The notes under the pieces: model-generated | The model's database searches: none | The model's input: only the letters and a program-made list of their open reading frames with translations | What the model was told of the DNA's origin: nothing | Made by a program: the position numbers and the translations under genes | In this document: in pieces, positions 1 through 64,000 of the stretch | How the letters are laid out: each line of letters begins with the position of its first letter | Numbering within the stretch: position 1 is the first letter of the stretch | Assembly (NCBI GenBank): GCA_002238665.1 | Contig: MPMU01000001.1 | Location: 25,075-89,074, forward strand | Direction of reading: 5' to 3' | Length of the DNA: 64,000 nucleotides | From: Gammaproteobacteria bacterium bin55 | GTDB taxonomy: Bacteria; Pseudomonadota; Gammaproteobacteria; Pseudomonadales; Azotimanducaceae

Positions 1-905
1 AAGCTCTTCTCGCTTCTCGCATGGGTAAGCAACGAATCATTGCAGAAACGGGCGCAGGTCAGCATGGAGTCGCAACAGCTACAGTAGCGGCGAGATTAGG
101 TGTTGAATGCACAGTGTATATGGGTGCGGACGACATAGTCCGACAAGCTCCAAACGTCTACAGGATGAAGATGCTGGGCACCCACGTAGAAAGTGTTAGT
201 TCAGGCTCAAGAACGCTGAAAGATGCCATGAATGAGGCAATGCGCGATTGGGTGACCAACGTGGACACCACACACTACATTATTGGTAGTGTTGCTGGTC
301 CTCATCCTTATCCAGCAATGGTTCGCGATTTTCAAGCAGTGATCGGTAGGGAATGCCGAGCACAATGTGAGGAACGATTTGGAGGTTTACCTGAAGCACT
401 TATTGCGTGTGTAGGTGGTGGATCGAATGCGATGGGACTTTTCTATCCCTTTGTAAACGACCTCAAGGTTGAACTCATCGGTGTGGAAGCGGCAGGCAAG
501 GGATTGAGTACAGATGAGCATGCCGCGTCTCTGTGTGAAGGTAAACCAGGTGTTCTGCACGGTTCACGGACTTACTTGCTGGCAGACGACGATGGCTTGA
601 TTAAAGAAACATCGAGTATTTCTGCTGGATTGGACTATCCAGGAGTTGGACCTGAGCACTCGTATTGGAAAGATCTGCAGCGCGCCCAGTATGTTGCTGT
701 TACCGATGAGCAAGCGATAGAGGCATTTCATCTTCTGAATCGTCTTGAAGGCATCTTGCCAGCGCTGGAATCATCTCATGCCATCGCATATGCGTTGATT
801 GAAGCAGCTAAACGTCCATCGTCAGACCGTATCGTGATTAATCTATCGGGTAGAGGCGATAAGGACATCGGAACTATGGCAGAAATCGACGGTATCCAGA
901 TATGA
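1..905 (+). CDS. trpB: Tryptophan synthase beta chain (5' end cut by window edge)
   Basis: The frame is open to the window start. TrpB core motifs [13 protein letters not shown] and GGGSNAMG are present. The stop overlaps the trpA start (ATGA at 902-905). Confidence 0.95.
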
Positions 906-1702
906 GCAGGTTGACTGGTTGTTTCGCTCAGCTACAAGAGCAAGGTAAGAAAGCCTTTGTTTCTTTCATAACAGCTGGGGACCCGGAACCATCCGTAACG
1001 GTGCCCGCGCTTCACTCTTTAGTAGAAGGGGGTGTGGATATCCTCGAACTTGGGGTGCCTTTTTCAGATCCAGAGGCTGACGGACCGAGTATTCAGAGAT
1101 CGTCTGAACGTGCGTTACAACAGGGCGTGACTTTATCTATGGTTTTGGACATGGTCTCGGACTTTAGAAAGTCAAATGAACACACACCAATCGTTCTTAT
1201 GGGATACCTAAACAGCATTCTGAGCATGGGGGAGAGCACTTTCTTTGAAAGAGCTTCTCAATGTGGCGTTGACGGCTTGATCATGGTGAATCTACCGCCG
1301 GAAGAATCTTCCGGTCTGTCAATTCATGCGGAGGCAAACGAGATAGATTTGATTTATTTGGTTGCGCCTACGACCCCTGATAAACGGATCAAACTCATCG
1401 TTGAAAATGTGCAAGGATTTATCTATTACGTATCTCTGAAAGGGATTACGGGAGCTTCTCACCTAGACACAGCAAGTGTTGAAGAGCAAGTTTCAGTATT
1501 GAAGAGTCATGCGAAATTACCAATTGTGGTTGGATTCGGTATCAAGACGCCTGAGCAGGCGGCCGCATCTGCATCACTGGCAGACGGCATCGTCGTGGGA
1601 AGTGAGTTGGTCGATACCATGGCGACGACACAATCGAATGAGTTAATTCCAGAGCGTCTACAAGCCAAAGCACAATCCTTTCGAGACGCACTTGATGGCT
1701 GA
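902..1702 (+). CDS. trpA: Tryptophan synthase alpha chain
   Basis: 266 aa with TrpA motifs [22 protein letters not shown] and VGFGI. Translationally coupled to trpB. Confidence 0.95.
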
Positions 1703-2936
1703 GCCAGAATCTGCTAGAGAACTCAGCACTCTTGCGGACTGGGTAAGTAGGCTTGAGCTTGAGCACGAAGCGAACAAAAAAGATCGCTCATTTGGTGAAA
1801 TAAGGACATTTGCTAGAAAACTCGGTCTGACAAATATCGGAGCTCGAACAGTCGTTGTGGGTGGTACCAACGGTAAAGGTTCGGTTGTTCACCTAGTTGA
1901 ACAAGCACTTATCGCTGAAGGTCTCAAAGTAGGAAGTACCACTTCACCTCATTTAAGTCGCATCAATGAGCGAATCAAATTGTGTGGAGATGAGATAAGT
2001 GATGATCTATTTATCAGTTACTTACGTGAAATACTTACACATGAAGATAAACCACCTACCACGTATTTCGACGTAGTCACACTTGCGTCGTTGATGGCAT
2101 TTCGAGACCACTCTGTCGATGTAGCTCTTCTTGAAGTCGGATTGGGTGGAAGGCTAGACCCGTGCAATGTTGTCGATCCAGCGGTGTCCGTAATCACCAA
2201 CGTGAGCCTTGATCACCAGGATGTCCTAGGTTATTCCAGAGAGTCCATCGGACGGGAAAAAGCTGGTATTCTCCGCCAAGGCGTACCGTTCGTCTCAGGC
2301 GAGGTGCAGCTACCAAAATCAGTTCTGCAAGTTGCGGATAATTTGGAATGTCCTATCTACCAACCCTTTGGCCAAGGATCGGGAGACTGTAAAGCTCTTG
2401 AATGCAACAAGATGAAAACTCCTCGTCTTGATTCCGAGCGAAACCTAGCTGTTGCGAGAGAAGTGCTGAAATTGATTGGAGGTCAGACTTCGGATAGTTT
2501 CTCGAATTTGAGCTCGATTGCTAGTTTACCGGGTCGTTTAGAGCTCATCCAACGTAATGGTCAAAATTGGGTGCTTGATGTAGCTCACAACCTAGCTAGC
2601 ATTGATAACCTGAAGAGGTATCTTGCTGATTCATTCTCAAATGCAAAAGTCTTAGCTTTGTTCACCTGTCTACGGGATAAGAATTTCAATGAGCTAGCTC
2701 GGGTCGTTCAAGGTTTTGCAGATCAAATGATCGTGACGGATTCATACGGACCTCGAGGCTTTATTCCCGATTGCTCAATCCTATCTCTGTCTGATTCCGG
2801 TGTTGAGTACATCCCAGATTTCCATGAAGCATTTAGAAAATTCCAGACCTTAGCCGATCCAGCAAGCGTTCATGTTGTATGTGGTTCATTCCAGTTGGTT
2901 GGCAAAGTACGTGAGCTACTACTCAACTACAAATGA
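1695..2936 (+). CDS. folC: Dihydrofolate synthase / folylpolyglutamate synthase
   Basis: Mur-ligase type P-loop VVVGGTNGKGS and LLEVGLGGRLD. ATG at 1695 (in-frame TTG at 1692) overlaps the trpA stop. Synteny folC-dedD-cvpA-purF. Confidence 0.9.
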   Translation: MAEPESARELSTLADWVSRLELEHEANKKDRSFGEIRTFARKLGLTNIGARTVVVGGTNGKGSVVHLVEQALIAEGLKVGSTTSPHLSRINERIKLCGDEISDDLFISYLREILTHEDKPPTTYFDVVTLASLMAFRDHSVDVALLEVGLGGRLDPCNVVDPAVSVITNVSLDHQDVLGYSRESIGREKAGILRQGVPFVSGEVQLPKSVLQVADNLECPIYQPFGQGSGDCKALECNKMKTPRLDSERNLAVAREVLKLIGGQTSDSFSNLSSIASLPGRLELIQRNGQNWVLDVAHNLASIDNLKRYLADSFSNAKVLALFTCLRDKNFNELARVVQGFADQMIVTDSYGPRGFIPDCSILSLSDSGVEYIPDFHEAFRKFQTLADPASVHVVCGSFQLVGKVRELLLNYK

Positions 2937-3472
2937 AGTTATGGGTACAAGGTGAGTCAGCAAGGTGGTACGTCTTAGCTTCTCTTTGTATTGCTAGTCT
3001 CCTGCTGATATTTGTTCCTTCATTTTTCGAGGGATTAGACTCGGTAGCGGTCCAAATTGAACCGATAGAGCCGGTCGAAACGGATATATCCATTGATAAA
3101 ATCCCTGATGTAGATCGCACTCAAATTCGCAAGGATTGGGAAGAAGTAGTGAGCTTCGTCGATATGGACGGTTTCTTTGTGGAATCAACGGTGAGGATGG
3201 GTGAACCCGTGCTTCTAGACGACACGTTAGAGGCAACAAGATGGGCGATTCTTATTGATACATTTGAAAGTAAAGAGTCAACACTAGAGTACCGTCGATC
3301 ATTGTCAGAACAGGGGATCGAGAGCTGGGTATCGACTCGAAAGAGCGGAGACTCGATTGTGTACGATATAGCCACTGGTCCTTATTTAGAACGTGATGAA
3401 GTGATAGCAGAAGTAACAAGGTTGACTGAACAATTGGAGCGTTCAGTGCAAATCGTCGTGTTTTCCTTATAG
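2933..3472 (+). CDS. dedD: SPOR-domain membrane protein (DedD-like)
   Basis: N-terminal TM helix and a C-terminal SPOR-like segment (WAILIDTFESKESTLEYRRSL...DIATGPYLERDE). It sits between folC and cvpA as dedD does in E. coli. The assignment rests mostly on synteny. Confidence 0.6.
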   Translation: MKLWVQGESARWYVLASLCIASLLLIFVPSFFEGLDSVAVQIEPIEPVETDISIDKIPDVDRTQIRKDWEEVVSFVDMDGFFVESTVRMGEPVLLDDTLEATRWAILIDTFESKESTLEYRRSLSEQGIESWVSTRKSGDSIVYDIATGPYLERDEVIAEVTRLTEQLERSVQIVVFSL

Positions 3473-3488
3473 TCCGTTAAGAGTACAC

Positions 3489-4013
3489 ATGGTCTTTGAC
3501 GTTGGTGTCATACTGTTGCTTTTGGTCTCAACTTGGATTGGCATGAGAACCGGGTTCCTGAAGGACCTCATATGGACCATTTCGGTGCTCGTCGGATTGA
3601 TTGTTGGATTTCTCTGGATGGAAGATGTCGGTAGAGCATTAATAAAGTTTTTTGATCTAGAAATGCCAATACTCGGGAGATTCGTCGGGTTCTTTATGCT
3701 TTTTAGTGTGATCCAGGTCATCGGGGGCTTTATTGCTGCACAAGTGAATCGCCGAGTCGAAGATTCAGGCATGAGCTTTGCAAATACGATGATCGGGCTA
3801 GCCTGGGGATTGATTCGTGGACTCTTAGTGGTGATCGTAGTGACTGCGTTTACACATCCGTTATTGCAGGAATTTGGTGTGTTAGAAGGATCAACCATCT
3901 CTCCATATCTAGATCCATTGCAGAAAGAGCTCTCTCCGATGCTCAAAGACGTATTCCCGAGTACAGAAGCAGTCCCAACGACTGTCATACAAGACTTAAA
4001 ACAGGAAATTTGA
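3489..4013 (+). CDS. cvpA: Colicin V production protein CvpA family membrane protein
   Basis: 174 aa with four hydrophobic helices, immediately upstream of purF as in enterics and pseudomonads. Confidence 0.85.
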   Translation: MVFDVGVILLLLVSTWIGMRTGFLKDLIWTISVLVGLIVGFLWMEDVGRALIKFFDLEMPILGRFVGFFMLFSVIQVIGGFIAAQVNRRVEDSGMSFANTMIGLAWGLIRGLLVVIVVTAFTHPLLQEFGVLEGSTISPYLDPLQKELSPMLKDVFPSTEAVPTTVIQDLKQEI

Positions 4014-4016
4014 CAG

Positions 4017-5540
4017 ATGTGTGGTGTTGTCGGTGTTGTCCAAAAAGATACGGTGAATCAGACTCTATACGATGCTCTGCTTGTCCTGCAACATAGAGGG
4101 CAAGATGCCGCAGGTATGGTGATCTCCGATGGAGATCGAATGCACCTACGCAAGGACAATGGGCTTGTGAGCCATGTCTTTGAAGAGCGACACATGGTCC
4201 GGCTACCGGGAATCATGGGAATCGGACATGTGCGCTATCCTACTGCAGGTAGCTCCAGTTCTGCCGAAGCCCAACCGATGTATGTCAGTTCCCCTTATGG
4301 TTTGAGCCTTGCACATAACGGCAATTTGACCAATGCCGAAGAAATGCGCAAATTTCTCCGTGATGAAGCGAAAAGACACCTAAACACGGATTCTGACTCT
4401 GAAATCCTTCTCAATGTACTAGCTCACGAGCTACAGGAAACTGGCCACAAGAAAGCTGAACCCGAAACAGTTTTTGAAGCAATCTCGCGCGTACAAAGCA
4501 GGTGCCGTGGCGCGTATGCAGCCGTGGCAATGATCGTCGGTGGTGGTATCGTAGGATTTCGGGATCCCAGAGGTATACGACCGTTGCTTTTGGGATCACG
4601 CCGAGGAGCACTCTCCACCGAATACATGATTGCTAGTGAAAATGTTGCTTTTGACACCTTAGGTTTTGAAGTCGTGCGTGATGTAGCACCAGGAGAAGCG
4701 GTTTATATCACACGTGACGGAGAGCTACATAGCCAAGTCTGTTGCAGTGACTTTGAACATACTCCGTGCATCTTTGAGCATGTTTATCTCGCTCGAAACG
4801 ATGCCGTACTCGACGGGGTATCGACTTACCAGACAAGATTGCGTTTAGGCGAGAAACTCGCTGACCGCTATCTGGATTATTCAAATAAACATGGTGTTGA
4901 GGCAGATGTTGTGATTCCGGTACCGGAAACTAGCAATGCCAATGCACTCGCGTTTGCTTCCAAGATTGGTTTGCCATATCGGGATGGATTCGTCAGAAAT
5001 CGATACGTGGGTCGTACCTTTATCATGCCAGGGCAAGATGTTCGTCAGCGGTCAGTTCGACGCAAACTAAACGTCATTAAGAGCGAGTTCCGAGACAAGC
5101 GAGTTCTACTCGTTGAAGATTCCATCGTAAGAGGAACTACCACAAGACAGATCATTCAGCAAGTTCGTGCGGCAGGTGCGAAGGAAGTCAGCATGTTGGT
5201 TGCCTCTCCACCGGTGTGCTATCCCAATGTTTACGGCATCGATATGCCATCCAAGGAGGAATTGGTCGCAAATGGGCGTACTATCGACGAGATCAAGGAG
5301 TTCATCCGCGCTGATCATTTGATTTATCAATCATTCGATGATCTGATTGACAGTGCAAGAGTAGATAATCCTCAAATCAAGAATTTCGAGTGCTCCATTT
5401 TCACTGGCGAATACCATTCAGAGGATGTCGATGAAGAGTATCTTCTCGAGCTATCCAATCGAAGGAAAGACAGCAAGAAAAACAAGCGTGATTCTGAGTT
5501 ACGGGACCTTAATAATCTAGTGCAACTCCAGTTCAGCTAA
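4017..5540 (+). CDS. purF: Amidophosphoribosyltransferase
   Basis: N-terminal MCGVVG (Ntn catalytic Cys) and PRTase motif VLLVEDSIVRGTT. 507 aa. Confidence 0.95.
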   Translation: MCGVVGVVQKDTVNQTLYDALLVLQHRGQDAAGMVISDGDRMHLRKDNGLVSHVFEERHMVRLPGIMGIGHVRYPTAGSSSSAEAQPMYVSSPYGLSLAHNGNLTNAEEMRKFLRDEAKRHLNTDSDSEILLNVLAHELQETGHKKAEPETVFEAISRVQSRCRGAYAAVAMIVGGGIVGFRDPRGIRPLLLGSRRGALSTEYMIASENVAFDTLGFEVVRDVAPGEAVYITRDGELHSQVCCSDFEHTPCIFEHVYLARNDAVLDGVSTYQTRLRLGEKLADRYLDYSNKHGVEADVVIPVPETSNANALAFASKIGLPYRDGFVRNRYVGRTFIMPGQDVRQRSVRRKLNVIKSEFRDKRVLLVEDSIVRGTTTRQIIQQVRAAGAKEVSMLVASPPVCYPNVYGIDMPSKEELVANGRTIDEIKEFIRADHLIYQSFDDLIDSARVDNPQIKNFECSIFTGEYHSEDVDEEYLLELSNRRKDSKKNKRDSELRDLNNLVQLQFS

Positions 5541-5555
5541 GGGTCATCCCCAGCC

Positions 5556-6047
5556 GTGTCCGAGAAATCCATCAGCAGTCAAGCTGGTCCAATAGTATCG
5601 CCTCTGAATCGTAAGAAGAGATTAACCCCCTGTCGGAGCGTATGTTCAACCACCTACGGCGATCTCGTTTGTAGAGGGTGTAAGAGATTTGCTCATGAAG
5701 TGACAGAGTGGAACCATTTTGGCGCTGAGCGGCGGGATCAAATCTGGGAACGGTTAGAAACGATCTACAAGCAGAGTATCAGAGCATGCGTGAGGATTTC
5801 CTCGACCGACCTGTTTGACCGAGTGGTGAGTTCCACACTGGATGAAGCGCAATCTTGTAAAGAAAGCGAAATCTATGAAGTTCTTCAAAAAGTGGAAATA
5901 CCTGTCGTTGAATTGGGATTAACGCCGGTTGATTCACCTCCGCAAATTCGATCAGGTGAGTTATTTCAAGAGATTGAGCACGAAATCTATAGCCGATCAC
6001 TTCACTTGTATCAGTACTACTACAAGAGCGGCATTCCACAGAGTTGA
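5556..6047 (+). CDS. Cys-rich DUF1289-like protein with C-terminal extension
   Basis: Motif PCRSVCSTTYGDLVCRGCKRFAHEVTEW resembles DUF1289/YdhL-type putative Fe-S proteins. GTG start. The stop overlaps the next gene's TTG start. Confidence 0.5.
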   Translation: MSEKSISSQAGPIVSPLNRKKRLTPCRSVCSTTYGDLVCRGCKRFAHEVTEWNHFGAERRDQIWERLETIYKQSIRACVRISSTDLFDRVVSSTLDEAQSCKESEIYEVLQKVEIPVVELGLTPVDSPPQIRSGELFQEIEHEIYSRSLHLYQYYYKSGIPQS

Positions 6048-6706
6048 TTGGCAACACAAAGGCTGAAAGTCCTTCTATCGTTCAATCCATCCTTAGAGGA
6101 GCGACGCCTAATGCTTGGGTCGAATATGCGGTCTCGCACTTAGACATACTGCTAGTGGATCAAGCGAACTGTGAGAAGAAAGCCGCGAGCTCGGCAATCT
6201 CACTGTTGTACCGAAATGAGCACGATCCTCGCTACTTAAGGCAACTCAGCCGCTTGGCAAGAGAGGAACTAAAGCACTTTGAGCTTGTTGTGAAAGCACT
6301 GAATGAATTTGGCATTGAGTACCAGCGTTTGGGTCCATCCCGTTACGCAAAAAACCTACACAAATGGATTAGACCAAGTCCTGCAAATCATCGTTTTCTA
6401 GATCAGCTGCTGGTTGCTGCGATGATTGAGGCCCGTAGCTGTGAACGAATAGGGGTGTTGATTCCACACTTCAATGGAAAACTGTTGAAACTCTACGAAC
6501 AGTTACATGAATCCGAAGGCAGACATTTCGAGATTTATCTTGAATTCGCTGCTGAAGTCTGTGGGGAGCGCGAACTCGAACGGAGACTTGCAGAGCTACG
6601 CGAATACGAAGCTTTACAGATTAATTCTTCAGATTCAGAATTCAGATTCCACAGTGGCATTCCTGTGTTTGTTGATGAGTCCTATGACTCCACATCAACA
6701 GAATGA
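6044..6706 (+). CDS. miaE: tRNA-(ms2io6A37) hydroxylase MiaE (ferritin-like di-iron)
   Basis: Motifs LLVDQANCEKKAASSA, EELKHFE, EARSCERIG and EGRHFE match the MiaE di-iron family. TTG start at 6044. Confidence 0.8.
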   Translation: MIGNTKAESPSIVQSILRGATPNAWVEYAVSHLDILLVDQANCEKKAASSAISLLYRNEHDPRYLRQLSRLAREELKHFELVVKALNEFGIEYQRLGPSRYAKNLHKWIRPSPANHRFLDQLLVAAMIEARSCERIGVLIPHFNGKLLKLYEQLHESEGRHFEIYLEFAAEVCGERELERRLAELREYEALQINSSDSEFRFHSGIPVFVDESYDSTSTE

Positions 6707-6707
6707 T

Positions 6708-7418
6708 TCACTCAATGGCAAAGCACCGCAGTTCCAATGCGTGACTACTCAGATCCAAGTACCAGCCACAACTCTCCCAATTCCCTAACACGTATCGTTT
6801 TCCCCAGCTCTCCTTGTGAATGGCTGGACGATGTGTATGCCCATGAATCATGGTACTGCACTGATAATCTTGGATTGTTTTTTGAATTTCCTCAAGGGTC
6901 ACATCCATGATGTTGTCTGCCTTGAGTTCATTCGCTTGTTTACTTGCCTGTCGTAGCTGCCTGGCCAAAGCTCGTCGTTGTTCAAGTGTCTGTTGTAATA
7001 AGCCAGAAATCCCGTTAGGTGAGCGCAGGAAGGCTCTCATCTGTTGGTATGCCATATCTTTGGTGCAATATGCGTCACCATGGGCTAATAAGATGCGTTC
7101 ATCACCACATTGCAACACATAGGGATCTGGGATAACTTTGACTCCTGTTTCGGTCTCAAATGCTTCCCCATAGAGGAAATCTCGGTTGCCATGCATGATG
7201 CAGACATTCACGGATTGCACACATTCACGGAGAGAGTTTTTGACTTCACAAGCTAGTTCGGCGTCGTCATCATCGCCAACCCAAACCTCGACTAAATCGC
7301 CTAAGATGAAGACTTGCTTCCCTTGTTGGACTACCTGCTGAAGCAAGTCTCGGAATGCGCGAAACTGCGGTGAATCGACTTGCTCAAGATGAAGATCTGA
7401 GAGAAATACTGCCTTCAC
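6708..7418 (-). CDS. lpxH: UDP-2,3-diacylglucosamine diphosphatase
   Basis: Metallophosphoesterase motifs FLSDLHL, GDLVEVWVGDDD, GNRDF and HGHTHRP. 236 aa. Confidence 0.9.
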   Translation of the reverse strand: MKAVFLSDLHLEQVDSPQFRAFRDLLQQVVQQGKQVFILGDLVEVWVGDDDDAELACEVKNSLRECVQSVNVCIMHGNRDFLYGEAFETETGVKVIPDPYVLQCGDERILLAHGDAYCTKDMAYQQMRAFLRSPNGISGLLQQTLEQRRALARQLRQASKQANELKADNIMDVTLEEIQKTIQDYQCSTMIHGHTHRPAIHKESWGKRYVLGNWESCGWYLDLSSHALELRCFAIE

Positions 7419-8269
7419 TTTAGCGTGCGATTGTAGGCGTCAACGACGTTTTGAAGAATTGAAACTCTTGTCATCGGTCCTACACCACCTGGTACTGGCG
7501 TAATCCAACCTGCAACTTCCTTTACTGCTTCAAAATCGACATCGCCGCAAATGGTTCCATCCTCCTGAGGCATGATTCCAATGTCGATAACTACTGCACC
7601 TGGCTTTACCCAATCTGCTTCGATTAGTCCAGCTTTTCCCGTTGCGGAAACAAGCACATCTGCTTCTCTAGTAAGTTCCTTCGTATTTCGTGTGAACTTG
7701 TGTGCGGTTGTGACTGTGCACCCGCGAAGCAAAAATTCCAGGCCCATTGGTCTTCCTACGTGATTGGAAGCACCTACGACCACAGCATGCGACCCAAGCA
7801 ATTGAACATCAGTTTGAGCGATCAAAGACATCACACCCTTGGGCGTGCACGCTCGATGTGCAGGTTTCCTTAGCGTTAGCATGCCCATGTTATGAGGGGA
7901 AATGCCGTCCACATCTTTTCGTGGGAGAACCTTTGCCGTGATACTCAAATCGTTGATATGCTCGGGCAACGGTAGTTGGATGAGGATGCCATCGATCGTC
8001 GGATCTGCATTGAATTCCGTTACGATATCGGCTAGTTCCGCTTCCAGCGTGCTTGCCGGAAGGTGTAATACCTGACACTTCATCCCTGTCTCAAGACAGT
8101 CTTTCTGCTTCAGTCTCACGTAGATCGCGGACGCTGGATCTTCACCTACAAGTACAACAGCTAATCCAGGTGGTCGTCGATTTGAACTCGTTATGGCTTG
8201 AACACGTTCTTTGAGATCTGCCCGAATGGAAGCTGCAAGAACGTTACCGTTCAGAATAGTGGCTGACAT
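7415..8269 (-). CDS. folD: Bifunctional methylenetetrahydrofolate dehydrogenase / cyclohydrolase
   Basis: 284 aa with motifs LAVVLVGEDPAS, VVVGASNHVGRPM and PVPGGVGPMT. 4-nt overlap with lpxH. Confidence 0.95.
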   Translation of the reverse strand: MSATILNGNVLAASIRADLKERVQAITSSNRRPPGLAVVLVGEDPASAIYVRLKQKDCLETGMKCQVLHLPASTLEAELADIVTEFNADPTIDGILIQLPLPEHINDLSITAKVLPRKDVDGISPHNMGMLTLRKPAHRACTPKGVMSLIAQTDVQLLGSHAVVVGASNHVGRPMGLEFLLRGCTVTTAHKFTRNTKELTREADVLVSATGKAGLIEADWVKPGAVVIDIGIMPQEDGTICGDVDFEAVKEVAGWITPVPGGVGPMTRVSILQNVVDAYNRTLK

Positions 8270-8414
8270 GGTATGGTCATTGAGGAAGACGGGTAGCTTA
8301 ATCCTCTCTCGAAGAATTGCTTAATTTGTTTGGAATTATCAAAAACTTTTGCAGTCTAAAATTCTCCCTACGATGAGCAGGGTCAAATTGATCGTAGGCA
8401 CATCAAGATCCAAT

Positions 8415-8491
8415 CGGGGTATAGCGCAGTCTGGTAGCGCACTTGCTTTGGGAGCAAGTTGTCGGGAGTTCAAATCTCTCTACCCCGACCA
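8415..8491 (+). tRNA. tRNA-Pro (anticodon UGG)
   Basis: Cloverleaf read by hand: acceptor CGGGGTA/TACCCCG, anticodon loop TTTGGGA, T-loop TTCAAAT, encoded CCA. Confidence 0.9.
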
Positions 8492-8537
8492 CTTTCATTC
8501 GTTGAGAGAAGCTGGCAGTGTTGCGCGATAGGTTGAA

Positions 8538-8613
8538 GCGCCTGTAGCTCAATGGATAGAGCATTGGCCTTCTAAGCCAAGGGTTGAAGGTTCGAGTCCT
8601 TCCAGGCGTGCCA
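8538..8613 (+). tRNA. tRNA-Arg (anticodon UCU)
   Basis: Acceptor GCGCCTG/CAGGCGT, anticodon stem TTGGC/GCCAA with loop CTTCTAA, T-loop TTCGAGT, encoded CCA. Confidence 0.9.
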
Positions 8614-8697
8614 TCTCTCAACTGACCGATTGTGTAAGTAAGATAATTCAGGCGTAGAACGGTGTAGCAAATGGAGTTCTGTGTCTTGGCTTGCGAT

Positions 8698-8773
8698 GGT
8701 GGGTGTAGCTCAGTGGTAGAGTCCTGGATTGTGATTCCAGTTGTCGCGGGTTCAAATCCCGTCACCCACCCCA
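8698..8773 (+). tRNA. tRNA-His (anticodon GUG)
   Basis: Extra 5' G(-1) typical of tRNA-His, anticodon loop TTGTGAT, T-loop TTCAAAT, encoded CCA. Confidence 0.9.
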
Positions 8774-8855
8774 TCCATCAAATTAATAGCTACTTTTTTT
8801 AACCTAATCCCTCTTTAGATTTTTTGGATTTGAACGACATTTATCCAATTGTTAT

Positions 8856-10469
8856 ATGGAAATTTCAGTAGAAGATCGGAGCGAACTCCGTAAAGACATT
8901 CAGATTCGCATCCCCGCGACTGATTACCAAACTCGAATAAACTCACGGGTTAACGAGCTTGCTAGCAATGCTCAATTACCAGGCTTTCGCAAAGGCAAGG
9001 TGCCTCGACAACTCATCTCTCAACGGTATGGAAAAGCATTGAATGCTGAAGTGCATCGAGACCTGATTGATGAGACTATGTATCAGGCCTTGCAGGATAA
9101 GAATCTGGACCCAGTAGCACTGTTCGATCTAGATTTCGAGATACCTAAGGAGAATGAGGACTTCGTTTACAAGGTAACTGCGGAAATCCTCGGACCTATT
9201 GATCTTTCAAACTTAAGCGAAATCAAGATTGAGAAGCCAAAAATCGAAGTTACAGATGAGTTCGTAGATCGTATCGTCCACTACTATCAACTGAGCTACT
9301 CCGAATGGAAAGAAGGCACAGACGCGACTCAGGGCGAGATCCGATTCAGCTTTGAAATCGAAGATTTAGATGCGGAAGACACTGAATCAGAAAACTCTGT
9401 AGGCGATGAAGAATCCGACGATTCTGACTCGCCTGAGCATACAGACAAGTACGTAGCTCAGTTAATAGTAGGCGTGGAATATCGCTGGCAGGACGCTACT
9501 CTTGTAAGCGAATTACTTGACATGAAAGTTGGAGAGTTTCGTGAACTCCATGCAGAAGCTCCACCAAACCCAGAAGAGTTTGTCCGATTTGACTCATTTC
9601 ACAGTCCAGTCCCACGAGTCTTCTATCACGACGAAAAACGGCTTGACGTTCGGATTAAGTTAGTCAAGATAGAACAAGCGACCCTGGCTTCCATTGAGCA
9701 AGTCTTAGAGCAACCAAAGGTGTTCGTTGAAAGTGAAGATGAGCTTCGAGAGTCGATTCGGACCACATACTCGGATGCGGCCGATTCAGAGGTTAAGAGA
9801 GTTTTTAGAAAGCTTCTTCAGGCTAAGCTAATTCAGCATTCTGGGATCGTATTACCTGAATACGCGTATAATTCAAGAGTGATGGCATCTCGAGATGAGG
9901 TCAAAGAATATCTAGGATTGGATTATGACAAGGCGCATATTGGCTTTTCTGACAGCGAATCTACTGAACCTGAAGATTCTGATTATATAGATCTAACTGA
10001 AATACATAAAAAACAGACTGCAATTGCACTCGCCACGGAGTATTTGGGTCAAAAGTTAGTGCAAAAGTATAATCCGACAATCGAAAACGATGAGTTTCAG
10101 TCCTTCATTGAAGGCGAGTTGCTTCACTTCGCAGGTGGTACCGTAACGCAAGAGATGGTTGAGAAGGTGTCCGAACCTGAAAATTTACGATCTTTCGCTC
10201 TGAAGATGAAAATTGAAAAGTCGTGGGATCGACTCCAAGAAGAAGTGGACGTTCAAGAACGTGACTTCCCATATGATCAGTTGCAAACACTTCGCAGTGT
10301 CTATGAAGTTGATGTAGAGCTCGAAATTGATGAAGTTGAGGAAACGGAAACGGTTGAGAAATCTGAGGATGACGCTATCGGTGGTGAGAAAGATCAAAGC
10401 AAGAAAGGACTGCTTTCGCGCATGATTGGTAGATTTAAAGGCAACAAGGACATAGAAACAGGAGATTAG
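8856..10469 (+). CDS. tig: Trigger factor (atypically long, acidic insertions)
   Basis: N-terminal ribosome-binding motif GFRKGKVP. Position upstream of clpP-clpX. 537 aa, which I recall being about 100 aa longer than usual. Confidence 0.85.
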
Positions 10470-10470
10470 C

Positions 10471-11115
10471 ATGACTTCAGAAATCCAAGGACTGAGTCTG
10501 GTGCCCATGGTGCTGGAACAGACGAGTCGAGGTGAACGTTCTTATGACATTTTTTCTCGATTACTTAAAGAACGGATCATCTTTATTGCGGGGCCAATCG
10601 ACGATGTGGTCGCTAATCTCGTAGTTGCCCAATTGTTATGGTGTGAATCTGAAAATCCAGATAAGGACATTCATCTATATATCAACTCACCCGGTGGCTC
10701 GGTAACTGCAGGATTGTCTATTTATGACACGATGCAGTTCATTCGGAGTCCTGTTGAGACCACCTGTGTCGGACAAGCAGCTAGTATGGGTGCTTTTCTA
10801 TTGGCAGCAGGCACACCAGGTAAACGATTTGCGCTTCCCAACGCCAGAATCATGCTTCACCAACCAGCAGGCGGATCGCGTGGTAATGCGTCAGATATCG
10901 AGATTCAGGCGCGGGAGATTCTTTTAATTCGAGACCGCCTGAATGAAATTTTGTCGAGACACACAAAGCGATCTGCGGAGCAAGTAGCCGAAGATACTGA
11001 CCGAGATTACTGGATGAGCCCTGTAGAAGCAGAAGAGTACGGAATCGTTGATAAAGTTCAATATGCAAGACAATTACCCGCAACGATGGCTACATCCAGT
11101 GGGCAAACTAGCTAG
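10471..11115 (+). CDS. clpP: ATP-dependent Clp protease proteolytic subunit
   Basis: Motifs [33 protein letters not shown] (catalytic Ser) and MLHQP. Confidence 0.95.
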
Positions 11116-11256
11116 CTTTGCGGATCGAAGCAATAGCCGCGTAAAAATTTGCAACATATAATCAATTTGGCAGTAAACCTAAAGCAAGGGGCACAGCAGG
11201 TACCCATTTGCAAAGAGAATCGGTTGACTGACAGGAAGTTATAGAGGTAGAAATTA

Positions 11257-12516
11257 ATGAGTGATGAACAAAGAGGCGTTCTTAGCTGTTCCTTTTGTCG
11301 TAAAGCACAACCAGAAGTTTTCAAACTTATTGCGAATGCCGGCGTAAATATCTGCGACGAATGTGTCGAACTATGTGTTGCAATCATTGACGAGGAACGG
11401 CGGAAGGATACCGCCGAGCCTCAAGTCGAGGAACGTCTCCCAGTACCCAAAGAGATTAACGAGTCACTGAACGATTACATCATCGGGCAGGGGCATGCGA
11501 AGAAGGTACTTTCAGTCGCGGTCTACAACCATTACAAGCGGCTGTTTTCCAACGGTACTGTCGATGGTGTGGAACTACAAAAGTCCAACATTCTGCTGAT
11601 TGGTCCTACTGGGTGTGGAAAGACCCTATTAGCTCAGACACTTGCTCGAACACTCAATGTACCGTTTACGATCGCTGATGCCACTACACTGACAGAAGCA
11701 GGATATGTAGGTGAAGATGTCGAGAACATCATCCAGAAACTCCTGCAGAAATGTGATTACGACGTTGCCAAAGCTTCCAACGGCATTGTTTACATTGACG
11801 AGATTGACAAGATTTCTCGCAAATCAGATCATCCCTCAATTACACGGGACGTATCAGGTGAGGGCGTACAGAACGCATTACTCAAACTAATTGAAGGAAC
11901 AACGGCAGCGATACCACCTGCTGGTGGACGTAAGCATCCACAGCAAGAATTCATTCAAATTGATACATCCAACATACTCTTCATTGTCGGGGGCGCATTC
12001 TCAGGATTGGAGAAAGTGATTCAACAGCGAACTGAAAAGAGTGGTATCGGATTTTCTGCGGATGTGATCGGCGAGTCTGACAGCAAAGACATCGGGGAAA
12101 CCCTCGAAAAAGTCGAACCGGAAGATCTAATCAAATATGGTTTGATTCCGGAGTTTGTAGGACGCTTACCGGTAGTGGCGACTCTGAATGAGTTAAGTAC
12201 GGAAGCGTTGCTCGAAATACTTACAGAACCAAAGAATGCACTAGTCAAGCAATACACCGCCTTGTTTGGAATGGAAGGGGTTGAAATAGACTTTCAACGG
12301 GATGCTTTGGAAGCAATCGCAATAAAAGCAGTTGAGCGTAAGACGGGTGCACGTGGATTACGCTCAATCCTTGAGGAAGTTCTGCTTGAGACGATGTACC
12401 AGATTCCGTCTGAGGAGAAAGGTTTACTCCGTGTGATCATCGACGAGAATGTTGTGAATAGTAAGTCAGACCCAATCAAGGTCTACGAAGGTGAGTCCGA
12501 TCGAAAGGCAAGCTAG
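11257..12516 (+). CDS. clpX: ATP-dependent Clp protease ATP-binding subunit ClpX
   Basis: Zinc-binding N-terminus CSFCRK...CDEC, Walker A GPTGCGKT, and IVYIDEIDK. Confidence 0.95.
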
Positions 12517-12633
12517 CGCATTCCAAAATATTGAAGTAATAGTTGTATTACGATGCATATTTCATGATGAGAGGTTGGTTGCATCGGCCAATATTCAACT
12601 CTCATTTGACTGTTAAGTCTGGAGATTCAACGT

Positions 12634-12909
12634 ATGAATAAGTCCGATTTGGTCCGGGAAATGAGTACCGCGGCAAATATTTCCCAAGCTGACGCAGGAA
12701 GCGCACTCAATGCTCTCATTGGTGCAATCTCTGACGCGCTGGCAAACGGGGACAGAGTAAGTATTCCTGATTTTGGTTCGTTCGAGGTACGACACCGAGG
12801 AGCACGTTCAGGTCGCAACCCTCAAACTGGGGAAGCCATAGAAATTAAGGCATCTAAAAATGCCGCTTTTAAGGCAGGAAAAGCCCTGAAGACCAAACTG
12901 AATTCATAG
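12634..12909 (+). CDS. hupB: DNA-binding protein HU
   Basis: 91 aa with MNKSDLV...GFGSFEVRHRGARSGRNPQTGE. Position between clpX and ppiD. Confidence 0.9.
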   Translation: MNKSDLVREMSTAANISQADAGSALNALIGAISDALANGDRVSIPDFGSFEVRHRGARSGRNPQTGEAIEIKASKNAAFKAGKALKTKLNS

Positions 12910-12967
12910 GAAAACCCAACCTCTGGTTTTTCCGCCGTCGCGAAAGTTGCGGACAAAACTTACTTGG

Positions 12968-13005
12968 CACCGAGCTCTTCCTTTGTGGAGGGACTCGGTG
13001 TTTTT
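12968..13005 (+). terminator. Rho-independent terminator after hupB
   Basis: Arms CACCGAG/CTCGGTG enclose a GC-rich stem and are followed by TTTTT. Confidence 0.6.
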
Positions 13006-13058
13006 GGTTGGTCAGACTAAACTTCACTATCCAAAAATCTGTGTAAATACATCTCAGA

Positions 13059-14993
13059 ATGCTTCAGAAAATTAGATCAAAATCAAGTTCGTTCGGTGCT
13101 AAATTGCTCGCCGGAATCATTTGCTTTGTGCTTGCCGTATTTGGCTTCGGTGCCTTTAATCTCTTTTCCGTGACTGAGCCGGCTGCCGCTTCCGTAAATG
13201 GTGACGATATTACGTTGAGAGAACTCTCTGCGACAATTGACAGAGAGAAACGACGCATGGAAGAAATCTACGGTACTGATCTGGACCAGGCGACCATGGA
13301 TTTGATTATCAATGAACCCAACCTGCTGGATCAGTTGATTAACCGAAAGCTTCTTGAACAGAATGCCGCAGACATGAAGCTCGTTAACTCACGACGTGAA
13401 TTTCTTCGTCGAATTGAGAATGATTCTCTCTTCCAGGATGATGGTGAGTTCAGCATTGACCGCTATCGCCAGGTTCTCGCATCGTCAGGCTATTCGATCC
13501 AAAACTATGAAAAACTCGTTGAGCAGGACAGCGTAGTCAATCAGTTGACTGAAATAGCACAGAAGACTGCCTTCGTGACTCCTCGCGAAAAACGAGAAAG
13601 TGCTGGATTGCAGGAGCAGGTTCGAGACATCGCCTATATGGAGTTCAATGCTGATGAATTTACGGAAGGTATTGACATCGATGAGTCGGAAGTCCAGACT
13701 TACTACGAGTTCAATCAAGATGAATTCATTTCAGAAGAATCGTTTGTCTTCGAAGTGATAGAGCTCACCAAAGGTTCTTTCTCTGATCAAGTCGAGATTT
13801 CTGAAGAAGATTTGCAGAGTTACTACGACACAACTGTTGAAGCAGAGCAATCCAACGCACAGCGAAGAGGTTCACACATTCTGTTGCATGTGGATGAAAC
13901 GAGAACGACCGAGGAAGCGATTTCGCAATTGAATGAGTTCAAGCGGCAAGTGGAAGCAGGGGAGGCGGAATTTTCTGACCTAGCGACAGAACATTCACAA
14001 GATGCTGGTTCTGGGACAAATGGTGGTGACTTAGGGATGACCGCGCGTGGTGTGTTCGTCAAGCCATTTGAGGAAGCACTTTGGAGTTTGGAAGTTAACG
14101 CTATTTCCGAGCCTGTGGAAAGTCAATTTGGCGTCCACTTGATTCAGTTGCTTGAAATTGAAGAGATTGAATCGTTGCCTCTTGACGAGCGACGCGAAGA
14201 ACTGGAAAATAGCTTGAAGAACGAACGAGCGGAGGAGCCGTATCGGGAAGCAATGGGCGAACTCGACAAATTAGCATTTGAGTCCCCCGATTCACTTGAG
14301 CCAGTCGGTGCCGCTCTTTCAGTGGACATTACCACCTATGAAGACATCACTCGATCCACCACCGATGGCATATTTGAATCTTGGCGTGTACGTGAAGTTT
14401 TATTCACAGATGACGTTGTTCTTAACAGATACAACAGTAAACCTGTCGAAATCGGTACAGAGAAGGTCGTGGTTGGTCGAGTAGCGGCTTATACACCTCC
14501 ACAACAGTTGGTATTTGAGGATGTCCAGGAACAGATTGTGGAACAGCTAACCAAAGAACAGGCTAGTGAGAAGGCAGACGATTTGCTTACTAAAGCTATT
14601 GCAGAGCTTGATGAGAACTTGGATTTCGGTGCAATTGAAACACTTACTGGCTTGACGTGGAATCGACATGAAAAAATCAAACGGGATGAGATCTCGGTTG
14701 AGTTCGATATTCGAGAAAAAGCATTTGAATCTTCGTTACCTGCACCTGATGGAAGAGCTTATTTCCGAGTACCGGGTGCAGATGATTCGAGCACGGAATA
14801 TTTGGTTGTTGTTTCTAACGTCGAGTTAGGTGACTATGAAGCGATGACAGAAGAGGACCGAAACCGATTGAATGAAAATCTTGCAGGTAGTTCAGAAACG
14901 AGAGAAATCTCAAACTACCTCATTTCACTAAGGGAAAATGCTTCTCTGCAATATATGCCCTTAGGTGACCTTGGTGATGACTCCACGAACTAG
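13059..14993 (+). CDS. ppiD: Periplasmic chaperone / peptidyl-prolyl isomerase PpiD
   Basis: N-terminal membrane anchor and parvulin-like core (RRGSHILL...GGDLG). 644 aa. Synteny after hupB. Confidence 0.85.
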   Translation: MLQKIRSKSSSFGAKLLAGIICFVLAVFGFGAFNLFSVTEPAAASVNGDDITLRELSATIDREKRRMEEIYGTDLDQATMDLIINEPNLLDQLINRKLLEQNAADMKLVNSRREFLRRIENDSLFQDDGEFSIDRYRQVLASSGYSIQNYEKLVEQDSVVNQLTEIAQKTAFVTPREKRESAGLQEQVRDIAYMEFNADEFTEGIDIDESEVQTYYEFNQDEFISEESFVFEVIELTKGSFSDQVEISEEDLQSYYDTTVEAEQSNAQRRGSHILLHVDETRTTEEAISQLNEFKRQVEAGEAEFSDLATEHSQDAGSGTNGGDLGMTARGVFVKPFEEALWSLEVNAISEPVESQFGVHLIQLLEIEEIESLPLDERREELENSLKNERAEEPYREAMGELDKLAFESPDSLEPVGAALSVDITTYEDITRSTTDGIFESWRVREVLFTDDVVLNRYNSKPVEIGTEKVVVGRVAAYTPPQQLVFEDVQEQIVEQLTKEQASEKADDLLTKAIAELDENLDFGAIETLTGLTWNRHEKIKRDEISVEFDIREKAFESSLPAPDGRAYFRVPGADDSSTEYLVVVSNVELGDYEAMTEEDRNRLNENLAGSSETREISNYLISLRENASLQYMPLGDLGDDSTN

Positions 14994-15061
14994 CTCATTG
15001 AGTTCATAACCCCAACTAAGTCGCTTCCAAAGTGACAAATGCTGTCATAAATAGGAAATCA

Positions 15062-15511
15062 ATGAAGTACACCATCTACACTGACGGCGCTTGCATAAAC
15101 AATCCTGGCCCCGGCGGATGGGCTGCGTTGATTCGTACTGAAGAGGGGGAGAAGGTGATCCAAGGCGGAGCACCCGAAACCACGAATAATCGCATGGAGA
15201 TGATGGCGGTAATTGAAGCACTCAAAGGGTTGGACGCCAATGCCGAGGTTCAGTTGTTTTCCGATTCAAAGTACGTAGTCAACGGCATCACGCAATGGTT
15301 ACCAAACTGGAAGAAGAATAGGTGGCAAACCTCGAGTGGATCTAGTGTTAAAAACCATGATCTTTGGCGACAGCTTGATTCCCAAAACTCTCGGCTACAA
15401 GTAAGGTGGAACTGGGTGAAAGCTCACAGTGGTCACCCGGAGAACGAGTTGGTCGATCAAAAAGCACAGGAATACGCACAGAGATTGAAAGTGTCTCGCA
15501 GTAATGACTGA
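15062..15511 (+). CDS. rnhA: Ribonuclease HI
   Basis: Motifs YTDGAC..NPGPGGWA, TNNRMEMMA, DSKYV and HSGHPENELVD. ATG at 15062 is preferred over the in-frame GTG at 15032. Confidence 0.9.
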   Translation: MKYTIYTDGACINNPGPGGWAALIRTEEGEKVIQGGAPETTNNRMEMMAVIEALKGLDANAEVQLFSDSKYVVNGITQWLPNWKKNRWQTSSGSSVKNHDLWRQLDSQNSRLQVRWNWVKAHSGHPENELVDQKAQEYAQRLKVSRSND

Positions 15512-15597
15512 GAGAACCAGCGGACAGCACTTATGTCGCGTGAGAAACTGCATCATGTTGTTCATGCCGATCTTCAGTACAGCACAGGTGATTTAAC

Positions 15598-16290
15598 ATG
15601 AACTCTGATCGTAAGGTGGTGCTAGACACTGAGACTACCGGTTTATCCGTCGAAGAAGGAGACCGAGTGATCGAAATCGGCATGGTAGAGTTGGACCACG
15701 GTGTACGGACTGGTAAGGAATTTCACCATTATCTGAACCCGGGTGATCGGCTCATTTCCACCGCCTCAGAAAACGTACATGGCTTGACAAATCAGTTTTT
15801 GAAAGATAAGCCAACGTTTAAGCAAGTTGTTCAGGAGTTCGTTGATTTCGTAAATGGTGCAGAATTGGTCATTCACAATGCAGAGTTCGATTTGGGCTTT
15901 TTGAATGCTGAATTGGAGCGTGTTGGTGTTCGCCAAAAACTAGAGGAACTCTGTCACGTTATTGACACATTGGTGATCGCAAGGAAGAGATTTCGTGGCG
16001 CTCGAGCGAACCTGAACGCATTGTGTAATAGGTTTGGTATTCGATACGTCGAGAGTCGAGAGAAGCATGGCGCACTGTTAGACGCTCAATTATTGGCAGA
16101 CGTCTACATTGCAATGCAACATGGTGCTGATTTGGAGTTACAGGAAATCCAATCAGAAGAATTTGGTGATGGGATGGTCACCGACTTCTCGACGATAGAG
16201 CGGAATCCCACGATTATTCAAGCTACGGATGAAGAGTTAGATTTGCACCAGCAAATTCTCGACGGACTAGGTACAGCGTCAGATAACTGA
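15598..16290 (+). CDS. dnaQ: DNA polymerase III epsilon subunit (3'-5' exonuclease)
   Basis: Exo motifs VVLDTETTGL, VIHNAEFDLGFL and HGALLDAQLLADVY. Confidence 0.9.
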   Translation: MNSDRKVVLDTETTGLSVEEGDRVIEIGMVELDHGVRTGKEFHHYLNPGDRLISTASENVHGLTNQFLKDKPTFKQVVQEFVDFVNGAELVIHNAEFDLGFLNAELERVGVRQKLEELCHVIDTLVIARKRFRGARANLNALCNRFGIRYVESREKHGALLDAQLLADVYIAMQHGADLELQEIQSEEFGDGMVTDFSTIERNPTIIQATDEELDLHQQILDGLGTASDN

Positions 16291-16529
16291 CCTCGCGTAC
16301 TTTGACATGGCAAAGACGCCTTTAATTGTTTCTGTGTGCTCTCAGAAAACCCCTACATTTCTTGAATTGAAAGATCGGAGAGAATGCACTTTTTTTGTGT
16401 ATGCATCCTCACTCCAACTACAAGGCAAGTCCAGTCGTGCAGCAGTGCCTGTAGGAGAAAGCTAGCTAATTTGCTTTAGGTAGCTCCAGGTTTTTCGAGT
16501 TTTTCTTGAGGATGATCTCTGTCTTCAAG

Positions 16530-18047
16530 TTACAGCAGGAATTTGACTGCTAGCCATCCTGTGAGTCCCATGGTGAAGAAATAAGGTAGAGCCATGTAAA
16601 CCATTCTGCCATACGATAGGTGAATCATTGGCGCTACAGATGAAGTCAGCAAGAACAGGAATGCCGCCTGTCCGTTTGGCGTCAATACGCTGGGGATATT
16701 GGTGCCTGTATTGATAGCAATCCCCAACAGATTCAGATGATCTCGATCTATTACGCCAGCGTTAAACGCATCTTCTGCTTGACTGATATATATGGATGCA
16801 ACGAAGACATTGTCACTTATTGCGGAAAGCAAACCATTTGCTATGTAAAAAACACTTGGTTGTGTGTCTAACGGGAGAGAAAGTACGTAATCCATTACTG
16901 GTTGGAAAAGATGCTGACTTTCAATCACGGCGACGATTACAAAAAACACGGCTAGCAACGCGGTAAAAGGTAACGCCTCACGAAATGCGTGGCCAAGGTC
17001 GTGTTCTTCGGTCACACCGTTCATCGCAGTCTGGAGCACAATGACGGCTAGACCGATGATTCCTACTTCAGCAAGATGGAATCCAAGTGCCACTACAAGA
17101 AAAACGCCTGCTAATGCCTGCATGAGCAACTTTGTCTTGAACTGCTTGGTCATTTGGGCTGCCTCATCGCGTCCCCATTCCTCGAGAACGACGCGGACGT
17201 TTTCAGGTAGAGTAGCGCCATAAGCAAAAGTCTTGGTAACCTCAAGTAGTAGACAAGTCAGAATCCCTACTACAAATACCGGCATCGTGATAGGTGCCAT
17301 CCGGATCACAAACTCCATGAACTCCCAACCCAGTACTTTTGCAATCAGTAGATTTTGGGGCTCCCCAACCATTGTCATCACGCCTCCTAACGCAGTACCT
17401 ACGGCGGCATGCATCAGAAGACTGCGAAGAAAACGACGAAAATTATCAAGATCTGATTCATGGTCCGCTTCTGCAGTGGAGCCTTCCTTGAATTCATCCA
17501 CCTCTTTGTAGAGTTCATAAAACTCTTCATAGACTCTGTAGAAGCCAACTGCTACGCTGATGATGACTGCAGCGACAGTCAATGCATCCAGAAAAGCTGA
17601 AAGAACAGCTGCGACAGATGAAAACAACAGAGACAGAAGAATCTTGGATCGAACAAATATCAACACCTTCGTGAAGATAAATATCAGCAAGTCCTTCATG
17701 AAGTAAATAGCCGCAACCATGAACATCAACAGCAAAAGCACTGGGAACGCTTTTTCCAGTTCTTCGAAGACCATCTGCGGCGTGGTCAATGTCATGAAGA
17801 CCGCTTCGATCGCTAATAGTCCACCCGGTGCCAATGGGTAGCATGAAAGTGACATTGCTAATACAAAAATAAACTCGCCGACGAGCAACCAACCCGCAAT
17901 GACAAAGCCGTATTCAGGTATGAGTAGAACAAACGGATTGACTATCAGGAAGATAAGAATCGTTTGTTTGTACCAGTGCGGTGATTTACCTAGGAAGTTG
18001 ACTAGGACTGCGGAGAAGTAAGTATCTGTTTGGCTAGAAGAGTTCAA
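16530..18047 (-). CDS. nhaB: Na+/H+ antiporter NhaB
   Basis: 505-aa polytopic membrane protein. The N-terminus [14 protein letters not shown] is typical of NhaB. Confidence 0.8.
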
Positions 18048-18256
18048 AACACCAGTCTTATTAACTGAAAAGGAGTATGGGATTTGACTCTCATCAGTTG
18101 ATGAGCAGTCTGGGTGGAGATAATTGTAATTTCTCCAAAACTCAGTATTTCAGTATGAGCAGTTCCACTCGATTGAGTACACAACTTTGGCCACGCGATC
18201 CTGGGCAGTTTATTTCTCTACCTAAGTCGGAAGAACCTGAATCAGATGGCGATTCA

Positions 18257-19018
18257 ATGTACTTTACGGTAATGGCGGGCGAGCTCTTATCTATTCTCGA
18301 AGCAGGCATCCCGAGACCGGTTACGGCGGATGAGTTCATGTGGCTTGACGTTGAAGTCAAACATAAGATGTTTCTAGGTACGTTGAGAGGAAAGAACTGC
18401 TATGTGTTGAGCGCTACGGGGTCCGTACCAAAGGAATATGTGTTATCACCGTTGAGATCCTGGTTAGGAAGGGTAGAACCAGACATGTTCTATCTCGCGG
18501 GACGATCAGTGCAATTGATCGAGTGGTTACAAAACCATCGCTACTGCGGACGCTGTGGAGAACCCACTAAGGAAGACAACAATGATCGTGCACTGGTATG
18601 TCCTAGCTGCAACTTAGTGAGTTATCCTCGACTCAGCCCCAGTATCATCGTACTTGTAAGAAAAGGTAAACAAGCGCTTCTAGCTCGGAATCGTTCATGG
18701 CAATCTGGTTTCTTCAGTACTTTAGCTGGTTTTGTTGAACCCGGTGAGTCGATCGAGCAGACTGTTCATAGAGAGGTAAAAGAGGAAGTAGGGATTGAAG
18801 TAACCAACCTTCGGTATCTCGGCAGTCAGTCCTGGCCGTTTCCAAATTCTCTAATGCTTGGATTCCATGCGGACTATCTCTCGGGCGAATTTCATTACCG
18901 AGACGGTGAAATATCCGAGGCTAGATGGTTCGATATCGACGATTTTCCTAATATCCCTGGTGGTACCGCAATTTCACGTTGGCTCATTGACGAGTTCGTT
19001 CAAGAAGTCAGAGGCTAG
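18257..19018 (+). CDS. nudC: NAD-capping/NADH pyrophosphatase NudC
   Basis: Zinc ribbon CGRCG...CPSC and Nudix box GFVEPGESIEQTVHREVKEEVG. The ORF is open from 18077, but ATG 18257 aligns the zinc ribbon to the E. coli NudC spacing. Confidence 0.85.
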   Translation: MYFTVMAGELLSILEAGIPRPVTADEFMWLDVEVKHKMFLGTLRGKNCYVLSATGSVPKEYVLSPLRSWLGRVEPDMFYLAGRSVQLIEWLQNHRYCGRCGEPTKEDNNDRALVCPSCNLVSYPRLSPSIIVLVRKGKQALLARNRSWQSGFFSTLAGFVEPGESIEQTVHREVKEEVGIEVTNLRYLGSQSWPFPNSLMLGFHADYLSGEFHYRDGEISEARWFDIDDFPNIPGGTAISRWLIDEFVQEVRG

Positions 19019-19020
19019 TC

Positions 19021-19048
19021 AAAAAAAGACCCTCCGAATCGGAGGGTC
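19021..19048 (-). terminator. Rho-independent terminator after aceA (also closes nudC)
   Basis: GACCCTCCG-AAT-CGGAGGGTC 9-bp stem, followed on the minus strand by a T7 run (A7 at 19021-19027). Confidence 0.65.
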
Positions 19049-19074
19049 CGTTGAAAGGGTAAAGAAGGGGGAAG

Positions 19075-20406
19075 CTAGACCCGCGCTAGTTCATCCTGAT
19101 CTTGGTTGAATTGCTCTTCCTCAGTGGATCCAGTTAGTGCAGTTACTGAAGACTGACCACCTTGAATAACGTTGGCAACTTCGTCAAAGTATCCTGTCCC
19201 AACTTCCTGTTGGTGACTAACGAAGGTATAGCCGCGATTTTGCGCCTCAAATTCTTTTTCTTGCAATTCAACATAAGCGGTCATGTTGTTTTCAACATAG
19301 TTGGATGCCAGATCGTACATGTTGTACCACATGCTATGAATCCCTGCGAGCGTAATGAACTGAAACTTGTAGCCCATAGCTGAGAGCTCATGTTGGAACT
19401 TGGCGATCGTTGCGTCGTCTAGATTCGCACGCCAGTTAAAGCTAGGTGAGCAGTTGTATGCAAGCATCTGGTTCGGGTATTGGTCGTGAATGGCGTCGGC
19501 AAATCGCTTTGCTTCCTCTAAATCAGGAACCGCTGTTTCGCACCAAATGAGATCAGAATAAGGTGCATAGGCTAATCCTCGTGCAATTGCCTGATCCAGT
19601 CCCGCTCGAGTGAGATAGAACCCTTCTGGAGTCCGTTCGCCAGTAAGGAACTGTTGATCGTTCTCGTCGATGTCACTGGTGACCATATTTGCGGCATTGG
19701 CATCGGTCCTGGCCATTAGTAATGTGGGAACATCGCAAACATCTGCGGCAAGTCTTGCTGCTGCTAATTTTTGGACTGCTTCAGTGGTTGGTACTAGGAC
19801 TTTTCCACCCATATGTCCACACTTTTTCACGGAAGCCAGTTGATCTTCGAAGTGAACACCTGCAGCGCCGGCGCTGATCATGGACTTCATCAGCTCAAAT
19901 GCGTTAAGAACGCCACCGAAACCAGCTTCAGCATCGGCTACTATAGGAGCATAGTAGTCAATACCATCGTCGATGCCTTTGGACCACTGAATCTCGTCAG
20001 CTCGTCGAAACGCATTATTAATCCGATTAACAACTGTCGGGACTGAATTCACAGCATACAGCGATTGGTCAGGGTACATAGATTCGGAAGTATTCGCATC
20101 TGCAGCGACCTGCCAGCCTGACAAGTAGATTGCTTTGATGCCTGCTTTGACCTGCTGTACTGCTTGACCGCCAGTCAACGCACCTAGGCAATTGATAAAT
20201 TCTTCAGTCTGCAACAAATCCCACAGTTTGTCTGCACCATGTGCTGCAAGCATGGAACGGTGAGGAATCGTGCCACGTAGACGTACTACATCCTCAGCAG
20301 TGTATCCGCGTTTTACATCAAACCATCGTGGGTTGGTGTCCCATTCGAGTTGAAGATCTCGTATTTGATCAGCTCGGGGTTTCCGAGGTATGTAGTGAAG
20401 CGCCAT
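19075..20406 (-). CDS. aceA: Isocitrate lyase
   Basis: 443 aa carrying the ICL signature KKCGHMGGK. Confidence 0.95.
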
Positions 20407-20508
20407 GGCTATACCCGTTGTTAAAAATGGCGAATTGTATCAATGCGAAAAATGAAGTAAATTCAATATTTGTATTCCAAAAAGGAATTGGTAGCTTTGG
20501 ACGACGGA

Positions 20509-20943
20509 CTAATCCGCAATTACCATCTCTCGGTGGACGATTCCCGCGTCCATAAATTCTTCGCCGCGAGCAGTAAATCCATGTCGTTCATAGAAGGGCA
20601 TTGCATGAGTCTGCGCGTGCAGAAAGATCTGTGAGTAATCGTTCTGTCTAGCAAATTCAAGGATATGTGAGAGGATTAGCGATCCAACTCCTTTGTTTCG
20701 ATAGCCCTGAAGTACTGCCATTCGACCTATTTGCCCAGAAGGGAGTAATCTTCCAGTACCAATAGGTAGATCGTCTAAATGGCTTGCGAGGAAGTGAGCG
20801 CTGGTGTCATCCATGCCATCCAACTCTAGCTCTAAGGGAACCTTCTGTTCTACTACAAATACCACGTACCGAAGTAGCTGGAGTACTCCTTTTGATTTTT
20901 TCCATTCAACAGTCTCTACTGTGAGATCGGAGGTAAGAGACAT
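20509..20943 (-). CDS. GNAT family N-acetyltransferase
   Basis: 144 aa with acetyl-CoA binding motif RMAVLQGYRNKGVGSLIL. Confidence 0.8.
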   Translation of the reverse strand: MSLTSDLTVETVEWKKSKGVLQLLRYVVFVVEQKVPLELELDGMDDTSAHFLASHLDDLPIGTGRLLPSGQIGRMAVLQGYRNKGVGSLILSHILEFARQNDYSQIFLHAQTHAMPFYERHGFTARGEEFMDAGIVHREMVIAD

Positions 20944-20948
20944 CAGGG

Positions 20949-22316
20949 TTATTCCGAGATGATATTCCGGAGAGTGAGATGCCTGGCTAGGCCGATATAG
21001 GTTGCTGGTGTGAGACTCAATAGAACCTCTCTTCCTTCACGAGACAAGGGTAGCTCATGGATGATCTGTCTGTACATGTCCTGGTCTAGAGCTTGCCCTC
21101 TTGTCACGGACTTGATCTGTTCATAAGCATCTGCGATACCTTCTTTTCTCATAACTGTCTGGATGGCTTCCGCAAGAACTTCCCATGAATTGAAAAGACT
21201 CTCGCTTAAGCGATTTTCATCGATCTCCAATTTTTTCAAGCCTCTGAGCGTGCGACTGTACACAGTCAAGCAATAACCAAGCGCTGATCCTAGATTGCGC
21301 TGAACGGTGGAATCTGAAAGGTCGCGTTGTAGTCGAGAGACGGGAAGTTTCTGAGCTAGATGAGTTAGCAATGAGTTCGCTATACCGACATTGCCCTCAG
21401 CATTCTCGAAATCAATTGGATTGACTTTGTGCGGCATCGTAGAGCTACCTACCTCACCCTTGACCACCTTTAACTTGAAAAATGCCATCGAGATGTAGGT
21501 CCAAATATCTCGGCATAGATCCAAGATGACTTGGTTATAGCCACTCAAAGCGTTGCAATATCTGGCGATGCAATCATGCGGTTCGATTTGAGTTGTAAGG
21601 ATGTTTGGTTTGAGGCCTAATCCTCGGATAAATTGACCGGTAACTGCTGGCCAATCGGTGGTAGGTGAAGCTACGACGTGAGCGTTGTAATTGCCAACCG
21701 CTCCATTGAATTTACCGTAAATCTCAGTATGAGCTAGTTCCCAATACCATTGGCTCAATCTATGTTGAAATATCGCAAGCTCTTTTCCCATGGTAGTTGG
21801 TGAAGCCGTCTGTCCGTGAGTATGTGCCAGCATTGCTACACCGGCGTATTGGATGGACATTTCCTGAAGTTGGCGTTCTACCTTACTCATAGCTGGAGTG
21901 AGCAGATCATCTCGAATCTGAACCAGCATGAGTGCGTAGGCTAGATTGTTAATGTCTTCTGAAGTGCAGCAGAAATGCACCAGTTCGAGATTTAGTGGAT
22001 GGTTAGACGCGCTGAGTTTTTCTCTTACAAAGTACTCGACTGCTTTTACATCGTGATTAGTTTGACGCTCAAGTTCCACCACTCGTTTTGCATCTTCTCC
22101 GTTAAAGCTCCGATAAATTTGCCGAAAAGTATCTACCAACGAAGGAGGCAGTGGTTCCTTTGCTATTTCTGGGCAAGATTGGTGGAGGTGCAAAAACCAC
22201 TCGATTTCCACTTGCACGCGATAACGGATTAGAGCTTTTTCACTCGCATATTCGGACAAATTGCCTACATCGCGTAAATATCGGCCATCAACAACCGAAA
22301 TGGATTCAATACTCAT
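20949..22316 (-). CDS. purB: Adenylosuccinate lyase
   Basis: 455 aa with fumarate-lyase signature GSSTMPHKVNP. Confidence 0.95.
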   Translation of the reverse strand: MSIESISVVDGRYLRDVGNLSEYASEKALIRYRVQVEIEWFLHLHQSCPEIAKEPLPPSLVDTFRQIYRSFNGEDAKRVVELERQTNHDVKAVEYFVREKLSASNHPLNLELVHFCCTSEDINNLAYALMLVQIRDDLLTPAMSKVERQLQEMSIQYAGVAMLAHTHGQTASPTTMGKELAIFQHRLSQWYWELAHTEIYGKFNGAVGNYNAHVVASPTTDWPAVTGQFIRGLGLKPNILTTQIEPHDCIARYCNALSGYNQVILDLCRDIWTYISMAFFKLKVVKGEVGSSTMPHKVNPIDFENAEGNVGIANSLLTHLAQKLPVSRLQRDLSDSTVQRNLGSALGYCLTVYSRTLRGLKKLEIDENRLSESLFNSWEVLAEAIQTVMRKEGIADAYEQIKSVTRGQALDQDMYRQIIHELPLSREGREVLLSLTPATYIGLARHLTLRNIISE

Positions 22317-23419
22317 TCGTCGAAAACCCCACCATTTACAGAATTGATTTTCCCTCCACCCAGGCAGATTTCGTTGCTATATAAGGCAACGTATTGACCC
22401 GGTGTAATGGCGCGAATGGGTTTTTCAAATTCAACAGCCATGTTGTCTTCTTTGAGCGAAATTGAACAAGCCACCGGTTTTTGTCGGTAGCGAACCATTG
22501 CAGACAGGTCAGGATAGTTCAGCGGGTTATCTACAAGCCAATTGAGAGTATCTGCGGTTAGTGATTGAGCAAGAAGATCATTTTCGTCCTGACTTACCAC
22601 CAGGACGTTAGATTTACTGCGTTTAGCTACGACGTACCAAGGAGCCTCATCTGCGCCTTTAACTCCACCGATACCAATACCCTTCCTTTGTCCTAGCGTG
22701 TAGTAAGAGAGTCCGATATGTTCACCGATTGAATCACCGTGAATGTCCTGAACATCTCCGGGTGTCTTATCCACGTATCTAGCAAGAAAATCTCGAAACC
22801 TTCTTTCGCCGATAAAACAGATTCCTGTGCTATCTTTCTTGTCGTACACATGGAGCCCATTTTCGCAAGCCAATTGACGCACATGTTCTTTTCCGTGGTC
22901 GGCAAGCGGAAACAGCGCATTTTGCAAGTTAGGCTTAGGAACCGCTTGTAGGAAGTAAGTCTGATCTTTATTCTTGTCCTTAGCACGACCTAGATGCCAA
23001 GTACCGTCTTCTACTTTTCGTCTCGCGTAATGGCCTGTGGCAATCGTGCTGAAACCAAGAGTCTCTGCATATTTCGAGAATAAATCGAACTTGATGTGCC
23101 GATTACAGAGCACATCTGGATTCGGTGTTCGTGCTTGCTGATATTCCAGGAGAAAATCCTTGAACACCAAGTCCCAATACTCAGAAGCAAAATTTATGTA
23201 GCGCAGATCAATTTTCAGAGCATCTGCAATTCGTTGAGCATCTTCAAAGTCAGCCTTAGCCGTACAATACTCTGAACCGTCATCTTCATCCCAGTTCTTC
23301 ATGTAGATGCCTGTGACGGCGTAACCTGCTCGCTGGAGAAGAAGCGCAGACACTGCTGAATCTACTCCGCCGGACATGCCAACGGCGACTTTCTCCAATG
23401 AATTGCTCATAATTTCCAA
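22313..23419 (-). CDS. mnmA: tRNA 2-thiouridine(34) synthase MnmA
   Basis: PP-loop VGMSGGVDSAVSA and catalytic region DSTGICFIGER. Its stop overlaps the purB start by 4 nt. Confidence 0.95.
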   Translation of the reverse strand: MEIMSNSLEKVAVGMSGGVDSAVSALLLQRAGYAVTGIYMKNWDEDDGSEYCTAKADFEDAQRIADALKIDLRYINFASEYWDLVFKDFLLEYQQARTPNPDVLCNRHIKFDLFSKYAETLGFSTIATGHYARRKVEDGTWHLGRAKDKNKDQTYFLQAVPKPNLQNALFPLADHGKEHVRQLACENGLHVYDKKDSTGICFIGERRFRDFLARYVDKTPGDVQDIHGDSIGEHIGLSYYTLGQRKGIGIGGVKGADEAPWYVVAKRSKSNVLVVSQDENDLLAQSLTADTLNWLVDNPLNYPDLSAMVRYRQKPVACSISLKEDNMAVEFEKPIRAITPGQYVALYSNEICLGGGKINSVNGGVFDE

Positions 23420-23483
23420 GGTAGAGTAGTAGTCCGATGAAGATCAGGTCAAGTACCTGTGTCGAAAGTACGATTTTAGAGAG

Positions 23484-23957
23484 ATGGCTGAACTAACACA
23501 CCTAAACAGTAAAGGCGAAGCCACCATGGTGGATGTCTCTGCCAAGTCGGAGACTCTGCGTATTGCAACCGCAGAAGCGACCGTCCGAGTATCTCAAGAG
23601 ACAGGAGAATTGATTCGTTCGGGTGGGGTAGAAAAGGGCGATGTCTTTTCGGTGGCTCGCATAGCTGGCACGCTCGCGGCAAAGAAGACAAGTGACCTAA
23701 TTCCACTTTGTCATCCTTTACCACTCTCGAGTATCAAAATTGAGTTCAATTGGCAAGATGATTCGACATTGTCCATTAATGTGACCTGTAAGGTTACGAG
23801 TAAGACAGGAGTTGAAATGGAAGCTCTGACTGCTGCAAGCGTTGCTGCACTAACCGTTTATGACATGTGTAAGGCAGTCGATAGAGGGATGCAGATCGAA
23901 AATGTACAACTCACACATAAGTCCGGTGGGAAGTCTGGTAGTTGGCAGCGACAATGA
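23484..23957 (+). CDS. moaC: Cyclic pyranopterin monophosphate synthase
   Basis: 157 aa with motifs [15 protein letters not shown] and [24 protein letters not shown]. Confidence 0.95.
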
Positions 23958-24208
23958 TTATTCGCACTCTGTTTTTTGCATCGCTGCGAGAGAAGATTGG
24001 GATCAGCGAACTCACCGTTGAATTACCTCGTGACGCAACAAGAGATTCTCTTCTTCAAGCATTGCAATCGGAATTGGATGAGTCACGATATGAGACTTTG
24101 TCCACACCACAGGTATCCATCGCGATCAATCAAGAGCTTGTGAAGGGAGAGTTCACGCTTCAGGAGGGAGACGAAGTGGCGTTTCTTCCTCCCATTACTG
24201 GCGGTTAG
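23954..24208 (+). CDS. moaD: Molybdopterin synthase sulfur carrier subunit
   Basis: Small ubiquitin-like protein ending in PPITGG. ATG 23954 overlaps the moaC stop (ATGA). Confidence 0.85.
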
Positions 24209-24213
24209 AACCA

Positions 24214-24693
24214 ATGTCCCAAATTCGGATCCAAGAACGAGATTTTTCACTCAGTGACGAATACGAGCTTTTTCGTAGGTCGGCCGGAGGCAAAGCTGGG
24301 GCGATTGCCTCATTCGTAGGTCTGGTTCGAGATACTGCTAAAGAAGAACAGGTGAAAGGCTTGATTCTCGAGCATTACCCTGGCATGACTGAGAAGAGCA
24401 TTGAAAAGATCGTCAGTCAATCATATGAGCGCTGGAGACTCCTAGATGTGCTGGTCATTCACCGTATCGGTCACTTGCGGCCCACTGACCAAATTGTGCT
24501 GGTCCTAGTGGCTTCCTCCCATCGTCCAGATGCTTTTGCTGCATGCGAATACGTCATGGATCTTTTAAAAACTGAAGCTGTCTTCTGGAAGAAGGAAGTT
24601 CAAGAGAAATCGACCGTATGGATTGAGTCGACAGCTGATGACCACTCGCGCCGTGATCAGTGGCACAAAACTGAAAAGGTATCTACTAGGTAA
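24214..24693 (+). CDS. moaE: Molybdopterin synthase catalytic subunit
   Basis: 159 aa with MoaE motifs GAIASFVGLVRD and FWKKE. Follows moaD. Confidence 0.9.
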   Translation: MSQIRIQERDFSLSDEYELFRRSAGGKAGAIASFVGLVRDTAKEEQVKGLILEHYPGMTEKSIEKIVSQSYERWRLLDVLVIHRIGHLRPTDQIVLVLVASSHRPDAFAACEYVMDLLKTEAVFWKKEVQEKSTVWIESTADDHSRRDQWHKTEKVSTR

Positions 24694-24803
24694 GTCTCCC
24701 AGACCTGAATGGTGTATGCAGTACCTAGACCTATCACAGGTTCTAGCTAGAGGCTGACTTCTATAATCCTAACCTGCAAAATCTGAGGGTGAAATCTAGG
24801 AAT

Positions 24804-26060
24804 ATGGGGTTTAAGCACATCAAAGTACCTGCCGAAGGCACAAAAATTACAGCGTCTTCGGATGGCTCTCTATGCGTACCTGACAATCCCATCATACCGT
24901 TTATCGAAGGCGATGGAATCGGTGTAGACATCACACCTGTCATGCGGCGAGTCGTGGATGCAGCCGTAGATAAAAGCTACGGTTCAAAGCGGAAAATCGT
25001 CTGGATGGAGATCTATTCGGGTGAGAAAGCGCTTGACATCTATGGAGATGACGAGTGGCTTCCAGAAGAAACCCTTGACGCGATGCGCGAGTTTCTGATC
25101 GGGATCAAAGGACCTATGACGACCCCGGTCGGAGGTGGCATCCGATCACTCAATGTAGCGCTAAGACAGCACTTGGACCTATATGTTTGCTTGCGACCAG
25201 TACGCTGGTTCAAAGGTGTTCCCAGTCCAGTTCGTAGTCCAGATAAAACTGACATGGTTATTTTCCGGGAAAACACCGAGGACATCTATGCTGGTGTCGA
25301 GTGGGAAGCTGATAGTGCAGACGCAAATAAGCTCATCCGATATTTGCAGGATGAGATGTCGGTCAACAAAATCAGGTTTCCGCAGAATTGTGGCATCGGA
25401 ATCAAGCCCATATCCGTTGAAGGTTCTCATCGACTCATACGTAAAGCCATCCAGTACGCGATTGAAGAAGATCGGAGCTCAGTGACCTTTGTACACAAAG
25501 GCAACATCATGAAGTTCACTGAGGGAGCATTTAAGGATTGGGGCTACGAATTGTCAGCAAGTGAATTCGGTGCCGTACCACTTGATGGTGGTCCATGGCA
25601 CGAGCTGAAGAACCCTAATACCGGAAAACAAATCGTGATAAAGGACATGATTGCAGATGCAATGTTGCAACAAATCCTCACGCGTCCCGACGAATATGAC
25701 GTGATAGCGACCATGAATCTCAACGGTGATTACATATCCGATGCCCTAGCGGCGCAGGTAGGTGGTATCGGGATCGCACCAGGTGCAAATATCGGTGACT
25801 CCATAGCGCTATTTGAAGCTACTCACGGTACAGCACCTAAATACGCGGGGCAGGATAAAGTGAACCCAGGTTCGTTGATTCTCTCAGCTGAAATGATGCT
25901 TCGACACCTTGGTTGGCGCGAGGCTGCTGACTTAATCGTAGCTGGTATTGAAGGTGCAATCGCCGAAAAGAAAGTCACCTATGACTTTGAGCGATTGATG
26001 GACGGAGCTACGCTGTTAAAGTGCTCTGAATTTGGGGAAGCACTAATTGAATCGATGTAA
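24804..26060 (+). CDS. icd: NADP-dependent isocitrate dehydrogenase
   Basis: Matches E. coli Icd by motif ([37 protein letters not shown]). ATG 24804 is preferred over the upstream in-frame GTG. Confidence 0.95.
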
Positions 26061-26141
26061 GAAATTGGCGTATAGCACTGCCGCACCCTATTTCAATCGA
26101 TTTGGTAACTACGAGTTTAACCGGTAGAGAGGTTAACCTTT

Positions 26142-26157
26142 GGCGAGTTAACTCGCC
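26142..26157. terminator. Shared palindromic hairpin between convergent icd and cspD
   Basis: Perfect palindrome GGCGAG-TTAA-CTCGCC flanked by T-runs on the plus strand. Confidence 0.45.
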
Positions 26158-26158
26158 T

Positions 26159-26374
26159 TTAGTTATCTGATCCGATAACCCGTATATTTACAGCTTGCAG
26201 TCCTTTTGGTCCTTCTTGAATCTCGAACTCAACTCTGTCCTCTTCGGCAAGGGATTTATATCCCGAAGCCTCGATGGACGAATAGTGTGCGAATAAATCT
26301 GCACTACTATCGTCGGGAACTATGAACCCGAATCCTTTATTGTTGTTGAACCATTTCACCGTGCCGGTTGGCAT
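26159..26374 (-). CDS. cspD: Cold-shock domain protein (CspD-like)
   Basis: Motif [18 protein letters not shown]. Divergent from clpS-clpA as in E. coli. The internal ATG at 26374 is preferred. Confidence 0.85.
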
Positions 26375-26571
26375 GAATTCTCCGTAATCACGACTTAGCA
26401 GATTACATAATACACTACCAATAGTGTCAATCAAGTAATTTTTTTGAATTCCTTGAATTAGTCCGTTTCAAGTTGTGCCAAAATTACGATTGGCTGATCA
26501 GGAAATCCGCGATGATTGCTGTCAGTCTGGTTAGACTTAAAATGTTCAAAAATTGAAGTTCCATCACAAAT

Positions 26572-26958
26572 TTGCATGAATTTGATACTTCTGTACATTT
26601 TTTAACTTGGTGTTCGGGTGGTAATAAATTGGCAAGAGATCCTTCAGAAAGCCCAGTAATTGAGCGGGATGCAAAGGTTGAACCAAGTAAACCTAAATTG
26701 CAGCCCCCGCCTATGTATCGGATAATCCTGTATAACGATGACTACACACCGATGTACTTTGTCGTCCATGTGCTGATGAAGTTTTTTAACATGGATGAGA
26801 CGCGGGCGGAGTTACTCATGCTCACCGTTCACTATCAAGGTAAAGCCACGATAGGCATCTATCCAAGGGAGATTGCCGAGACGTTATCGGAAAAAATAAA
26901 TGAGTATTCAAGGGAATCGAATCACCCGCTTCTGGCGGGCGTAGAAAAGGACGAATGA
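26572..26958 (+). CDS. clpS: ATP-dependent Clp protease adaptor ClpS
   Basis: Core MYRIILYNDDYTPMYFVVHVL...VHYQGKA. The start is uncertain: TTG 26572 or TTG 26629. The latter gives a typical 109-aa protein. Confidence 0.9.
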   Translation: MHEFDTSVHFLTWCSGGNKLARDPSESPVIERDAKVEPSKPKLQPPPMYRIILYNDDYTPMYFVVHVLMKFFNMDETRAELLMLTVHYQGKATIGIYPREIAETLSEKINEYSRESNHPLLAGVEKDE

Positions 26959-26973
26959 GGCAAATCTACCGAA

Positions 26974-29355
26974 ATGTTTAGCGAAAATCTGCAAGAAGCA
27001 ATCAATCGTTGCTACGAGGTAGCACGGGAAAAGAGACACCAAGTCATAACAACTGAGCACCTACTACGTGCGGTCCTAACGGACGAAGACGCAGTTGTAG
27101 TACTCCAGAACTTAAATGCAGATATTGAAGCACTCAAAGACAAGCTAGACGATTGGATTGACAACCACACTCCTCGTTTTGAAGGTCCGCAGAGTGACGA
27201 CGAGTCAGCGAAAGCCTCTCTGGCTTTTCAACGTGTACTACAACGTGCGGTATTTCATGTCTCCACAAAGACACGAGATCAGAGTTCTGATGTTAAAGCT
27301 TTCAATGTTCTGATTTCACTGTTTCACGAGAAGGATGCGATGTCGGTTCATTTCCTGAAAGAGCAGGACATAGAACGGATTGATGTTGTCAATTTTGTCG
27401 TACATGGTCGAGGAAAAGGTACTCGTAGACCAAGGGTTGGTGAGAGCGGGAGTGGTAGCAGGCTTGCTTCCTCATCGACTTCGAATCCAGCTGGTAGAGG
27501 TAGATCGGGTGAGGAAATAGAGGATTCGGAACATGCTGAGGAGGAAGAACCACTAGAGGCTTTTTCTCGCAATCTCAATGCGTTAGCGAAAGAAGGTCAT
27601 ATCGATCCGTTAATCGGCAGAAATCACGAAGTCAGTCGACTTCTACAAATTCTGTCCCGTCGTAGAAAGAACAATCCACTGCTAGTTGGTGAATCTGGCG
27701 TAGGTAAGACCGCAATCGTAGAAGGCTTAGCTAAGCGCATCGTCGACGGTCAGGTACCTGAGCAGATCAAGGACACCACTATCTATGCGTTGGATATAGG
27801 TGCATTGGTAGCAGGGACGAGATATCGCGGTGATTTTGAAGAGCGATTCAAAGGGGTACTGGATCGATTAATTGAGCTCGATAACGTCATCCTATTTATC
27901 GACGAAATACATACTGTAATAGGTGCTGGTTCAGCTCGTGGTGTCGTCATGGATGGATCCAATATGCTCAAACCTGTGCTCACTTCCGGCAAGATTAAAT
28001 GTGTCGGTTCGACCACCTATAAAGAGTTTCGAGGGATTTTCGAGCAGGATCGAGCACTCGCCCGAAGGTTCCTGAAGATTGATGTCCCTGAGCCTTCCGT
28101 AGATGACACTGTAAAGATTCTCAAAGGACTGAAATCAAAATATGAAGATCATCATCAGATTCGATACACGGAACCTGCAATTAAAGCAGCGGCTGAACTT
28201 TCAGCGAAATATCTGTCTGATCGATTCTTGCCAGATAAGGCGATCGATGTAGTCGACGAAGCAGGTGCAGCAGCTCGTCTCCTACCTAAGAACAAGCGAA
28301 AGAAAGTCATTGGCGCGCCTGATGTAGAGGAAATCGTTGCGAAGATTGCACGAATTCCATCGGCAAGAGTTAACGTCACTGATAAAGCAGCTCTGGCAGA
28401 ATTAGAGGACGATCTCAAATTCGTGGTGTTTGGCCAAGATGAGGCAATTGAAACATTAGCATCAGCCATTCGGTTGTCTCGTGCTGGACTCAAGGAAGAA
28501 GAAAAACCAGTAGGTTCGTTCTTGTTCGCAGGTCCGACGGGAGTGGGTAAAACCGAAGTCTGTCGTCAGTTGGCAAAGATCATGGGTATTGAGTTGCTTC
28601 GGTACGATATGTCAGAGTACATGGAACGGCACACCGTCAGCAGGTTGATCGGGGCACCTCCGGGCTACGTGGGTTATGATCAAGGTGGACTACTCACAGA
28701 GGCCGTGACTAAACATCCGCACTGCGTACTGTTGCTGGACGAAATCGAAAAAGCTCATCCAGATGTATTCAACATCCTACTACAGGTTATGGATCATGGT
28801 ACGCTAACTGACAACAACGGTCGAAAGGCTGACTTCAGGAACGTCGTATTCATCATGACCACGAACGCTGGCGCAATGGATGCCGCGCGTCCGTCCATCG
28901 GCTTCTCCAACCAGGACCACAGCGTTGATGCTTTGGCGAGTATCAACAAGATATTTACTCCAGAGTTCCGTAATCGTCTTGATGCGATTATTCAGTTCAA
29001 TTCACTGAATATGACTGTCATCAAGCTTGTGGTCGAGAAATTCATTGACGAGTTACAAGGCCGCTTGGATGAGAAGAAGGTCGAAATTCATTTCGACCAA
29101 GATGCCAAAGATTGGCTCGCGACGAATGGCTACGACGAGAAAATGGGCGCGAGGCCCATGCAACGCCTGATTCAGGAAAAGGTCAAGCGCAAGCTTGCCG
29201 AAGACATTCTGTTTGGAGAACTTGCTGAAGGTGGTGGAGTCGCGAAAATCTCCGTGAAAGACAACGAGCTTATCGTTACCTCAGAGTCGCATAAGAAGCG
29301 TAAATCAATGGAGTCTGAGAGGGAACAGGAAGAGGCAAATATCGAGGATGTTTAG
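26974..29355 (+). CDS. clpA: ATP-dependent Clp protease ATP-binding subunit ClpA
   Basis: Two AAA+ modules ([18 protein letters not shown]), N-domain, and extended Gly/Ser/Arg-acidic linker. 793 aa. Confidence 0.95.
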
Positions 29356-29377
29356 TCTCGACTAAAACTTTTAACTC

Positions 29378-29611
29378 TTAGATATCCCGTTCTCGATACG
29401 TGATCCGGCCTTTGCTGAGGTCGTATGTTGAAAGTTCGATTTTGACTTTATCGCCTTTCAAGATCCTGATGTAGTTTTTACGCATTTTGCCAGATAGATG
29501 GGCGAGGACCACATGGTCGCTACCTTCTAATTTCACTCTGAAAAATGTATTGGGGAGCGTGTCGATAACCACTCCCTCCATCTCGACTATATCTTGCTTG
29601 TCCTTGGTCAT
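29378..29611 (-). CDS. infA: Translation initiation factor IF-1
   Basis: S1-like fold sequence [20 protein letters not shown]...[11 protein letters not shown]. Confidence 0.95.
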
Positions 29612-29753
29612 ACGAGGGTGTTCGATAGCCGTGATCGTGTTACTAGGGTCATAAAAATCCTTGGATATTGGAAATTAGATTATAGGTGGCGTTCAATTCG
29701 TGTCGTTCCACAGGCGCGGATTTCGTTACTGAATCAACGCACCTGAAATAACG

Positions 29754-30470
29754 CTACTGACTTGAATGAGAAGGGTCCAGCCACTTCCATCCCCGTCGAG
29801 AATCGCCAGGTCGCCACTTTCCTGGTACAGTACAGACGGATAGCTGGTTCATTTTTAGCAGTTTCAGATATTCATCTCTCGATACTGAAAGGCATCCTAA
29901 TGAATGTAGATGAGGAGTTGGCATCTGAGTATCGAGTAGAAGAAATTGAGAATCTTTGAGCCGGTTCAAAAGCACTTTGAGTGCGAGTTTTGAGGCATTT
30001 GTTGCTGTACTGAACATGGATTCGCCGATGAAGATTCTTCCGATGCCTATACCAAAGATCCCTCCAACGAGCAATCCAGCATCCCACACTTCGACAGAGT
30101 GCGATACTCCGATATCAAAAAGTTCGCCGTAACATTTGAACATATTTGGGGTGATCCAAGTCTTGTCTCTCGATGCACAGCCCCGTACCACAGCTTGGAA
30201 GGAACTATCGAAGGTAATTCTGTAGGTGGTTTTCCGTAGAAATCTGGCAAAACTTCTGGAGGTATGAAAATTGTCAGGTAGGAAAACGCCGCGAATTCTC
30301 GGCGACCACCAATTAACGGGTTCATCGTCGTGGTCATTCCAAGGGAATAAGCCAATACCATATCCTTCGATCATGCGCTCACTGGTTAAGTGCTGACTGA
30401 CTGCAATCACATCCGCGTCAGTATCCTTTGGATAGGGAAGGGGATCAGTCTTATTCATTAAGAATTGCAT
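29754..30470 (-). CDS. aat: Leucyl/phenylalanyl-tRNA--protein transferase
   Basis: Motifs GLFPW, WWSP, TWITP, HSVEVW, GESMFS, ASK and HLHSLG. Synteny clpA/infA-aat. Confidence 0.9.
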   Translation of the reverse strand: MQFLMNKTDPLPYPKDTDADVIAVSQHLTSERMIEGYGIGLFPWNDHDDEPVNWWSPRIRGVFLPDNFHTSRSFARFLRKTTYRITFDSSFQAVVRGCASRDKTWITPNMFKCYGELFDIGVSHSVEVWDAGLLVGGIFGIGIGRIFIGESMFSTATNASKLALKVLLNRLKDSQFLLLDTQMPTPHLHSLGCLSVSRDEYLKLLKMNQLSVCTVPGKWRPGDSRRGWKWLDPSHSSQ

Positions 30471-30650
30471 GAACTCGGTACTTCCGGATACGCTTCTAAA
30501 TTGGGTATTTGCGTACGAAGATTCTGTTTGGCATTCTCAAATCAGCTTTGCCGTATTTAATGTTTGATTTTTACGCATTCGATAGATTGAGCGTTGAATC
30601 CACAAATAGCAAGTTCACGTGTGTAGGAAGCTATGTTCCATGGCGCTCGC

Positions 30651-31923
<1,273 letters not shown>

Positions 31924-32068
31924 ACCGAAAAAAATGCGAGATTTTGCGAGTCGTAATTATGGATATCATGACGAAAATCGAATTACTTCGGCACAGGAAG
32001 TGAGTGAATACTCCGTAATCAGTTCCTCTGATTATTAAAATCTAGGTACTGTCACGGAGGATAGTTGC

Positions 32069-34459
32069 ATGGCAGAGACTCGCATGGAGCGAGCGCCCTT
32101 CAAATTTCCACTACGGGAATGCGGTGCAATCGTACTAATTTCTGTTAGTGTGTTCATAGGTTTAGCGCTATTTTCCTATGTTCCTGTCGATTTTCTTGAA
32201 GGCGAAATAAGAGAGTCTCCTAACAATCAAAATCTTGTCGGCCAGATCGGAGTGATCTTCGTTACGACCGCAGGAATGATGTTCGGATGGGCTGCGTTGC
32301 TTCTTCCATTTACATTCGCTACTCTAGCATTCCGAATCGGGAAACGAACCTACGTCAATTGGACCTGGTTCCGTGCAATTGTCTCCACCTTCTCCTTTCT
32401 TATTTTCCTCAGTGCCGGCAGTATTCTGGCGGAGTTGCATTTGTCGAGTACATATGCTGACTTCAGTCAACCTGGCGGGTGGGTTGGTGAACTAGCTGTC
32501 AATTGGTTTATAGCCACCCTAGGAACCGTAGGTCTCACTATCGTAGCGGGGATGTTCTTCATACTTGGAGTCCAATTGTTCCTCTTCTTCTCGTGGTTGC
32601 GGTTCTTCCAACAGATCGTGAGGATAGTCCGTGGCATGGGCAAGATTTTGCTTCTTGTAAGCGATACTGCGAACACTACTACAGTTGGTGTATTCACGTT
32701 CCCTGCGCGCGTGTATTACTGGTTTAAAAGGACATTCACTCGAAAGAAAAAGAAATCTAAACGAGTCGAGCCCATAAGACCTGAACGTATTCAGCCTACG
32801 GAAATCGTTTCGACAGACGTTGAGGAACCGATCACATCCAACGACAATCCATTTGTTCCACAAAAATCTGGTACGACGCGTCCTAAACGCAGGACTGCTT
32901 CCAAGGCACGCAAGAGAGTAAAAGCTGAACACAAGCAACCAGTGGTCCCGACAAGCGTAGCGCTTGAAGCCAATAGCTACGTTTTGCCTTCTTTGGACTT
33001 GTTAGACCCTCCGATATTGAATAAAGAGAACGACAAGGCTCGTATCAAAGAACTTCGGGATTTAGGTAGTCAATTACAGAATCACCTGTCAGATTTTGGT
33101 GTGCTTGCCACAGTTGTGGGTATTGTTCCTGGACCCGTGGTTACTCGATTTGAACTGGAATTAGCGTCAGGTGTTAAGGTCCAGAAAATCTCAGGGTTGG
33201 TGAAAGATATCGCGCGCATGCTGGCGGTGACATCCGTTAGGGTAGTTCCGATAATCCCCGGTAAATCGGTGATCGGCGTAGAGATACCCAACGAGCGAAG
33301 AAAAATCGTGACTTTTCGTGAAGTCATTGACGATGACCAGTTCGTCGGGAGTCAAAGTCCGTTGACTTTTGCACTCGGAGTCAATGTCGCGGGTACACCG
33401 ATGTGTGCCGATATTGAGAGAATGCCACACTTGCTAGTAGCTGGTACTACGGGATCTGGAAAATCGGTTGCTATCAATGTAATGTTGCTTAGTCTGTTGT
33501 TTCGAGTAACTCCAGAAGATCTGCGACTCGTTCTGATCGACCCGAAAATGTTGGAGTTATCGGTTTACGAAGACATTCCTCATTTGCTGACACCTGTCGT
33601 GACTGATGTCGAGGACTCGGTAAAGGTTATGACTTGGTGCGTCGCTGAAATGGAGCGCAGGTACCGAATTCTCAGTCACGCAAATGTACGAAATCTGAGT
33701 GGCTATAACGCCAAAATAGAAGCAACGGAAGCTGCCGGTAACCCACTCTATATGCCTAGTGAGAATGGCTTAGAGCTTGAAGACGAAGCACAAGAGCCAC
33801 TTAAACAGATGCCGAGAATCCTGATAGTCGTGGATGAGTTTGCGGATCTTGTGATGATGGTCGGGAAGAAGGTAGAAGATCTCATAGTTCGCATTGCACA
33901 GAAGGCTCGAGCAGCAGGTATTCACTTGGTTTTAGCAACGCAACGACCGTCTGCAAACGTGATCACCAGCTTGATCAAATCCAATATTCCGGTTCGTATG
34001 AGCTTTCAGGTGTCGAGTCAAGTCGACTCGCGCGTGATTTTGGACCAAGGGGGCGCTGAACAACTTTTGGGAAGAGGAGACATGTTGTACATGCCACCCG
34101 GAAGTAGCGTGCCCGAGCGGATCCACGGAGCTTTCGTGAGTGACGACGAGGTGCTATCTGTGGTGCAAAGATTGGTTGCGAATTCATCTCCTGATTACGA
34201 TGAATCGGTTCTGAGTGAATCCATGCAGAGCGCTGATTCTGGCAGTTCTCAGGTTTCTAATGGCTATCAAGAAGATCCACTGTATTCCGATGCGGTTAGG
34301 GTTGTGTACGAGTCAGAGAAAGCTTCCATTTCAAATGTTCAACGTAGATTGAACGTCGGATACAATCGGGCAGCGAACTTGATTGAGCGGATGGAAGAAG
34401 AAGGAATCGTCTCTCCACCTAAGAAAAATGGGTCTCGCCAGATACTTAGGAATGGGTGA
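32069..34459 (+). CDS. ftsK: DNA translocase FtsK
   Basis: N-terminal TM helices, basic/Pro-rich linker, Walker A AGTTGSGKS, IVVDEFADL, and C-terminal gamma winged-helix (ISNVQRRLNVGYNRAANLIERME). Confidence 0.95.
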   Translation: MAETRMERAPFKFPLRECGAIVLISVSVFIGLALFSYVPVDFLEGEIRESPNNQNLVGQIGVIFVTTAGMMFGWAALLLPFTFATLAFRIGKRTYVNWTWFRAIVSTFSFLIFLSAGSILAELHLSSTYADFSQPGGWVGELAVNWFIATLGTVGLTIVAGMFFILGVQLFLFFSWLRFFQQIVRIVRGMGKILLLVSDTANTTTVGVFTFPARVYYWFKRTFTRKKKKSKRVEPIRPERIQPTEIVSTDVEEPITSNDNPFVPQKSGTTRPKRRTASKARKRVKAEHKQPVVPTSVALEANSYVLPSLDLLDPPILNKENDKARIKELRDLGSQLQNHLSDFGVLATVVGIVPGPVVTRFELELASGVKVQKISGLVKDIARMLAVTSVRVVPIIPGKSVIGVEIPNERRKIVTFREVIDDDQFVGSQSPLTFALGVNVAGTPMCADIERMPHLLVAGTTGSGKSVAINVMLLSLLFRVTPEDLRLVLIDPKMLELSVYEDIPHLLTPVVTDVEDSVKVMTWCVAEMERRYRILSHANVRNLSGYNAKIEATEAAGNPLYMPSENGLELEDEAQEPLKQMPRILIVVDEFADLVMMVGKKVEDLIVRIAQKARAAGIHLVLATQRPSANVITSLIKSNIPVRMSFQVSSQVDSRVILDQGGAEQLLGRGDMLYMPPGSSVPERIHGAFVSDDEVLSVVQRLVANSSPDYDESVLSESMQSADSGSSQVSNGYQEDPLYSDAVRVVYESEKASISNVQRRLNVGYNRAANLIERMEEEGIVSPPKKNGSRQILRNG

Positions 34460-34482
34460 GGTGAACACTAATCGCTGAATTT

Positions 34483-35184
34483 GTGCGAAATCTCAGTTCA
34501 GCTTGGACTCAATTCTCGAGTTCAACTCTCGCTGGTCTGGTATTGGGAGTAGGTTTATCGCTTTCTCAGTATGTCTTTGCTGAATCGACAGAGGACGAAG
34601 CTAGTTCTAACTCGCCAAGTGCATTGCCTCTTTATAAGCAATTAGAAGGCTATCAGTCGTTTTCAGCGGACTTTAAACTGGTGAGTACGGACGACCGATA
34701 CGAAGTTCTAGCGTCTCAGACCGGCAGGGTGAAATTCGTACGTCCTGATTACTTCCTTTGGGTGGTCGATCCACCGGACGAGCAGGTGATCTCCGTCCAA
34801 ATTAAGCAAGTAACCGTATACGACCCGTTACTAGAGCAGGTCAGTTATATGAACCTAGCTGACTTATCGGGTGCCGACATCCACTCAATTCTCATGGACC
34901 CAAGTCAGTTGAACAGCTCTCAATACTCTGTCTCAAGAGCTGGAAGTAGCTATTCAATCAAGTCATCTTCAGAACAATCGTTGTTCAATGAAATCAACAT
35001 TTCCTTTGATGGTGAAGTACTTCGCAATATCAAGGTATTCGATCAGCTAGGTGGACAAAGCCTGTTTGAGTTCTTAAATGTAGAAGTGAACGAACCGATC
35101 GACGCGGAAGAATTCGAGGTAGCTATACCAGACGGCGTAGATGTTGTGGGAGAGAAACTGAGCGAGCAAGATGAGCTGGATTGA
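34483..35184 (+). CDS. lolA: Outer-membrane lipoprotein carrier protein LolA
   Basis: Signal peptide, LolA-like beta-barrel sequence (FKLV...GRVKFVRPDYFLW), and position after ftsK. Confidence 0.8.
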   Translation: MRNLSSAWTQFSSSTLAGLVLGVGLSLSQYVFAESTEDEASSNSPSALPLYKQLEGYQSFSADFKLVSTDDRYEVLASQTGRVKFVRPDYFLWVVDPPDEQVISVQIKQVTVYDPLLEQVSYMNLADLSGADIHSILMDPSQLNSSQYSVSRAGSSYSIKSSSEQSLFNEINISFDGEVLRNIKVFDQLGGQSLFEFLNVEVNEPIDAEEFEVAIPDGVDVVGEKLSEQDELD

Positions 35185-35236
35185 ATAGATTGGTACGCTT
35201 GCCTCGACTTTCAGTAATTAGTGCGAACTTAAAATT

Positions 35237-45199: not shown

Positions 45200-45236
45200 C
45201 TTAATTTTTTCGATTACCTTACTTACTGCAATTCTC

Positions 45237-46097
45237 ATGGATGACCGACACCGCCAACATCGACTCACAGAAAGTGAACGAGACCAATTTGAAAGGGATG
45301 GTTTCTTCATCGTGCGAAACGCACTTGGTGAGGAAACCGTTGAAAATCTTGTAGATGCGGCCGACCGATTAGTCGCTAGAGAGCGACCGATGTACGAGAA
45401 ACGTGGACTCAAACCGCACCATTCACTGAATGTGCTTGACTTCATAGGCAAAGACCGGACATTCTTGCCACTTATTGACTTGCCGGAAACCTTTATGAAA
45501 GTGGTGGACATTTTGGGTTGGCATATCCAGCTCTACCACTCCCACATAATCATTACACCGCCACTACTAGACAGAGACGGCCCAGTCCGGCGACGCTTAG
45601 GCTGGCATCAAGACAGCGGTCGATTGAATCAAGATATCGAAACCGAGCCACGACCTCGTATTTCCCTTAAGGTTGGATTCTTTATCACGGATGTGAGCGT
45701 TGAGGGAAGAGGAAATTTTCACGTTCTTCCGGGTAGCCACTTAAAAAATCGACTGGAATATCCGCAAGACTCTGAAGCAAACCCCGATGGTGCAACGCCC
45801 GTGCTAGTCAATGCGGGTGATGCTGTCTTCTTTGATCGCCGGCTATGGCATGCAGCTGGTATTAACACGTCTGAATTTACAAGGAAAGCGCTCTTCTACG
45901 GCTACTCGTATAGGTGGCTCAAACCACGAGATAACATGACTGTAGGCCACTACATGGCTGGGGCAGATGATGTGCGGAAGCAGTTACTAGGTGCCAGTCC
46001 AAACGGTGGATTTGGATTTACTTCACCGACGGATGAGGATGTACCCTTGAAAGTCTGGTTGTCTGAACATATCGGTCCCGAGGCGGTGGTTCGGTAA
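45237..46097 (+). CDS. Phytanoyl-CoA dioxygenase (PhyH) family Fe(II)/2-oxoglutarate oxygenase
   Basis: Motifs FERDGFFIVRNAL, WHQDSG (HxD) and RLWHAAGINTSEFTRKALFYGY. ATG 45237 is preferred over the upstream in-frame alternative start. Confidence 0.75.
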   Translation: MDDRHRQHRLTESERDQFERDGFFIVRNALGEETVENLVDAADRLVARERPMYEKRGLKPHHSLNVLDFIGKDRTFLPLIDLPETFMKVVDILGWHIQLYHSHIIITPPLLDRDGPVRRRLGWHQDSGRLNQDIETEPRPRISLKVGFFITDVSVEGRGNFHVLPGSHLKNRLEYPQDSEANPDGATPVLVNAGDAVFFDRRLWHAAGINTSEFTRKALFYGYSYRWLKPRDNMTVGHYMAGADDVRKQLLGASPNGGFGFTSPTDEDVPLKVWLSEHIGPEAVVR

Positions 46098-46110
46098 TAA
46101 ATCGGCCTCG

Positions 46111-47277
46111 TTACATCATCAGAATTCCGCGAGGTTCAAGACCAATCAGAACACGACCGACATCATCTATGTGATGTGGAGCGACTGTCGCATGTTGTCG
46201 CACAACCCTGACGTCTCTTGAAAGCCTCTCTAACGGGTTGTTTAGCTGATTTGCGGATGTACCAGCCGCTTGAACTACATGCTCGACGACTTCCACAGCA
46301 GCTTGAGCGGCATCGCTTGCCAAGAGATGAGCTATCGCTCGATCGTAATCAGGTAATGGTCGATCTTCAATAGCGTGTTGCCAAACCAGTTCGGCATGTT
46401 CATACATCGCCGCGCGGCTAGTACGAAACCTCAGTTCTGCCGAGGCTAGTGATCGTTGTGCAAATCGTCTTTCTTGTAACTTTCGGTTGGCGAAGCGCGG
46501 CGTTTTTCCAGCTGCTAGTTGCTGAAACGTCTCAATTGCCGCACGAGCAATTCCAAGTGCGACACCTACTTTACAGAACGTGAGTCGGACGCCGAGAGGC
46601 ATTTGTAGCTGCATTGACGGAAGCGATCCATACCCAAGTGTTGCCACAACGCGGTGCTCTGGAACGACGACTTTCGTGATCTGAACGTCGTGGCTTCCGG
46701 ACCCGCGTAATCCCGATACATGCCAGGTGTCCAAGATTTCATACTGGCCTTTGGTGACCATCGCATAGTATCTGGTCGGGTTCTCTTGTGTCCGGTCGGG
46801 ATCTTTGACCACCGTTGCGCCAAATACCTGAGCATTGTGGACTCCACTAGCAAATTGCCATTGACCTGTAATTTCCCAGCCACCGTCTACAGGTTTGGCA
46901 CGACCAACGGCAGCAGTTGAACTTGCCATGACCACCATCGGATCTTCTATGAGCGAAAGGCACGTCTCCATGGACGGCGAAACTAGCCCGAACGTCTCCA
47001 TCCCAATCATGAGATTCCAGCCTGTGCTGCCATCGAAACTGGAAATACGTTCGATAACAGCCATCTGCGTACAGGGATCGACGTCGGCTCCTAGACACTT
47101 TTTAGGTGCAGCTAACCTATAGAGGTTCAGTCTCGCCAATTCTGTTGCGACTTCTGCACAGAGATACGTCTGCTTTTCATTTTGATCAGCATGTGCTCGA
47201 ACACAATCTTCTAATGAACTGGCGCGTTCAATCCAAGTTTCATCAATGGCCAAGACGCTATTCCCTATATTTGTCAA
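46111..47277 (-). CDS. Acyl-CoA dehydrogenase-fold flavoprotein (group D monooxygenase-like)
   Basis: 388 aa. GWEITGQWQFASG and WHVSGLRGSGSHDV are typical of ACAD-like oxygenases. Confidence 0.65.
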   Translation of the reverse strand: MTNIGNSVLAIDETWIERASSLEDCVRAHADQNEKQTYLCAEVATELARLNLYRLAAPKKCLGADVDPCTQMAVIERISSFDGSTGWNLMIGMETFGLVSPSMETCLSLIEDPMVVMASSTAAVGRAKPVDGGWEITGQWQFASGVHNAQVFGATVVKDPDRTQENPTRYYAMVTKGQYEILDTWHVSGLRGSGSHDVQITKVVVPEHRVVATLGYGSLPSMQLQMPLGVRLTFCKVGVALGIARAAIETFQQLAAGKTPRFANRKLQERRFAQRSLASAELRFRTSRAAMYEHAELVWQHAIEDRPLPDYDRAIAHLLASDAAQAAVEVVEHVVQAAGTSANQLNNPLERLSRDVRVVRQHATVAPHHIDDVGRVLIGLEPRGILMM

Positions 47278-47382
47278 TCAGTCTAGGAGTGGTTGAAAAG
47301 TGATTTTTGAAAATACACATACTCCCATAATTGATTTTTTTGGAAATGAGCTCCCTGTCGCGCTCTCTCGAGGCAACTCAAT

Positions 47383-48396
47383 GTGACTGACACCCATGCA
47401 TCGGAACCTGACGTTTTCTGTGCTAATTGTGGAACTCAAAAAGACACCGAATATTGTCCACATTGTGGCCAGAACAATCGAGACTATGACAAGTCGGTTG
47501 TTTCAATCATAAAAACCGTCGTCGGTGAGCTCTTTGAACTCGATGCCCGAACAACTCAAACCGCAAAAGAGCTCTTCATGCATCCTGGCAGGTTATCGGT
47601 TGAGTTTCGAAAGAATCGCAGAGCAAGTTATTCAACTCCGATACGGGTGTATTTGGTCACTAGTCTTATTTACTTCTTTGTCGTTTCTATTCTGCTAAGC
47701 GCGGAAGATCGGATCGAAGCAAATCGCCTAGAGGAGGCAAGAAATGACCCAGTGGCTGAGTTGGATGTTTCTGTTGAGGACTTTCAGGTACGAGTTGACA
47801 AGTCGGTAGAGAAATTACAAGGAAAACTGGCAAGAGATAGCTCCAGGAAACTACGTGAGGTACTTAGTCGAGAAGGGTTCGCTCCCGCCAAAACCACCAT
47901 AGAGTCGGTGCTTTATTCGATTAGTGAGCAGGAAGAATATAGTGACTCAGAACTGTTTTTCCTAGAAGCTGGGATTAACACCGCGCATGCACCGGATCAG
48001 GCATTTGACGCGTTTATCGGTAATTTACCGTTTTGCATGCTGATCTTGGTGCCTTGGATCGCGCTAATGCTGAAATGGACCTATGCGGGTTTGAAAATCC
48101 ATTACGCGCACCACATCGTGTTTACGATGCATACCTTCTCGTTCATTTTCATAATCCTTACGATATCAGCTTTATTAGTGCGAGGATTGGCTACATTCGA
48201 ACTGCCTGGACAGATCTTTCTGTCGACAGGAACAACGATCTACGTGATTTTGTACGTCGTATTTGCAATTCGTGAGAATTACAAACAGGGTTGGCTACTT
48301 ACAACTGGCAAGTTTCTTGCGCTACTCGCACTTTCCAGCTTGATGCTCATTCCGTCTGTTGCTTTGGTAGCTGTGATCACCTTTATGCAGTTGTAG
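47383..48396 (+). CDS. DUF3667-like membrane protein with N-terminal zinc ribbon
   Basis: CANCG...CPHCGQ followed by several TM helices. GTG start. Confidence 0.6.
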   Translation: MTDTHASEPDVFCANCGTQKDTEYCPHCGQNNRDYDKSVVSIIKTVVGELFELDARTTQTAKELFMHPGRLSVEFRKNRRASYSTPIRVYLVTSLIYFFVVSILLSAEDRIEANRLEEARNDPVAELDVSVEDFQVRVDKSVEKLQGKLARDSSRKLREVLSREGFAPAKTTIESVLYSISEQEEYSDSELFFLEAGINTAHAPDQAFDAFIGNLPFCMLILVPWIALMLKWTYAGLKIHYAHHIVFTMHTFSFIFIILTISALLVRGLATFELPGQIFLSTGTTIYVILYVVFAIRENYKQGWLLTTGKFLALLALSSLMLIPSVALVAVITFMQL

Positions 48397-48416
48397 AGTA
48401 GGGTCAGTATCCTGTT

Positions 48417-49322
48417 CTAACCTCGGAGAGCTTCGTGAACATTTCCGAGTGTGTCGATGATTTGTTCAACGGAACGCGCGCCACTTTGGAAAATTGCTGT
48501 GGCATTGATTGCTGCGTACTCGAATCCCCATCCAGCTACTTGTTCTGCACGTTTGCGAACTTGATCCATTTCTTTATAGAAACGACGACCGCGATCGTCA
48601 GTCGGGGGTACGTCGAGCATCATCTGTAAGCCGATCGTATCTGGATCGCGTCCAGCTATTTCCGCATAGCCTCGAAGTGAAGCAAGGAAAGACTTCGCTT
48701 GTTTATCGTCCACAATAGCATTCGCTAGCCAGCCATCGCCTAGTTCTGCAACTCGCTTAAGCGCGCGATTAGACATGCCACCTACCCAGATAGGAAGCTG
48801 TGCACCTTGTGGAGATTTTGGCTCCATAGCCATGTGGTCGGAAGAATAGCTGTCATATTGGTAAGTGATGACTTCGTCTTTAAAGCACTGTCGAATGACC
48901 TGTATTGATTGGTCCATCCGTTTACCTCGATCCGTAAATGACTCCTCAAGCATCTCATACTCAGATTCCTGCCAACCTACACCAATACCTAGTCGCATGC
49001 GACCACCCGATAAGGTGTCAAGAGTTGAGACTTGCTTCGCGACGAGAACAGGTTGTCTTTGCGGTAGTACCAACACTTCGGTACCAAGACCAATGGTAGA
49101 CGTATTGGCCGCGATATAGGACAGCGTCATTAATGCCTCCAAAATGGGCATCTTTGACGGATATTGCGGCGCAGGACGACTTTCGGTTCCATATCCCATT
49201 ATCACATGATCGAAGATCTCGATTCGGTCGTAGCCAATTTCTTCAATCGCTCTTGCGAGCTTTGCCACCTGCGACGGACCTTCGCGGTAGCTGACACTTG
49301 GAAATTCAACACAGAGTTTCAA
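48417..49322 (-). CDS. Luciferase-like (LLM class) flavin/F420-dependent oxidoreductase
   Basis: 301 aa with TIM-barrel LLM pattern (EIGYDRIEIFDHV, LDTLSGGRMRLGIGVGW). Confidence 0.7.
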   Translation of the reverse strand: MKLCVEFPSVSYREGPSQVAKLARAIEEIGYDRIEIFDHVIMGYGTESRPAPQYPSKMPILEALMTLSYIAANTSTIGLGTEVLVLPQRQPVLVAKQVSTLDTLSGGRMRLGIGVGWQESEYEMLEESFTDRGKRMDQSIQVIRQCFKDEVITYQYDSYSSDHMAMEPKSPQGAQLPIWVGGMSNRALKRVAELGDGWLANAIVDDKQAKSFLASLRGYAEIAGRDPDTIGLQMMLDVPPTDDRGRRFYKEMDQVRKRAEQVAGWGFEYAAINATAIFQSGARSVEQIIDTLGNVHEALRG

Positions 49323-49640
49323 TCTAGACCTCCCAAATCGCGGATTTTCAACAAAGGATTAAAACAGAATTCGCAATCAATGGACAATCTAAGACGACAA
49401 AAATTGTGTCTGTATAGGAAATGAGTTGTTAGATCGCCTGAATAAGACTTTTGGAAATCTGAATTGGTCTTTCACCTTGACCCATTCAGAGTCGTGGATT
49501 ACGTGCTGGAACGAATGCGCTTCTCGCAATCAACCGTGCGATTTCGTTGGACAGGTATTGATCAGTAGCTACGCAAATTGTGAGTCAGATGATCGTCTCG
49601 AGACAAAAATCTTCGTATCACGATGAGGTGCTACAAAGAA

Positions 49641-49666
49641 GAACAGGGGTCATAAGACCCCTGTTC
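49641..49666 (-). terminator. Strong hairpin terminator downstream of the hydratase gene
   Basis: 11-bp perfect stem GAACAGGGGTC/GACCCCTGTTC with a 4-nt loop, followed on the minus strand by TTCTTTGT. A second hairpin lies at 49680-49712. Confidence 0.6.
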
Positions 49667-49843
49667 CATTAGATAGATTAGCGGAGATCTTGTTACTCCG
49701 TAAATCTCCGCTTAGTAAGTTTCAAAATCACCTCCTTCAATTTTCAGCCCAAGTTGAAAGCATTGTACTTAGAAAGAGGAGGGTCAATGAGTCTTAATTT
49801 GATTTACAGAAATCTTCCATGTATCTTCTATCAGGAAGCCATT

Positions 49844-50923
49844 TCATCTCGCCAGTGCTACAGTCACGATTCCTTCAGCTGTAGGTAGTCCAGCTTGATT
49901 CTCATTCCAGACTTTTAGATCCACGAACCGTTCGCCATTCTCTTCGTACTTGCGTGCGACGTTGCCATATACAGTATTGGTGTCGCCTACCACGTTCGGA
50001 TGACGTACTCGAGTATCCAATGACTTTATTACAGCATCGTCTCCAGCCCAATCGGTGGCAATCTGACAGAGCCAGCACACTCGTTGTGGACCCCAATCGA
50101 ATTGTCCAGGCATATTTCGTCGCTTCTTAGCATGTTCCTCGTCGTAGCGACCTCCACCGCCCAGATCTTTAGAGTTTTCGGCTTCAAGTGCTGCTCTCGG
50201 ACTGCGCCCTGTACCGACGACGCCGTGAGTGAATAGAAACAGTTCAGTTACTGTATACGTACCTTTGGGTAGGGTAGGTAGTGCTTCTCCTTCTACGACA
50301 CTATCCCAGGTTCGAATGGCGTTGCCTTTCCTAGCTCGTTCGAAGACTAATGGATCGGGTGCGGTTTCTGTGACATTGGATTTACTCTCACGATCATATT
50401 TGATCGTCTTGCCACCACCTAGGTTCTTGTAGCGAGCCATATTTGTTCGTTTGGTAGCCACCAACTCGAGCCGTTGATTGAAATACTCCACCATAGCGGT
50501 GCAAATACAGAAATCTCCGATCCGGTCACTGTGCTTTGTAACCACATCGACAACCGTTTCCTCAGCGCGGATCGTGTCTCCTTGCCATATCGTCTTCAGA
50601 AAGTTGATTTCACCTCCCGCGTAATTCATTGGAAAATTTGCTGAGGTGAGACGTCGACCATCTATATTGCCATTGATGGCTGCACCAATTCCGAGACTTG
50701 CCCCGTAGATAAACATCGGAGGTGCTGTAATGCCACAAAATCTACTTTCTGCGGCATACCTCGGATCGCGCCACAACGGGTTGTAGTCTCCTACGCCATC
50801 GCCGAATCTTCGGATGTTATCTAGACTTGCTTCCCGACCTATACCTCGAACTGGAAGCTTGACGCCAATGCCTTTCGCGTATTCTTCCTGAAATTCTTCT
50901 AAGGTAGTGATTAGAGCTGCCAT
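49844..50923 (-). CDS. Double hot-dog (MaoC N-terminal-like + MaoC) acyl dehydratase/hydratase
   Basis: 359 aa. The N-half (YNPLWRDPRYA...APPMFIYG) and C-half (VRHPNVVGDTNTVYG...VWNENQ) are both hot-dog like. Confidence 0.65.
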   Translation of the reverse strand: MAALITTLEEFQEEYAKGIGVKLPVRGIGREASLDNIRRFGDGVGDYNPLWRDPRYAAESRFCGITAPPMFIYGASLGIGAAINGNIDGRRLTSANFPMNYAGGEINFLKTIWQGDTIRAEETVVDVVTKHSDRIGDFCICTAMVEYFNQRLELVATKRTNMARYKNLGGGKTIKYDRESKSNVTETAPDPLVFERARKGNAIRTWDSVVEGEALPTLPKGTYTVTELFLFTHGVVGTGRSPRAALEAENSKDLGGGGRYDEEHAKKRRNMPGQFDWGPQRVCWLCQIATDWAGDDAVIKSLDTRVRHPNVVGDTNTVYGNVARKYEENGERFVDLKVWNENQAGLPTAEGIVTVALAR

Positions 50924-50989
50924 TTTGCTTCCTTAAATTGATTTAGAAGCATTGTATACGGCTTATTTTTTGGTAGAGTCATCAAGACC

Positions 50990-52402
50990 ATGAATTTGAA
51001 CACGAAAGCATCGATTGCCGCAAGACAGCTGAGGCTACAACCTACCGCAGTGACCAGGCGAATGGCAGCTGCACTTCCAGGTCTCAGAAATGTTGCGAAA
51101 GAAAAGGGATTGAAAATACACCACCTTGGTGCTGGATATCCAAACCCAGAAGTGACAAACCCTGACAGTTTCGTCCAATCCACTGAAAATTGGTTCGAAA
51201 TTTTGGCAAGAAGGGAAGGTCTCAACTCGACAGATGAAACGCCGCAGTTTCTTCGAGATGCTTATGCCTATACGGATACGCTAGGTCCTATAGGTCCGAG
51301 AGAATCTTTTGCCAGTGTCTACGGACGCGACTGGAACATAGACATCGATCCGAATAGGTTGATCCCTACTATTGGGGCAACAGGTGGTATAGCGTTACTT
51401 TGTTCTCTCTTTGAGCGGGCAAATCAGCCTCTGGCTTACATAACGGATGCGCCAACGTATGCGGGTTTTCTTTCTCGAGCTACGCTTAACTCAAACTGCC
51501 AAATTTTCAGCGTTGATATGGATTCTGAAGGTCCTTACTTGGATCAATTTCGGGACCAGATTCGAAAAGCTAGGGCAGAAGGGTTCTATGTGCCGTTCTA
51601 CTACACCGTGCCGGATGGACACAACCCAGCAGGATTCTCCTTCAGCCAGGAACGTCGCGAAGCGATAGTAGAGATTGCCACTGAAGAAGGAATTTTGATC
51701 GTAGAGGATGCACCTTATCTGTATATCAGCTACTTGTCGGAAGGGGAGAGACCTCAGCCATTCATTTCAATCGATCCTGAGAGGACGGTGCATCTCTTTA
51801 CTGGATCCAAGATTGGGTTGCCTGGACCTAGAGTTGGGTTTATCTATTCAGATGCAACCATTGAAATAACGGGTGGTGAATTGATCTCTTTGACTGAGAT
51901 GCTCCTCACGGAAGCTAGTGCAGACATTCTTTTTCACAATCCGTTGAGTTTGCTGTCTTTTCAGTCTCTCCTACACGAAAGCGACGGGAAAGTCCGCTCT
52001 TCGCTTTGGCCGATCGCAGATCAGAAACTCAAGATTTACTCGGAGAACCGGGAGATCGTTCTAGGTGGATTAGAATGTGGCCTAGGTGACTTTCCTGACA
52101 AAATTTCTTGGACCAATCCTGCGGCTGGGTTTTTCACAGTGGTCACTATCCGGGATCCTCATATTGAGGTCAATGATCAATTTGCATTGCATTTAGTCGA
52201 GGAATACGGAATTGTGATCGTACCAATGTTCGACTTCTTCCCGGACGACGCAAGACAAAGAGACCGTTCAGCAGGTTATAGTCAGATGCGATTGTCCTTC
52301 GGTTTTACCGAGAGTGTAGGTGAGCAAAGAACACGAGATCTTCAAGCCGCAATTGATCAATTTTGCACTGCCATGCGCAAGGAACTCTCGCTGGGAAATT
52401 AG
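50990..52402 (+). CDS. Class I/II PLP-dependent aminotransferase
   Basis: Motifs HNPAGFSF (N-P-x-G) and GSKIGLPGPRVGF (PLP lysine). 470 aa. Confidence 0.75.
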   Translation: MNLNTKASIAARQLRLQPTAVTRRMAAALPGLRNVAKEKGLKIHHLGAGYPNPEVTNPDSFVQSTENWFEILARREGLNSTDETPQFLRDAYAYTDTLGPIGPRESFASVYGRDWNIDIDPNRLIPTIGATGGIALLCSLFERANQPLAYITDAPTYAGFLSRATLNSNCQIFSVDMDSEGPYLDQFRDQIRKARAEGFYVPFYYTVPDGHNPAGFSFSQERREAIVEIATEEGILIVEDAPYLYISYLSEGERPQPFISIDPERTVHLFTGSKIGLPGPRVGFIYSDATIEITGGELISLTEMLLTEASADILFHNPLSLLSFQSLLHESDGKVRSSLWPIADQKLKIYSENREIVLGGLECGLGDFPDKISWTNPAAGFFTVVTIRDPHIEVNDQFALHLVEEYGIVIVPMFDFFPDDARQRDRSAGYSQMRLSFGFTESVGEQRTRDLQAAIDQFCTAMRKELSLGN

Positions 52403-52441
52403 CACAGGACCTAACTCATTGCAATAATCCGGATATTGTCT

Positions 52442-54517
52442 CTACTCAACTGGAGATACTGAGACTGATTGCGTTGCTGTTCGACCCTCGTCGATCAATA
52501 AACCAATACCACCAGTCGTTAATAAGTTGTCATTGGCTTCAATCGTCGTGTCTCCGTCAATCGAACCAGAGATCTGATTGCCATTGACAGTTACGTCGAA
52601 CTGATAGGTTCTTCCTAACTCAAGAGGGTATTCCACTTCATTAAGAATCTTCCGTCCATCCAACTCCCGGACTATCTGCAATTTGCCTTCGCCAGTTAGC
52701 ACGAGAGCGTAGTACCGTTTCAATCCCTGCACTCGAGCAGCCAACCCCACGCGGTTGACAAGATGAGGAGTGATATCTGCGCTGACTTTGTAAGAATCCC
52801 AGTCTCGATTGCCGTACAAAACCATGCCGGTACCTGAGTCTTGGATGAGCCTAAACGTCTCGAAGTAGTGGTGGTAATGCGACACTGCATTGACCCATGC
52901 GCGCCACCACATGTCTCCGCGTTTGCGAGTCAATGTAATGTTTGGAGTTCCGTGCCAGTCCAGGGAAACGAGATGGAGCTTTGAACCATTCGTAGCATTC
53001 TCAAGTTCCACGCCTACGCCACATACAGGAAGTCCCGTTGGATCAGGTACAGTGTACTCAAGAGTACCTCGTTCACCAGGTTGTAATACACAAGCATCGC
53101 CGGAATACGAGACAATTTCGTCGTCTTCGTTATAGATTCGCACCGCCGGCTTCACGCTCAAATTAGCCGTATTTTCTGAACTTGCCAACAACGTCATTGT
53201 GACGGTCTGTCCTGGGTTCAGATTGGGACTAGTCATCAAGCCATAGCCTCGCCCACTAAAGTACTGAGCCGTTTCTTTCGAGTCGATAAACGTATCGGTA
53301 TAAGCGCCAGTTACTGCACTTGCATCGTTCACCGATAGAGTGAGAACTCTCTCGCCAGAGTCCATCTGTTGATTAGAAACTTCGCATCCAGTCCCTCTAA
53401 ATCCTTGAACTGATCCAGGATACGAGAAGTTGTAACGTGCACCGTTTTTCGAGGTAGAAGTGAGTTCCGCGCCGTTTAGTTTTGCGCCAGCGATAGAGAT
53501 ATTTCGCGCGATGGTGGCTGCATCTGTGATTCCGCTTCCACTATCGGCTGTGGGTACATAACAGATATCTCCAAAAGGAGTTCGCCAATCCGGTCCGGCA
53601 TCAATACCTTCAATGCCATTCCTAATGCCCATGAGACAGCCTAGATTACCTGAATTGCAGTCGGTATCCCAACCAGCGGTATTCACAATCTTTAGTGATT
53701 TCTGAAAGTCTCCGTCGCCGTGCAGAAAACCCAGAATGATCAATCCATGATTAGGGACGATATGACAGTTTCCGCCATACTTGTCGTAACCGTAGTTTGC
53801 TTGAATCTGCTTAAAAGTAGCGCGCCAATCGTCGGGGTTTTCTTGGTGCCAAGCTCGGATATCGTTGATCATTCGGTTTATCGTCGAATCTTTAGGAATT
53901 TGCTCCTGTCCGATGTCAACCAGCTTGTCGAGATCTTTTTCTTCAAACGCAGCTGCTTCCATGGCGGCCAAAACCATTGCGCCATAAACCGATTCTCCAT
54001 CATGGCTTACTGATCCAGCTCGACGAGCGAAATCGGCAGCGCGTTCCGGGTCGCCCGGATTAACCAGTGCCCAGCCGTCTATGAAAATCTGAGCGCCGAT
54101 CTGTTCTGCGACAACTTGACCATTACAGGCGATTGATCCTGAAGCAGGTGCATCAAGACCTTGTTTTAATCGGAGATAGGCAGTGTGTTCCGTTGAATTA
54201 CCTAAGCCACCCCACCATAGGACCGATCGACCTTCAACAAGGTAGTTCAGCCATGTCTGACCGATTTGCTTTGACGTCAGCTGAGGGTCATAGTTGTAAT
54301 CTTCGAGTGCACGAATAAAGGTAAACGTCCCGGAAATGTCGTCATCGGTGACGATGAGTCGCACTCCGACTTTATCATGAACGTAGTAATCGATATCGCC
54401 GAGTCTTTCTTCGATTCGTTGATTGGTCCAGCCTTCAAAAGGTCGACCGAGATACACGCCAATGATTTTGCCGAGTACACCAGCGTAGACGGTTTCCTCA
54501 TAGTTCTGTGGTAGCAC
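52442..54517 (-). CDS. ADP-ribosylglycohydrolase-family domain fused to about 340 aa of beta-sandwich (lectin/LamG-like) domains
   Basis: N-terminal ARH motifs (GKIIGVYLGRPFEGW, VTDDDISG, GWDTDCNSGNLGCLMG). The C-terminal segment YKVSADI...YYALVL...GRTYQFDVTVNGNQISGSIDG looks concanavalin-like. Confidence 0.7.
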   Translation of the reverse strand: MLPQNYEETVYAGVLGKIIGVYLGRPFEGWTNQRIEERLGDIDYYVHDKVGVRLIVTDDDISGTFTFIRALEDYNYDPQLTSKQIGQTWLNYLVEGRSVLWWGGLGNSTEHTAYLRLKQGLDAPASGSIACNGQVVAEQIGAQIFIDGWALVNPGDPERAADFARRAGSVSHDGESVYGAMVLAAMEAAAFEEKDLDKLVDIGQEQIPKDSTINRMINDIRAWHQENPDDWRATFKQIQANYGYDKYGGNCHIVPNHGLIILGFLHGDGDFQKSLKIVNTAGWDTDCNSGNLGCLMGIRNGIEGIDAGPDWRTPFGDICYVPTADSGSGITDAATIARNISIAGAKLNGAELTSTSKNGARYNFSYPGSVQGFRGTGCEVSNQQMDSGERVLTLSVNDASAVTGAYTDTFIDSKETAQYFSGRGYGLMTSPNLNPGQTVTMTLLASSENTANLSVKPAVRIYNEDDEIVSYSGDACVLQPGERGTLEYTVPDPTGLPVCGVGVELENATNGSKLHLVSLDWHGTPNITLTRKRGDMWWRAWVNAVSHYHHYFETFRLIQDSGTGMVLYGNRDWDSYKVSADITPHLVNRVGLAARVQGLKRYYALVLTGEGKLQIVRELDGRKILNEVEYPLELGRTYQFDVTVNGNQISGSIDGDTTIEANDNLLTTGGIGLLIDEGRTATQSVSVSPVE

Positions 54518-54872
54518 TTTGCTTCTCCTAGCTTTGCTTCCTTAAGTCCTCATTACGCGAGAGGGTAATAAGGCAACATATTATCTCACCTTGGAGTAAG
54601 CACTAAGCTCCATTCCCTGAAGGGCGGTCCACTTTATTGAAGCGCTTCGAGCTAGTCCAATCTACGCAAAACGCAGTAGATCGCTTCCCCTAAGGATGGT
54701 AGCCTAGCTCGTCAGTCCTCAGCGTGCGAGTCTGTACTGAATTCGCGCTAATTTATCGTTCGCCGCTACTGTCTTATGCGCGCAAGCAAGGAACATAGAC
54801 GCTGGGATGATCGAGTCCTTATTATTAGCATCTCTCAAAATACCAAAACTACTAACGAAATCAGGAGTACAC

Positions 54873-55343
54873 ATGAGTTCAAATTTGGAAAATGCATACG
54901 AAACCCTCACGGCAAGAATAGGAGAGTCCTCAGCATCTAGTGACTGGTTTGAGGTGACCCAGGGTCGTATCAATGAATTTGCGGAAGTAACTATGGATCA
55001 CCAATGGATCCATATTGATGAAGACCGAGCAAAGTCAGGACCCTTTGGTACCACGATCGCTCACGGTCATCTGACTCTATCGATCATGTCACATTTACCT
55101 AAAACTGTCGTTGAAACAGGTCCCAGATTGGAAGGTCAGAAAATGACAATCAATTACGGCTTCAACAAGGTACGCTTCCCATCTCCAGTGCCTGTAGGCG
55201 CGCGGATTCGAACTACCAGTACACTCAAGACCGTTGAAATCAAGAATGGCATGATCGAAACCATGAATGAAGTCGTTGTCGATGTAGAAGGTCAGGACAA
55301 ACCTTGTTGCGTAGCTGAAAGCCTGGCTCGGATGGTGTTTTAG
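54873..55343 (+). CDS. MaoC-like (R)-specific enoyl-CoA hydratase
   Basis: Motif FAEVTMDHQWIHIDEDRAKSGPFGTTIAHGHL. ATG 54873 is preceded by AGGAG. Confidence 0.8.
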   Translation: MSSNLENAYETLTARIGESSASSDWFEVTQGRINEFAEVTMDHQWIHIDEDRAKSGPFGTTIAHGHLTLSIMSHLPKTVVETGPRLEGQKMTINYGFNKVRFPSPVPVGARIRTTSTLKTVEIKNGMIETMNEVVVDVEGQDKPCCVAESLARMVF

Positions 55344-55386
55344 CTCACGTCGATTCCGCGGCTACCGTGACTAGAAGCGACTTGAC

Positions 55387-56559
55387 ATGACGGGCGAAGT
55401 CACCTATACGAACGTCCGACTATGGGACGGTATCGCAAGTGAGTACTCGGAACACTCAAGTGTTACTGTAAAAGACGGGATTATCCAGAACATAGGTGTA
55501 AATCGTGGTGAAGTCAGGGATTATTCGGGCTTGACCTGTATTCCAGGATTGATCGACGCTCATGTGCATATGACAGTCGATCCCGCGATCCCTGGCATAG
55601 AAGAGCAACTGAAACAGTCAAAATCCGAAATTTGCTCGAAAATGCGCGACCGAGCTAAATCAATGGTGCTCGCAGGAATCACTACAGCACGAGATCTTGG
55701 CGGTGGTGATTGGTTGGAACTGGAACTTAGGGATCAGATTAATAAAAACGAGGTTATCGGGCCTCGATTACTTTGCGCTGGACGACCAATTACTTCCCCG
55801 AAAGGTCATTGCTACTTTTGGCACGGTGAATGTTCAAGTGTTAGCGCTGCCTCGAAGCTGATCGACAAGAACATTCGAAAGGGTGTCGATCTGATCAAGA
55901 TCATGGCTACTGGTGGGGTCTATACCAAAGGTACCGATATTAGTAAGTCTCAGTTTTCCCAACCGGATTTGAGCTCGTTTGTCAACTACGCAAACTCGAA
56001 AGGGTTAGATGTCGCCGCCCACTGTCATGGCACCCAAGGTATTTGCTTCGCCGCATATGCCGGGGTAAATACGATTGAACACTGTTCGTGGCGAAACGCA
56101 GATTTTTCAAAAGGACCTGCAGACTTAGGTGCAGTTCAGCACATGGCACGCGAAAATGTTTATGTTTCGCCGACGATACACTCAGGCTGGGAGAAATTCA
56201 AAGGTAAAGACAATAAGAATCTTGAACAGACTCGAGAAATCATTCGAGAAATGAAAGGACTCGGAGCTGTATTCATAGCATCCACCGATGCTGGAATACC
56301 TAATGTCTATCACAACGACTTGCCGAAGGCTTTACCTGTGTTCGCAGAGTATGCCGATTTTTTACCTCGGGAGGTCTTAAAGTCAGCTACGAGCGTATCA
56401 GCAAAAGCACTTAAAATGTCACACCGTACAGGATCTATCAGACCAGGTCTGGCCGCGGATTTGGTGTTCGTTGAAGGCGATCCTTTGGAGGACCTACGGG
56501 CACTGAAAAACGTAAAACTCGTAGTAGCAACAGGACAGGAATTTTTAGGAGAAAATTGA
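55387..56559 (+). CDS. Amidohydrolase family (metal-dependent) hydrolase
   Basis: PGLIDAHVHM metal-binding motif. 390 aa. Confidence 0.8.
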   Translation: MTGEVTYTNVRLWDGIASEYSEHSSVTVKDGIIQNIGVNRGEVRDYSGLTCIPGLIDAHVHMTVDPAIPGIEEQLKQSKSEICSKMRDRAKSMVLAGITTARDLGGGDWLELELRDQINKNEVIGPRLLCAGRPITSPKGHCYFWHGECSSVSAASKLIDKNIRKGVDLIKIMATGGVYTKGTDISKSQFSQPDLSSFVNYANSKGLDVAAHCHGTQGICFAAYAGVNTIEHCSWRNADFSKGPADLGAVQHMARENVYVSPTIHSGWEKFKGKDNKNLEQTREIIREMKGLGAVFIASTDAGIPNVYHNDLPKALPVFAEYADFLPREVLKSATSVSAKALKMSHRTGSIRPGLAADLVFVEGDPLEDLRALKNVKLVVATGQEFLGEN

Positions 56560-56560
56560 A

Positions 56561-57706
56561 GTGGACTTTCGAGCAGAGACGCGCGCATTTATTGAAGAAC
56601 ATTGTCCTGAGTCGATCCGCAAAGGTGGGTCAGTATCGGACGAAGAGCGTCAAGGATGGCGATCAACCTATTTCGAGAAAGGTTGGTCTGCACCTACTTG
56701 GCCAACCAAGTATGGCGGCGCAGGTCTAGACGGGCTGGATGTCAGAGTTTTACAGGAAGAACTTTCCAGAACAAGAGCTTGGGTACCTGCCGGCGGTATG
56801 GGACTCACCATGATCGGTCCAGCTCTGTTGGAATATGGCACGGAAGAACAGTGTTATGAACACCTACCGAAAATCGTTCGACAGGAAATCGTTTGGTGTC
56901 AAGGTTATAGTGAACCAGGCTCTGGTTCGGACCTAGCGAGTCTTAAAACAAAAGCAGTATCCGATGGTGATGATTACATCATCAACGGTTCCAAAATTTG
57001 GACGTCTGGTGCTGATCAAGCCGACTGGATTTTTTGCCTCGTGCGTACAGACCCCAACGCGCCGAAACACGAAGGTATTACGTTCATTGTTTTCAGCATG
57101 CACTCTCCAGGGGTGACTGTGAAGCCGATCCTTTTGATCAGTGGTGCATCTCCGTTCTGTCAGACATTTTTCGATGATGTACGTGTGCCAAAGCGCAACG
57201 TCATCGGTACGGTCAATAAAGGTTGGACTGTCGCGAAGCGACTTTTGCAATATGAGAGAACATCGATCGGTGGCATGGGATCAGGTGGAGCAACCGGTCC
57301 ACGCGCACGAACGATCGCAGATATTGCGAAAGAATATGTCGGTGAAGAAGACGGCAAGATTGCTGATCCAGAATTCCGTGAGAAAGTCATCAATCACCAA
57401 TTAAACGGTCATGCTTACGGTCTTACTACACGACGGTCTGGAGAGGAAGGAAAAGCTGGTATTGCACCAACTTTCATGTCGTCGTTATTCAAGTACTACG
57501 GCACTGAGCAGAACAAGAACAGACTTGATTTGCTGGTAAATATGCTCGGCCATGACGCACTCGGTTGGACGGGTGAAACCTTTGATCGCGCAAATCTTGG
57601 CGTTACGAGGGAGTGGTTGCGATCAAAAGCTAACTCTATTGAGGGTGGAACCTCAGAAGTGCAGCTGAACATCATTTCAAAACGCATCTTGGGTCTCCCA
57701 GACTAG
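56561..57706 (+). CDS. Acyl-CoA dehydrogenase
   Basis: Motifs GYSEPGSGSDLASLKT and EGGTSEVQLNIISKRILGLP. GTG start 1 nt after the previous stop, with an AGGAG RBS. Confidence 0.85.
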   Translation: MDFRAETRAFIEEHCPESIRKGGSVSDEERQGWRSTYFEKGWSAPTWPTKYGGAGLDGLDVRVLQEELSRTRAWVPAGGMGLTMIGPALLEYGTEEQCYEHLPKIVRQEIVWCQGYSEPGSGSDLASLKTKAVSDGDDYIINGSKIWTSGADQADWIFCLVRTDPNAPKHEGITFIVFSMHSPGVTVKPILLISGASPFCQTFFDDVRVPKRNVIGTVNKGWTVAKRLLQYERTSIGGMGSGGATGPRARTIADIAKEYVGEEDGKIADPEFREKVINHQLNGHAYGLTTRRSGEEGKAGIAPTFMSSLFKYYGTEQNKNRLDLLVNMLGHDALGWTGETFDRANLGVTREWLRSKANSIEGGTSEVQLNIISKRILGLPD

Positions 57707-57785
57707 CCCAGTTTCTTTTTTTGTGTCGGAATGTCAGGCAACCCATTCCTTGCTTGGCGATTCCGATTTCACCTAGGGACTTTGC

Positions 57786-59018
57786 ATGGTTCCGATAACG
57801 TCGAATGTCCTTGAGTCGTTAAGACAACGATCTCACTTCGGTTTTCTGATCGTGTGTAGCATCGCCGTGCCTATTGGCATGTCGGTGTGGTCATCTTTGA
57901 TCAATAACTATGCAGTCGAGCAGATCGGGTTCACAGGCCTGGAAAACGGCATTATGCAAAGCTTGCGTGAGGTGCCTGGATTTCTCGCGTTTACTGCCGT
58001 TTTCATTTTGTTGGTCTGTCGTGAACAGACCTTTGTAATCGTATTTCTCGCAGTTTTCGGTCTCGGAATAACCTTGACGGGATTCTTCCCAACCGTCTAT
58101 GGGTTGTATTTCACGGTGGTCCTGATGTCGATTGGATTCCATTATTTGGAAACTGGTCGTCAATCTCTTGCGCTCCAGTGGTTACCAAAAGGTGATGCAC
58201 CAAGGTTGCTTGGCAAGCTGATTTCAATTGGTGCAATGGCTTCGTTTATCACCTACGGACTGCTCTGGGTGATCCTCGAATTGACATCCATCGACTATTA
58301 CCTCGTATATCTGATCGGTGGAGGTGCTGTATTGGTGTGTGCATTGGTTCTCAAGGCACACTTCCCTAGGATCGAGTCTGAAGTCGTGCAGCGGAAGCAA
58401 ATCATCCTACGCTCAAGGTATTGGCTCTACTATGCATTGACTTTCTTCAGTGGCGCTCGACGCCAGATTTACGTCGCCTTCGCAGGATTCCTTCTCGTTG
58501 AGAAATTTGGCTACAGTGTCGAGAATATGGCATTGCTATTGTTGATCAACCATGTGGTCAACTATCTTTTCGCCGAGAGAATGGGCGCGTGGATTGGAAG
58601 AGTCAGTGAGAGAACCGCCTTGACCGTCGAATACATAGGACTCATTGGTGTATTCGTTTCATATGCTTTCGTCGAATCTGCTTTACTTGCGGGTGGACTC
58701 TATGTCATCGACCATTTCTTCTTCGTATTGGCAATTGCGATCAAGACTTACTTCCAGAAGATTGCGGACCCTGCTGACATTGCTTCTACAGTAAGTGTTT
58801 CATTCACAATCAACCACATGGCGGCCGTTGTGATCCCTGCATTACTCGGGATTGCTTGGTTAACTTCACACAGTATTGTTTTCTTGATCGGCGCGGCTTT
58901 TGCTTTCTGCTCTTTGGTGCTTGCACGATTTGTTCCTCGCAATCCCACGCAAGGACACGAGACTTTACTTTCGCCCAGAATCGGTCCACCAGAAGTCTTG
59001 GGAGAGGTCACAAGGTAG
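57786..59018 (+). CDS. MFS-type transporter
   Basis: 410 aa with about 12 hydrophobic helices arranged 6+6 around a central basic loop. Confidence 0.65.
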   Translation: MVPITSNVLESLRQRSHFGFLIVCSIAVPIGMSVWSSLINNYAVEQIGFTGLENGIMQSLREVPGFLAFTAVFILLVCREQTFVIVFLAVFGLGITLTGFFPTVYGLYFTVVLMSIGFHYLETGRQSLALQWLPKGDAPRLLGKLISIGAMASFITYGLLWVILELTSIDYYLVYLIGGGAVLVCALVLKAHFPRIESEVVQRKQIILRSRYWLYYALTFFSGARRQIYVAFAGFLLVEKFGYSVENMALLLLINHVVNYLFAERMGAWIGRVSERTALTVEYIGLIGVFVSYAFVESALLAGGLYVIDHFFFVLAIAIKTYFQKIADPADIASTVSVSFTINHMAAVVIPALLGIAWLTSHSIVFLIGAAFAFCSLVLARFVPRNPTQGHETLLSPRIGPPEVLGEVTR

Positions 59019-59093
59019 GAAATCTACCCAGCAGAATTCTCCCTTGCATATACACTAACCAGCCGATTTCGCACCTTTTGTTGAATTGAAAAA

Positions 59094-60278
59094 ATGTCAG
59101 AGCTACCTTTAGCTGGATTAAAAGTACTTGATCTAACCATTGCGCGAGCTGGTCCAACCGCGGTCCGTCTGTTAACAGATTGGGGCGCTGACGTCTTCAA
59201 GCTAGAACCACCCCCATCGGATCCAGGTTCGATCACTGGAGGGAGACATGGACCAGACGAGCAGAATCTTCATCGAAATAAACGAGGCATCTGTCTTAAT
59301 CTAAAGAATGAAGCAGGGTACGAAGCTTTTCTGCAAATGGTTGAGCAAGTCGATATTTTCGTTGAAAACTTCCGCGCTCCAGTAAAAGCAAAGCTCAAAA
59401 TTGACTACGAAACACTTAGTGCGATCAATCCTCGGTTGATTTATGCGAGTATTTCCGGTTTCGGTCAAGAAGGGCCATATTCTGATCGTGCAGGCGTCGA
59501 TCAAATCGTCCAGGGCATGAGCGGCTTGATGTCCATTACTGGTCAGAAAGGTGGAGAGCCAACTCGAGCAGGGATTGCTATCAGCGATACGACCGCCGGA
59601 ATGTTCTTGGCTCAAGGCATCCTATTAGCTCTCATCAGTCGAACTACGAGCGGCAAAGGCCAATGGGTTCACACATCGTTGCTGGAAGGGATGCTATGTA
59701 AGTTGGATTTTCAGGGTGCACGCTACACCATGAGAGGCGATATTCCTCAGACACAAGGTAACAATCACCCCACTAGTTTTCCGATGGGAACGTTCAAGTG
59801 TAAGGACGGTTACATCAATCTTGCCGCTCCAACCGACAGGATGTGGTACCGCTTTTTGGATGCAATTGACGATAATGAATTGCGTTCAGACCCGTTATTC
59901 AGTTCTGTTCGTAACCGAATGAAAAACAAAGATAAATTAGAGACTTCTATGAACTCAGTACTTCAGAAGTTCGATGTTGCGACGCTTGTCGAACGAGTCA
60001 ATAAGGTAGGTGTACCGTGTGGCCCTATATTCAATGTAGGTGAAGCATTTGAAGACACACAAGCAAAATTTCTGAAGATGACAAAACCGGCAAAGCATCG
60101 GACGATAGGGGAGGTAAACCTAATTCGTTCACCGATTAATATGTCAGCGCATCCGCATACAGAAACTTTCGATTCAGCTGCGCCTGATCCAGGTGAGCAC
60201 ACAGCTGAGGTGCTTGCCGAATTTGGATTTGTGCAAGAGCAAATAGAAGAGCTCTATTCCGTAGGTGCAGTGAGCTAA
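59094..60278 (+). CDS. Family III CoA-transferase (CaiB/BaiF type)
   Basis: Motifs LAGLKVLDLTIARAGPTAVRLLTDWGADVFKLEPP and GFGQEGPY. 394 aa. Confidence 0.9.
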   Translation: MSELPLAGLKVLDLTIARAGPTAVRLLTDWGADVFKLEPPPSDPGSITGGRHGPDEQNLHRNKRGICLNLKNEAGYEAFLQMVEQVDIFVENFRAPVKAKLKIDYETLSAINPRLIYASISGFGQEGPYSDRAGVDQIVQGMSGLMSITGQKGGEPTRAGIAISDTTAGMFLAQGILLALISRTTSGKGQWVHTSLLEGMLCKLDFQGARYTMRGDIPQTQGNNHPTSFPMGTFKCKDGYINLAAPTDRMWYRFLDAIDDNELRSDPLFSSVRNRMKNKDKLETSMNSVLQKFDVATLVERVNKVGVPCGPIFNVGEAFEDTQAKFLKMTKPAKHRTIGEVNLIRSPINMSAHPHTETFDSAAPDPGEHTAEVLAEFGFVQEQIEELYSVGAVS

Positions 60279-60303
60279 AACTGACAAATACTGTCAGTGA
60301 AAC

Positions 60304-60340
60304 AAAAAAAGCACCGAATGACTTACTGTCACACGGTGCT
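60304..60340 (-). terminator. Rho-independent terminator ending the minus-strand RraA-like/redoxin/UGSC operon
   Basis: On the minus strand: AGCACCG..TGAC..GTCA..CGGTGCT stem followed by TTTTTTT (A7 at 60304-60310). Confidence 0.6.
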
Positions 60341-60385
60341 CAGTAATTCGCAAACTCTTGTGATTGCTTAGATCAACACTTTCAC

Positions 60386-60925
60386 CTAGTTTCCGTTGCC
60401 GCCTTCGTTAGCAACCAAAGCATCAACGACGAGCGACAAACACTCATCTGCTTTTGATTGCATCTCTTCGTCGGTAGCATCCTGAATTGGATGAGGGACA
60501 AAGACACAAGGTGCACTCTTCAACCCCAGCGCTGTTGCTTGAGTTGCTGCTGCTGTTTTAAATTCGCTCGAGGCGATTGTTACTGCTGGAATCCCTTGGA
60601 TTTCAAACCATACCGTATCATGCAAACTGCACGTAGTACAGGATCCTCAGTCAGCGAGAGCTTCGACGACAAGGTCGGCTTGGCTCTTTATCTCCTTACG
60701 AAGCTGATCTGGAGCAGGTTTTGTGAAAGTGGGTTTCGCATATCTGGTCACCTCAACTTTCGGGTACTTCTCACTTAATAGATGCTCAAGACGATCTAGA
60801 AGTACGTTACCTCTAGGTTTCCTGATATCTAATAACGCTAACCGACCTTTTAACTCAGATGTTCTCGATGCCAATTGGCGTTCGATTGGTCTGCGTTCGT
60901 CAGTCGGGTCCAAAATGGTGGTCAT
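60386..60925 (-). CDS. UGSC-family predicted selenoprotein (in-frame TGA at 60647-60649 read as Sec)
   Basis: Track ORFs 60647..60925 and 60386..60625 share one frame and are separated only by a TGA. Read-through gives ...VVEALAD-U-GSCTTCSLHDTVW. There is a single AGGAGG RBS (60933-60938) with an ATG, and a single terminator. Confidence 0.7.
60608..60641 (-). promoter_or_regulatory. SECIS-like stem-loop immediately 3' of the in-frame UGA
   Basis: mRNA CUGUACUACGUGCAGUUUGCAUGAUACGGUAUGG starts 5 nt after the UGA. It folds to about 13-14 bp interrupted by a bulged A and a 2-nt bulge. The apical loop contains GUU about 19 nt from the UGA. Confidence 0.5.
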
Positions 60926-60952
60926 TCCGAATCCTCCTTGGTTATTAAGAAA

Positions 60953-62506
60953 TTATGACTCAATTTTCTTGGAGACTGGGATGGAGCCCATAGGTCCACT
61001 TGCCCAGCCATGGAATGCTGCGGAGAATTTTCCTGCATCTGACCCCGCAACAAAGATATGTATGTTATCTACCGAGGAAAACTTGGGCACCTTCGTTTGC
61101 CTCTTTTCTTCAGACATTTGCTCGTAAAGTGCTCTAGGTATTCCTACTCCACTGAAATCGTCCTCGACTAACTCCTGCGGTAGTACGGCACTCTTTTCCT
61201 GAATTCCTTCCTTTACATCCTGCTTCGAGTAGTTTTGTGTAGCTAGCGTGTCAACGTGTTCCGGACAAATCACGAGGATAGTGTCACCATTTCGATGTGC
61301 TCGCACATGGTGGATAGCTCGCATGGACAGCGCAAAACTCCCGATTAACTGTTCAGCGGATCTAGATGTCTGATCGATAATCTGCATCGGTCCACCTGAC
61401 ATAGCAAACACTGAGACAACAGAATCATCTTTTTGGAATCCCTTCTCGACGTGGTAGGGGTCCCAGTTGCTACGTTCTTCCCACTCAGCGAAACACATTG
61501 TGTATTTCATTGGGTTTCCGAGGGTTGATCTTTCGGTACCGCCTGGTTGAGCACCACCAATATTTCGGATCGCCAATCTAACGGCTCGACCGATCGCGGC
61601 ATTTGTACGCGTGCCTTGCCCTAAGGCTGACATTTTCATATTGACACCGATTTCGTGGCGAATCGGTCCATTCAACACCATGACTGGTGTAGCTCCCATC
61701 GTGGTTGCGAAGACACCGTGACAGTTGAACTCATCATTGCAAATAGCTTCAATCGTTGAGATTACTACCGGCAGGTATTCTGGCTTGCAACCTGCTAGTA
61801 CGGCATTCACCGCAATTTTCTCAACCGTTGCCGGCGCTAAGTTCGGAGGGATAGTCGCAACGAGTTCCTGTGGTTCACGGTTTGTTCCCGATAGCATCCG
61901 AATGACTCGTTCGGGAGTTGGTGGGACAACCGGTAGTCCATCCGTGAATCCTTGATCAAACATGAATTCATGGATGTCATCCTGTGAAGCGATTTCGAGT
62001 CGCCTTGCCCGAAGAGGACTATTCTCAGATTCCGCGCGGAGTCGATCTTGGATTATGGGATCCTGTGTAAGTGATCCACAACCGGGTCGCCATTCCGGTA
62101 ATTGGTCCCAATCGATCTCTGTGGATGGAAAGTGTTTCTCGAAAAACGTTCGCCATTCCTGTCTCTCAAATCCAATTAACTCATCTAATTTTTCACCGTT
62201 TGAATCCGCTAAGAAACAGTGGGGAACCGTTTCGAGATCGTAAGCGAATGAGACCTTTAGTATTGAGTCATCTAAAAGGGGAGCAGTAAGCTCATGATTC
62301 TTTACAAGAATCTCGTTGCCTTCCTGCGTTTGACCCGGTACCAAGACTCGAGTGCCAGAACTATCGTGAACCTTTTGAATGAGAGGAAGGACTAGATTAC
62401 AAGTAGGGCAATCCTCTTTGACAAAGCAGACAAAAGTTGCTTGGTTGTCAGGGAAGTGATGATCAGAACCATTCTGGTCAACGAGTTGAAAAGCTGGTAG
62501 TTCCAT
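60953..62506 (-). CDS. Redoxin/thioredoxin-like (CPTC) domain fused to a large uncharacterised domain
   Basis: N-terminal roughly 130 aa are TlpA/redoxin-like (FVCFVKEDCPTCNLVLPLI). The remaining roughly 380 aa (DGLPVVPPT..., NAAIGRAVRLAIRNIGG) match no family I can name. Confidence 0.6.
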   Translation of the reverse strand: MELPAFQLVDQNGSDHHFPDNQATFVCFVKEDCPTCNLVLPLIQKVHDSSGTRVLVPGQTQEGNEILVKNHELTAPLLDDSILKVSFAYDLETVPHCFLADSNGEKLDELIGFERQEWRTFFEKHFPSTEIDWDQLPEWRPGCGSLTQDPIIQDRLRAESENSPLRARRLEIASQDDIHEFMFDQGFTDGLPVVPPTPERVIRMLSGTNREPQELVATIPPNLAPATVEKIAVNAVLAGCKPEYLPVVISTIEAICNDEFNCHGVFATTMGATPVMVLNGPIRHEIGVNMKMSALGQGTRTNAAIGRAVRLAIRNIGGAQPGGTERSTLGNPMKYTMCFAEWEERSNWDPYHVEKGFQKDDSVVSVFAMSGGPMQIIDQTSRSAEQLIGSFALSMRAIHHVRAHRNGDTILVICPEHVDTLATQNYSKQDVKEGIQEKSAVLPQELVEDDFSGVGIPRALYEQMSEEKRQTKVPKFSSVDNIHIFVAGSDAGKFSAAFHGWASGPMGSIPVSKKIES

Positions 62507-62510
62507 CGGA

Positions 62511-63200
62511 TTAGTGTATCTCTGCTGAATCGCCCCAAGCTTTACGCAGGCGAGCCATATTGAATCCTTCTTCTTGCGCTGCGTCGATGATTACCCGTTC
62601 CTTCCGAGCGATCGCGGCGGCGGCTTCAGGCACGTCTGCTGCAACATCCTTCGGAATGATTACTGCACCATGTTGATCTGCGTGAACTAATTCTGTATCG
62701 CTCACTCGCATACCTGACACATTGATGTCTATTCCGTATGCAACGACATGAACAAACGCGTGTGATGGGCCAACTCGGTCAGCCAGCATCTGAAATCCTG
62801 GAGCTATATCGGGGAGATCTCTGACACTGCCATCGGTGACCAATCCCAAGCAACCGAGACCTTTGTGGATATTGCTGTTCACTTCACCCCAAAACGAACC
62901 ATATCCTCGTGCCTCGCCATCTAAGTCTTGGATAAGAATGATTGCTGGTTTTGGTCCTTCATCGATATATGCATAGTAATCTTGAGAGACGTTTTTGGTG
63001 TCAGCCGGGTGCGCAGCTCGGATGGTTGCAGTTCGCGCGAATCCCACCATGCTACCTAGTTCCGGCCGAGTACACACCAGTGGTTGTGTTGTATAACCAA
63101 AGCCCCTTCGTTGAGGTACGACGGTTTCCAACGCGTTGCAAACGGTAGGTGTATCTAGCTTAGTGAGTTCGGCTAAAAGAGCCGCATCAATTTCAGACAT
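62511..63200 (-). CDS. RraA-like / HMG-CHA aldolase-oxaloacetate decarboxylase family protein
   Basis: Motifs TPTVCNALE, WGEVNSNIHKGLGCLGLVTDGSVRDL and VHADQHGAVIIP. ATG 63200 is preferred; an in-frame TTG lies at 63221. Confidence 0.8.
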   Translation of the reverse strand: MSEIDAALLAELTKLDTPTVCNALETVVPQRRGFGYTTQPLVCTRPELGSMVGFARTATIRAAHPADTKNVSQDYYAYIDEGPKPAIILIQDLDGEARGYGSFWGEVNSNIHKGLGCLGLVTDGSVRDLPDIAPGFQMLADRVGPSHAFVHVVAYGIDINVSGMRVSDTELVHADQHGAVIIPKDVAADVPEAAAAIARKERVIIDAAQEEGFNMARLRKAWGDSAEIH

Positions 63201-63279
63201 ATAACTGTATCCTGCTGGCAATGAAACTTGATTCCGACAGGGTTACTAACCCTTCGGCGAAAAAAAGATTGTAGGAGTT

Positions 63280-63308
63280 TTGCGATTGATAAATCCATTC
63301 AATAAAAT
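63280..63308 (+). promoter_or_regulatory. Sigma-70-type promoter for the tRNA-Val/tRNA-Asp pair
   Basis: TTGCGA-N17-TAAAAT, with the -10 element ending 12 nt before the tRNA-Val 5' end. Confidence 0.5.
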
Positions 63309-63320
63309 TCAACTTCATAT

Positions 63321-63395
63321 GGGTGTTTAGCTCAGTGGGAGAGCAATGGCCTTACAAGCCATAGGTCGTAGGTTCAAGTCCTACAACACCCACCA
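63321..63395 (+). tRNA. tRNA-Val (anticodon UAC)
   Basis: Acceptor GGGTGTT/AACACCC, anticodon loop CTTACAA, T-loop TTCAAGT, encoded CCA. Confidence 0.9.
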
Positions 63396-63418
63396 ATTCC
63401 TCACCGTGTTTCTAGGTA

Positions 63419-63495
63419 GGAGCGGTAGTTCAGCTGGTTAGAATACTGGCCTGTCACGCCAGTGGTCGCGGGTTCGAGTCCCGTCCGCTCCGCCA
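63419..63495 (+). tRNA. tRNA-Asp (anticodon GUC)
   Basis: Acceptor GGAGCGG/CCGCTCC, anticodon loop CTGTCAC, T-loop TTCGAGT, encoded CCA. Confidence 0.9.
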
Positions 63496-63689
63496 TCAAT
63501 TCGAAAATCGGCCTTATTCTGATCGACAATCCAACGAAAGTCGTTTCGTTACACTGCTAGTCGTCAGATCGAAAACCACGATTTCTGCTTTTCTACCAAT
63601 GCTACTTCTAGGACTAAGTGTGAAATCCAGGCGAGCTCTCTTTTAACGTCTTTCCCGTTGGCACCTACCTATCCTGAGTGTTGAAGAAG

Positions 63690-63989
63690 CTAGGCGGTTG
63701 CGTTGAGCAAGTCTGAATCAAGAAAGATATGTGGACCCTGTGTCCTTTGTCTCTCAGTTGTTGGCGTGTCCTGAGTTTGTACCTTTATCACGCATTCTCC
63801 AACTTCCTCTGACGATAGATTTAGGTTTCTCATCATTAACAGAGGGGCAACCTCCATTATTGCTTTCACAATGCCGCGGGGTGTTTTGGCTTCTAAGGTC
63901 AATCCTGGAATGTCGGAGCTACTGCCCACCAACATTCCGCTTTCCTCACACTTTAAAACGTTCACAAGATAGCTCGTTGGCTGTCCCAT
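63690..63989 (-). CDS. DUF1902 / HicB-like fold small protein
   Basis: YLVNVLKCEESGMLVGSSSDIPGLTLEAKTPRGIVKAIMEVAPLLMMRN resembles the DUF1902 pattern (..VA.S.D.PGL.TEA.T...L). ATG 63989 is preceded by GAGGA. Confidence 0.5.
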   Translation of the reverse strand: MGQPTSYLVNVLKCEESGMLVGSSSDIPGLTLEAKTPRGIVKAIMEVAPLLMMRNLNLSSEEVGECVIKVQTQDTPTTERQRTQGPHIFLDSDLLNATA

Positions 63990-64000
63990 ACTCAATCCTC

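What the first reader, a model, noticed from the sequence alone, without database searches (positions are those of the whole stretch)
60386..60925. In-frame TGA splits one gene at a U-G-S-C-T-T-C motif: predicted selenocysteine recoding
Track ORFs 60647..60925(-) and 60386..60625(-) are in the same reading frame and are separated only by the TGA at 60647-60649. Reading through gives ...DLVVEALAD-[UGA]-GSCTTCSLHDTVWFEIQ, that is UxxCxxC. The UGSC motif names a (seleno)protein family first reported from marine metagenome selenoproteome surveys. Only the upstream half has a canonical ATG with an AGGAGG RBS. The downstream half begins with a TTG and has no RBS. A single terminator follows the pair. 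TGA is a genuine stop elsewhere in the window (trpB, trpA, moaC), so this is site-specific recoding and not a variant genetic code. Standard gene callers would report two fragments or a pseudogene.
Basis: partly seen in the sequence, partly recalled or inferred. Interest (0 to 1): 0.8.

Follow-up and report, generated by a model that had tools for sequence, protein, structure and literature searches.

The report
UGSC-family selenoprotein gene with SECIS
The two "fragments" are one gene for a member of the known UGSC selenoprotein family, whose internal TGA is almost certainly read as selenocysteine, so the finding is correct but ordinary.

Summary
Window 60386..60925(-) is one 179-codon frame with a single internal TGA (60647-60649), and it reads ...EALAD-U-GSCTTC.

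The read-through product is a full-length member of the UGSC family. It scores 166 bits on NCBIfam NF041046 (cutoff 125) and matches Pfam PF24696 in one stretch across the TGA.

All 80 genomic relatives that were fetched, plus a near-identical metagenome contig, carry TGA at the same column. More distant homologues carry Cys there.

A 6-bp hairpin follows the UGA at nt 17-31, with G23-U24 in its loop, as in the E. coli fdhF SECIS. It pairs in all 77 distinct sequences, and its codons are frozen at synonymous sites (AGT 82/82, TGC 82/82).

The frame after the TGA is under strong purifying selection. TGA is an ordinary stop for 16 of 42 long ORFs in the window.

In 20 alphaproteobacterial relatives, tRNA-Sec lies next to the module, and selB, selA and sometimes selD lie nearby.

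Not testable here: whether this genome has selABCD. The window has none of them.

Additional results: a 517-aa thioredoxin-fusion gene is almost always directly upstream. The family also shows weak similarity to GrdB around the UxxCxxC motif.

The family has been known since the ocean metagenome surveys, so interest is low.

The parts
60386..60925 (-). Complete CDS of a UGSC-family selenoprotein: 179 aa, with ATG at 60925, Sec codon at 60649-60647 and TAG stop at 60388-60386.
   Evidence: It is a single frame. It scores 166.4 bits on NF041046 against a cutoff of 125, and matches PF24696 at positions 3-171 of 172 in one stretch. An AlphaFold2 model of the closest full-length homologue gives a single domain with pLDDT 90.
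60647..60649 (-). In-frame UGA, predicted to be the selenocysteine codon (residue 93) of the motif U-G-S-C-T-T-C.
   Evidence: TGA occupies this column in 82 of 83 sequences: 80 GTDB genomes, contig L002 and the window. The exception is L001. Distant homologues have Cys at the same column.
60619..60633 (-). SECIS-type hairpin at nt 17-31 counted from the U of UGA. The stem is CGUGCA/UGCAUG and the loop is G23 U24 U25 (60627-60625).
   Evidence: It pairs in 100% of 77 distinct sequences, and the one variable pair is GC 40, GU 35, AU 2. Its codons are frozen at synonymous sites: ACG 80/82, TGC 82/82, AGT 82/82, NTG 82/82. Two Cys-form lineages have lost it. Its position and the G23/U24 loop match the E. 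coli fdhF SECIS as described in PMC8659212.
60933..60939 (-). Shine-Dalgarno sequence AAGGAGG, 7 nt upstream of the ATG.
   Evidence: Read directly from the sequence.
60304..60341 (-). Intrinsic terminator (hairpin plus U7 tract) that ends the operon.
   Evidence: dG is -20.7 kcal/mol with z = -5.0, and none of 200 shuffles fold as well.
60953..62506 (-). Conserved partner gene of 517 aa. It has an N-terminal TlpA/ResA-like thioredoxin domain (CPTC motif) and a C-terminal domain of about 385 aa with no family model. Its stop lies 27 nt upstream of the UGSC ATG.
   Evidence: It lies directly upstream of UGSC in 72-75 of the related loci and also in Cys-form loci. Foldseek matches the N-terminal domain to ResA with target-normalised TM-scores of about 0.8. 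The C-terminal domain has no Pfam, NCBIfam or PDB sequence hit.
62511..63221 (-). RraA-like aldolase/decarboxylase-family gene, 4 nt upstream of the partner gene. It is probably the first gene of the same transcription unit in this gammaproteobacterial lineage.
   Evidence: It matches PF03737 with E = 7e-14. It is syntenic in 11 related loci, including L001 and L002.

Best explanation
Window 60386..60925(-) is one gene for a 179-aa UGSC-family selenoprotein. The UGA at 60649-60647 is decoded as selenocysteine.

Proposed recoding mechanism: a short mRNA hairpin 13 nt downstream of the UGA (nt 17-31, apical G23-U24) acts as the bacterial SECIS. It recruits SelB-GTP carrying Sec-tRNA(Sec) to the ribosome while the UGA is in the A site, so translation continues into ...GSCTTCSLHD... 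instead of stopping.

Proposed protein function: the product is a small flavodoxin-like alpha/beta domain. Sec93 sits at the N-terminal cap of a helix, followed by Cys96 and Cys99, which gives the UxxCxxC motif. It most likely acts as the redox-active selenol/thiol centre of a two-protein module. The other protein is the 517-aa thioredoxin-fusion encoded directly upstream, and electrons probably arrive through a thioredoxin-reductase/thioredoxin-type chain.

Shown here: the single gene, family membership, TGA conservation, the conserved hairpin with frozen synonymous sites, translation of the post-UGA frame, linkage to the partner gene, and linkage to sel genes in relatives.

Inferred only: actual selenium insertion in this organism, SelB binding to this hairpin, the redox chemistry and the substrate.
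For: 1. One domain spans the UGA. NF041046 scores 166.4 bits against a cutoff of 125, and PF24696 matches positions 3-171 of 172, each as one stretch.

2. TGA is at the same column in all 80 GTDB genome loci (Gamma- and Alphaproteobacteria, Chloroflexota, Binatota and others), in L002 and in the window. At least 600 such loci exist in the collection. Cys is at this column in P0004, P0006, P0015, P0029 and P0037.

3. The hairpin at nt 17-31 is paired in all 77 distinct sequences. When position 18 is A, position 30 is U.

4. Synonymous sites are frozen only inside the hairpin. Ser+7 is AGT in 82/82, whereas Ser+2 uses five codons. Cys+6 is TGC in 82/82, whereas Cys+3 is TGT 46 and TGC 36. Thr+5 is ACG in 80/82, whereas Thr+4 uses all four codons.

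5. Two Cys-form lineages (L084, L085) lack the hairpin.

6. Downstream of the TGA, the proportion of nonsynonymous differences is 0.07-0.18 while synonymous differences are near saturation at 0.56-0.87. The frame is therefore translated.

7. TGA ends 16 of 42 long ORFs in the window, including trpB, trpA and moaC, so the genetic code is standard.

8. In 20 alphaproteobacterial loci, tRNA-Sec (anticodon TCA) lies next to the module: about 100-370 nt upstream of the partner gene on the same strand in 19 of them, and on the opposite strand in L049. SelB (TIGR00475, 246.5 bits, cutoff 242) is present in 19 loci, SelA (TIGR00474, 587 bits) in 9, and SelD-like genes in 4.

9. The literature lists UGSC-containing proteins as an established predicted selenoprotein family, with 255 Sec forms against 21 Cys forms in the GOS survey (PMC2398784, PMC13188914).
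Against: No tRNA-Sec, selA, selB or selD is present in the 64-kb window, and the rest of the genome could not be searched.

The hairpin gives no statistical covariation signal, because 5 of its 6 pairs never vary.

Its folding energy in the window alone is unremarkable (-9.5 kcal/mol, z = -0.6).

It lacks the bulged U17 of the E. coli fdhF SECIS.

No Rfam family covers it.

There is no experimental evidence for selenium in any member of this family as far as the papers read here state (PMC13188914).
Confidence: 0.9

Rival explanations
1. This is a pseudogene or a sequencing error: a Cys-type (TGC/TGT) UGSC gene that acquired a nonsense mutation or a base-calling error, so only a 92-aa fragment is made.
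For: A single base separates TGA from TGC or TGT. Isolated variants exist at this column, namely GGA in L001 and TGG in L087. No Sec machinery is seen in the window.
Against: The same TGA is found in 82 of 83 sequences across several phyla. It is also present in an independent metagenome assembly of a near-identical strain. The downstream half is intact, keeps every family-invariant residue, and is under strong purifying selection. The hairpin is conserved at synonymous sites.
Confidence: 0.03
2. These are two separate small genes: a 92-aa protein ending at the TGA and a 79-aa protein starting at TTG 60625.
For: ORF callers report it this way. The database holds many calls of about 100 aa that end in ...EALAD, and L002 carries a 92-aa call.
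Against: One HMM stretch and one predicted alpha/beta domain span the junction. Full-length Cys forms exist. The supposed TTG start is codon +8, which is CTG in 13 of 82 relatives, has no ribosome-binding site and lies inside the hairpin. The seven residues between the TGA and the TTG (GSCTTCS) are invariant.
Confidence: 0.01
3. The UGA is read through without selenocysteine. In this scenario the organism has lost the Sec machinery, a near-cognate tRNA (Trp, Cys or Arg) reads the UGA at low efficiency, and the gene is a recent relic.
For: The Sec machinery could not be verified for this genome. Rare relatives show non-Sec and non-Cys codons at the column, which suggests occasional escape from Sec: L001 has GGA with a frameshifted partner gene, and L087 has TGG.
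Against: The hairpin and the UGA are both intact here, and in every gammaproteobacterial relative fetched except L001. Lineages that switched to Cys lose the hairpin. A relic would be expected to decay or convert to TGC/TGT. The partner gene and the rest of the operon are intact in the window.
Confidence: 0.05

Closest known systems
UGSC family (seleno)protein (NCBIfam NF041046, Pfam PF24696), the 'UGSC-containing protein' of the Sargasso Sea and GOS selenoproteome surveys
   Same: It scores above the curated cutoffs over the full length. It has the same U-G-S-C motif at the same column, the same size of about 170-180 aa, and the same predominance of Sec forms over Cys forms (PMC2398784).
   Different: Nothing essential differs, so this is simply another member. 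The results added here to what the papers read describe are the near-obligate upstream 517-aa thioredoxin-fusion partner, the sel-gene neighbourhood in Alphaproteobacteria, and a predicted flavodoxin-like fold rather than the thioredoxin-like fold suggested earlier.
E. coli fdhF-type bacterial SECIS element
   Same: It is a stem-loop inside the coding sequence just 3' of the UGA. The upper hairpin ends at nt 31, and G23 and U24 sit in the apical loop, at the same distance from the UGA as in fdhF (PMC8659212).
   Different: There is no bulged U17. The stem starts at nt 17 rather than nt 15, and the loop has 3 nt (GUN) rather than 4. SelB binding has not been tested.
GrdB/GrdF/GrdH/PrdB 'selenoprotein B' subunits of the glycine, sarcosine, betaine and D-proline reductases
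   Same: It has the same UxxCxxC selenocysteine motif (PMC6778437, PMC13188914). These are the only non-UGSC NCBIfam families that UGSC members hit. The hits fall on the Sec-bearing region, profile positions about 334-411 of 431; 4 of 9 members hit, with best E = 4e-4. Thioredoxin-system genes are associated, as in grd operons: a thioredoxin domain in the partner, and trxB upstream in Cys-form locus L084.
   Different: The scores are far below the family cutoffs (12.6-16 bits against 65-800). The protein has 179 aa rather than about 430 and lacks the N-terminal two-thirds of GrdB. No grdA, grdC, grdD or grdE genes are in the neighbourhood. The hosts are aerobic or marine Proteobacteria and Chloroflexota rather than amino-acid-fermenting anaerobes.
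TlpA/ResA-family thiol-disulfide oxidoreductases (this applies to the partner protein, not to UGSC)
   Same: Residues 1-130 of the 517-aa partner have a CxxC (CPTC) thioredoxin fold. Foldseek matches it to ResA with target-normalised TM-scores of about 0.8, and NCBI annotates homologues as TlpA-family.
   Different: No signal peptide or membrane anchor was looked for. The domain is fused to an uncharacterised domain of about 385 aa that has no family model. Sequence scores are below the family cutoffs.

Membership tests
UGSC family (NF041046 / PF24696) | Score above the curated whole-protein cutoff, with the match covering the full profile in one stretch. | tested here: met
   NF041046 scores 166.4 bits against a cutoff of 125 (profile positions 4-146 of 147). 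PF24696 scores 166.4 bits against 25 (positions 1-171 of 172).
UGSC family (NF041046 / PF24696) | A [U/C]-G-S-C motif at the conserved column after ...EALAD. | tested here: met
   The window has EALAD-U-GSCTTC. Relatives have TGA or Cys at the same column.
Bacterial selenoprotein gene (Sec recoding) | An in-frame UGA aligned with Cys or Sec in homologues, with a conserved and translated sequence downstream. | tested here: met
   TGA is at the column in 82 of 83 sequences and Cys in distant homologues. Downstream, nonsynonymous differences are 0.07-0.18 against synonymous differences of 0.56-0.87.
Bacterial selenoprotein gene (Sec recoding) | A SECIS stem-loop immediately 3' of the UGA with a conserved G (and U) in the apical loop at the right distance. 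| tested here: met
   A 6-bp hairpin lies at nt 17-31 with loop G23 U24 N25. It pairs in 100% of 77 sequences, and synonymous sites are frozen inside it. Caveat: the evidence is conservation rather than covariation, and the single-sequence folding energy is not exceptional.
Bacterial selenoprotein gene (Sec recoding) | selA, selB, selC (tRNA-Sec) and selD are present in the same genome. | not testable with these tools
   The window has none (ARAGORN and Rfam; tblastn with SelA, SelB and SelD probes). The source genome was not in the searchable collections, where the best relative is 71% identical. In 20 relatives the sel genes lie beside the module.
Bacterial selenoprotein gene (Sec recoding) | Selenium demonstrated in the polypeptide. 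| not testable with these tools
   This needs 75Se labelling or mass spectrometry.
GrdB/PrdB selenoprotein B family (TIGR01917, TIGR01918, NF040794) | Score above the curated cutoff over a protein of about 430 aa. | tested here: not met
   Scores are 14.8 bits against 602, 12.6 against 65.45 and 16.1 against 800. Only profile positions about 334-411 are matched.
GrdB/PrdB selenoprotein B family (TIGR01917, TIGR01918, NF040794) | A UxxCxxC motif at the selenocysteine. | tested here: met
   The window has U93-G-S-C96-T-T-C99. The motif definition comes from PMC6778437 and PMC13188914.
GrdB/PrdB selenoprotein B family (TIGR01917, TIGR01918, NF040794) | Operon context with grdE/prdA, grdA and grdC/grdD. 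| tested here: not met
   The neighbours are an RraA-like gene, the thioredoxin-fusion partner, a family III CoA-transferase, an MFS transporter, an acyl-CoA dehydrogenase, an amidohydrolase and a MaoC-like gene.
Thioredoxin-fold selenoproteins (suggested for UGSC in PMC2398784) | A thioredoxin fold with the redox motif at the N-terminus of helix 1. | tested here: not met
   The AlphaFold2 model (pLDDT 90.2) is a five-strand parallel alpha/beta domain. The best Foldseek matches in the PDB are TIR, flavodoxin, WrbA, azoreductase and lumazine synthase, with query-normalised TM-scores of 0.36-0.49. No thioredoxin appears in the top 50. This is prediction-level evidence only. The Sec does sit at a helix N-cap after a strand, as in CxxC proteins.

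The most novel reading that the evidence does not exclude
UGSC and the 517-aa thioredoxin-fusion protein encoded directly upstream may form a previously undescribed two-component, thioredoxin-coupled, selenium-dependent reductase. In this reading, its catalytic Sec module is a free-standing relative of the UxxCxxC domain of GrdB-type reductases, operating in aerobic aquatic Proteobacteria and Chloroflexota. In many Alphaproteobacteria it would be the cargo for which a compact selD/selA/selB/tRNA-Sec island is kept. In this window it would serve the adjacent organic-acid or acyl-CoA catabolic cluster.
Probability: 0.3. Interest if true: 0.5.

Novelty: new member of a known kind. Interest (0 to 1): 0.2.

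Why it matters
For annotation, the two fragments should be merged into one CDS with a selenocysteine translation exception at 60647-60649. The dozens of database entries of about 100 aa that end in ...EALAD show how often generic gene callers truncate this family.

Biologically, the gene marks the organism as a probable selenocysteine user.

The family is among the most abundant aquatic selenoproteins and still has no known function. Three results here give concrete handles for working that out:
- the near-obligate partner gene;
- the sel-gene linkage in relatives;
- the GrdB-like UxxCxxC similarity.

These belong to the family as a whole, not to this window.

Tried and rejected
- Other selenoprotein genes in the window. 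I scanned all six frames for TGA codons flanked by open frames. The only other candidates were 23484-24143, which is MoaC with a true stop, and 49426-49797 and 12627-12956, which have non-coding-looking translations. All were rejected.
- Covariation test of the hairpin. It was uninformative because 5 of 6 pairs are invariant, and 112 of 500 shuffles reach the observed score. The case rests on conservation at synonymous sites instead.
- Single-sequence folding of the 42 nt after the UGA. The energy is not exceptional (z = -0.6). The lower stem seen in the window is broken in most relatives, because position 33 is C in 77 of 82, so it is not part of the conserved element.
- Rfam. No SECIS family matched, at either the gathering or the E-value threshold.
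- PDB sequence search for UGSC and for the partner's C-terminal domain. Nothing was found beyond the thioredoxin domain.
- Foldseek. The UGSC model gave only generic flavodoxin-like matches with query-normalised TM-scores below 0.5. The partner model's top 50 hits were almost all matches to its thioredoxin domain, so the C-terminal domain remains unplaced.
- Pfam and NCBIfam at E up to 10 for the partner's C-terminal domain. There were zero hits.
- Identifying the source genome or its sel genes. The exact partner protein is only on a 7.6-kb metagenome contig. The GTDB scan's best relative is 71% identical. P0121, which is 81% identical, could not be located.
- Structure prediction of the window's own read-through protein. 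The closest full-length homologue P0001 (70% identical) was modelled instead.
- The GOS paper's 'Unknown_1' domain fused to UGSC. It could not be compared with the partner protein because the supplementary alignment is an image.

Full report
**Observation**

On the minus strand, window 60925..60386 is a single reading frame. It runs ATG, 92 codons, TGA (60649-60647), 86 codons, TAG. Read-through gives ...DLVVEALAD-U-GSCTTCSLHDTVWFEIQ..., 179 aa in all.

AAGGAGG lies 7 nt upstream of the ATG.

The 'second ORF' starts at a TTG (60625) that is simply codon +8 after the UGA. It has no ribosome-binding site, and the same codon is CTG in 13 of 82 relatives.

A strong terminator follows the gene at 60341-60304, with dG -20.7 kcal/mol and z = -5.0.

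TGA is a normal stop in this organism:
- It ends trpB at 903-905, trpA at 1700-1702 and moaC at 23955-23957.
- It ends 16 of 42 ORFs of at least 200 aa.

An independent metagenome contig from a near-identical strain (L002) carries the same TGA, so this is not an assembly error.

**What it is**

With Cys substituted for the stop, the product scores 166.4 bits on NCBIfam NF041046, 'UGSC family (seleno)protein' (cutoff 125). It scores 166.4 bits on Pfam PF24696. Each is a single match that spans the TGA.

A protein search returned two kinds of hit:
- dozens of gene calls of about 98-105 aa that all end in ...EALAD, which are truncations at the same codon;
- full-length homologues with Cys at that column (P0004, P0006, P0015, P0029, P0037).

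A scan of one genome per GTDB species found at least 600 loci. The best 80 come from Gamma- and Alphaproteobacteria, Chloroflexota/Dehalococcoidia, Binatota and others, and every one carries TGA at the column.

The only exceptions seen were singletons:
- L001 has GGA, and its partner gene is also frameshifted.
- L087 has TGG.

**Recoding signal**

Counting from the U of UGA, nt 17-31 form a hairpin CGUGCA-GUN-UGCAYG. It is paired in all 77 distinct sequences. The single variable pair is G-C in 40, G-U in 35 and A-U in 2, and is never broken.

Five of the six pairs never vary, so the covariation statistics say nothing.

The informative signal is at synonymous sites. Among residues that are invariant as amino acids, the comparison is:

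| Inside the hairpin | Outside the hairpin |
|---|---|
| Ser+7: AGT in 82/82 | Ser+2: five different codons |
| Cys+6: TGC in 82/82 | Cys+3: TGT 46, TGC 36 |
| Thr+5: ACG in 80/82 | Thr+4: all four codons |

Codon +8 is always NTG.

Two independent Cys-form lineages (L084, L085) have lost the hairpin. A third (L086) still has it, which fits a recent Sec-to-Cys change.

The position matches the E. coli fdhF SECIS, where the upper stem-loop spans nt 15-31 with G23 and U24 in the apical loop (review PMC8659212). Here there is no bulged U17 and the loop has 3 nt.

In isolation the window's hairpin is not thermodynamically unusual. No Rfam model covers it.

**Translation beyond the UGA**

Against 14 relatives, the 58 codons after the TGA show nonsynonymous differences of 0.07-0.18 and synonymous differences of 0.56-0.87. 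This is stronger constraint than in the upstream half.

**Sec machinery**

The window contains no tRNA-Sec and no SelA, SelB or SelD homologue. The source genome was not retrievable, so the key genomic test remains open.

Indirect support is strong. In 20 alphaproteobacterial relatives a tRNA-Sec gene (anticodon TCA) lies next to the module. In 19 of them it sits about 100-370 nt upstream of the partner gene on the same strand, and in L049 it is on the opposite strand. These relatives include Hyphomonas, Phenylobacterium, Caulobacteraceae, Rhodobacteraceae and Sulfitobacter sp. M05. Nearby genes are:

| Gene | Model and score | Loci |
|---|---|---|
| selB | TIGR00475, 246.5 bits (cutoff 242) | 19 |
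| selA | TIGR00474, 587 bits | 9 |
| selD-like | tblastn with an E. coli SelD probe recalled from memory, E < 1e-10 | 4 |

**Context and likely function**

A 517-aa gene (60953-62506) ends 27 nt upstream of the UGSC start.

- A homologue of it lies directly upstream of UGSC in 72-75 of the related loci, and also in Cys-form loci.
- Its first 130 residues or so are a TlpA/ResA-like thioredoxin domain with a CPTC motif. Foldseek gives target-normalised TM-scores of about 0.8.
- The remaining 385 residues or so have conserved Cys and His residues but no Pfam, NCBIfam or PDB match.
- The family has more than 6,300 database members.
- In the Cys-form locus L084, a thioredoxin reductase gene (TIGR01292, 384 bits) sits immediately upstream of the pair.

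An AlphaFold2 model of the closest full-length UGSC homologue (pLDDT 90) shows a flavodoxin-like alpha/beta domain. The Sec position sits at the N-cap of helix 94-109, directly after strand 85-91. Foldseek finds only generic flavodoxin and TIR-type matches with query-normalised TM-scores below 0.5, and no thioredoxin fold.

The only non-UGSC NCBIfam models that UGSC members touch are the four GrdB-type selenoprotein B models. All hits fall on the region carrying their UxxCxxC Sec motif. Four of 9 members hit, with best E = 4e-4, far below the cutoffs (motif per PMC6778437 and PMC13188914).

My inference is that UGSC is the selenol/thiol redox centre of a thioredoxin-coupled two-protein reductase. 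The substrate is unknown.

In this gammaproteobacterial lineage the pair is preceded by an RraA-like gene. It faces a cluster made up of a CoA-transferase, an MFS transporter, an acyl-CoA dehydrogenase, an amidohydrolase and a MaoC-like gene, which is syntenic with L001.

**Comparison with what is known, and verdict**

The 'UGSC-containing protein' was described in the Sargasso Sea and GOS selenoproteome surveys as one of the most abundant aquatic selenoprotein families, with 255 Sec forms against 21 Cys forms (PMC2398784). It is listed with NF041046 in current reviews, function unknown (PMC9312934, PMC13188914). It was also used as a marker in studies of Sec codon reassignment (PMC5330540).

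But this is a new member of a known kind, and a selenoprotein-aware annotation pipeline should annotate it. I score interest at 0.2.

The more novel reading, which the evidence does not exclude, concerns the family rather than this locus. It is a GrdB-like, thioredoxin-coupled two-component selenoenzyme with a dedicated sel island in some lineages.

Noticed in passing
window 60953-62506 (-): This 517-aa protein has a TlpA/ResA-like thioredoxin domain (CPTC) fused to a domain of about 385 aa with no Pfam, NCBIfam or PDB sequence match. It has more than 6,300 homologues, mostly annotated only as 'TlpA family disulfide reductase'. It is encoded directly upstream of UGSC in about 90% of related loci across phyla.
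   Followed up: partly
L020, L027, L029, L031, L032, L038, L040-L043, L045, L046, L049, L051, L056, L058, L059, L062, L065, L069 (about positions 560-2360): In 20 alphaproteobacterial relatives, tRNA-Sec lies next to the partner-UGSC pair: about 100-370 nt upstream on the same strand in 19, and on the opposite strand in L049. selB, selA and sometimes selD lie alongside. Together they form a compact selenocysteine island whose adjacent selenoprotein gene is UGSC.
   Followed up: partly
L001:10277-10279 and L001:8515-9967; L087:603-605: The closest full-length homologue (P0001, 70% identical) has GGA (Gly) in place of the Sec codon. Its partner gene is frameshifted near residue 264 and its CoA-transferase call is split. 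This is either an error-prone long-read assembly or a decaying cluster. L087 has TGG (Trp) with the hairpin intact.
   Followed up: partly
L084:5283, L085:831, L086:1229: Among Cys-form UGSC genes, two lineages have lost the SECIS hairpin. One (L086) retains CGTGCAGTGTGCACG, which suggests a recent Sec-to-Cys conversion. In L084 a thioredoxin reductase gene directly precedes the pair.
   Followed up: partly
window 54807-60278 (+): A convergent catabolic cluster lies here: a MaoC-like hydratase, an amidohydrolase (Xaa-Pro dipeptidase-like), a PimC-like acyl-CoA dehydrogenase, an MFS transporter and a family III CoA-transferase. It is syntenic with L001 and partly with other gammaproteobacterial relatives. 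It could hint at the pathway the selenoprotein module serves.
   Followed up: partly
window 63321-63495 (+): A tRNA-Val(TAC) and tRNA-Asp(GTC) pair lies next to the RraA-like gene. The same arrangement is found in L001 and L002. In Alphaproteobacteria, tRNA-Sec occupies the corresponding position.
   Followed up: no
L042 (CAMDAC010000011.1): This contig is labelled Candidatus Sulfopaludibacter (Acidobacteriota). It carries a 63-nt stretch after the UGA that is identical to Hyphomonas sp. BRH_c22 (L029), together with the same tRNA-Sec layout. The contig is probably mis-binned.
   Followed up: no
window 23484-24143 (+): The moaC ORF ends at a TGA followed by 61 open codons in frame. The downstream translation looks non-coding, so this is a true stop and not a second Sec site.
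   Followed up: yes
window 35574-36887 (+): serS (seryl-tRNA synthetase, TIGR00414, 526 bits) is in the window. It charges tRNA-Sec with serine in Sec users, but it is universal and so is not evidence for the Sec trait.
   Followed up: no

Follow-up and report, generated by a model that had tools for sequence, protein, structure and literature searches.

The window analysed here, a stretch of 64,000 nucleotides that is part of contig C109 of a 2.9-Mb assembly, carries on its minus strand a reading frame that starts at 60925, meets a TGA at 60649..60647 and stays in frame to a stop codon at 60388..60386. This raises the question whether the TGA is read as selenocysteine (Sec) and, if so, whether the stem-loop directly behind it is the SECIS element of the mRNA. 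Standard ORF calling cuts the gene in two and reports ORFs of 92 and 79 aa. With the TGA translated as U we obtained a product of 179 aa including U93, and the residue lies in the motif ALAD-U-GSCTTC. The profile searches returned the NCBIfam model NF041046 ('UGSC family (seleno)protein') with 166.4 bits at a cut-off of 125 and the Pfam model PF24696 with an E-value of 8.9e-49, above the curated cut-off (25); both matches span the TGA. Judged by these profiles, the minus-strand gene at 60386..60925 is a member of the UGSC (seleno)protein family and the two short ORFs are one selenoprotein gene.

UGSC has been described before as a selenoprotein family (Zhang and Gladyshev, GOS 2008; PMC2398784). 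That paper counts it among the most abundant ones of the Global Ocean Sampling, where it comprises 255 Sec and 21 Cys members, and a 2026 review lists it as well (PMC13188914). The gene in the window likewise exceeds both curated cut-offs and shows the U-G-S-C motif, and our census of loci agrees with the published picture of a mostly Sec-containing family. The available sections of both sources name the family and its motif and describe no family-wide SECIS consensus. A few full-length entries in the public databases have another residue at the Sec position, G or W for P0001 and P0002 and R for P0005; those with G or W may stem from gene calling under other genetic codes. Residues 80-159 of the protein encoded at 60389-60925 (minus strand) weakly resemble the C-terminal part, which contains Sec, of protein B of glycine/sarcosine reductase, with E-values of 0.003 for GrdF and 0.0098 for GrdB at profile positions of about 335-410. 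This hints that the UGSC and GrdB/PrdB selenoproteins may be distantly homologous.

The TGA is present at the homologous codon in 94/94, 80/80 and 80/80 related loci (three sets). In total, more than 250 loci spread over several phyla keep it at the Sec codon, and its position aligns with Cys in the Cys-form homologues. The UGSC loci most similar to this one bear the labels of marine Pseudomonadales or Gammaproteobacteria MAGs. In the same assembly, contig C133 yielded matches to selA (537 bits), selB (409 bits, covering profile positions 1-578 of 581) and selD (285 bits), all above the curated cut-offs, and ARAGORN placed a tRNA-SeC (tca) with the anticodon UCA directly downstream of selB. 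By these matches the host genome encodes SelA, SelB, SelD and tRNA-Sec, and its predicted Sec machinery is complete. The genes selA and selB are clustered with the tRNA-Sec in the region C133:1371-11209. The selD match sits within an open frame of 729 aa, which fits the Ndh-SelD fusions of marine bacteria mentioned in PMC2398784. The organism, a marine Pseudomonadales MAG, would thus read UGA as Sec at U93.

We number the mRNA from the U of the UGA, so that the Sec codon (60647..60649, minus strand) occupies nt 1-3. The first-pass annotation had drawn a SECIS-like hairpin of 34 nt at 60641..60608, beginning 5 nt after the UGA at 60649..60647, with a G-U in a small apical loop about 19 nt from the UGA. 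These positions are correct, and exactly 19 nt lie between the UGA and the G. RNAfold on the 34 nt predicted a lower stem and, above it, the upper stem CGUGCA/UGCAUG closed by a GUU loop, at a minimum free energy (MFE) of -9.1 kcal/mol. The core is a 15-nt minihelix from C17 to G31 (60633..60619) which starts 13 nt after the UGA and consists of 6 bp and the GUU loop. Its 5' arm CGUGCA (60628..60633) covers nt 17-22, the loop G23 U24 U25 lies at 60625..60627 and the 3' arm UGCAUG (60619..60624) covers nt 26-31. If the A-U closing pair opens, the loop becomes the pentaloop A-GUU-U and the distance to the UGA is 18 nt. Below the core a lower stem can form between CUGUACU (60635..60641, nt 9-15) and GGUAUGG (60608..60614, nt 36-42). 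The element overlaps the codons of the active-site peptide C-T-T-C-S-L-H-D, and the codon AGU of Ser100 supplies the GU of the loop.

The claim that such extended pairing inside a coding sequence is not expected by chance did not hold for the lone sequence. Compared with dinucleotide shuffles the 34 nt gave a z-score of -1.21, and 23 of 200 shuffles folded equally well; for the 71-nt stretch that had been proposed for folding z was -0.13. As neither z-score is significant, we did not rely on the folding energy. For coding sequence a fairer control keeps the peptide and draws synonymous codons from the codon usage of the genome, which is almost even for Ser, Thr and Leu. Under this re-encoding 2.8% of 3000 resamples reached the native MFE and 4.4% formed a stem of at least 6 bp with a GU loop. 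The native sequence is thus moderately unusual among its synonymous re-encodings, which taken alone is suggestive at most. A scan of 60300..61000 with the Rfam covariance models (E-values up to 10) returned no SECIS family and only chance miRNA and snoRNA matches. An energy no better than that of shuffled controls had been named beforehand as an outcome that would speak against a SECIS element, and formally this is what the lone sequence gave. However, the test is weak for a hairpin of 6 bp and its outcome is outweighed by the strong comparative data. The real support for the predicted hairpin is the comparison with homologues and not the energy.

The comparison draws on four sets of UGSC loci: one from 13 congeneric genomes, one of 80 additional loci from Gamma- and Alphaproteobacteria, one of 15 divergent loci (Rhodospirillaceae, Desulfobacterales and Burkholderiales) and one of 80 loci from Actinomycetota, Myxococcota, Acidobacteriota and others. 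Every locus of these four sets has TGA at the homologous codon. Two loci were not used: L125 has no UGSC motif, and for L211 neither the motif scan nor a scan for open in-frame TGAs found a UGSC-like site despite a TGA-containing profile match. A phylum-wide census detected PF24696 in 5 of 400 sampled genomes, one of them with a Cys form, and is too sparse for statistics.

The six core pairs together with the loop GU were found in 183 of 185 unique Sec-form sequences, which span Gamma-, Alpha- and Deltaproteobacteria, Actinomycetota, Myxococcota and others. G23 and U24 are invariant (185/185), and the third loop base can be G, U, C or A. RNAalifold applied to 99 unique 54-nt segments folded exactly this 6-bp stem with a triloop as the consensus, and the alignment contained no other conserved candidate hairpin within 60 nt of the UGA. 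Across these 99 sequences the core helix was paired in 92.8% of all cases, and in 99-100% for the inner six pairs. In many other lineages Thr98 is replaced by Ser (UCG) and the core grows to 8 bp by a U-A and a G-C pair. Individual loci showed additional features. In two Rhodospirillaceae MAGs (L112 and L113) two UGSC Sec sites lie on the same strand at positions 27-80 and 580-633, about 550 nt apart; these are tandem paralogues, each with its own TGA and hairpin. A different, longer hairpin can be formed by L116:556-609 (Desulfobacterales, TGA) and L111:583-636 (Hyphomicrobiales, TGC): a stem of 9-10 bp, in which GUCAUGYAC pairs with GUGCAUGAC, and a loop of 8-10 nt. L116 also has one broken core pair (U-U).

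Most core positions are invariant, so classical covariation rests on just two pairs, and covariation measures for the whole structure were only marginally above shuffles. The first of the two pairs is G18-U30 (alignment pair 10-22). In the set of 99 sequences we observed G-C in 66 cases, G-U in 26 and A-U in 6, and never A-C; among 132 unique Sec forms the counts were G-C 73, G-U 52, A-U 6, U-U 1 and A-C 0. The A-U cases fall in separate clades. The second pair is C21-G27 (alignment 13-19), and here the evidence comes from a paralogue clade in Reyranella, Enhydrobacter and Hyphomicrobiaceae (80 loci, all with TGA). Its peptide reads UGSCSSWSFHD and its hairpin UCGUGGA-GUU-UCCACGA, and all 41 unique sequences carry G-C in place of C-G at this pair. 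This reversal costs two amino-acid replacements, Cys99 to Trp and Leu101 to Phe.

The codon choice points in the same direction. Among 89 unique genes of the closest set, the synonymous-codon entropy collapses exactly over codons 95-105: the normalised entropy is at most 0.45 in all 11 codons, compared with a median of 0.895 in 76 other conserved codons (Mann-Whitney p = 5.6e-8). The flanking four- and six-fold codons show 1.5-2.3 bits of synonymous entropy, i.e. they vary freely. Thr98 is encoded by ACG in 88 of 89 genes, Cys99 by UGC in 89 of 89, Ser100 by AGU in 88 of 88 and Leu101 by UUG in 81 of 86.

If the hairpin serves the insertion of Sec, it should be dispensable where the residue is Cys. 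Our sample of Cys forms with DNA consists of four loci (L109, L110, L111 and L207). In L110, L111 and L207 codon 100 is GCC (Ala) or UCG (Ser); the loop GU is absent and only 4-5 of the six pairs remain. Six pairs plus the loop GU were thus found in 183 of 185 Sec forms and in 1 of 4 Cys forms (Fisher p = 3.6e-5, a value which overstates the case, since the relatives are not independent). The hairpin persists in one Cys form only, L109. This sequence shares 81% identity with a Sec form whose downstream nucleotides are the same, and its 80 nearest relatives all have TGA. L109 therefore looks like a recent Sec-to-Cys convert, or a sequencing variant, with a fossil SECIS. The pattern is what would be expected if selection keeps the hairpin in Sec forms and is relaxed in Cys forms, with n = 4 and one form keeping it. 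Equal presence of the structure in Cys forms without covariation was the other outcome that the first-pass annotation had named as contrary, and the data differ from it on both counts: three of the four Cys forms are without the hairpin and a pair covaries.

Not all parts of the original drawing are equally conserved. Its lower stem, CUGUAC with GUAUGG, becomes a stem of 7 bp when the pair U/C7-G28 is added (nt 1-7 with nt 28-34 of the 34-mer). In 45 unique gammaproteobacterial sequences this stem is paired in 92% of cases, compared with 17-44% for slid controls, and the codons favour the pairing: 73 of 88 genes use GUA for Val105, 82 of 89 use UGU for Cys96 and 81 of 89 use ACG for Thr104. 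Across the whole family just 46.8% is paired, so the lower stem holds within the clade and is a clade-specific addition to the core. For the window sequence RNAfold places its MFE lower stem elsewhere (nt 1-5 with nt 25-29 of the 34-mer); we rejected this variant, which hinges on the GAU of the window and is conserved at 77% as compared to 92%. The upper stem was confirmed in its central part, CGUGCA/UGCAUG with the GUU loop, both by RNAfold and by RNAalifold on the 99 homologues. The further extension by U7-A26 and A8-U25, which needs a bulged A and a 2-nt bulge, fared differently: only 18% of the cells are paired in the clade, because most members have GAC and ACC where the window has GAU and ACU.

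We then compared the hairpin to known elements. The consensus for bacterial SECIS elements, as stated in PMC13188914 and based on the bSECISearch model, comprises a loop of 3-9 nt on an upper stem of 4-16 bp, a G in the first two loop positions which is usually followed by G or U, a distance of 16-37 nt between UGA and loop, and an MFE of at most -7.5 kcal/mol. With a GUU or AGUUU loop on 6 bp, G23-U24, 19 (18) nt and -9.1 kcal/mol, the UGSC hairpin agrees with this consensus on all four points as given there. It also lies directly 3' of the in-frame Sec-UGA and within the coding region of the selenoprotein. The consensus pattern N1-G-[G|U]-N-N2 from the same review is matched as A-G-U-U-U, with the A and the U able to pair. 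The review adds that bacterial SECIS elements of different genes usually bear scant mutual resemblance. In this light the UGSC element is of the same kind, yet its nucleotide sequence is unusually well conserved between phyla.

A second point of reference is the fdhF element of E. coli, in which the apical loop contains the conserved bases G23 and U24, and U17 and G23 are named as the SelB contacts (PMC8659212). We read its sequence directly as UGCA-GGUC-UGCA. Both elements lie in coding sequence directly after the UGA and both have a minihelix of the form UGCA/loop/UGCA. Counted from the U of the UGA, G23, U24 and the 3' arm U26-G27-C28-A29 are at identical positions. The loop is GGUC in fdhF, whereas it has 3 nt (GUU) or 5 nt in UGSC. 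The fdhF minihelix measures 17 nt and starts 11 nt after the UGA; with 15 nt and 13 nt the UGSC minihelix comes close without coinciding. The bulged U17 of fdhF has no counterpart, as nt 17 is a paired C in UGSC. The only unpaired 5' base at the foot of the UGSC stem is A16, which in many homologues is a paired U. The lower helix of fdhF also differs from the lower stem of UGSC, which is clade-specific.

Taken together, the agreement with the consensus, the conservation in 183 of 185 Sec forms, the synonymous suppression, the covarying pair and the compensatory flip support the SECIS reading that the first-pass annotation had put forward, though its drawing had to be corrected, and we are confident that this UGSC-family selenoprotein mRNA has its bacterial SECIS element in the predicted stem-loop. 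Three other explanations were weighed against it. The TGA could be a genuine stop that leaves a split gene, a pseudogene or a pair of re-initiating ORFs, with the hairpin acting in pausing or mRNA stability. This would fit the ORFs of 92 and 79 aa from standard calling and the public protein databases, which hold the family mostly as N-terminal fragments of 98-105 aa ending at the Sec codon. However, a single Pfam/NCBIfam domain runs across the TGA, more than 250 loci of several phyla conserve it in alignment with the Cys of Cys forms, the genome has the complete Sec machinery and UGSC is a published selenoprotein family (PMC2398784). We regard the chance of a true stop as negligible. It is also very improbable, to a slightly lesser degree, that the full 34-nt structure is the functional element as drawn, with its bulged A and 2-nt bulge mimicking the bulged U of E. 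coli. The pairs are possible in the window's own sequence and the lower stem of the drawing is supported within the gammaproteobacterial clade, but the 45 unique clade members pair U7-A26 and A8-U25 in just 18% of the cells, RNAfold favours another lower pairing for the window sequence and family-wide the lower stem drops to 46.8%.

The hairpin might also be a by-product of coding, arising from the active-site peptide C-T-T-C-S-L-H-D and codon bias, while the insertion of Sec relies on something else. The peptide C-S-x-H, encoded by UGC, NUG and CAY, does automatically yield a UGC/GCA stem, 4.4% of the synonymous resamples produce a stem of 6 bp or more with a GU loop, the energy is not above that of dinucleotide shuffles, and some Cys forms fold here too (L109, and L111 with a different hairpin of 10 bp). 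The genome uses the codons of Ser, Thr and Leu almost evenly, and a by-product would not explain why synonymous variation is frozen precisely within the element and free in the flanking four- and six-fold codons. Nor would it explain that the compensatory flip from C-G to G-C is retained at the price of two amino-acid replacements, or that the Cys forms L110, L111 and L207, with GCC or UCG at codon 100, have lost the loop GU. Within 60 nt of the UGA the homologues conserve no other candidate hairpin. We consider this explanation very unlikely.

For the preferred SECIS reading, a mechanism can be outlined by analogy with E. coli. The functional core would be the minihelix C17-G31 with its 6-bp stem and the loop G23-U24-N, 13 nt after the UGA. 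Once the UGA is in the A site, any lower helix should already be melted and the minihelix would sit at the mRNA entrance, where the C-terminal winged-helix domains of SelB could bind the loop GU. SelB-GTP-Sec-tRNA(Sec), tethered in this way, would outcompete release factor 2 and Sec would be inserted at residue 93. In the gammaproteobacterial clade including the window, the 7-bp lower stem (nt 9-15 with nt 36-42) may add stability. As the element lies inside the active-site codons, the RNA would fix the codon choices ACG-UGC-AGU-UUG-CAU, and it probably helps to fix Ser100 itself, whose AGU gives the loop GU.

Further selenoprotein genes were also sought in this genome. A crude screen that combined in-frame TGAs with a redox motif and a hairpin returned 160 candidates, mostly noise, and HMMs confirmed only two further genes. 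One is Prx-like (C13:42226-42903, minus strand; AhpC-TSA, E 2.6e-26; motif W-U-P-F-C) and the other PrdB-like (C49:2600-3514, plus strand; TIGR04483, E 1.4e-22; motif U-P-V-C), each with an in-frame TGA. A third candidate on contig C7 matched no family and was discarded. The hairpins of the two confirmed genes have stems of 6-7 bp and five-base loops of the type N-G-U-N-N, CGUGC in the Prx-like and AGUUA in the PrdB-like gene, with the loop G at mRNA nt 25 and nt 22, respectively. All three mRNAs thus share N-G-U-N-N-type loops with the G within nt 22-25, whereas the stem sequences are unrelated and the loops CGUGC and AGUUA differ from the A-GUU-U of UGSC. Such shared loops are as expected if a single SelB reads them, and presumably one SelB does read all three selenoprotein mRNAs.

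Very probably the UGSC hairpin represents no new mechanism but an ordinary, well-supported case of a known one, within a selenoprotein family that is itself known, and it leaves the knowledge of Sec decoding unchanged. Two aspects are more noteworthy: it is conserved almost base for base between phyla, and its pairing is visibly coupled to residues of the active site. A bolder reading, which we find possible but rather doubtful, is that the UGSC SECIS is unusually 'portable': a 15-nt minihelix kept nearly base for base in at least five phyla, in the register of fdhF, co-evolving with its protein and working with many SelBs. If this were true, Ser100 would be held by the AGU codon of the loop, and the replacements of Cys99 by Trp and Leu101 by Phe would be the two halves of one compensatory base-pair flip. 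It might also explain why the family is nearly always Sec-containing and scattered over phyla, possibly via horizontal transfer. In practice, the consensus of a UGA, 13 nt, a stem of 6-8 bp and a G-U-N loop whose G is nt 23 could serve to flag UGSC genes in metagenomes. The locus also makes a clear teaching case of an RNA signal in a coding region that constrains codon choice and even active-site amino acids.

Finally, we inspected the gene neighbourhood. Directly upstream of the UGSC gene, 27 nt apart, lies a gene of 517 aa (60953-62506, minus strand). Its N-terminus shows a weak redoxin/ResA-like match of about 23 bits to several NCBIfam models (AhpC-TSA, E 5.6e-4), and the remaining 380 or so aa match no family. 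A gene of 450-490 aa with no recorded Pfam match also adjoins or overlaps the start of UGSC in a Hyphomicrobiales genome and on a metagenome contig (one such locus is L107:29-1504), which suggests that UGSC and the gene before it form a conserved pair. An RraA-like/aldolase gene (62511-63221, minus strand) follows 4 nt upstream of the 517-aa gene, resulting in a cluster of three genes on the minus strand. Beyond this cluster, a tRNA-Val and a tRNA-Asp (63321-63495) are oriented divergently on the plus strand.

Follow-up and report, generated by a model that had tools for sequence, protein, structure and literature searches.

Among marine selenoprotein genes, about 8% encode members of the UGSC family (PMC9402790), the 'UGSC-containing protein' of Zhang and Gladyshev. 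From the first ocean metagenomes (PMC2398784) up to 2026 (PMC13188914), the family has carried the label 'function unknown'. PMC2398784 classes its members with thiol-oxidoreductase-like selenoproteins, and a 'Trx-like fold' is the published guess. A sequence-only reading of a 64,000-nucleotide stretch from Gammaproteobacteria bacterium bin55 (GCA_002238665.1 MPMU01000001.1:25075-89074), the whole of which we call the window, described a UGSC gene as the last of three closely spaced genes and proposed that the three form a selenium-dependent redox module. It also stated that no pathway is described for UGSC proteins, which agrees with the literature searched (PMC2398784, PMC9312934 and PMC13188914). 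The locus raises the question which of these genes belongs with UGSC, and what such a unit could do.

The genes lie on the minus strand in the order RraA-like (gene A), CPTC fusion (gene B) and UGSC selenoprotein (gene C). As described in the sequence-only reading, the spacers are 4 nt and 27 nt, and all three genes are found in the sequence. The features of the locus are as follows.

63321 to 63495, plus strand: tRNA-Val and tRNA-Asp, divergent to the operon
62511 to 63200, minus strand: gene A, RraA-like protein, 229 aa from the ATG
60953 to 62506, minus strand: gene B, 517 aa, with its ATG 4 nt past the TAA of gene A
62123 to 62506, minus strand: N-terminal thioredoxin-fold domain of B, aa 1-128 (Foldseek, ResA/StoA)
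62399 to 62410, minus strand: CPTC motif of B, C33/C36
61982 to 62122, minus strand: conserved linker of B, aa 129-175, with the motif W-R-P-G-C143-G-S (Cys codon at 62078 to 62080)
60953 to 61981, minus strand: core of B, aa 176-517 and stop, an unannotated domain of about 340 aa and constant partner of UGSC
61787 to 61789, minus strand: codon of the near-universal Cys240 of the B core (AGC motif)
60932 to 60939, minus strand: Shine-Dalgarno sequence AAGGAGGA for gene C, read from the sequence in the 27-nt B-C spacer
60386 to 60925, minus strand: gene C, UGSC-family selenoprotein, 179 aa
60647 to 60649, minus strand: Sec93 TGA of gene C, inside ALAD-U-GSC-TTC-S
60613 to 60641, minus strand: SECIS-type hairpin just 3' of the UGA (centroid fold)
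60302 to 60341, minus strand: intrinsic terminator of the operon, an interrupted 13-bp G+C-rich hairpin (60309 to 60341) followed by U7

The terminator was not listed by a simple pattern scan; it is the centroid hairpin in the fold of a 106-nt segment (MFE -29.2 kcal/mol, z = -1.9). A scan of the minus strand for sigma-70-like promoters found none, and TACAAT at 63268 to 63273, seen by eye, is the sole promoter-like element. The divergent tRNA promoter region and downstream terminator described earlier are thus borne out for the tRNAs and the terminator, but not for a sigma-70-like promoter of the operon. From the spacing we infer that A, B and C are co-transcribed, the RraA-like gene included. 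Gene A had been extended to 63221, an upstream in-frame TTG; the gene is present, but its homologues align from the ATG at 63200. The TTG at 63221 is an alternative start.

Gene A passes the Pfam cut-off for the RraA-like family (PF03737; 52.9 bits, where 24.5 are required), and the match spans the whole profile (positions 1-152 of 152). Its R126-D127 ('tdgsVRD') aligns with 'vdagVRD' of the HMG/CHA aldolase of P. putida (3NOJ), a pair which we take, following the work on 3NOJ, to be the catalytic Arg and the metal-binding Asp. Gene A therefore resembles the RraA, HMG/CHA aldolase and oxaloacetate decarboxylase family in passing the Pfam cut-off and keeping the R-D pair, but it differs in falling below every NCBIfam equivalog cut-off, with 28.9 against 304.5 bits for LigK/PcmE (TIGR02798) and 48.1 against 208 for the best of them, NF006093. 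The solved structures nearest to gene A are the uncharacterised proteins 3K4I and 5X15.

Of 80 UGSC genomes, 12, all from a single gammaproteobacterial clade, have an RraA-like gene directly in front of B (A-B gaps 5-31 nt); the other 68 have no RraA-like gene near the B-UGSC pair. Conversely, none of 80 metagenomic loci of RraA-like genes of 51-75% identity contains B, the core or UGSC, with at least 1.9 kb of downstream sequence in 46 of them. A CoA-transferase III, like the one adjoining the operon in the window, is present in 28 of these 80 loci, which tie A to CoA-transferase III and a transporter. This argues that A belongs to that unit and that, in the clade of the window, an insertion of B-UGSC separated A from the CoA-transferase. 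RraA-family and CoA-transferase genes also occur near the core-UGSC cluster of two haloarchaea, Halalkalicoccus jeotgali and Halorientalis litorea (RraA within 5 kb), and this recurrence makes a 2-oxoacid or carboxylate pathway context plausible. The link of the RraA-like gene to the pair is more than an accident of synteny, but a facultative one. The 2-oxoacid substrate or product proposed earlier for the RraA-like enzyme thus keeps a plausible context, but as a facultative feature.

The pairing of B with UGSC is far more regular. B is positioned directly upstream of UGSC in 69 of the 73 informative genomes (gap -4 to 146 nt, median 29), and the hosts are Gamma- and Alphaproteobacteria, Dehalococcoidia and one Candidatus Sulfopaludibacter record. 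The same order occurs in a Planctomycete contig and for core-only forms, and Cys-type UGSC of 40% identity is paired in this way too. UGSC adjoins at least one core-domain gene in each of the 11 annotated plasmid loci, which come from cultured Bacteria and six haloarchaea. Besides adjacent genes there are also fusions: among the best 150 of 5339 representative relatives of the core, it is fused to UGSC in 28, 17 as UGSC-core and 11 as core-UGSC. The core-UGSC fusions end at '...ALAD', which is the position of the Sec UGA, and C99 is absent in many of the fused UGSC forms. For some divergent core proteins, namely the tandem core-core P0374 and the core-only P0469, the flanking sequence at hand contains no UGSC.

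The conserved unit is the pair of B core and UGSC, not three genes. Gene A, which heads the operon in this lineage specifically, stands outside the pair. The linkage supports the CxxC protein B as the functional partner of UGSC. Of the three-way linkage claimed in the sequence-only reading, the B-UGSC part stands, whereas the RraA-like gene drops out as a constant member. A dedicated three-gene selenium module, in which the RraA-like enzyme makes or consumes a 2-oxoacid for the redox pair, would fit the short gaps in the window, the A-B-UGSC order of the 12 gammaproteobacterial genomes, the two haloarchaeal clusters and the R-D pair shared with the HMG/CHA aldolase. We nevertheless consider it improbable, given the 68 genomes in which the RraA-like gene is missing near the pair, the metagenomic RraA-like loci that all lack B, core and UGSC, and the tie of A to CoA-transferase III and a transporter in those loci. 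With slightly better than even confidence, we lean towards the pair being a widespread two-component thiol/selenol enzyme that is recycled by thioredoxin, with the RraA-like gene as a facultative neighbour.

The database name of B is 'TlpA family protein disulfide reductase'. Its N-terminal domain matches ResA and StoA in Foldseek (E ~1e-8, TM (target) 0.72-0.76), and across 121 homologues neither C33 nor C36 varies. Like the TlpA/ResA/StoA oxidoreductases, B has a thioredoxin fold and a CxxC motif in its first 128 aa. Unlike them, it falls below the family cut-offs (AhpC-TSA 20.3 against 26, ResA 23.2 against 170, StoA 23.5 against 210 bits), and three quarters of the protein are a different domain. 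B also differs in having no membrane anchor or signal: its start MELPAFQLVDQNGSDHHF enters the fold directly and by inspection shows no hydrophobic N-terminal segment, so that B is probably cytoplasmic. The core occurs without any thioredoxin domain in 74 of the best 150 of the 5339 representatives. The thioredoxin part is therefore dispensable across the B family, and the database name covers an accessory domain only.

The linker that follows is invariant or near-invariant (121 and 39 homologues) and is kept in a 38%-identical homologue. Among the representatives it mostly co-occurs with the thioredoxin domain. Its pLDDT is low, 40-60, in both models, and the C143 linker is a candidate flexible relay arm.

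The core itself has no match in Pfam, NCBIfam or the PDB sequences, and neither B nor its core matches any Grd or Prd family even at E <= 1. The structure model of the core has a pLDDT of 81 and a pTM of 0.81. Ten residues, D189, G190, P192, A238, G239, C240, P242, N302, R307 and E341, are at least 95% conserved in 82 diverse core members, and C240 (96%) and C338 (88%) are the only conserved cysteines. Among PDB folds the core comes closest to class I fumarate hydratase (E 7.5e-4, probability 0.82), an enzyme that works on dicarboxylates, as is suspected for the B core. We rejected the assignment to this Fe-S enzyme class: the TM is 0.26 and the rmsd 17 A, and the core lacks the three conserved cluster-binding cysteines, because C240 alone is conserved family-wide. 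With no confident relative among known structures, the core could act as an isomerase, lyase or carrier instead of a reductase.

Other lineages carry a separate trxB, or trxB and trxA, in the cluster instead of the fused thioredoxin domain. One example is a locus (L084) in which trxB, with 384 bits against the TIGR01292 cut-off of 343, precedes the B homologue and UGSC. The gene order is trxB-trxA-core-UGSC in Arthrobacter, core-UGSC-trxB in Roseovarius and trxB-tctC-SDR-core-UGSC in Variovorax SRS16, and TrxB-like flavoproteins are found nearby in V. boronicumulans, Haloterrigena and Halosolutus. An electron relay through thioredoxin to UGSC is likely; the relay from a thiol-disulfide partner that had been suggested for the window gains support from the invariant CPTC of B and from trxB/trxA in distant core-UGSC clusters.

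Recurrent neighbours of the pair are CoA-transferase III, acyl-CoA dehydrogenases, CoA-ester and HMG-CoA lyases, isocitrate-lyase/PEP-mutase proteins, TctC/TRAP/TAXI carboxylate transporters and GntR/LysR regulators. This gene content suggests that the pair is active in carboxylate or acyl-CoA catabolism. The neighbourhoods are heterogeneous, so they hint only faintly at a substrate class.

These domains and neighbours also bear on a purely protective role, in which UGSC would be a Sec peroxidase or thiol-disulfide reductase recycled by a peroxiredoxin/TlpA-like partner and would have no specific metabolic substrate. The N-terminal domain of B does resemble AhpC/TSA and ResA-type redoxins, the linkage to trxB fits a peroxidase as well, and GrdB, the selenoprotein B of glycine reductase, itself has reported peroxidase activity. 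The thiol-oxidoreductase-like classification in PMC2398784 points the same way. We regard such an antioxidant system as quite unlikely, because the constant partner is not a redoxin domain but the 340-aa core with its many conserved polar residues, which this explanation leaves unexplained, and which lacks a thioredoxin domain in the 74 representatives given above. Moreover, it is not oxidative-stress genes that surround the pair but genes for catabolic enzymes, carboxylate transporters and regulators of the GntR/LysR type.

The order selA-selB-tRNA(Sec)-B-UGSC is found in 21 of the 80 genomes, mostly alphaproteobacterial and usually on one strand, and could mean that the pair handles selenium, by delivery, storage or detoxification. 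This is very improbable, since Cys-type UGSC-core clusters of bacteria and archaea have no sel genes nearby and the 59 other Sec-type loci have none in their flanks. No selD was noticed either, and decoding genes linked to the selenoprotein that they serve are the simpler reading.

Gene C is a full member of the UGSC family, with 166.4 bits against both the NCBIfam model NF041046 (cut-off 125) and the Pfam model PF24696 (cut-off 25), and has the UGSC motif with Sec and the SECIS-type hairpin. Its motif U93-G-S-C96-T-T-C99 is a UxxCxxC. The TGA is present at the Sec codon in 80 of 80 related genomes with the protein sequence conserved on both sides, and distant UGSC homologues have a Cys at exactly this position. 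The apical stem-loop of the hairpin, CGUGCA-GUN-UGCAYG (60619 to 60633), is invariant, with a G-first loop 19 nt past the UGA. All 71 sequences compared retain the six base pairs of its stem, and the only variation is G-C or G-U. Codons +5 to +7, which form the 5' arm, read ACG TGC AGT without synonymous change in each of 81 distinct sequences, while all other conserved degenerate codons near the UGA use 2 to 6 codons. The hairpin matches no Rfam family. Judged from these patterns of conservation, gene C is a true UxxCxxC selenoprotein with a recoded UGA, as the sequence-only reading had it. Gene callers mostly split the database homologues at the UGA, but an ordinary stop between two unrelated small ORFs is refuted, with practically no probability left to it, by the conserved frame across the TGA, the Cys replacement, the RNA-level constraint on the hairpin and the full-length protein passing the curated cut-offs.

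The UxxCxxC motif is the signature of grdB/F/H (PMC6778437), and gene C shares with GrdB/F/H and PrdB the Sec and two Cys at the same spacing. Weak HMM matches to GrdF and GrdB run across the Sec site in 7 and 5 of 23 UGSC members, respectively (best E 4.4e-4). Against the selenoprotein B models TIGR01917, TIGR01918 and NF040794, gene C scores 12.6-16.1 bits, where the cut-offs are 65-800, and none of the 23 UGSC proteins matches GRDB (Pfam: PF07355) even at E <= 1. With scores this far below the cut-offs, homology to selenoprotein B is unproven, and the similarity to GrdB is a lead only. The UGSC clusters of several lineages are like the GrdB system in containing thioredoxin reductase and thioredoxin genes, which grd operons carry too. 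In contrast to the GrdB and PrdB systems, the large partner here is the unrelated, unannotated B and not a GrdE/PrdA pyruvoyl proprotein, and the operon, which consists of A, B and C only, contains neither a pyruvoyl subunit of the GrdE/PrdA kind nor GrdA, GrdC or GrdD. The hosts differ as well and include heterotrophic Proteobacteria (Hyphomonas, Sulfitobacter, Variovorax) and haloarchaea, which are mostly aerobes and not amino-acid-fermenting anaerobes.

Taking the pair as a thioredoxin-recycled two-component enzyme, the catalytic unit would consist of the B core of about 340 aa and the small UGSC protein, with U93 and C96/C99 contributed by UGSC and Cys240 by the core. In the lineage of the window, the core carries its own N-terminal CPTC thioredoxin domain and the conserved, probably flexible Cys143 linker. 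Electrons would pass from NADPH via thioredoxin reductase to the thioredoxin domain of B (C33/C36), possibly on to the C143 arm, and finally to a selenenylsulfide or disulfide of U93 with C96/C99 (or C240) that would form each time a small substrate bound by the core has been turned over. By analogy, this recycling of UGSC by thioredoxin would resemble that of the glycine reductase selenoproteins. Going by the gene neighbours, the substrate may be a di- or tricarboxylate that a transporter brings in, or the CoA ester of such a compound, and the pair would have been inserted into a facultative catabolic neighbourhood of RraA and CoA-transferase (with MFS and acyl-CoA dehydrogenase). We infer the physical B-UGSC complex, the order of the relay, the reductive chemistry and the substrate class. 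A further step, which we offer tentatively and hold to be rather doubtful, is that core and UGSC form an unrecognised class of thioredoxin-driven selenoenzymes (a Cys enzyme in archaea and some bacteria), derived distantly from the selenoprotein-B module of GrdB and proline reductase with a new catalytic partner. In haloarchaea and heterotrophic bacteria it would catalyse a reductive step in the catabolism of di- or tricarboxylates or acyl-CoA, and it would be the main reason why many Alphaproteobacteria keep selA-selB-selC.

For UGSC, the only partner given in the papers searched is a fusion domain labelled 'Unknown_1' (PMC2398784). Its near-obligate pairing with the core and its linkage to thioredoxin/TrxB and to sel genes are new here. 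The family gains a constant partner from a large domain family for which neither Pfam nor NCBIfam has a model, a probable electron source in the thioredoxin domain or trxA and trxB, and a metabolic setting of carboxylate transporters and CoA-transferases. Cys-type versions, which can be expressed without Sec machinery, are found in tractable cultured hosts, for example Arthrobacter sp. ERGS1:01, Roseovarius sp. THAF8, Variovorax, Haloterrigena turkmenica and Halalkalicoccus jeotgali. With a partner, cultured hosts and Cys-type versions at hand, the long-standing question of what UGSC proteins do becomes directly testable.

On the minus strand of the window, an RraA-like gene (gene A), a gene for a thioredoxin-fold fusion protein (gene B) and a gene for a UGSC selenoprotein (gene C) are three consecutive open reading frames. 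The features of the locus are as follows:

62511..63200, minus strand: gene A, with an ATG start; an alternative in-frame TTG at 63221 was the start taken in the sequence-only reading
60953..62506, minus strand: gene B, 517 aa, its ATG 4 nt past the TAA of A
60386..60925, minus strand: gene C, its ATG 27 nt past the stop of B, with a AAGGAGGA ribosome-binding site ahead of it
60647..60649, minus strand: the sole in-frame TGA in C
63321..63495: tRNA-Val and tRNA-Asp genes, divergent to the operon
60302..60341: terminator hairpin, interrupted, 13-bp, followed by U7, about 45 nt past the stop of C
end at 60278: CoA-transferase III gene, convergent to the operon
63690..63995, minus strand: 101-aa ORF just past the tRNA genes, at the window end

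The layout described in the sequence-only reading, three adjacent genes with gaps of 4 and 27 nt, divergent tRNAs and a downstream terminator, is present in full. The terminator does not appear in the pattern-scan output and was found by folding the segment. Since the promoter scan gave no sigma-70-like promoter for the operon on the minus strand, we infer from the spacing alone that A, B and C would be transcribed as a single unit. The G+C content of about 0.47 is flat over the locus, which therefore gives no sign of recent acquisition.

Read through its TGA, gene C encodes 179 aa (...VVEALAD-U-GSCTTCSLHD...) and passes both curated UGSC models, of NCBIfam and Pfam, with 166.4 bits each. We scanned one genome per species for UGSC, starting from a 10-sequence alignment, and kept the best 80 of at least 583 loci. 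The TGA is found at the aligned codon in all 80 of these, in the context AD-U-GSC[T/M]TCS. A hairpin, CGUGCA-GUN-UGCAYG, follows the UGA in 71 of 71 distinct sequences, varying solely by G-C against G-U. The codons ACG, TGC and AGT of its 5' arm are invariant in 81 of 81 distinct sequences. Because these arm codons are fixed while all other conserved degenerate positions over the 80-codon span use 2 to 6 codons each, the hairpin is, by its codon pattern, under RNA-level constraint, fitting a bacterial SECIS element; no SECIS family of Rfam matched it. The TGA of C is, on this conservation, a selenocysteine codon (U93), and the proposal that the UGSC gene is a genuine selenoprotein gene holds. 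Most database gene calls for UGSC are broken at the UGA. Neither the single sequence nor a profile of UGSC matched any PDB sequence, even at E<=10.

In protein B, resemblance to known proteins is limited to the first ~125 residues, which form a thioredoxin fold containing CPTC. HMM matches of this N-terminal part are below cut-off. Foldseek with the full-length model returned thioredoxin-fold matches only, with clear matches to ResA and StoA (E ~1e-8, TM on the target ~0.75). CPTC and the linker W-R-P-G-C143-G-S are invariant among B-type proteins, and the low model confidence of the linker is as expected of a mobile segment. We also observed that P-G-C-G-S of the linker (62078..62086) resembles A-D-U-G-S of UGSC (60641..60649); the common [C/U]-G-S could represent a shared binding site or a mixed selenenylsulfide partner. 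For the closest B homologue, P0001, a contig placement was not found.

The remaining ~390 residues of B belong to no Pfam, NCBIfam or PDB-sequence family; searches with single proteins and with 39 diverse members at E<=1 gave chance matches only. Modelled alone, the C-terminal part has a confident fold (pLDDT 81, pTM 0.81). Its top PDB fold match, class I fumarate hydratase (E 7.5e-4), was rejected as the family of this domain at a TM of 0.26, and we count the modelled domain, hereafter the core (~340 residues, aa 176-517), as without a confident structural relative. A phmmer search with residues 130-517 of B against 1.84 billion representatives gave 5339 relatives at E<=1e-3, 1290 of them at E<=1e-30. 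Domains in the best 150 of the 5339 were classified with local HMMs: 74 proteins consist of the core only, ~27 have a thioredoxin domain, with or without the linker, ahead of the core, 17 are UGSC-core fusions, 11 are core-UGSC fusions and ~11 are tandem core-core proteins. The core-UGSC fusions stop at the Sec UGA, with '...ALAD' or '...AIGD' as their last residues, and the UGSC-core fusions either carry 'CGSC' or start right past the UGA. By these domain arrangements, the constant partner of UGSC is the core domain, often fused to it. Tandem-core proteins P0374, P0383, P0397, P0423 and P0464 have ~710-740 aa and two core copies; at one locus with a tandem-core gene (L089:5001-7154), no UGSC was found in the short flank.

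Across 82 diverse cores, D189, G190, P192, P196, A232, A238, G239, C240, P242, G280, G296, G298, N302, G306, R307, L311, E341, W348, G356 and G488 are conserved in at least 95%. C240 is the sole near-universal cysteine.

The pairing of B with UGSC is widespread. Among the best 80 of the at least 583 UGSC loci, 73 have at least 1.7 kb of upstream sequence, and in 69 of these a B homologue is directly upstream of UGSC on the same strand, with a gap of -4 to 146 nt (median 29). These loci belong to Gammaproteobacteria, for the most part under Pseudomonadales record titles, to Alphaproteobacteria (records of Hyphomonas, Sulfitobacter, Phenylobacterium and Caulobacteraceae), to Dehalococcoidia and, in one case, to a record with the title Candidatus Sulfopaludibacter. 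The same order is found on a Planctomycetaceae contig. Sec-type UGSC also lies 3' of core-only genes (loci L088 and L091); beside two divergent core genes, no UGSC was found in the available flank.

In 11 of 11 annotated plasmid or chromid loci (six from haloarchaea, one from an actinobacterium, one from an alphaproteobacterium and three from betaproteobacteria), UGSC adjoins at least one core gene, and in three haloarchaea (L176, L178, L180) core, UGSC and core follow one another as separate genes. The pair of core and UGSC can evidently be mobile, judged by its setting on plasmid p2-T1 of Acidovorax sp. T1 (L177, 7022-8479). On this IncP conjugative plasmid, transposases of IS1071 and IS91 adjoin a Sec-type UGSC (GD-TGA-GSCTSW) and a core, of which no more than a 96-aa fragment is annotated in the record.

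Gene A behaves differently. It scores 52.9 bits against the Pfam RraA-like model (cut-off 24.5) and reaches no equivalog level in NCBIfam; the 'VRD' of the HMG/CHA aldolase 3NOJ aligns with a 'VRD' segment of A. An RraA-like gene is present in 12 of the best 80 UGSC loci, all 12 from one clade of Gammaproteobacteria, the one closest to the window. Retained in this clade as well are the divergent tRNA-Val/Asp genes and, in convergent orientation, genes for the CoA-transferase, an MFS protein and acyl-CoA dehydrogenase. In the window these convergent genes occupy 55387..60278 on the plus strand: two ORFs resembling acyl-CoA dehydrogenases, one for an MFS-like membrane protein and the CoA-transferase III gene.

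The reverse test covered 80 metagenomic loci with RraA-like genes 51-75% identical to A. By tblastn and HMM, none of the 80 contained B, core or UGSC; the downstream sequence reaches at least 1.9 kb in 46 of them. A CoA-transferase III is present in 28 of the 80 without B and UGSC; several of the 28 have an orthologue of the window's CoA-transferase in the same convergent orientation, and a transporter frequently intervenes. A is therefore primarily a member of the CoA-transferase and transporter unit, and these 28 loci suggest that RraA and CoA-transferase are a catabolic unit in its own right. In the window clade, B-UGSC sits, by gene order, between A and the CoA-transferase. RraA-family proteins also occur near the core-UGSC cluster in two haloarchaea. 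The distribution of the RraA-like gene marks it as a facultative pathway neighbour of the pair. The linkage proposed in the sequence-only reading is therefore borne out for B and UGSC (69 of 73 loci) and fails for the RraA-like gene as a constant member (12 of 80 loci); a real, conserved selenium-dependent redox module exists, but it is the pair of core and UGSC, not a set of three genes.

In lineages without the fused thioredoxin domain, thioredoxin-system genes are found inside the cluster. Examples of thioredoxin-system genes in or near the cluster are:

L084 (Cys-type): trxB, B homologue, UGSC(Cys), GntR, with TctABC divergent
Arthrobacter sp. ERGS1:01: trxB-trxA-core-UGSC
Roseovarius sp. 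THAF8: core-UGSC-trxB, adjoining a CaiB/BaiF CoA-transferase and a TRAP transporter
Variovorax sp. SRS16: trxB-tctC-SDR-core-UGSC
V. boronicumulans and Haloterrigena turkmenica: TrxB-like flavoproteins adjoining the cluster
Halosolutus: TrxB-like flavoprotein 3 kb from the cluster

The L084 trxB scores 384 bits against TIGR01292 (cut-off 343), and the B homologue beside it is 38% identical to B and retains CPTC, PGCGS and AGC. The window has a trxB homologue 30 kb off (30654..31580, minus strand), 49% identical to that of L084; it may be a housekeeping reductase that would feed the thioredoxin domain of B.

Besides electron supply, the decoding machinery is linked to the pair. No selA, selB or tRNA(Sec) was found in the window. 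In 21 of the 80 genomes, B is immediately preceded, at ~100-300 nt, by a tRNA(Sec) gene (e.g. L032:8188-8282), usually with selA and selB ahead of it, both verified by Pfam:

L023, L029, L032, L034, L035, L037, L043, L048, L049, L053, L054
L059, L060, L062, L068, L069, L070, L074, L075, L076, L079

These 21 genomes, mostly alphaproteobacterial, carry selA-selB-tRNA(Sec)-B-UGSC as a compact island. The simplest reading of this gene order is that the pair is the selenoprotein system for which the island-bearing organisms retain their decoding genes.

The most likely function is that of a two-component thiol/selenol enzyme which the thioredoxin system recycles: core and UGSC are paired and occur fused in either order, the core has one conserved cysteine, UGSC carries U-x-x-C(-x-x-C), and thioredoxin/TrxB genes recur nearby. 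UGSC shares the UxxCxxC signature of GrdB/F/H (PMC6778437), and over its Sec region 7 of 23 proteins match GrdF and 5 of 23 match GrdB in NCBIfam (best E 4.4e-4). These matches are weak, at ~16 bits, and Pfam GRDB matched none of the UGSC proteins. Moreover, unlike in GrdB systems, GrdE, PrdA, GrdA and GrdC are absent beside the pair. The pair may, by analogy, work in the manner of selenoprotein B, but present evidence from sequence comparison places it outside that family. The idea that C143 in 'PGCGS' is a pyruvoyl self-cleavage site, as in GrdE and PrdA, was dropped because nothing in the sequence supports it and most core proteins lack the linker.

Recurrent, non-universal neighbours of the pair are CoA-transferase III, acyl-CoA dehydrogenases, CoA-ester or HMG-CoA lyases, isocitrate-lyase/PEP-mutase proteins, TctC, TRAP and TAXI transporters and GntR or LysR regulators; they hint weakly at a carboxylate or acyl-CoA as the substrate. 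An organosulfonate theme around core-UGSC is possible. Phosphosulfolactate synthase annotations occur near core-UGSC in Natrinema zhouii (L172:4488-4955) and Arthrobacter sp. ERGS1:01 (L173:3660-4448), and TauD-family dioxygenases in 13 of the 80 UGSC genome loci.

UGSC is catalogued as an abundant selenoprotein family of unknown function (PMC2398784, PMC1976440, PMC9402790, PMC9312934, PMC13188914), in agreement with the earlier remark that no UGSC pathway is described. In the GOS paper, UGSC is fused to a domain 'Unknown_1' (PMC2398784), which is probably the core of B (fused or read-through records P0137 and P0174). A 2026 review treats selenoprotein operons, with UGSC not among them (PMC13188914). 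The partner of UGSC and its thioredoxin/TrxB and selABC linkages are undescribed in the literature within reach of our search. With these findings, a long-standing 'function unknown' family becomes experimentally tractable.
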